From the UHGV virus genome UHGV-0166071: a stretch of 37,836 bases of DNA. One strand, 5' to 3'. Positions 1-37,836 of this stretch are shown piece by piece. Numbering within the stretch: the stretch's first letter is position 1; every line of letters begins with the position of its first letter. Under the pieces are notes generated by a model. It had not been told where the DNA came from and made no database searches. It was given only the letters and a program-made list of their open reading frames with translations. Origin of the DNA: a virus. A program made the translations under genes and the position numbers.

Positions 1-8469: not shown

Positions 8470-8751
8470 ATGGGTACTATTGCAACTAAAAGCAAGAAAG
8501 CGGCTCGCATCGAGTCAGCCTTGCTGAACAAACTGGCACTGATGGGGCAGAAGACATTCGCTCGAGCGATGGGGGTTCCTGAATATCAGGTAAGCCGATG
8601 GAAGAATGGTTTCTTCTCGCAGGTAAGCATGATGCTGGCTGTTCTGGAATACGGAATCGAAGACGATGAAATGGCTGAGCTGACTAAGCGGCTTGCCAAT
8701 TACCTGACAAAAGAAAAAGCCCCGAAGAACGGCGAATTCTTCGAGGCCTGA
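8470..8751 (+). CDS. cII: CII-like transcriptional activator (93 aa)
   Basis: ..ARIESALLNKLALMGQKTFARAMGV..QVSRWK..SMMLAVLEYG.. parallels lambda CII (RIESALLNKIAMLG..SRWKRDW..SMLLAVLEWG). Confidence 0.8.
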   Translation: MGTIATKSKKAARIESALLNKLALMGQKTFARAMGVPEYQVSRWKNGFFSQVSMMLAVLEYGIEDDEMAELTKRLANYLTKEKAPKNGEFFEA

Positions 8752-8933
8752 TGTAGAAAGACTGGATCAATCCACAGGAGTCATTATGACAAAACGTCGT
8801 AAGAAATACCAGGAAAAAGAAGAGATTCGACACCCTGATTCACCTGAGTGATTAGTGGTAGCCGCAGCAAATAACAGGGCGTTCGCAGAGCGCCTTGTTG
8901 GTGTTTACAGACTAGCCAAAGCAGGAGTGAAAC

Positions 8934-9755
8934 ATGGGCGTCGTTAAGTTAGCTGATTACAGGCCTCAACTGGAGGTCGTGGAGCATCGCGTGGCAGATA
9001 CCGAAGATGGTTTCATGCGCGTTGCTAACGAGATTACCGACAGTCTGCTGATGGCTGATTTAACCGTCCGGCAGTTGAAGGTGATGCTCGCTATCATGCG
9101 CAAGACATACGGATTCAATAAGCCGATGGATCGACTCACAAACACGCAGATAGCAGCCATGACAGGTATTCATCACACTCATGTTTGCGCTGCCAAGCGC
9201 CAGCTTATCGAGCGTAAATTCCTCATTGCTGATGGCGTGAAAATCGGAGTGAACAAGGTGGTTTCTCAGTGGATTAGCCAGGACAGCTTAACATTAGCTA
9301 AAACAGCTAATAAAACATTAGCCAAGTCGGCTAATGGGTATAAGCCAAGTCAGCTAAACACAAAAGACAATATACAAAAGACAATAAATACAAATACCCC
9401 CTTACCCCCTAACGGGGGTGGCGATGGGCAGGTTAAACCTGAACGTCGCAAGGCAGAACGAATTGACTACGAATCCTTCCTGAACGCCTACAACACCGAA
9501 GTCGGTGACAGACTGCCACACGCTGTTGCGGTCAACGAGAAACGCAAACGCCGCCTGAAGAAAATCATCCCGCAACTGAAAACGCCAAATGTGGACGGTT
9601 TCAGAGCGTATGTCAGGGCGTTTGTGCATCAGGCCAAGCCGTTTTACTTCGGAGACAACGACACGGGCTGGACGGCTGATTTTGATTACCTGCTGAGGGA
9701 AGACTCGTTAACGGGAGTTCGGGAAGGGAAGTTTGCAGACAGGGGGATTGCATGA
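8934..9755 (+). CDS. replication initiator, lambda O-like (273 aa)
   Basis: Position after cII; N-terminal O-like region; internal iteron array plus AT-rich tract (9291-9400) as in ori-lambda. Confidence 0.75.
9291..9400 (+). repeat. putative origin: iteron-like repeats and A-rich tract inside the O-like gene
   Basis: Reiterated TTAGCTAA/AGCCAAGTC units (ttagctaaaacagctaataaaacattagccaagtcggctaatgggtataagccaagtcagctaaa) followed by acaaaagacaatatacaaaagacaataaatacaaata and a GC-rich palindrome (cccccttaccccctaacggggg). Confidence 0.55.
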
Positions 9756-11128
9756 GACAGGATATCGAAGCGAGCGTTATCGGTGGCCTGCTGATTGGTG
9801 GATTAACTCCAACCGCCAGTGACGTTCTGGCAACGCTGGAGCCGGAAGCGTTTTCAATTCCGCTCTACCGGAAAGCCTTCGAGGTTATCCGCAAGCAGGC
9901 GAGAAACAGAAACCTAATCGATGCGCTGATGGTTGCCGAGGCGTGCGGAGAGGAGCATTTCACGTCAATCCTGATGACCAGCAAAAACTGCCCGAGTGCC
10001 GCAAACCTGAAGGGATATGCCGGAATGGTCGCGGATAACTATCACCGCCGTCTGGTGCTGGAAATCATGGATGAAATGCGTGAACTAATTCAGAGCGGAA
10101 CCATCGACGCATCGAGTCAGGCGATGGATGAACTTGTAAAGCGTCTTTCAGCCATCAGAAAGCCCCGTGACGAAGTTAAACCTGTACGGTTAGGGGAAAT
10201 CATCACTGACTACACTGACACGCTTGACAGGCGTCTGAGGAACGGAGAAGAGTCAGATACCCTGAAGACCGGAATCGAAGAACTTGACGCCATCACCGGA
10301 GGGATGAACGCAGAAGACCTGGTGATAATCGCTGCTCGTCCTGGTATGGGGAAAACCGAGCTGGCGCTGAAGATTGCCGAAGGCGTTGCAAGCCGCGTTA
10401 TTCCTGGTTCTGACGTCCGGCGCGGAGTGTTGATTTTCTCGATGGAAATGAGCGCATTGCAGATTGCAGAGCGAAGCATTGCCAACGCCGGGAGGATGTC
10501 GGTTAGCGTGCTGCGAAATCCTGCATCGATGGATGACGAAGGCTGGGCGCGCGTTGCTAACGGCATGAGTCAGCTTGCAGATTTGGATGTATGGGTAGTC
10601 GATGCCTCGCGGTTATCGGTCGAAGAAATACGCTCAATCGCAGAGCGGCACAAACAGGAAAATCCAAACCTGTCACTCATCATGGTGGATTATCTTGGCC
10701 TGATTGAGAAGCCGAAAGCAGACCGCAACGACCTCGCAATTGCTCACATCTCAGGAAGCCTGAAGGCGATGGCGAAAGACCTGAAAACGCCTGTTATCTC
10801 CCTAAGTCAGCTTTCGCGCGATGTTGAGAAGCGACCAAACAAACGCCCGACAAACGCAGATTTGCGTGATTCAGGAAGCATTGAACAGGACGCAGACTCA
10901 ATCATCATGCTCTATCGGGAAGCGGTATATGACGAGAACAGTAGCGCCGCGCCATTTGCTGAAATCATCGTGACGAAAAACCGTTTTGGCTCGCTTGGTA
11001 CGGTTTACCAGAGGTTCTGCAACGGACACTTTGTGGCATGTGACCAGGATGAAGCCAGACAGATTTGCACAGCATCAAATGCACCTGCTGCGCGTGGCAG
11101 ACGATATGCACAAGGGGCTGACGTATGA
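9752..11128 (+). CDS. replicative DNA helicase, DnaB-like (458 aa)
   Basis: Walker [16 protein letters not shown], DnaB-like N-terminal domain, C-terminal ..[21 protein letters not shown]..; replaces lambda P; start overlaps the O-like stop. Confidence 0.9.
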
Positions 11129-11153
11129 CCATCTACATCACTGAGCTTGTAAC

Positions 11154-11182
11154 AGGCCTGCTGGTAATCGCAGGCCTTTTTA
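11154..11182 (+). terminator. intrinsic terminator (tR2-like position)
   Basis: AGGCCTGC-tggtaatc-GCAGGCCT followed by TTTTTATTT, between the helicase and ninB. Confidence 0.65.
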
Positions 11183-11201
11183 TTTGGGGGAGAGGGAAGT
11201 C

Positions 11202-11642
11202 ATGAAAAAAATAACCTTTGAAATTCGATCTCCGGCACATCAGCAAAACGCTATTCACGCGGTACAGCAAATTCTTCCAGACCCAACCAAACCAATCGTA
11301 GTAACCATTCAGGAACGCAACCGCAGCTTAGACCAGAATCGAAAGCTTTGGGCTTGCCTTGGTGACGTCTCTCGTCAGGTTGAATGGCATGGTCGCTGGC
11401 TGGATGCAGAAAGCTGGAAGTGTGTGTTTACCGCAGCATTAAAGCAGCAGGACGTTGTTCCTAACCTTGCCGGGAATGGCTTTGTGGTAATAGGCCAGTC
11501 AACCAGCAGGATGCGTGTAAGCGAATTTGCGGAGCTATTAGAGCTTATACAGGCATTCGGTACAGAGCGTGGCGTTAAGTGGTCAGACGAAGCGCGACTA
11601 GCTCTCGAATGGAAAGCGCGATGGGGAGATCGGGCTGCATGA
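11202..11642 (+). CDS. ninB: NinB recombination protein
   Basis: MKKITFEIRSPAHQQNAIHAVQQILPDPTKPIVVTIQERNRSLDQNRKLWACLGDV.. matches lambda NinB; ATG at 11202 preferred over the track start at 11184 because of the GAGGGAAG RBS and the terminator T-tract. Confidence 0.85.
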   Translation: MKKITFEIRSPAHQQNAIHAVQQILPDPTKPIVVTIQERNRSLDQNRKLWACLGDVSRQVEWHGRWLDAESWKCVFTAALKQQDVVPNLAGNGFVVIGQSTSRMRVSEFAELLELIQAFGTERGVKWSDEARLALEWKARWGDRAA

Positions 11643-12166
11643 CTATCAAATCAAATACGCCAGCACACGACAAGGACTGCTGGCAAACGCCGCTTTGGCT
11701 TTTTGATGCACTGGATATTGAGTTTGGATTCTGGCTGGATTCGGCAGCGAGCGACAAAAATGCTCTGTGCGCTCACTGGTTAACTGAGGCCGACGACGCG
11801 CTAAATTCTGAGTGGATAAGCCACGGTGCAATCTGGAATAACCCACCGTACAGCAATATCAGGCCGTGGGTGGAAAAAGCCGCTGAGCAGTGCATACAAC
11901 AGCGACAGACGGTAGTTATGCTTGTGCCAGAGGATATGTCAGTCGGATGGTTCAGCAAGGCTCTGGAGAGTGTCGACGAAGTTCGCATTATCACTGATGG
12001 ACGGATTAATTTTATCGAACCATCGACGGGGCTGGAGAAGAAGGGAAACAGCAAAGGCTCAATGCTGCTGATTTGGCGACCGTTCATCAGTCCTCGACGG
12101 ATGTTTACTACCGTATCCAAATCGGCATTGATGGCGATCGGGCAGGGCGCCAGGAGGGCGGCATGA
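11639..12166 (+). CDS. DNA N6-adenine methyltransferase (phage Dam-like), about 175 aa
   Basis: NPPY catalytic motif ([10 protein letters not shown]); start ATG overlaps the ninB stop (ATGA); the track ORF begins upstream inside ninB. Confidence 0.75.
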
Positions 12167-12345
12167 GACGACAGCGACGAAGTATCACCGACATAATCTG
12201 CGAAAACTGCAAATACCTTCCAACGAAACGCTCCAGAAATAAACGCAAGCCAATCCCAAAAGAATCTGACGTAAAAACCTTCAACTACACGGCTCACCTG
12301 TGGGATATCCGGTGGCTTAGAGAACGTGCGAGGAAAACAAGGTGA
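12163..12345 (+). CDS. ninE: NinE-like protein (60 aa)
   Basis: [60 protein letters not shown] matches lambda NinE; ATGA overlap with the methyltransferase stop. Confidence 0.8.
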
Positions 12346-12512
12346 TTGACCAAAATCGAAGTTACGAACAAGGAAGTGTCGAGCGAGCTTTAACGTGCGC
12401 TAATTGCGGTCAGAAGCTGCATGTGCTGGAAGTTCACGTGTGTGAGCACTGCTGCGCAGAACTGATGAGCGATCCGAATAGCTCGATGCACGAGGAAGAA
12501 GACGATGGCTAA
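12342..12512 (+). CDS. ninF: NinF-like protein (56 aa, GTG start)
   Basis: Own translation from GTG 12342: (M)[55 protein letters not shown], matching lambda NinF; absent from the track (non-ATG start, under 60 aa). Confidence 0.6.
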
Positions 12513-13116
12513 ACCAGCGCGAAGACGATGTAAAAACGATGAATGTCGGGAATGGTTTCACCCTGCATTCGCCAATCAGTGGTGGTGCTCTCCAGAGTGT
12601 GGAACCAAGATAGCACTCGAACGACGAAGCAAAGAACGCGAAAAAGCGGAAAAGGCAGCAGAGAAGAAACGACGACGAGAGGAGCAGAAACAGAAAGATA
12701 AACTTAAGATTCGAAAACTCGCCTTAAAGCCCCGCAGTTACTGGATTAAACAAGCCCAACAAGCCGTAAACGCCTTCATCAGAGAAAGAGACCGCGACTT
12801 ACCATGTATCTCGTGCGGAACGTTCACGTCTGCTCAGTGGGATGCCGGGCATTACCGGACAACTGCTGCGGCGCCTCAACTCCGATTTGATGAACGCAAT
12901 ATTCACAAGCAATGCGTGGTGTGCAACCAGCACAAAAGCGGAAATCTCGTTCCGTATCGCGTCGAACTGATTAACCGCATCGGGCAGGAAGCAGTAGACG
13001 AAATCGAATCAAACCATAACCGCCATCGCTGGACTGTCGAAGAGTGCAGGGCCATCAAGGCGGAGTATCAACAGAAACTTAAAAAACTGCGAAACAGCAG
13101 AAGTGAGGCTGCATGA
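12505..13116 (+). CDS. ninG: NinG (Rap) recombination endonuclease-like, 203 aa
   Basis: [38 protein letters not shown].. matches lambda NinG. Confidence 0.9.
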
Positions 13117-13778
13117 ATATCTACGAAAGAATTGATGGCAGCAAATACCGAAATATTTGGGTAGTTGGCGATCTGCACGGATGCTACACGAACCTGATGA
13201 ACAAACTGGATACGATTGGATTCGACAACAAAAAAGACCTGCTTATCTCGGTGGGCGATTTGGTTGATCGTGGTGCAGAGAACGTTGAATGCCTGGAATT
13301 AATCACATTCCCCTGGTTCAGAGCTGTACGTGGAAACCATGAGCAAATGATGATTGATGGCTTATCAGAGCGTGGAAACGTTAATCACTGGCTGCTTAAT
13401 GGCGGTGGCTGGTTCTTTAATCTCGATTACGACAAAGAGACTCTGGCTAAAGTTCTTGCCCATAAAGCAGATGAACTTCCGTTAATCATCGAATTGGTGA
13501 GCAAAGATAAAAAATATGTCATTTGCCACGCCGATTATCCTTGTTACGAATACGAATTTGGAAAGCCAGTTGATCATCAGCAGGTAATCTGGAACCGCGA
13601 ACGAATCAGCAACTCACAAGACGGGATCGTAAAAGAAATCAAAGGAGCGGACACGTTCATCTTTGGTCATACGCCAGCAGTGAAACCACTCAAGTTTGCC
13701 AACCAGATGTATATCGATACTGGGGCAGTGTTCTGCGGAAATCTCACATTGATTCAGGTACAGGGAGAAGGCGCATGA
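13113..13778 (+). CDS. ninI: NinI serine/threonine protein phosphatase (221 aa)
   Basis: Calcineurin-like motifs GDLHG, GDLVDRG, GNHE matching lambda phosphatase; no ninH-sized ORF lies between ninG and ninI. Confidence 0.9.
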
Positions 13779-14398
13779 GACTCGAAAGCGTAGCTAAATT
13801 TCATTCGCCAAAAAGCCCGATGATGAGCGACTCACCACGGGCCACGGCTTCTGACTCTCTTTCCGGTACTGATGTGATGGCTGCTATGGGGATGGCGCAA
13901 TCACAAGCCGGATTCGGAATGGCTGCATTCTGTGGTAAGCACGAACTCAGCCAGAATGACAAACAAAAGGCTATCAACTATCTGATGCAATTTGCACACA
14001 AGGTATCGGGGAAATACCGTGGTGTGGCAAAGCTCGAAGGAAATACTAAGGCAAAGGTACTGCAAGTGCTCGCAACATTCGCTTATGCGGATTATTGCCG
14101 TAGTGCCGCGACGCCGGGCGCAAGATGCAGAGATTGCCACGGAACAGGTCGGGCAGTTGATATAGCAAAAACAGAGCAGTGGGGGAGAGTTATCGAGAAA
14201 GAGTGCGGAAGATGCAAAGGTGTCGGCTATTCAAGAATGCCAGCAAGCGCCGCATATCGCGCTGTAACGATGCTAATCCCAAACCTTACTCAACCCACCT
14301 GGTCACGCACTGTTAAGCCGCTGTATGACGCTCTGGTGGTGCAATGCCACAAAGAAGAGTCAATCGCAGACAACATTTTGAATGCGGTCACACGTTAG
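13775..14398 (+). CDS. Q: Q late-gene antiterminator (207 aa)
   Basis: Essentially lambda Q ([31 protein letters not shown]...NILNAVTR). Confidence 0.95.
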
Positions 14399-14440
14399 CA
14401 GCATGATTGCCACGGATGGCAACATATTAACGGCATGATA

Positions 14441-14469
14441 TTGACTTATTGAATAAAGTTGGGTAAATT
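14441..14469 (+). promoter_or_regulatory. pR' late promoter with overlapping qut region
   Basis: TTGACT-17nt-TAAATT (ttgacttattgaataaagttgggtaaatt), matching lambda pR' as recalled, about 45 nt after Q. Confidence 0.7.
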
Positions 14470-14504
14470 TGACCCAACGATGGATAAATGCACTCGTTAA
14501 ATAA

Positions 14505-14535
14505 AGCCCTGAGTTAATAGCTCGGGGCTTTTGCG
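14505..14535 (+). terminator. tR'-like intrinsic terminator
   Basis: 9-bp stem AGCCCTGAG/CTCGGGGCT (one G-U pair) with 7-nt loop, then TTTTGCGTTTG; about 30 nt downstream of the predicted pR' start. Confidence 0.55.
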
Positions 14536-14539
14536 TTTG

Positions 14540-14607
14540 CACAACAGGTAAGAGCATTCTCCCTTATGGGGCTTTGCTTAAATGCACCGAGTGCTCTTAT
14601 CGTTGTG
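14540..14607 (+). repeat. hairpin module copy 1
   Basis: CACAACAGGTAAGAGCA (14540-14556) and TGCTCTTATCGTTGTG (14592-14607) form a long imperfect inverted repeat around a 35-nt loop. Confidence 0.55.
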
Positions 14608-14954
14608 GCAGCACAACGATAGTTTTCGTCAGAGTTAGCGACTTTGCGGTTTTTTAGAAACTGACCACAAAGATAAATGCAAACGATGATTTGATGTTGA
14701 TGGCGGCCTAAGAAACCAAAATCACTGGGTCTTCCGACTCCCAGCTACCAAATTCGGCGCACTGGCCCGGTGTGATTAATAATGGGCACCCATTCAAATG
14801 TACCCTCGGCAGGTTCGATTCCTGACTAGACCCAGATGGCGACGGGGAGGGTCCAATTGAGTGGGTAACAACGGGCATGTCGCCTTAGTAAATCCCTCAA
14901 GGGTGCGACGCATAGACCGTACTAGCGTCGCCGTCAGCTCCACGAAACGGAGCG

Positions 14955-15042
14955 CATAACAGGTAAGAGCATTTGTAGAGTTCGACTCTCTGCCGTGGGC
15001 TTTTTCCCGCGATGCGAGCCATAAATGCTCTTTCCGTTGTGC
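14955..15042 (+). repeat. hairpin module copy 2
   Basis: CATAACAGGTAAGAGCATTT (14955-14974) and AAATGCTCTTTCCGTTGTGC (15023-15042); the right arm and downstream leader match the lambda late leader as recalled. Confidence 0.55.
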
Positions 15043-15240
15043 TGAATTAAGCGAATGCCGGAAGCAGAACCGGATCACCAAATGCGTACAGGAGTCATCG
15101 CCTCCCAGCAACAGCACAACCAAAACTGAGCCGTAGCCACTGGCTATCCTGAACTCATCAGTGATAGTTATGCTGCGGCCTTCTTTTTCTCCCTTCCCAA
15201 TATAAGAACTACGCAATCCGTTACTGGCGGAGGCGTTGCT

Positions 15241-15456
15241 ATGAAATCAATGGACAAAATCTCAACTGGCATTGCCTACGGAACATCTGCTGGTAGTGCA
15301 GGATACTGGTTTTTGCAGTGGTTGGATCAGGTCAGTCCGTCACAGTGGGCTGCGATTGGAGTGCTTGGAAGCCTTGTGTTGGGTTTTCTCACTTATCTGA
15401 CAAATCTGTATTTCAAAATCAGAGAAGACAGACGAAAGGCTGCGAGAGGTGAATGA
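15241..15456 (+). CDS. S: class II pinholin S21 (71 aa) with dual-start motif
   Basis: [71 protein letters not shown] matches phage 21 S as recalled; Met1 and Met4 give antiholin/holin starts. Confidence 0.9.
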
Positions 15457-15953
15457 TGCCTCCATCATTACGAAAAGCCGTTGCTGCTGCTATTGGTGGC
15501 GGGGCTATTGCCATAGCATCTGTGTTAATCACTGGTCCGAGTGGTGACGATGGCCTGGAAGGTGTCAGCTACACACCATACAAAGATATTGTTGGTGTAT
15601 GGACCGTATGTCACGGGCATACAGGAAAAGACATCATGCTCGGTAAAACGTATACCGAAGCAGAATGCAAAGCCCTCCTGAATAAAGACCTTGCCACGGT
15701 CGCCAGACAAATTAACCCGTACATCAAAGTCGATATACCGGAAACAACGCGCGGCGCTCTTTACTCGTTCGTTTACAACGTGGGCGCTGGCAATTTCAGA
15801 ACATCGACGCTTCTTCGCAAAATCAACCAGGGTGATATCAAAGGTGCATGTGATCAGCTACGTCGCTGGACATACGCTGGCGGTAAGCAATGGAAAGGGC
15901 TGATGACTCGTCGTGAGATTGAGCGTGAAGTCTGTTTGTGGGGGCAACAATGA
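15453..15953 (+). CDS. R: SAR endolysin (lysozyme-type), R21-like
   Basis: N-terminal Gly/Ala-rich signal-anchor-release segment ([20 protein letters not shown]) followed by a lysozyme-like domain; overlaps the S stop. Confidence 0.88.
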
Positions 15954-16041
15954 GCATGATTTGCTTTTTCATGGCAGCGTTGCTCGCATTCAATGGCAAC
16001 GATGCGTGGCCGTGGTTTCTGGCCGTTGGAGTGTTGATGTC

Positions 16042-16503
16042 ATGAGTCGGTTAACCGCGATTATCTCCGCTCTGGTCATCTGCATCATCGTCTGCCTGTC
16101 ATTGGCTGTTAATCATTACCGTGATAACGCAATCGCCTACAAAGAGCAGCGCGATAACAAGGCCAGTGAACTGGAGAAGGCGAACGCCACCATTACTGAC
16201 ATGCAGCAACGCCAGCGTGATGCTGATGCACTCGATGCTAAATACACCGGAGAACTAGCTGATGCGAAAAAGCAGCTTGATGATCTGCAGCGTTGTGTTC
16301 GCACTGGCAAGTGTGGGCTGCACTTCAATGCCCGATGTCCAGCGAGCGGAAAGACCGGCACCGGCAGCTTGGGCGATGCTTCCAGCCCCGGACTTACTGA
16401 CTCCGCTGAACGGGATTATTTCACCCTCAGAGAGCGAATCGTCACAGTGACGAAGCAGGTCGGCTACTTGCAGGACTACATCAAAGAGCAGTGTTCAAAT
16501 TAG
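16042..16503 (+). CDS. Rz: Rz inner-membrane spanin (153 aa)
   Basis: [38 protein letters not shown].. matches lambda Rz; internal ATG chosen over the track start at 15913, which overlaps the endolysin gene. Confidence 0.8.
16262..16450 (+). CDS. Rz1: Rz1 outer-membrane lipoprotein spanin, nested in Rz in the +1 frame
   Basis: Lipobox-like ALASVGC, Pro-rich segment and ..[11 protein letters not shown] motif as in lambda Rz1; entirely embedded in Rz. Confidence 0.8.
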
Positions 16504-16561
16504 TGTTAATGAAGAATTTTAAGGGTAATATTATCTCTATTTCTCAGGATGGAGGTAATTT

Positions 16562-16969
16562 ATGCAGACCGATCTGGAATACTTGAAGGGAATGTTAGGG
16601 GTCTTTATTAAGGCTGGCGGACCATTGATATCAGCTAATGACCTTAAAAAAGCTGGATACGAAATAAGCAGCGATAAAGGACTCTTTCATTACTACCAAT
16701 TGATTGAGAGAGGTTATATTAGTAACCATTTTCTAGAAATAGGCGATCCTAAGAAATTAGGACTTACTATTGGGCTTAATGAAATCCGTGAATGGCCAGC
16801 CAATGTAAGACTCACGTCATCAGGCCAAGAGTTTGCAGAAACCCTTCAACAAAAGGCTGTTTTTGAGAAGCTAAAAACAATTAGCGATCAACCATTATCG
16901 GTATTGAAAGATGTTGGTGTAGAGCTTCTAAAATCCTACGCAAAAAAGAAATTTGGTCTTTCAGATTAA
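16562..16969 (+). CDS. hypothetical protein (135 aa), AT-rich cargo gene
   Basis: ORF with lower GC than its neighbours; between the lysis cassette and terminase; no confident family. Confidence 0.55.
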   Translation: MQTDLEYLKGMLGVFIKAGGPLISANDLKKAGYEISSDKGLFHYYQLIERGYISNHFLEIGDPKKLGLTIGLNEIREWPANVRLTSSGQEFAETLQQKAVFEKLKTISDQPLSVLKDVGVELLKSYAKKKFGLSD

Positions 16970-16990
16970 CTGCCTATGGGCGGTTTTTAT
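16970..16990 (+). terminator. possible weak intrinsic terminator
   Basis: CTGCC-tatg-GGCGG followed by TTTTTATT directly after the stop of the 135-aa gene. Confidence 0.4.
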
Positions 16991-17083
16991 TGCCATTACG
17001 ATGATTCTCCCCATCGTGATGGCAGTATCCCCTACAGAGGATAATTAACCATATATCCCCACAAGCGGATAAAGAGGCTCTCA

Positions 17084-17197
17084 ATGTCCGACATCTACCA
17101 AACCCAAACAGGCGAAACCTTTACGGGCAAGACGTCACGACGTCAGCCTGAGCTGGTTAATGGCTTTATGCAGCTGGCTACCGAGACGGGCGAGTAA
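17084..17197 (+). CDS. putative small protein (37 aa)
   Basis: Own translation MSDIYQTQTGETFTGKTSRRQPELVNGFMQLATETGE; AAGAGG Shine-Dalgarno 7 nt upstream; below the track length cutoff. Confidence 0.3.
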   Translation: MSDIYQTQTGETFTGKTSRRQPELVNGFMQLATETGE

Positions 17198-17285
17198 ATA
17201 ACTCCATTAGGAGAATGTGGAACCATTACACTTTGAGCCGTTAACTGATATTGATAAAGGTAAATAATATCTTGGTTAAGGTTTT

Positions 17286-17558
17286 CTAATAGCCAGCCAT
17301 TTGCAAAATCACAGTTGCAGCAGCAGCGAAAGCTGCATATGAGTTATATTTAGACTGTAACCGCGCAGTTAAGAAAAATTCGTGAAGATCTACATTTTTT
17401 TTGGGATCATCAAATGTAATTGCTACAACGGTGCTTCTACCTGTTTTGACTTTGGCTGTTGCTGATTTGATCCATAACCCAGCCGATAAAAACCCAAAGA
17501 AAATCGATAGTGCATGATGGTCAATTAACCAGTTTTTAATTAGTAATAAATCACTCAT
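17286..17558 (-). CDS. hypothetical membrane protein (90 aa from MSDLLL..), antisense to the late operon
   Basis: Hydrophobic segments (LSIFFGFLSAGLWI; AAFAAAATVILQMAGY); AT-rich; the track start at 17603 would overlap the terminase small-subunit start. Confidence 0.4.
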   Translation of the reverse strand: MSDLLLIKNWLIDHHALSIFFGFLSAGLWIKSATAKVKTGRSTVVAITFDDPKKNVDLHEFFLTARLQSKYNSYAAFAAAATVILQMAGY

Positions 17559-17582
17559 TTTCAATCCAATTGAGACTTTGTC

Positions 17583-18134
17583 ATGGCACTCACCGACAAA
17601 CAAGAGATGTTCTGTCGCGAGTACCTCATCGATTTAAACGCCACGCAAGCGGCTATTCGGGCGGGGTACAGCGCAAAGACAGCTAACCGTACCGCATCCG
17701 AAAACCTGTCAAAACCTGACATCAAGTTAAGAATCGCCGAACTGAAAGCACAACGCAATGATCTTGTTGGTATTAATGCAGAATATGTACTTAATCGCCT
17801 TATTGAAATCGACCAGATGGATGTGCTCGACATTCTCCTGCAAAACGGTGAGTTAAAGCCCATTAAAGACTGGCCTAAGGTATGGCGCACAACGCTATCA
17901 GGAATGGATGTCGTGGAGATGGCATCCGCAGATAGCGCCGCACTTCTGAAGAAAATCAAATGGCCTGATAAGGTCAAAAACCTTGAGTTGCTCGGGCGTC
18001 ATGTTTCTGTTCAGGCGTTTAAAGACAATGTCAAAAATGAAGTGACTGGCGCTGATGGAGGACCAGTCAGAACAGAAATTACCAACTTAACGCCGGAGCA
18101 GGCTGCAGAAGTGTATAAAAAAATGATGGGCTAA
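17583..18134 (+). CDS. terminase small subunit
   Basis: [30 protein letters not shown].. is a typical small-terminase N-terminal HTH; immediately precedes the large subunit. Confidence 0.85.
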
Positions 18135-18136
18135 GT

Positions 18137-19759
18137 ATGCCGTTACCATTCCCCTTCGATTTTAAACATCCTGATTACCAGATGGTTTTTGAATGGCGGA
18201 TGGAACGCCTACAGCGCATTCGCCAGAACCCTGAAATATTGCCAGCACTAAAACAGTTTTACCGAACCAACCCGGCTCAGTTCATCATCGACTGGGGCAT
18301 GACAACGGACCCGCGTAATATTGATTATGGCCTGCCGGTGACCATTCCGTTTTTACTCTTCCCTAAGCAGGAGGAGTGGATCCACTGGATTATGGAACGC
18401 TGGGGTAATCGGGAGAATGGTATTACCGAAAAATCCCGTGAAATGGGGCTCAGTTGGACCGCGATCGGACTGGCCTGCTCGCTTTGTCTCTTCAACAAAG
18501 AAATGGTTATCGGTTTCGGCTCCCGTAAAGAGGAATACGTCGACAGCACCGGTGACCCGAAAGCATTGTTCTGGAAGGCGCGCAAGTTCGTGGAAACGCT
18601 ACCTGTAGAGTTTCGCGGTTCGTGGAGCGAGAAGAAGCACGCGCCATATATGCGTGTTGAGTTTCCTGAAACTGGTGCCGTTATCAAAGGCGAGGCTGGC
18701 GATAATATTGGTCGTGGTGACCGTACCACGCTTTATCTGGTTGATGAGGCTGCATTCCTTCAGCGTCCTCTGCTGATTGATGCTGCGTTGTCACAAACGA
18801 CGCGTTGCCGTATTGACCTGAGTTCAGTTAACGGCATGGCGAACCCGTTCGCTCAGAAGCGTCATGGCGGGAAGATACCGGTATTCACATTCCACTGGCG
18901 GGATGATCCTCGCAAGGATGAAGAGTGGTATCGCAGGGAATGCGAGAAAATCGATAATCCGGTGGTGGTGGCACAGGAACTTGATCTGAACTACAGCGCA
19001 TCTGCGGAAGGCGTCCTGATCCCGTCCGACTGGGTACAGGCTGCCGTCGACGCACATATCAAACTTGGTATTCAGCCAACGGGCAAGCGACTGGGCGCGA
19101 TGGACGTCGCCGACGAAGGCCGGGACAAAAATGCCTTTTCGACCCGTCACGGCTTCCTTCTGGAGAACGTGCGTGAATGGTCCGGCGTTGGCAGCGACAT
19201 TTACCAGTCTGTTGAGAAGGTCTTCGGCTTTTGCGAACAGGACAACCTCGAAGAGTTTCGCTTTGACGAGGACGGGCTGGGCGCTGGCGTTCGCGGCGAT
19301 GCACGCGCTATCAACGAACTGCGTAACGCTGCGCGCCGACCGTCAATACTCGCAACACCGTTTCGAGGTAGTGGCGCGGTATTTGATCCGGATGATGAAG
19401 CGGTGCGCGGTGACAACGGACAGGCCGCCCGCCTGAACAAGGACTTCTTCGCTAACGCCAAAGCCCAGAGCTGGTGGCGGTTACGTAAACTTTTTCAGAA
19501 TACCTGGCGCGCCGTGGTCGAAGGTATGGCTTACAACCCGGACGAAATCATCTCAATCAGCAGTAGCATGGCACTCAAAGATAAACTCATCATCGAGCTT
19601 TCGCAGCCGACCTATTCCATTAATGGTGTGGGAAAAATCGTTATTGATAAACAGCCTGATGGAACCCGGTCGCCAAACCTTGCCGACTCGGTGATGATCA
19701 ACTATGCCCCAATGAATTCAGCCCTGAACATCTGGGAGCTGCTAGGGAGACAGGCCTGA
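18137..19759 (+). CDS. terminase large subunit (540 aa)
   Basis: Size and position; ATPase-like region ..[10 protein letters not shown].. and nuclease-type acidic residues ([11 protein letters not shown]); follows the small subunit. Confidence 0.85.
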
Positions 19760-21225
19760 TGGCACGAAACAAACAAGCCACGCGGCGAACGGCACAGGCC
19801 ACCGCTGATGGCTATGAGAACTTTGTTGCCCGCGTGGGGATGCAGACGCCTAACCAGCACTCAGCATCGACCTACCGGGCTAACTTCACCAGTCGTAACC
19901 GCATGCTGGTGGAATGGTCCTATCGTTCGTCCTGGATCATCGGCGAAGCGGTCGACGCTATCCCGGATGATATGACCCGCAAAGGCATTCGCATCACTTC
20001 GGAAATTGATGCAAAAGATCGTGGCATTCTCGAATCACAACTGGATGAGTTGCAAATCTGGGATGCGCTGAATGACGTGCTGAAATGGTCGCGCCTCTAT
20101 GGCGGCGCGGTGGGTTTCATCATGATTGAGGGGCAGGCACCAATGACCCCGCTGCGACCCGAAACCATCGGTAAGGGCAAGTTTAAGGGGATTCTCCCGC
20201 TCGACCGCTGGATGATCGACCCGGTACTGACCCGCCGCATTAAAGATATGGGGCCGGACCTGGGTAAACCTGAGTTTTACGATGTGGTGACCACAGCAAC
20301 GGGAATTCCTGCCTGGCGCATTCATCACAGTCGACTGATTCGCTTTGATGGCGTCACGCTGCCATTTCAGCAGAAGATGACTGAGAACGAATGGGGAATG
20401 TCGGTTGTAGAGCGTATCTGGGATCGTCTTACCGCGTTCGACAGCGCTACTGTCGGCGCGGCGCAGCTGGTCTACAAAGCGCATCTGCGGACCTACAAGG
20501 TGGAAAAACTTCGTGAGCTTATTGCGCTGGGCGGCCAGGCATTCGAGGCGCTGCTGAAAAACATTGATCTGATTCGACAGTTTCAGAGCAATGAAGGCAT
20601 GACACTAATGGATGCCAAAGATACCTTCGAAACCCACCAGTACAGCTTCAGTGGTCTGGATGACATTCTTTCGCAGTTCGCTGAGCAGATCAGCGGTGCC
20701 GTCGGCATCCCGCTGGTACGCCTGTTTGGTCAATCCCCGAAAGGCTTCTCAACTGGTGACGCAGACCTCGCCAACTATTACGACCGGGTGAGTTCATTGC
20801 AGGAGCGACGATTACGGCTGCCGATGCGCCGGATACTGGACATTATGCACCGCTCGGAACTCGGTAAGCCGCTGCCGGACGATTTCACGTTTGAGTTTAA
20901 CCCGCTCTGGCAAATGTCTGATGTCGATCGTTCAACGGTGGCGTTAAATACCACCAACGCAATCAGTACAGCGCTGGGTGATGGTCTGATGACACTGAAA
21001 GCCGCTATGACTGATTTGCGCGAAAATTCTGACGTAACCGGCATCGGGGCATCCATTACCGACGAGGACATAGAGAATGCCGAAGACGAAGCGCCGCCAG
21101 GCATCCGCGAACCTGATGACGAACCGCAGGAGCCGTCAGGCGGAAATCCGCTATCGAACCAGCCTACGCAGGATAGCGCGGGCGGTCGGAGACATCGTAA
21201 ATGGTCACTACGATGGTTCAAATGA
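19759..21225 (+). CDS. portal protein (488 aa)
   Basis: Follows the large terminase with stop/start overlap; size and composition typical of portal proteins; 3' end overlaps the next gene. Confidence 0.8.
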   Translation: MARNKQATRRTAQATADGYENFVARVGMQTPNQHSASTYRANFTSRNRMLVEWSYRSSWIIGEAVDAIPDDMTRKGIRITSEIDAKDRGILESQLDELQIWDALNDVLKWSRLYGGAVGFIMIEGQAPMTPLRPETIGKGKFKGILPLDRWMIDPVLTRRIKDMGPDLGKPEFYDVVTTATGIPAWRIHHSRLIRFDGVTLPFQQKMTENEWGMSVVERIWDRLTAFDSATVGAAQLVYKAHLRTYKVEKLRELIALGGQAFEALLKNIDLIRQFQSNEGMTLMDAKDTFETHQYSFSGLDDILSQFAEQISGAVGIPLVRLFGQSPKGFSTGDADLANYYDRVSSLQERRLRLPMRRILDIMHRSELGKPLPDDFTFEFNPLWQMSDVDRSTVALNTTNAISTALGDGLMTLKAAMTDLRENSDVTGIGASITDEDIENAEDEAPPGIREPDDEPQEPSGGNPLSNQPTQDSAGGRRHRKWSLRWFK

Positions 21226-21850
21226 TAGCGTTACCGAAATAATGGATGCGCTGGAGCGCTACAGCGAAATCATCACCCCCTGGGCGACGAAGGTTGCTGA
21301 GAACTTTACCGCCGACATTGCACGCCAGAATGAAAAGCAGTGGCGTCAGTACAGCCGGAACATCAGCGCAGAGCTGCGCAACATGGTCGACCGCGCCCCG
21401 GTAGGCCAGGTGATGAAATCCATCGTCGCCGAGCAAATTAAGTACATCAAGTCACTGCCTCTTGAGGCCGCCGATCGGGTGTATGACATTCAGAACAAGG
21501 CCATCGAGGCCGTTGTGTCTGGTGGCCGCGCTGAACCATTCGCGAAAGAGATAGCAGCGTCCGGTGACGTGTCACGCTCACGAGCGAACCTTATCGCCCG
21601 TACCGAGCTTGGACGTGCAACCGGCGCACTCGATCAGGCGCGTGCGCTGTCAATCGGCTCGAATGGTTATATCTGGCGTACAGCCGAAGATGGCGACGTC
21701 CGGCACTCTCATCGTGAGATGGAAGGCAAGTTTGTCGAATGGGGCCGACCTCCAACGCTTGACGGCATGACCGGTCACGCTGGAGGGCTCCCGAACTGTC
21801 GATGTTACAAAGAAATCGTCCTCCCCAACCCTCATTCTTATCTCGCCTGA
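21077..21850 (+). CDS. head morphogenesis protein (Mu F-like minor head protein), 257 aa
   Basis: Mu gpF/SPP1 gp7-like C-terminal region (..IWRTAEDGDVRHSHREMEGKF..GLPNCRCY..); first ATG lies 149 nt inside the portal ORF, so the start is uncertain. Confidence 0.7.
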   Translation: MPKTKRRQASANLMTNRRSRQAEIRYRTSLRRIARAVGDIVNGHYDGSNDSVTEIMDALERYSEIITPWATKVAENFTADIARQNEKQWRQYSRNISAELRNMVDRAPVGQVMKSIVAEQIKYIKSLPLEAADRVYDIQNKAIEAVVSGGRAEPFAKEIAASGDVSRSRANLIARTELGRATGALDQARALSIGSNGYIWRTAEDGDVRHSHREMEGKFVEWGRPPTLDGMTGHAGGLPNCRCYKEIVLPNPHSYLA

Positions 21851-21864
21851 ATCGCAGGTAAAAC

Positions 21865-23085
21865 ATGAAATATTTTTTCAATACCCGGCTGGGGGAAACC
21901 CGCTATCAGCTGGCTGACGGCTCGCTGCTGTGCAAAGACGTGCCGATAGGTCGAACGGGTAAGCAGCTCTACGGCGCTGCCGATCTGCCAAACCTCAAAC
22001 CCGACAAGCTCGGTGAGATAGTCGTAACGCGTTCTCCTGAGCAGGTATTCCATCCGGCCACGCTCGCCTCATTCGAAGGGATGAGCATCACGATTCTGCA
22101 TCCTGAAGATGAAAACGGGAATGTGCGGCTGGTAAATCCCGAGAACTGGAAAGAGCTTGCTGTCGGGCACCTCCAGAATGTCCGGCGCGGGACGGGTGAG
22201 CAGTCTGATTTGATGCTGGCTGACCTTATCGTCAAAGACGAAAACGCCATTCAGCTTATCGAAGATGGCCTGCGTGAAGTGTCGTGCGGCTATGACGCGG
22301 AGTACGAGCAGACCGAGCCAGGTAAAGCCGAGCAGGTCGATATTACCGGAAACCATGTGGCTCTTGTCCCCAAAGGCAGAGCCGGAAATCGTTGTGCAAT
22401 TGGAGACAGAGACACAATGGCAAATCAAAAGAAAAGCTGGTGGACCCGCATGCGCACGGCCATCAAAACGGGTGACGCTGACACCATGAACGAACTGGTG
22501 GAGTCGGCTCCCGCATCGGTTACAGGAGATGAGGGGGATTTGCCGCAGGGCGTTAATCTCAACATCAACCTGTCCCCGCAGCAACCGCTACCGGACAAAG
22601 CACCAGAGATGGGCGGAGGTCCAACCGGCGACAGTGATGATGACCTCAAAACATTACTGACAGCCCTGCTGGCTAAGCTGGAAGGAAATGCGACGGGCGA
22701 TAACGACAATAAGCCTGACGATAATCCGACCGGTGACGGCGAGGACGATGAAGAGGAAACCACGGTTACTGGTGACTCAGCCTGGCGTGCCGAAGTTATC
22801 GTTCCGGGTATCGATCTGAGCCGTAAGATGAAACCGACCGCGTTCAAACGCGAGGTTCTGGCTTCCGCAGATAAAACGCTGGTTCGCCAGATCGTCGGTG
22901 ATGCGGATATCCGCAAATTACCGAAACAATCGGTCGACATGGCGTTTAATGCCGTGTCTGAGATTGCCAAAGGACGAAACACCCGCGCCACCACCGGCGA
23001 TGCACAGCGCCCAAACATGGGCATGACCAGTATCGCTTCCCTGAACAAACAAAACGCTGAATTCTGGGCAAACCGTAAAGGGTAA
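21865..23085 (+). CDS. putative prohead scaffold/protease-like protein (406 aa)
   Basis: Between the head morphogenesis and capsid genes; long acidic low-complexity central region (..GDSDDDLK..GDGEDDEEE..); family assignment tentative. Confidence 0.55.
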   Translation: MKYFFNTRLGETRYQLADGSLLCKDVPIGRTGKQLYGAADLPNLKPDKLGEIVVTRSPEQVFHPATLASFEGMSITILHPEDENGNVRLVNPENWKELAVGHLQNVRRGTGEQSDLMLADLIVKDENAIQLIEDGLREVSCGYDAEYEQTEPGKAEQVDITGNHVALVPKGRAGNRCAIGDRDTMANQKKSWWTRMRTAIKTGDADTMNELVESAPASVTGDEGDLPQGVNLNINLSPQQPLPDKAPEMGGGPTGDSDDDLKTLLTALLAKLEGNATGDNDNKPDDNPTGDGEDDEEETTVTGDSAWRAEVIVPGIDLSRKMKPTAFKREVLASADKTLVRQIVGDADIRKLPKQSVDMAFNAVSEIAKGRNTRATTGDAQRPNMGMTSIASLNKQNAEFWANRKG

Positions 23086-23088
23086 AAA

Positions 23089-23595
23089 ATGAATAATGTA
23101 TTTCTGTACCGGATGCCTGTTGGCATTGCCGGGGCTGTCTCTCGCCCGCAGGACTTAACCGTCGAACCGGTGGTCCTTAAATCCGATAACGCCTTCGCTG
23201 CCTATGGCCTGGCTGGTAAATACGATGATGACGGTTTTTTCGTGCCGCTGGCAGATGGTGATACCGCAGACAAGGTGAAGGGGATCTACGTGCGCCCTTA
23301 TCCGACCACGTCGCAGCCGGACATGGTTCGCCAGGTGGGAACAGGCAAGAACTTCCCGGGCGACGCCATGAAGCGTGGCTACGTGACTGTTAATCTCGGT
23401 TCTGATTTTGATGCCAGCACCATCAAAAAAGGCGACCCGGTATACGTTGTCGTCTCCACTGATGAATCCATCAAAGTGCCGCTGGGTGGATTCATGTCCA
23501 CGTCAGTCAGTGGCAAAAATGTGGTGCTGACCAACGCTGAATTCACAGGTGCCGGTGATGCTGACGGCAATGCAGAAATTTCCTGGAAGATTTAA
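23089..23595 (+). CDS. putative head decoration/structural protein (168 aa)
   Basis: Small gene immediately upstream of the major capsid gene; no confident family. Confidence 0.5.
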   Translation: MNNVFLYRMPVGIAGAVSRPQDLTVEPVVLKSDNAFAAYGLAGKYDDDGFFVPLADGDTADKVKGIYVRPYPTTSQPDMVRQVGTGKNFPGDAMKRGYVTVNLGSDFDASTIKKGDPVYVVVSTDESIKVPLGGFMSTSVSGKNVVLTNAEFTGAGDADGNAEISWKI

Positions 23596-23606
23596 GGAAC
23601 AGACGA

Positions 23607-24548
23607 ATGATTACTTTTGATCAGGCAACCGTTGACAGCTCTGGTGCCTTTCTCATCGGGGAGCTGGAGCGACTCGACCAGACGCTGAACCTGCCACTGG
23701 TGGGGTACACCTGGACCCGCGATATTCAGTTGCGTGAAGATGTCTCTATCGCAGATGACATTTCCAGCTGGACGAATACCAGCTTCGCCGCTGCGGGTAC
23801 TGGTGCAAATCCGAATGGCAAAAACTGGGTAGGCAAAGACTCAACCGCTATTGCTGGCGTGAACGTGGATATCGGCAAATCCGGTAACCCGCTGAACCTG
23901 TGGGGGATGGAACTTGGCTGGACGGTCATAGAATTGCAGGCTGCTCAGCAGGTCGGCCGCCCGATTGATACGCAGAAGTATGACGGTATGCAACTGAAAT
24001 GGCAGATGGATAACGATGAACAGGTATATGTTGGCGATTCCGCATTAAACCTGAAAGGCCTTGTTACCCTGGACGGCGTGCCTGTCAACAACGCTGCTAA
24101 AACGTTGGCAACCTCAACACCGGACGAAATCCGCGCAAGCATTAACCAGGTGCTGTCTGATGCGTGGGCCGCTTCCGGTTACTCTGTGGTTCCGCGTGAT
24201 TTGCTGATCCCGCCTGAGCAGTTTGCTCTGTTGTCCAGCATCATCGTTTCATCTGCGGGTAACCAGTCCCTGTTGACGTATCTTCAGACCAACACCATCA
24301 GCTATCACCAGAACGGTGTTCCGCTGAATATCCGCGCGGTTAAATGGCTGAAAGGCCGTGGTGTGGGGAAAAAGGATCGCATGGTTGCGTACACCAACGA
24401 TAAAAAATACGTCCGCTACCCGCTGGTTCCGCTTCAGAGCGTGCCGGTGCAGTATCGCGGTCTGTATCAGATCGTCACTTACTACGGCAAGCTGGGCGCG
24501 GTTGAGCCAGTGTACAAAGAAACCATTTCGTACGTTGATGGCATTTAA
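23607..24548 (+). CDS. putative major capsid protein (313 aa)
   Basis: Position after scaffold/decoration genes, typical size, and a strong GC hairpin directly after its stop. Confidence 0.7.
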   Translation: MITFDQATVDSSGAFLIGELERLDQTLNLPLVGYTWTRDIQLREDVSIADDISSWTNTSFAAAGTGANPNGKNWVGKDSTAIAGVNVDIGKSGNPLNLWGMELGWTVIELQAAQQVGRPIDTQKYDGMQLKWQMDNDEQVYVGDSALNLKGLVTLDGVPVNNAAKTLATSTPDEIRASINQVLSDAWAASGYSVVPRDLLIPPEQFALLSSIIVSSAGNQSLLTYLQTNTISYHQNGVPLNIRAVKWLKGRGVGKKDRMVAYTNDKKYVRYPLVPLQSVPVQYRGLYQIVTYYGKLGAVEPVYKETISYVDGI

Positions 24549-24555
24549 CAGCCAC

Positions 24556-24577
24556 ATGGCCCCCTGGCGGGGGCCAT
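24556..24577 (+). terminator. GC-rich stem-loop after the capsid gene (no U-tract)
   Basis: ATGGCCCCC-tggc-GGGGGCCAT, a 9-bp perfect stem 8 nt after the capsid stop. Confidence 0.4.
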
Positions 24578-24590
24578 TAAGGATGACCCG

Positions 24591-24812
24591 ATGGCAAAAA
24601 ATAATGCAGTAATACACGTACATACCCCGTTTGTGCTCACGCTTCCCGACGGTTCACGGCGCGAGTTTGTTAAAGGCCGTCATGCTGTGGAGGAAGACGT
24701 TGCCACGCACTGGTTCACTCGTGCGCACGCGGAAGTATCCGTTGGCAAAGCCACAGACGCGCGTAACGAGGTAAAAAATGCCAAAGAATCAAAGTCTGCC
24801 AGCGGTAAGTGA
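24591..24812 (+). CDS. hypothetical head-associated protein (73 aa)
   Basis: Track ORF in the late operon frame series; function unknown. Confidence 0.45.
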
Positions 24813-25185
24813 TTTTCGCCGCGACTTCCCGCAGTTTGCTGACCCTGCCAAATATCCCGAAGCACAAATCCAGTTTCGTCTGAATCTGGCTGATGTGCTG
24901 CTGAGCGAAAACGTCACCGGCAAAGAGTTGTTTCCGTACTTTGTCGAGTTGTTCGTGGCTCACTACATGACGCTCTGGGCGGCAGATAGCCGGGCAATGC
25001 TCGTCGGCGGCCCGGGTGGTTCAACCAATGGTGTTCAGTCCTCCAAGTCCGTTGACAAGGTAAGCGTCAGCTATGACACCAGCGCGACGCTAAACCCTGA
25101 CGCAGGCTTCTGGAATAACACCCGATATGGCGCTGAATTTTATCAGCTGATCACGATGTTCGGTGCGGGCGGTCGCCAGCTATGA
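24778..25185 (+). CDS. putative head-tail connector protein (135 aa)
   Basis: Position between capsid and tail genes; family assignment tentative. Confidence 0.55.
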
Positions 25186-25736
25186 GTTTCAAAAGTGGTG
25201 TAACAACGAGGGTTGATAACGCTCAGGCCATTCTGGATGCGCTCCGGTCGCTAACCAAAAAGGATGTGCTGGTGGGCATCCCGGAAGAAGACAGCGAGCG
25301 TGAGGATGTTCCGTTTGGTAATGCCGGGATCGGTTACGTCAACGAACACGGCTCACCAGCGCAAAACATACCCCCACGCCCGCACCTGATCCCCGGCGTT
25401 AAATCCGTAGAGGAACAGACGGTGCCGCAGCTCAAAGCAGCGGCGCAGGCTGCGCTTGATGGAAATGCGGCGGGTGCGGAAAGAGCGCTTAACCGCGCCG
25501 GAACGCTGGCCGCGAATGGCGTCAGGCGTTACATGACCATTACCGGCTTTACACCGCTTGCTGATAGCACCGTTGAAGCACGTGCACGCCGTGGGCGCAA
25601 AGGGGCAAAAGCGGAACTTGCCCGGCGTTCTGCTGGCGAATCTCCGGGAACCGATCTGGCGAAACCATTAATTGATACCGGGCAATATCGCAGAGCTATT
25701 ACCCATGTTGTGAGGGATAAAGATGCCGACTCTTGA
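25182..25736 (+). CDS. putative head completion/neck protein (184 aa)
   Basis: Translationally coupled to its neighbours in the late operon. Confidence 0.55.
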
Positions 25737-26112
25737 TGTAACAGATGTGCTTTTTGACCCCGATTTTTGCGACTTCAATTTGTGGGTAACACGCCGAGTG
25801 CAAACGGTGGATGAGGACGGGATCGGCAGAGACAGTGAAGTTAAAAAGCAGTTTGCCGGAGTCGTAACTGTTGATCGCTCTCTGGAAAACCGCCGTATGC
25901 AGGCAGGGCAGGTAATCAGCGGTGCAATTCTGATTGTGACGACTGAGCGACTGACGCAGGGACAGACTGGCCGTGATGCCGATATCGTGACGTATCAGGG
26001 CCGTGATTATCGTGTGACCTTCGTCGACCCGTATACAGCTTATGGGGCCGGATTCGTTCAGGCGCATTGTGAGTTGATGCCGTTTGATGGGGGAACTCCG
26101 GTTGAGCAATAA
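25723..26112 (+). CDS. putative head-tail adaptor protein (129 aa)
   Basis: Overlapping start with the upstream gene; position. Confidence 0.55.
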   Translation: MPTLDVTDVLFDPDFCDFNLWVTRRVQTVDEDGIGRDSEVKKQFAGVVTVDRSLENRRMQAGQVISGAILIVTTERLTQGQTGRDADIVTYQGRDYRVTFVDPYTAYGAGFVQAHCELMPFDGGTPVEQ

Positions 26113-26650
26113 CACCAGTACAGAGCGCGGATGGTTAATACCAACCAGTGGCGATCCGGATTATGACGAAGCGCTCGACAGGCTGTTAAGCCAGTGGATG
26201 CGTAACGTTTCCGGTCTGTCTGCCGGGATGGTTCGCCCGCGCTGGCAGAAAGAGCAGCCGCCACTGCTACCGGTTGAAACGAACTGGTGTGCGTTTGGGG
26301 TTATCGGATGGTCAGGTGATGACAGTCCGGCATTCACCAGACAGACCGATGATGGCTCTCAGCTCTGGCGGCATGAAACGATTGAGTGTATGGCTTCGTT
26401 TTATGGTCCGGCGGGGATGGTGTATGCGTCCCGGTTTCGTGACGGTATATCTGTACCGCAGAACAATGCAGCACTGAATGCGCTGGGGCTGTCTCTTGGC
26501 GATTACACAGGTCTGACTCCCTTCCCTGAACTTATTAATCAGCAATGGGTCCGCCGCTACGATATGACGGTGCGTCTGCGCCGGAAGGTTATGCGCGAGT
26601 ACGGTATTAAATCGCTGGTGGAAGCACCAGTCATCTTTTTCGGAGATTAA
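26084..26650 (+). CDS. putative tail completion/neck protein (188 aa)
   Basis: Immediately upstream of the sheath gene; start uncertain (overlaps the previous gene by 29 nt). Confidence 0.55.
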   Translation: MMGELRLSNNTSTERGWLIPTSGDPDYDEALDRLLSQWMRNVSGLSAGMVRPRWQKEQPPLLPVETNWCAFGVIGWSGDDSPAFTRQTDDGSQLWRHETIECMASFYGPAGMVYASRFRDGISVPQNNAALNALGLSLGDYTGLTPFPELINQQWVRRYDMTVRLRRKVMREYGIKSLVEAPVIFFGD

Positions 26651-26653
26651 GCT

Positions 26654-27799
26654 ATGGCACAGGGCTTGCCTGTATCAAACGTTGTTAATGTTGATGTGAT
26701 CATGTCGCCGCGTGCAGCATCAGGGCGAAATTTTGGTGCATTACTCATTCTCGGCCCGTCCACAATTATTCCGGTAAGTGAGCGCATTCGCCGTTATTCT
26801 GCCGCGGAAGATATTGGAAAAGATTTTGGCTTGGAATCACCAGAATATAAGGCTGCGCAGGTGTTTTTCTCTCAATCACCGAAACCTCAGGAGGTTTTTG
26901 TTGGTCGTTGGGTGAAAACGAAGGGAGACAGCGAACAGGCCACGCCTGAGACGCTGGAGCAGGCTGTGAATGCCATGCTTGATTATACTTCATGGTATGG
27001 GCTGGGGATTGCAGACGATGCAGATATTCCGGATGCAGACTGGTTGAAAGTGGCTGCGGAGATCGAATCCTCTTCTGTAAGCCGTATTCTGGCGATTACG
27101 ACAAGCGATGAAAAATGCCTGCAGACTGAATCCAGCGATGATTTGGCATCAAAACTGAAAACCGCCGGATATTCACGCAGTTTTATTCAGTATTCATCGG
27201 GTAATAAATACGCTGCGTTATCTGCATTTGGCCGGGCATTCACGGTTAATTTCAATGGCAGTAATACCGCGATTACGCTCAAGTTTAAGCAGGAGCCGGG
27301 TGTCGGGTATGAAACACTGACAGTCAGCCAGGCATCGGCACTTGATGCAAAAAACTGCAATGTGTTCGTGTACTACCAGAATGATACAGCTATCCTCCAG
27401 CAGGGAGTGATGGCTAACGGCGATTTCTTTGATGAACGCCACGGCCTGGACTGGTTACAGAATTATGTGCAGACCAACCTTTATAACCTGCTTTATACCA
27501 GCACCACGAAAGTTCCCCAGACTGAAGCCGGTATTACCCGACTGTTATCAAATGTTGAAAAATCACTGGATCAGGCCGTTCAGAATGGACTGATTGCTCC
27601 GGGCGTATGGAACGGGGGCGACCTTGGTCAGTTGTCATCAGGTGACACGCTGCCCAAAGGTTATTACGTATACGCCCAGCCGCTGGATGAACAGGCACAA
27701 TCAGAACGTGAAGCCCGTAAGGCTCCGGTGATTCAGGCTGCAATAAAACTTGCAGGCGCGGTTCATTACGCTGACGTACAGATTAACGTTGTTCGCTAA
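26654..27799 (+). CDS. putative contractile tail sheath protein (381 aa)
   Basis: Size and position (neck genes, then sheath, tube, chaperone, tape measure); resembles DUF3383-type sheath proteins from memory. Confidence 0.7.
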
Positions 27800-27809
27800 G
27801 GGGAAGTGA

Positions 27810-28250
27810 ATGTCTACCTATTCTTTTATGGATGTCACTGCGACGCTGACCGGGCCGACCGGTTCGATTGACCTCGGGTACGGTTCGGCAAGTTCTGAGG
27901 AGGGGATTGTGGTTGCGATGGGCGGTCCTAAAAACACCATGACCATCGGTGCTGATGGCGAAGTGATGCACAGCCTCCATGCAGATAAAAGCGGGACGAT
28001 TACCGTTAACCTTCTGAAGACATCACCGACAAATAAAAAATTGTCGCTGGCGTATAACGCACAGAGCCAGTCTTCTGCAACATGGGGGAATAACGTTATC
28101 GTGATCCGCAACAAGGTCAGCGGCGACATCATCACGGCACGCAGTGTTGCGTTCCAGAAACAACCGGATAACGCCAACGCTAAAACCGGTAATACGATGC
28201 CGTGGGTGTTTGACTGCGGCAAGATTGACCAGGTTCTCGGGGAGTTTTAA
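27810..28250 (+). CDS. putative tail tube protein (146 aa)
   Basis: Small gene directly after the sheath and before the chaperone. Confidence 0.65.
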   Translation: MSTYSFMDVTATLTGPTGSIDLGYGSASSEEGIVVAMGGPKNTMTIGADGEVMHSLHADKSGTITVNLLKTSPTNKKLSLAYNAQSQSSATWGNNVIVIRNKVSGDIITARSVAFQKQPDNANAKTGNTMPWVFDCGKIDQVLGEF

Positions 28251-28253
28251 TAC

Positions 28254-28706
28254 ATGGAATTCGAAATCAAAGGCGTGAAATATCGCGTGGCAAAACTCAG
28301 CGTTTTTGACCAACTGAAAGTGACCCGCAAACTTCTGCCGGTACTGGCGGGAATGATGTCAGATTTCGGGAGCATTCGCTCCCGTTTGCCTGCTGACGGC
28401 AAAATCGACACCGTGAAATTCGAGCAGTTAAAACCGGTGTTTGAAACCATGCTCCCGCGTATCGCTGAGGAACTGTCTTCCCTGACCGAAGAAGACACCA
28501 ACGCGATTATTCATCCCTGTCTTGCGGTGGTATTGCGGCGTCATATGGACGGATGGGTGCCGGTATTTACCCAGGGCGAACTGATGTTTGATGATATTGA
28601 CCTGCTGGTCATGCTGCAGCTGGTGGCGCGGGTGGTCGCCGATTCGCTGGGAAATTTTTTGCCCGTGATCCCTACCAGCGCGACGCCGGACCAGCTTCAG
28701 GGCTAA
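28254..28706 (+). CDS. tail assembly chaperone (150 aa), zero-frame product
   Basis: Directly upstream of the tape measure gene; contains a slippery heptamer near its 3' end and an open -1 frame extending to the tape measure start. Confidence 0.7.
   Translation: MEFEIKGVKYRVAKLSVFDQLKVTRKLLPVLAGMMSDFGSIRSRLPADGKIDTVKFEQLKPVFETMLPRIAEELSSLTEEDTNAIIHPCLAVVLRRHMDGWVPVFTQGELMFDDIDLLVMLQLVARVVADSLGNFLPVIPTSATPDQLQG

Positions 28707-37836: not shown

Follow-up and report, generated by a model that had tools for sequence, protein, structure and literature searches.

tmRNA is considered an RNA of all bacteria that combines a tRNA-like and a message part into a single working unit. A 2014 census placed phage tmRNAs only in mycobacteriophages, in Bacillus phage G and, as a "TLD-only" molecule, in DS6A (PMC4131195). 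Here we analyze a locus in the window, by which we mean the whole stretch of DNA under study (37,836 nucleotides, UHGV virus genome UHGV-0166071). Judged by comparison with its relatives, the interior of this locus appears to be a conserved phage RNA gene that is related to the message half of tmRNA and has a predicted function. Full-text literature searches returned no description of such an RNA.

The window represents a lambdoid prophage, with the Q gene at 13775-14398 and a phage-21-type holin/endolysin pair beginning at 15241. The tag-bearing RNA gene lies in the late leader on the plus strand. An alignment with lambda runs to about 14498, with the start of the 6S region being identical in both, and resumes from 15026, in the 3' arm of module copy 2, at about 94% identity onward; what lies between is extra sequence of about 470 nt. 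Within it, an interval of about 350 bp that is absent from lambda separates two hairpin modules. The flanking features are the following:

14441 to 14469, plus strand: pR'-like late promoter (TTGACT-17-TAAATT) 3' of Q, found by promoter scan; the stretch is identical to lambda pR' in the alignment.
14503 to 14536, plus strand: terminator hairpin AAAGCCCTGAGTTAATAGCTCGGGGCTTTTG, an inverted repeat, probably tR' given its position, as in lambda.
14540 to 14607, plus strand: hairpin module copy 1, composed of CACAAC-A-GGTAAGAGCATT (14540-14558), a loop and G-AGTGCTCTTATC-GTTGTG (14589-14607).
14597 to 14622, plus strand: 11-bp hairpin TTATCGTTGTG-GCAG-CACAACGATAG, a terminator-like inverted repeat adjoining the start of the RNA body.
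14955 to 15042, plus strand: hairpin module copy 2, composed of CATAAC-A-GGTAAGAGCATT (14955-14973), a loop and AATGCTCTTTCC-GTTGTG (15024-15041).

The original prediction had described two copies of this module around a noncoding insertion and had stated a single copy for lambda. Both copies were confirmed: a second occurrence of the 5' arm GCACAACAGGTAAGAGCATT (14539-14558) is located at 14954-14973 (19/20 positions, 95%), and one of the 3' arm TGCTCTTATCGTTGTG (14592-14607) at 15026-15041 (14/16, 88%). The alignment also places one module in lambda, directly after tR'. Each module forms a local hairpin in which a bulged A separates stems of 6 bp and 12 bp. Across the family the arms are conserved and the loops hypervariable, spanning 26-101 nt and being mutually unrelated, and the middle of the stem covaries within the module (AAGAGCA/UGCUCUU vs AAUCUCA/UGAGAUU, AAUUGCA/UGCAAUU and AAGCUGC/GCAGCUU). 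Among 51 distinct modules associated with an RNA body, pair 3 is U·U in 27, and pair 11 is U·G in 35, C-G in 10 and U-A in 6, with copy 2 of the window belonging to the 16 that lack the U·G wobble. Some loops contain mini-tRNA-like structures with a D-arm and a T-arm, none of them having G3:U70, and in Berlingot a clean 64-nt mini-tRNA, likewise without G3:U70, directly follows the RNA body. The ACAAC motif ahead of the modules also precedes genuine tRNA genes, which suggests tRNA-type (RNase P) processing at A/GG of the modules. We infer that these conserved hairpins of phage RNA-gene arrays serve in processing or insulation. Being direct repeats, they could moreover account for gain and loss of the RNA gene relative to lambda. 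The earlier idea of a recombination scar at a module boundary therefore keeps one part, as recombination between the repeats could yield lambda's single module, and loses the other, the interior being a gene and no scar.

Of 50,697 phage records searched with megablast and blastn, 469 (~1%) contain the family core, at identities of 72-90%; the hosts include Salmonella (192), Klebsiella (107), Escherichia (106) and Erwinia (22). Members include lambdoid phages, HK620, HK633, P1/P7, SJ46 and Ackermannviridae (Vi01 and others), as well as the N4-like Pollock and St11Ph5, Skatevirus, Nonanavirus PJ16, the BASEL phages Bas77-81 and the Erwinia phage Berlingot of the Chaseviridae. The exact 18-nt resume motif occurs in at least 120 IMG/VR contigs. 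A member is carried by 670 of 5,426 complete E. coli genomes (12%), the places being 568 on plasmids of ~90-100 kb (P1-like) and 151 on chromosomes, and the long form seen in the window is found in 41 complete E. coli genomes at ~98% identity. A scan of genome contigs with ATAAATGCAAACGAWGA returned mainly true tmRNAs (Legionella, others) and chance matches, so that a host range is not readable from it. No record annotates the family as an RNA: the stretch is unannotated or labeled "hypothetical protein", and most records annotate nothing over it. Because the interior is conserved at this level in hundreds of unrelated phages, a chance origin is rejected.

The family core corresponds to 14618-14787 of the window and comprises the resume context, a ten-codon tag frame that ends in a helix, a hairpin and two pseudoknots. 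The window carries a long form, in which an additional ~170 nt provide a hairpin with a variable tip and two further hairpins. The RNA is composed as follows:

14618 to 14678, plus strand: 5' domain of the RNA body, defined by alignments, with the invariant GUUUUCG (14622-14628), a UCG..CGA hairpin, GCGACUUUGCGG and the resume context AAAGAUAAAU.
14679 to 14711, plus strand: tag reading frame GCA AAC GAT GAT TTG ATG TTG ATG GCG GCC TAA, reading ANDDLMLMAA and stop; the Rfam tmRNA matches are sub-threshold.
14698 to 14724, plus strand: analogue of helix 5 around the stop codon, 14698-14700 pairing with 14722-14724 and GG 14702-14703 with CC 14716-14717; 4 of 4 pairs show compensatory changes.
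14725 to 14757, plus strand: hairpin 2 (CTGGG 14725-14729 with CCCAG 14740-14744) and pseudoknot A (loop CCGA 14734-14737 with TCGG 14754-14757).
14758 to 14787, plus strand: pseudoknot B, stem S1 CGCAC 14758-14762 with GTGTG 14770-14774, stem S2 GCCC 14765-14768 with GGGC 14784-14787.
14788 to 14866, plus strand: long-form hairpin X, ACCCA 14788-14792 with TGGGT 14862-14866 and ACCCTC 14802-14807 with GAGGGT 14847-14852.
14861 to 14961, plus strand: long-form extension, a conserved block GTGGGTAACAACGGGCATGTCGCCTTAGTAAATCCC, two hairpins and then G-CATAAC-A, from an alignment of 19 distinct sequences.

The tmRNA-type resume context, AAAGAUAAAU directly followed by GCA, opens the segment 14669-14711 that contains the tag. 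In each of the 34 distinct tag alleles, a stop codon (TAA in 31, TAG in two, TGA in one) follows precisely ten open codons, while the other two frames over the same stretch are open in only 3/34 and 8/34 alleles. Several alleles can encode one peptide through synonymous pairs (CTG/TTG, GTT/GTA, GAG/GAA, AAT/AAC, GCC/GCG/GCT), and the peptide keeps the pattern AN[DE]x...[LM][AM][AV]A with a variable middle, as in ANDDVVLMAA, ANEEMYLAVA, ANDEQFLAVA, ANDNTFLAVA, ANEERFLMAA, ANDDLMMAAA (P7) and ANDNEMRAVA (Berlingot). Given that every allele is open for exactly ten codons, ends in any of the three stops and differs from the others in a largely synonymous way, the tag is very probably translated. 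Sequence inspection revealed neither a Shine-Dalgarno sequence nor an in-frame start upstream of the tag, which makes ordinary initiation unlikely and resumption of the trans-translation type the natural reading. The original prediction had overlooked this reading frame.

We examined the structure model, composed of the stop-codon helix, the hairpin, the loop-to-UCGG pseudoknot and stem 1 of the second pseudoknot, on 25 sequences of less than 93% identity. In this set, 97.8% of cells were paired, 12 of the 18 pairs had changed on both sides and 59 cells were compensatory; none of 500 shuffles reached this level, and slid controls were 26-49% paired. In total, five helices of the RNA body show compensatory changes. 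The CCGA/UCGG pairing of pseudoknot A is replaced by CCAG/CUGG, by UCGA/UCGA in Berlingot and by GUCG/CGAC in P7. Pseudoknot B also contains the invariant ATTAATAAT at 14775-14783, and its stem 2 covaries as a whole (GCCC/GGGC, GCCCTGA/TCAGGGC and GGCGGGAG/CTCCCGCC, in RNA form CUCCCGCC). A P2-like GGGUUU-AAAUUC pairing was rejected, being incompatible with pseudoknot A, which covaries. Sequence conservation is high in the 5' domain, where the loop of the small UCG..CGA hairpin varies from 3 to 14 nt and for which RNAalifold predicted no consensus fold. In the long-form extension, the GCGACGC/GCGTCGC inverted repeat that the original prediction had pointed out can be placed at 14905-14911 and 14925-14931, where it forms a hairpin with compensatory GCAGCGA/TCGTTGC, GCTG/CAGC and GTCA/TGAC; the second hairpin, GCTCC-ACGAAAC-GGAGC (14937-14953), has GCCAC/GTGGC and GTCC/GGAC as counterparts. 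For 14618-14960, folding gave a minimum free energy of -112.9 kcal/mol (z = -2.3). The structured small RNA that had been proposed as one option is thus a conserved RNA gene, with helices and pseudoknots backed by covariation.

Considering the frame and the fold together, we lean towards the explanation that the region is an intact gene of a phage RNA derived from tmRNA, which would act as an alternative tag template in lytic trans-translation. In this prophage, synthesis of the RNA would be confined to lytic growth, within the Q-antiterminated late transcript from pR', and the two flanking modules would, as processing or insulating signals, release an RNA of ~170-350 nt. This RNA would then serve as a trans-translation template, so that chains on stalled ribosomes would receive (A)ANDDLMLMAA instead of, or besides, the host tag. 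The tRNA-like function for ribosome entry would come from an unconventional source, for which the hairpin arms are the preferred candidate.

The settings of the gene are consistent with such a role. In lambdoid phages, the RNA lies in the late leader. Skatevirus-like virulent siphoviruses provide a strong sigma-70 promoter (TTGACA-17-TAGATT) with a predicted start a few nt before GUUUUCG, and have hairpin modules and tRNA genes 3' of the RNA. In P7, the RNA is part of the C1-repressed ban operon, 5' of tRNA-Asn and tRNA-Thr. Late leader, promoter/tRNA array and ban operon are all lytic-phase, translation-related settings. Only the RNA body is common to all of them, with a promoter, terminator or module upstream and a module, another hairpin or a mini-tRNA downstream.

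We next consider the tRNA-like half. A permissive Rfam scan of 14380-15260 returned sub-threshold matches to three tmRNA families and to no other relevant family, located at the tag site and at the T-arm-like motif: tmRNA_permuted at 14576-14711, beta_tmRNA at 14658-14758 and the T-loop of tmRNA at 14812-14822. The best scores were 24.7 bits against a gathering score of 47 for RF04321, that of the tmRNA_permuted match, 16.7 bits against 84 for RF01850 and 7.1 bits against 47 for RF00023. None of the tmRNA families (RF00023, RF01849-51, RF04321) matched at its gathering score, and four other loci of the family also stayed far below threshold. The same region gave no match to RF00005 at E<=10. 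A permissive Rfam scan of the whole window located no tmRNA or tRNA-like element elsewhere, the sole Rfam 15 match to reach threshold in the window being Lambda_thermo at 4337-4395. ARAGORN reported no tRNA or tmRNA in the window, and none among ~125 copies except L007, a real permuted tmRNA (RF04321, 101.9 bits). The resume motif of L007 is the same as that of the family, and the motif is also the same as the ARAGORN resume consensus in L007 and as in Legionella ssrA. A second copy caught by the resume motif, L022, is apparently also a true tmRNA, judging by visual inspection of its 5' end (GGGGGTGACCTGGTTTCGAC). Infernal aligns the hairpin at 14597-14622 of the window as the P2 helix of permuted tmRNA, and 3 nt of the window take the place of 72 model positions, which comprise the T-arm and D-loop, the two acceptor strands and the intervening segment. 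In our own scan, no T-loop adjoined a candidate acceptor strand, and no combination of T-arm and acceptor was conserved.

Several ways of supplying the missing half were tried and rejected. A canonical one-piece tmRNA formed by GGGGCTT (14568) and CAGCTCC-A (14936) has no T-arm, the covarying partner of its GGAGC is local, and the 5' strand is absent from promoter-type relatives. Host ssrA as a pairing partner of the phage RNA scored no better than shuffled sequences (RNAduplex -85.3 vs -89.4 ± 5.1). Mini-tRNA-like loops as a tRNA-like partner in trans (L012, L023, L044, L088, L108, L114 and Berlingot) have no G3:U70, occur in a minority only, and show linker-body complementarity without covariation.

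The flanking arms themselves, with 12 bp, a U·G wobble and a hypervariable loop, resemble the acceptor hairpin of permuted tmRNA and may be its counterpart. In many relatives, the 3' arm of the module (N-AGUGCUCUUUCC) directly adjoins (GAU)AGUUUUCG, and the arm-body junction has tmRNA spacing, with a 7-nt acceptor strand, 5 nt and RGNUUCG. The commonest arm ends, CAG/UUGA, would give C1-G72, A2-U71, G3·U70 and A73, and, counting from the loop, the second or third pair is U·G in 35/51 distinct modules. Loop excision of the kind known from permuted tmRNA genes would produce an alanine-type minihelix, often with N1-A2-G3·U70 and A73. In a one-piece reading of the window, 14589-14601 would pair with 14962-14974, the 3' arm of copy 2 itself having A for G. 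Against the arm model, 16/51 modules have C-G or U-A in place of the wobble, and the P7 module has G3-C70. Moreover, the hairpins found downstream in Pollock, L011 and L091 are of another kind, no upstream arm is present in virulent relatives, and covariation is local rather than between upstream and downstream modules (L061). A homology of the arm and 5' region to nt 1-31 of E. coli ssrA was likewise rejected, as the local alignment did not exceed shuffles (p ~0.24-0.58). Because of these frequent exceptions, the lack of cross-pairing covariation and the non-significant ssrA similarity, the arm hypothesis is attractive but weak.

More tentatively, and with distinctly less confidence than for the alternative tag template as such, we consider that the RNA may be a message-only tmRNA derivative, a split or tRNA-domain-less template that stalled ribosomes would decode although no canonical tRNA-like domain is covalently attached to it. 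Pairing with a processed arm minihelix could then supply what is missing, as could co-option of host alanyl-tmRNA/SmpB or direct loading of GCA into an empty A site.

The missing tRNA-like domain would also fit an untranslated decoy, which would mimic the message or pseudoknots of tmRNA, titrate SmpB, ribosomal protein S1 or RNase R, and thereby inhibit or re-tune host trans-translation in lytic growth. Half-molecules can act as inhibitors, since a molecule similar to the TLD-only phage RNA of DS6A strongly inhibits tmRNA, perhaps via titration of SmpB (PMC4131195). However, a decoy needs no exact 10-codon frame, no stop of any of three kinds and no variation of the synonymous type, and we regard this explanation as improbable. 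A shade less probable still is a regulatory or cis-acting RNA outside ribosome rescue, such as an Hfq-binding sRNA or sponge, or an element for processing or stability of the late leader or tRNA operon, in which the tag frame would be a tmRNA relic. The RNA is always found in RNA-gene arrays or leaders, beside hairpins and tRNAs, A-rich ARN-like stretches were seen by sequence inspection on both sides of the tag frame, and the 5' domain has no predicted fold. Yet the frame and its stop are kept across divergent phages (Erwinia Berlingot, P7, Vi01) while the adjoining sequence changes, and no Rfam sRNA family matches.

The region could, at first sight, be a non-functional remnant, such as a tRNA or tmRNA pseudogene in decay, or the scar of a recombination that joined the lambda-like Q region to the phage-21-like lysis genes. 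It has T-arm-like motifs at 14808-14826 and 14975-14993, and the insert is bracketed by direct repeats with lambda as the empty form. The first motif, GGCAGGTTCGATTCCTGAC (14808-14826), includes the T-arm-like GGTTCGATTCC (14812-14822) that the original prediction had noticed, and occupies the variable tip of hairpin X, which differs in Skatevirus, Bas77 and PJ16; the second, GTAGAG-TTCGACT-CTCTGC (14975-14993), is a hairpin in the loop of module copy 2. Both lie in variable tips absent from relatives, and a tRNA, intact or decayed, was rejected since neither ARAGORN nor the Rfam tRNA model detects one and the region has no cloverleaf and no anticodon arm. Owing to the conservation of the family across many phage families, the covariation in five helices and the tag frames being intact in all alleles, the remnant reading is already largely refuted, and we give it very little weight. 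Least credible of all is a minus-strand protein from the 140-aa ORF at 14794-15216 or the 56-aa ORF at 14708-14878: such ORFs exist and several GenBank records annotate hypothetical proteins over the homologous stretch, but they have no Pfam match, their weak PHROG matches over 16 residues represent the conserved hairpin arm, their position and frame are unconserved among relatives, and the variation follows RNA helices. The longest ORFs over the region have no Pfam match and weak PHROG matches confined to the conserved hairpin arm, in line with the earlier statement that the plus strand has no credible ORF.

Returning to the favored explanation, an alternative tag template, we note that the carriers of the unannotated tmRNA-like message module amount to ~1% of sequenced phages and, among complete E. 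coli genomes, to 12%. They include textbook phages (P1/P7, HK620, lambda relatives) as well as virulent phages of the therapeutic type, and the module is missed by both ARAGORN and Rfam. Many phages of enterobacteria, relatives of lambda and P1 among them, may thus intervene in host ribosome rescue. If functional, the RNA would allow phages to alter ribosome rescue and protein tagging in lytic growth and may counter defense nucleases that create non-stop mRNAs. It would also allow a natural test of the extent to which trans-translation depends on the tRNA-like domain, and would define a new RNA family, to be called by annotation pipelines in place of spurious "hypothetical proteins". Decoding without a tRNA domain, if true, would be a new viral route to re-program ribosome rescue and the fate of incomplete proteins.

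Compared to the one-piece tmRNA of E. coli (ssrA), the phage RNA has the same GCA resume codon in an A-rich, UAAAU-type upstream context, and likewise has its stop codon inside a helix that is followed by pseudoknots. Its tag resembles the ssrA tag ANDENYALAA in having ten codons, an AN[DE] start and a small hydrophobic end, whereas the C-terminus reads LMAA or LAVA rather than ALAA. Unlike ssrA, it is phage-encoded, has two pseudoknots instead of four, and has no recognizable PK1, P2, T-arm or acceptor stem with 3' ACCA. With the permuted two-piece tmRNAs (RF04321, RF01850; L007) it shares an identical resume motif, AAAGAUAAAUGCAAACGA, and, in many members, what may be the same layout, a hairpin of putative 3' strand, variable loop and 5' strand directly 5' of AUAG-UU(U)CG and the message domain; the window's best Rfam match, although below threshold, is also to RF04321. 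In contrast to these RNAs, it has neither the T-arm acceptor piece nor the long P2 pairing, and G3·U70 and ACCA are unconserved. Phage tRNA genes of late leaders and arrays, such as the ban-operon tRNAs of P1/P7, occupy the same niche, 3' of pR'/tR' or in tRNA operons, and have in common with the RNA the ACAAC leader motif and a predicted co-transcription in lytic growth, but the RNA body differs from them in lacking a cloverleaf and an anticodon arm. The tRNA genes ileZ-argN-argO in the late leaders of Stx phages share this genomic niche. Like the tmRNAs of mycobacteriophages and Bacillus phage G and the TLD-only RNA of DS6A, which carries one half of the molecule (PMC4131195), the present RNA would represent a phage-encoded tmRNA derivative. 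Absent from the census (PMC4131195) and belonging to enterobacterial hosts, the family is the mirror image of DS6A, lacking the tRNA-like half and keeping the message half.

The RNA body of the tmRNA-like gene (a phage RNA with a tag reading frame and pseudoknots) begins at a terminator-like hairpin. In the window, the U-run of this hairpin is the invariant GUUUUCG that opens the RNA body, and in other relatives the stem of the upstream hairpin module likewise stops exactly at this U-run. When Q is absent, the hairpin might reduce transcription past this point.

Window 14597-14622: 11-bp hairpin followed by TTTTCG, scoring as terminator-like.

On the 3' side of the RNA, the module may be followed by a second conserved RNA-like unit at window 15036-15120. 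Comparing the window with lambda revealed the same putative unit in the lambda late leader, and in 32 fetched loci it lies ~280-320 nt 3' of the tag. In both lambda and the window, the hairpin GCCGGAAGCAGAACCGG lies inside the putative unit, which would be closed by pairing between GTTGTGCTG (15036-15044) and CAGCACAAC (15112-15120). In other phages the unit starts with GUUGUGGUGAAUGCGCAGGCUGAUGCGC and ends with GCCGGAGAUCAGCACCGGCCACCACAAC. This unit could represent one more unannotated RNA family of phage leaders and tRNA arrays.

Known RNA families were sought in a scan of the whole window, in which no Rfam family other than the lambda cIII thermoregulator element scored above threshold. 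Among the relatives, the prophage contig L018 carries an int-alpA RNA a few hundred nucleotides 3' of its tmRNA-like gene.

Window 4337-4395, minus strand: lambda cIII thermoregulator element, Rfam match of 88.5 bits.
L018 264-330, minus strand: int-alpA RNA, passing the gathering score of RF02996 with 43.7 bits.

T-arm-like hairpins, having a 4-6 bp stem and a TTCGANT loop, recur in the module loops of relatives (L012, L023, L044, L088, L108 and L114) and are present in the window at 14975-14993 and 14808-14826. They are sometimes accompanied by a D-arm-like hairpin, and the loops and hairpin tips hosting them are otherwise unrelated to one another. Both ARAGORN and the Rfam tRNA model failed to recognise these hairpins. 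Larger tRNA-like elements were also observed, both lacking annotation in their records. In Erwinia phage Berlingot, a 64-nt mini-tRNA-like element (~766-830 of L127; GGTTGGT ... CTCGG-TTCGATT-CCGAG-ACCGACC-A), devoid of a D- or anticodon arm, directly follows the tmRNA-like body. In Salmonella phage Vi01, a ~130-nt element (2828-2957 of L126) combines the acceptor GCCGTTA/AAACGGC with the T-arm TTGGG-TTCGACT-CCCTA and ends in an encoded T-CCA; it lies ~290 nt 3' of the tag frame. The same element occurs in L069, the copy scanned with ARAGORN, which did not call it.

In P1-type phages, the layout is that of P7 (L125, 2278-3130), where the C1 operator Op(ban) stands on one side of the tmRNA-like RNA (tag ANDDLMMAAA) and tRNA-Asn/tRNA-Thr on the other. 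Upstream of the RNA is a hairpin resembling an intrinsic terminator, GCCCATCTTCGGGTGGGCGTTTTTT, and a further hairpin module begins directly after the CCA of tRNA-Thr.

Finally, a viral contig (IMG/VR UViG_3300018418_001574; L007, 1407-1604) encodes a genuine permuted two-piece tmRNA, matching RF04321 with 101.9 bits and specifying the tag ANDNIAYEEFALAA. The 18-nt resume motif is common to this permuted tmRNA and the phage tmRNA-like RNA family.

Follow-up and report, generated by a model that had tools for sequence, protein, structure and literature searches.

Gene Content of the Rz-terS Interval

The window, by which we mean the whole stretch of DNA analysed (37,836 nucleotides; virus genome UHGV-0166071), is an E. 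coli prophage, and the locus of interest lies between its lysis genes and its terminase genes, within the borders set by Rz/Rz1 (16042-16503) and terS (17583-18134). The features discussed below are listed here with their positions in the window.

16042-16503, plus strand: Rz spanin gene, left conserved border of the cargo region
16262-16450, embedded in Rz: Rz1 lipoprotein gene, with an annotated counterpart at the same place in E. coli KSC64
16562-16969, plus strand: orf135, late-strand gene for a DUF2513-like winged-helix protein, GC 0.38
16968-16990, plus strand: intrinsic terminator immediately behind the stop codon of orf135 (stem AACTGCC/GGCGGTT, loop TATG, T-run)
17039-17058: conserved repeat GGATA-N10-TATCC
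17084-17197, plus strand: 37-aa micro-ORF, by alignment the 5' remnant of a phrog_6581 gene, whose complete product has 66-69 aa; GC 0.535
17286-17558, minus strand: orf90, encoding a small basic protein (pI 9.4), GC 0.37; one alternative occupant of the antisense slot abutting terS
17559-17582: cassette-specific spacer of 24 bp, in which the translation start regions of orf90 and terS lie back to back
17583-18134, plus strand: terS, Terminase_2 small terminase subunit (Pfam PF03592, E=7e-40; phrog_51), right conserved border
17583-17672, plus strand: opening 30 codons of terS, with hardly any synonymous variation among related phages; right flank common to all slot cassettes
17730-17758, minus strand: putative weak antisense promoter in terS, positionally homologous to P22 Ppid

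The three ORFs of 135, 37 and 90 aa reported by the initial annotation were all recovered at these positions and on these strands. Rz was identified by its match to Pfam Phage_lysis (E=1.6e-36) and to phrog_13, the latter aligning from residue 44 of the long ORF. The interval had been described as a cargo, or moron, site of lower GC than its surroundings. Its content indeed varies among otherwise homologous prophages, with alternative occupants at both positions between Rz and terS, and the minus-strand gene sits at the position of the P22 pid locus (PMC3573128). The deviant base composition holds for orf135 and orf90 when compared with the flanking genes (0.47-0.54), but not for the micro-ORF. 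As to transcription signals of their own, orf135 has a conserved terminator and no recognisable promoter, while orf90 has only a putative weak promoter, proposed by homology to P22 Ppid, and no clear terminator. Scans against Pfam, NCBIfam and PADLOC placed none of the three ORFs in a curated family, and an Rfam scan of positions 16400-17900 returned no match.

The orf135 Protein and Its Terminator

The orf135 gene is preceded by a Shine-Dalgarno sequence, GGAGG, at 16551-16555, and is a real gene: 44 homologues were found, and dN/dS values of 0.09-0.16 indicate purifying selection. With a three-helix bundle and a beta-hairpin wing the protein has the make-up of a winged helix-turn-helix, and its basic, very conserved C-terminal helix forms a helical tail (..LLKSYAKKKFGL). 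Comparison with DUF2513 (PF10711) returned 15.4 bits (E=0.025), below the Pfam gathering threshold of 29.6 bits. Since 36 of the 42 family members give weak PF10711 matches (E<=0.1, the best at 3.7e-5), orf135 is probably a distant DUF2513 relative as judged by sequence, and several of its relatives carry the NCBI name DUF2513. The winged-helix core is alike in orf135 and in DUF2513/YjcQ-type proteins, whereas the conserved C-terminal helical tail is an extra of orf135. To our knowledge DUF2513 has no known function, and a literature search on it returned one irrelevant paper only. PDB sequence searches with family profiles gave nothing, and a BFVD fold search with orf135 retrieved generic wHTH proteins only. 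With a pI of 7.9 the protein is close to neutral, and its recognition helix lacks a basic character, so that binding to DNA is uncertain; the winged helix and the conserved, basic helix at the C-terminus would probably serve orf135 to bind either DNA or a protein partner.

The terminator behind orf135 was found by a terminator scan and folds as a local hairpin in the RNA fold. It is kept behind orf135 homologues in 5 of 7 aligned loci, in one of which (L013) the letters of the stem differ (CCACC/GGTGG vs CGCC/GGCG), and also in a locus (L004) where another gene replaces orf135.

Relatives of orf135 usually lie directly after Rz on the late strand. On the reading we prefer, the gene is an accessory member of the late operon. 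Its ribosome-binding site is strong, it is closed by a terminator of its own, and its product most likely appears late in infection, by read-through of the Q-modified polymerase. Alternatively, orf135 might be a moron expressed in the lysogen from a promoter of its own within the 58 bp that separate it from Rz, encoding a transcription factor for host or phage genes or a repressor-like immunity factor, and not a late gene at all. The low GC and own terminator form a classic moron layout, the fold is a winged helix, and in P22, BTP1 and HZ13 the place behind Rz is taken by the regulator Rha, which has no similarity to orf135. However, no promoter-like site was seen upstream, where the sequence is unconserved between contexts and the candidate -35 is missing in M10, and the gene follows Rz closely on the late strand, the spacing being tight in the majority of the contexts checked. 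We therefore regard lysogenic expression of orf135 as unlikely and prefer to see it as a late gene.

The 37-aa Micro-ORF

The 37-aa ORF had been credited with a good ribosome-binding site and does carry the Shine-Dalgarno sequence AGAGG, but it represents a shortened version of a 66-69-aa gene rather than a gene type of its own. Its match to phrog_6581 (E=2.7e-14) covers profile positions 1-41 of 66 only and includes an extra in-frame deletion of 12 bp (4 codons). In both protein and DNA alignments with the full-length copies (E. coli M10, 210205630) the homology runs out at its stop codon, where the orf90 cassette has its left junction. A truncation at or near codon 41 was found in 10 orf90-bearing loci besides the window, and one at about codon 44 in two K. 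aerogenes loci. On these alignments the micro-ORF is a deletion relic, and the phrog_6581 gene would have been lost, leaving the 37-aa stump, on arrival of the orf90 cassette. The N/S differences among the truncated copies (3-4 vs 1) are too few to test constraint. P22 orf25 was tested as a further phrog_6581 stump and was rejected.

The Antisense Slot Abutting terS

The slot that orf90 occupies is hypervariable. In 66 of the 72 loci sharing this terS 5' end, an antisense ORF of at least 50 aa starts 13-38 bp upstream of the terS ATG, and these ORFs fall into 19 unrelated protein clusters, including Pid and DUF2158/YodC. A 46%-identical relative of orf90 is likewise antisense and lies 77 bp upstream of a Terminase_2 terS that is itself more distant. 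The multi-locus DNA alignment placed the right cassette junction just before the terS ATG, the sequence being cassette-specific before it and nearly invariant after it. When the remaining slot occupants were scanned with PADLOC and Pfam, only DUF2158, a weak CxxCxxCC and a weak DUF2441 were returned, and the slot is thus not callable a defence hotspot at present.

The conservation of the right flank was quantified on 59 distinct terS genes. Third-codon-position diversity was 0.17, 0.06 and 0.04 for codons 1-10, 11-20 and 21-30 respectively, and 0.3-0.5 further downstream, in loci that had been selected beforehand on the same region, by an identity of 90% or more across the first 120 nt. The slot cassettes appear to have been exchanged by recombination within conserved flanks, of which the left one is the terminator/phrog_6581 region and the right one comprises the first ~90 nt of terS. 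That the terS 5' end is so strongly conserved could also be due to recombination or to translation initiation and have nothing to do with a promoter.

A Putative orf90 Promoter within terS

For the minus-strand gene, the initial annotation had proposed promoter mapping between 17560 and 17700. A consensus promoter scan gave counts no higher than those of shuffled sequence, and its single minus-strand candidate overlaps the orf90 start codon and is unusable. The putative promoter was placed by aligning the terS of the window to the P22/BTP1 terS fossil and combining this with the mapped P22 -10 and transcription start. In P22 and BTP1, pid adjoins a decayed fossil of the terS 5' end of ~280 bp, and the mapped P22 start and -10 both lie inside this fossil. 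The P22 pid promoter was defined by up-mutations, a gfp fusion and dRNA-seq, with the -10 AATCCT located 181-186 nt upstream and the transcription start 174 nt upstream (PMC8835761). In lysogens, pid is among the five most expressed genes of the BTP1 prophage (PMC7067206).

The homologous site in the window consists of a candidate -35 TTGCGT (17758-17753), a 17-nt spacer and a candidate -10 GATTCT (17735-17730), with a predicted transcript start near 17723. The proposed search range thus probably fell slightly short. The site agrees with 3+3 of the 12 consensus positions and was missed by the consensus scan. Hexamers homologous to those of P22 Ppid were present in all 59 terS genes (-10 GATTCT, AATTCT or AATCCT; -35 TTGCGT or TTGCGC), a conservation that may reflect constraint on the TerS protein, since the hexamers lie in coding sequence. 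A second terS relic accompanies the orf90 of K. aerogenes, which keeps a terS fragment of ~240 bp with a different breakpoint, the intact terS lying elsewhere.

We infer that transcription of orf90 starts at a constitutive but weak promoter inside the terS coding sequence, homologous to P22 Ppid. As this promoter is embedded in terS, the orf90 mRNA would carry a leader of ~165 nt antisense to the start of terS. Expression would occur in lysogens or carrier cells and would be swamped by convergent late transcription during lytic growth.

A different promoter, located in the first terS codons or in the 24-bp spacer, might serve orf90 instead, or the antisense transcription might be merely spurious, the terS fossils then being historical accidents of recombination. 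The hexamers equivalent to Ppid are poor, and a second, shorter pid RNA of P22 (the unexplained "S-band") depends on the part of the leader that lies over the terS start (PMC8835761). Moreover, the 70% homologue of orf90 in three loci (L008-L010) keeps only ~85 nt of weak upstream similarity, and a distant relative (L110) has a 77-bp spacer of its own. Against this, a P22 promoter-probe fragment without the distal region was silent (PMC8835761), and the two independent relocations, of P22 pid and of K. aerogenes orf90, have different breakpoints and yet each retained 240 bp or more from the 5' part of terS, past the -35 position. We thus find this alternative rather doubtful and retain the promoter homologous to Ppid.

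The comparison with P22/BTP1 pid extends to the layout, as both are small genes antisense to the late operon that start just upstream of a Terminase_2-type terS 5' end, with promoter hexamers that appear homologous in position. The terS gene is intact here and a decayed fossil in P22, so that the predicted orf90 leader, unlike that of P22 pid, overlaps a live gene. The gap to the terS ATG is 24 bp in the window, compared with 37 bp to the start of the fossil in P22 (survey offsets 25 and 38). A functional Rho-independent terminator follows pid, whereas no convincing one was found downstream of orf90 (fold z-score -0.25). The two proteins are unrelated, returning no BLASTP alignment at E<=100: Pid is a soluble protein of 86 aa, while orf90 is modelled as a hydrophobic hairpin. 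In the host, Pid relieves repression of the dgo operon (Cenens et al. 2013, PMC3573128; Wolput et al. 2022, PMC8835761).

The orf90 Protein

The orf90 product has 90 aa when read from its ATG; a 105-aa version starting at an upstream TTG was supported neither by homologues nor by the PGAP annotation. Conservation of the minus-strand ORF, a point on which the initial annotation had made its reading depend, was borne out. The protein matches phrog_14357 (E=5e-62) and has 147 profile homologues of ~83-100 aa, nearly all named "hypothetical" by their sources, and the dN/dS of 0.08 against a 70%-identical copy (L008) indicates purifying selection. A tblastn search against 50,697 deposited phage records gave no match, and no Pfam, NCBIfam or PADLOC family was assigned. 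A match to Cas_Csa4 was spurious.

The polypeptide is laid out as an N-terminal amphipathic helix, a helix at residues 16-34, a charged loop and a helix at residues 58-87, and the AF2 model is a helical hairpin (pLDDT 81). Kyte-Doolittle maxima over 19 residues were 1.34 and 0.96, below the usual transmembrane threshold, the values for relatives being 1.1-2.2 and 0.7-2.0. The earlier prediction of a membrane protein is plausible, given the modelled hairpin and the distant relatives with hydropathy of ~2.0, but marginal for this copy. On the model, orf90 is probably a hairpin of two transmembrane helices and a small inner-membrane protein. A BFVD fold search returned generic transmembrane hairpins only and was uninformative.

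Inner-membrane superinfection-exclusion proteins of the HK97 gp15 and T4 Imm type may offer an analogy to orf90 in size, predicted helical-hairpin membrane topology and prophage accessory position, although no sequence or fold match to them was obtained. Our guess is that orf90 brings about an envelope change such as superinfection exclusion, and a guess it stays because none of the slot occupants tested matches a known defence family. The lambda bor gene, likewise antisense and low in GC, is an accessory gene in the interval from Rz to the terminase genes; it is expressed from the prophage and encodes an outer-membrane lipoprotein. Unlike Bor, orf90 has no lipobox, and it showed no relation to any named family in Pfam, NCBIfam and PHROG scans. 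Trypsin_2 proteases encoded near relatives of orf90 were considered as a specific partner family and dropped, as they are not similar to one another.

The alternative that orf90 is a holin- or antiholin-like lysis-timing factor, belonging functionally to the neighbouring lysis cassette, draws on its being a small hydrophobic two-helix protein with an Ala/Gly-rich second helix, in a locus that adjoins the holin, endolysin and spanin genes. It appears very improbable, however, since orf90 is on the strand opposite to the lysis genes, is replaced by soluble, unrelated proteins in sister phages, has homologues also near integrase or baseplate genes, and matches no holin family.

Relationship between orf135 and orf90

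The convergent pair had been likened to a two-component exclusion or toxin-antidote system, and this likeness was not upheld. Among the fetched loci and the window, orf135 and orf90 occur together in 6 loci of one lineage (at least 98% identity), orf135-type genes alone in 4 and orf90-type genes alone in 11, so that co-inheritance is confined to one lineage and the genes are apart in 15 other loci. The E. coli M10 and Citrobacter loci contain orf135 with a full-length phrog_6581 gene and without orf90, while orf90 occurs without orf135 in E. coli HZ13, in four viral contigs, in K. aerogenes and in a baseplate-adjacent context. Each gene has its own replacements, Rha or a 161-aa protein for orf135 and 18 other protein clusters for orf90. 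The two genes are not co-transcribed, since they are convergent, and the terminator and the truncated phrog_6581 gene lie between them. Neither gene matched a PADLOC defence model, and no Pfam or NCBIfam assignment links either of them to a known system of this kind. The two-component reading thus fails on the separability of the genes, their convergence, their independent alternative occupants and the lack of a PADLOC defence model.

That a soluble orf135 controls or neutralises a membrane-bound orf90 is therefore hardly credible and largely refuted by the separability, for although the genes are adjacent, convergent and both AT-rich, and seldom occur singly in complete E. coli genomes (orf135 in 10, orf90 in 11, and at least 80% of the whole 1.2-kb locus in 10), this co-occurrence stems from one prophage lineage (at least 99% identity), outside which they are far more often apart than together. 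E. coli KSC64, IGC_RcoliRes_1.1 and WAT are examples of lysogens with this prophage. A campaign of toxicity and phage-challenge assays on the wrong model is thereby spared.

Organisation and Significance of the Locus

Rather than one system, the locus is, in our opinion, somewhat more probably than not an assembly of three independent items placed by recombination: the late gene orf135, the phrog_6581 stump, and orf90 in a pid-type slot with a promoter embedded in terS. The reality of the genes, their separability, the variety of slot occupants and the terS fossils next to pid and to orf90 are observed, whereas use of the promoter, expression timing, location in the membrane and function are inferred.

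A broader proposal can be advanced tentatively, and we deem it possible rather than probable. The first ~180 nt of this terS class might constitute a portable, weak, lysogeny-active antisense promoter and leader serving a hypervariable slot, used by at least 19 unrelated, mostly ORFan families of which P22 pid is the sole studied member; the "exceptionally long 5'UTR" of pid would be fossil terS; and orf90 would be the founder of an unannotated family of ~90-aa membrane hairpins (147 homologues, in Proteobacteria and their prophages), acting as an exclusion or host-modifying factor expressed in the lysogen.

An unstudied family of small, putative membrane proteins is thus placed in the expression slot of P22 pid, which belongs to the small number of ORFan morons whose promoter has been mapped and whose phenotype is known. 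The puzzling 174-nt leader of pid would receive a simple evolutionary account as a terminase-gene relic with an embedded promoter. The slot itself is sharply bounded and holds at least 19 alternative cargo genes, almost all unannotated, which makes it a natural place to seek lysogenic-conversion, exclusion or anti-defence functions in lambdoid prophages of Enterobacterales. Other inserts at the pid site in related phages had already been noted in the work on pid (PMC3573128; PMC8835761).

Organization of the locus

The window is a lambdoid E. coli prophage, and the entire 1.2-kb cargo locus was found at ≥99% identity in ten complete E. coli genomes. All three open reading frames proposed in the initial annotation were recovered, in the following arrangement:

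15241-15456, holin
15453-15953, endolysin
16042-16503, Rz/Rz1, left of the cargo region
16562-16969, (+) strand, orf135 (135 aa)
17084-17197, (+) strand, micro-ORF (37 aa)
17286-17558, (-) strand, orf90 (90 aa)
17583-18134, terS, Terminase_2 small subunit, right of the cargo region and followed by terL

The low GC content ascribed to all three held for orf135 (0.38) and orf90 (0.37) compared with the flanks (0.47-0.54), but not for the micro-ORF (0.535). orf135 has 44 homologues in Enterobacterales (49-99% identity), with dN/dS values of 0.09-0.16. Close relatives of orf90 were few (4 clusters in a word-indexed search, 15 representatives in an exhaustive one). A profile built from them matched 147 proteins of about 83-100 aa from Proteobacteria and prophages, nearly all labelled hypothetical at the source and none containing a Pfam domain; dN/dS between orf90 and its 70%-identical copy was 0.08. 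The homologues and the low dN/dS values indicate that orf135 and orf90 are both genuine coding genes.

The micro-ORF covers only profile positions 1-41, of 66, of the phage protein family phrog_6581. Full-length copies of 67-69 aa occur in E. coli M10 and E. coli 210205630, and DNA homology to them ends exactly at the micro-ORF stop codon (GAGTaa versus GAGTGG), the window copy having lost four further codons. Truncation at or near codon 41 is common to all E. coli-type loci bearing orf90, while the K. aerogenes copies stop at about codon 44. On these alignments, the micro-ORF is identified as a gene stump left behind by the insertion that brought orf90. Just upstream of the stump lies an inverted repeat, GGATA-N10-TATCC (window 17039-17058), both arms of which are kept in E. 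coli M10, HZ13, 210205630 and P22 irrespective of the upstream gene; it may bind a protein or form part of a promoter.

The antisense position beside terS

The proposal that this region is a cargo site was borne out by alignment across related prophages, which revealed a sharp junction at the terS ATG, with near-invariant sequence rightwards and cassette-specific sequence leftwards. The position was then surveyed in 80 viral contigs retrieved with TerS and in the loci already collected, which gave 72 loci with the conserved 5' end of terS. In 66 of these 72, an antisense ORF of ≥50 aa has its ATG 13-38 bp ahead of the terS start codon; the ORFs fell into 19 clusters without detectable mutual similarity.

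Table. Clusters of antisense ORFs adjoining the terS start.
DUF2158/YodC-like: 13 loci
orf90 family: 12 loci, including a 41%-identical member
182-aa, 143-aa and 111-aa proteins: 7 loci each
78-aa protein: 4 loci
P22/BTP1 Pid: 2 loci
Twelve remaining clusters: one or two loci each

A 46%-identical relative of orf90 shares the antisense orientation and lies 77 bp before a Terminase_2 terS that is more divergent. The P22 occupant, pid, was described as a moron by Cenens et al., with relatives carrying another insert or none there (PMC3573128). The locus belongs with the morons at the lysis-terminase junction, and orf90 is a new occupant of the known pid site. Beyond the cited papers, our analysis adds the abrupt boundary at the terS start codon, a set of at least 19 alternative families of cargo and a terS fossil that accounts for the pid leader and promoter; these additions are incremental and partly inferential.

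The Pfam families detected among the occupants were only DUF2158, a weak CxxCxxCC match and a weak DUF2441 match, and PADLOC returned no match for the ten longest. Two occupants, of 182 aa (L024) and 174 aa (L063), are encoded by ORFs ending about 20-28 bp upstream of terS at 3001 and had no Pfam or PADLOC match. By eye, the former displays LYRGE, FCWTTD and ENEFTV, spaced like the R-S-E triad of ADP-ribosyltransferases, and the latter an RNVRSH motif (Rx4H, HEPN-like); these possible resemblances are leads only. DUF2441 was met twice near the orf90 family, in the immediate neighbour of the 70%-identical homologue (L008-L010) and as a weak match to a 171-aa occupant (L042).

Third-codon-position diversity in 59 distinct terS genes was 0.17, 0.06 and 0.04 for codons 1-10, 11-20 and 21-30, 0.18-0.20 for codons 41-60 and 0.3-0.5 elsewhere, a contrast that is only indicative for codons 1-40 because the loci had been selected at ≥90% identity over the first 120 nt. 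Codons 1-30 (window 17583-17672) are almost synonymously invariant, the 3' halves are strongly divergent and overall TerS amino-acid identity to the window drops to about 70%. The pattern fits an extra nucleotide constraint on the terS 5' end, which might serve in translation initiation, as a flank for recombination or as an antisense leader.

terS fossils and the probable expression of orf90

In P22 and BTP1, pid is not adjacent to the functional terS (gene 3). It is followed by a segment of about 280 bp (L006/L007 2500-2780) that matches the opening ~280 nt of the window terS (17583-17860), with a mutated start codon and frame-breaking gaps, and the alignment identifies this segment as a decayed Terminase_2-type terS fossil. 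The orf90 cassettes of two K. aerogenes prophages also lie apart from the intact terS, yet each keeps a ~240-bp terS 5' fragment (82 codons, 89% amino-acid identity), whose breakpoint differs from that of P22. This fragment (L011/L012 2731-2976), which gene callers left unannotated, retains an ATG and about 82 in-frame codons and might yield the N-terminal DNA-binding domain of TerS as a free protein.

To map the pid promoter, Wolput et al. combined up-mutations in the -10 box (AATCCT, 181-186 nt upstream of pid), gfp fusions and dRNA-seq, the last of which put the transcription start 174 nt upstream; they described the promoter as weak and its leader as exceptionally long (PMC8835761). When the published coordinates were checked on the BTP1 sequence, the promoter and the whole 174-nt 5'UTR fell inside the terS fossil, which offers an evolutionary explanation for this "exceptionally long" leader. 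Alignment to P22 Ppid located a putative antisense promoter in the window terS:

17758-17753, (-) strand, putative -35 element TTGCGT
17735-17730, (-) strand, putative -10 element GATTCT, after a 17-nt spacer

The predicted start lies near 17723, giving a leader of ~165 nt antisense to the terS start, and TTGCG[T/C] and [G/A]AT[T/C]CT occupy these positions in all 59 distinct terS genes. In lysogens, pid ranks in the top five BTP1 prophage genes by expression (PMC7067206). From the pid mapping, the fossils, the aligned hexamers and pid expression in lysogens, we infer that this putative weak promoter embedded in terS probably drives orf90 expression in the prophage or carrier state; during lytic growth, convergent late transcription would oppose it. 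The inference is weakened by the hexamers, which match the consensus at only 3+3 positions and sit in coding sequence, by the failure to find a convincing orf90 terminator and by a second, shorter and unexplained pid RNA in P22 that needs the leader segment over the terS start (PMC8835761).

Separate occurrence of orf135 and orf90

The initial annotation had likened the two genes to a two-component exclusion or toxin-antidote system. Among all fetched loci they occur together in 6, including the window, which form one lineage at ≥98% identity, while orf135-type genes occur alone in 4 and orf90-type genes in 11. E. coli M10 and several Citrobacter prophages carry orf135, full-length phrog_6581 and, after these, an antisense gene other than orf90; orf90 lacks an accompanying orf135 gene in four viral contigs and in E. 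coli HZ13, where Rha takes the orf135 position. Moreover, orf90 follows other late-strand genes in the K. aerogenes prophages, and its 70%-identical homologue adjoins baseplate genes. As the genes are separable, converge from either side of an intrinsic terminator and the gene stump, and matched no PADLOC model, the paired system was rejected.

In the majority of the prophage contexts checked, which span prophages with different holins and terminases, the orf135 family comes directly behind Rz and is on the late strand; the exceptions are Serratia (directly before terS) and the L013/L014 contigs. In P22 the same position is held by Rha. The gene has a GGAGG ribosome-binding site and, in 5 of 7 aligned loci, an intrinsic terminator immediately 3' of the stop codon, whose stem in one distant copy has changed letters with pairing kept. 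The upstream sequence is not conserved and no promoter-like site was seen there; orf135 is most simply read as an accessory gene of the late operon. In the AF2 model (pLDDT 86), helices follow a winged-helix core; the final helix (residues 112-131) has low model confidence and is the most conserved stretch of the family (..VGVELLKSYAKKKFGL). DNA binding is plausible but not assured, since the protein is near neutral (pI 7.9).

Predicted structure and possible role of orf90

The AF2 model of orf90 (pLDDT 81) comprises an amphipathic N-terminal helix, a helix at 16-34, a charged loop (KVKTGR...DDPKK) and a helix at 58-87 with an Ala-rich end; W29, S32, Q68, N72, A75, A76 and Q86 are invariant in the family. 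Its description as a membrane protein is plausible, hydropathy being marginal in this copy but clearer in distant relatives; to judge from the positive loop charges, the hairpin may be oriented N-out, loop-in. Relatives occupy accessory positions in other prophages, several antisense to their neighbours, and fold and family searches with orf90 gave no match pointing to function. Our working guess, given a low probability, is that orf90 acts at the envelope of lysogens, for example in superinfection exclusion.

Three unrelated contexts have a Trypsin_2 serine-protease gene (~245 aa) no more than one to three genes away from a member of the orf90 family:

L110/L112, 4353-5090
L108, 39-776
L113, 1540-2292

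A specific partnership with orf90 is unlikely because the proteases have no detectable mutual similarity.

Finally, in E. coli KSC64 (L001 2329-3001) the antiterminator N gene lies ~160 bp from Rz1; this prophage copy is therefore defective, lacking everything between the early-left region and the far end of the lysis genes.
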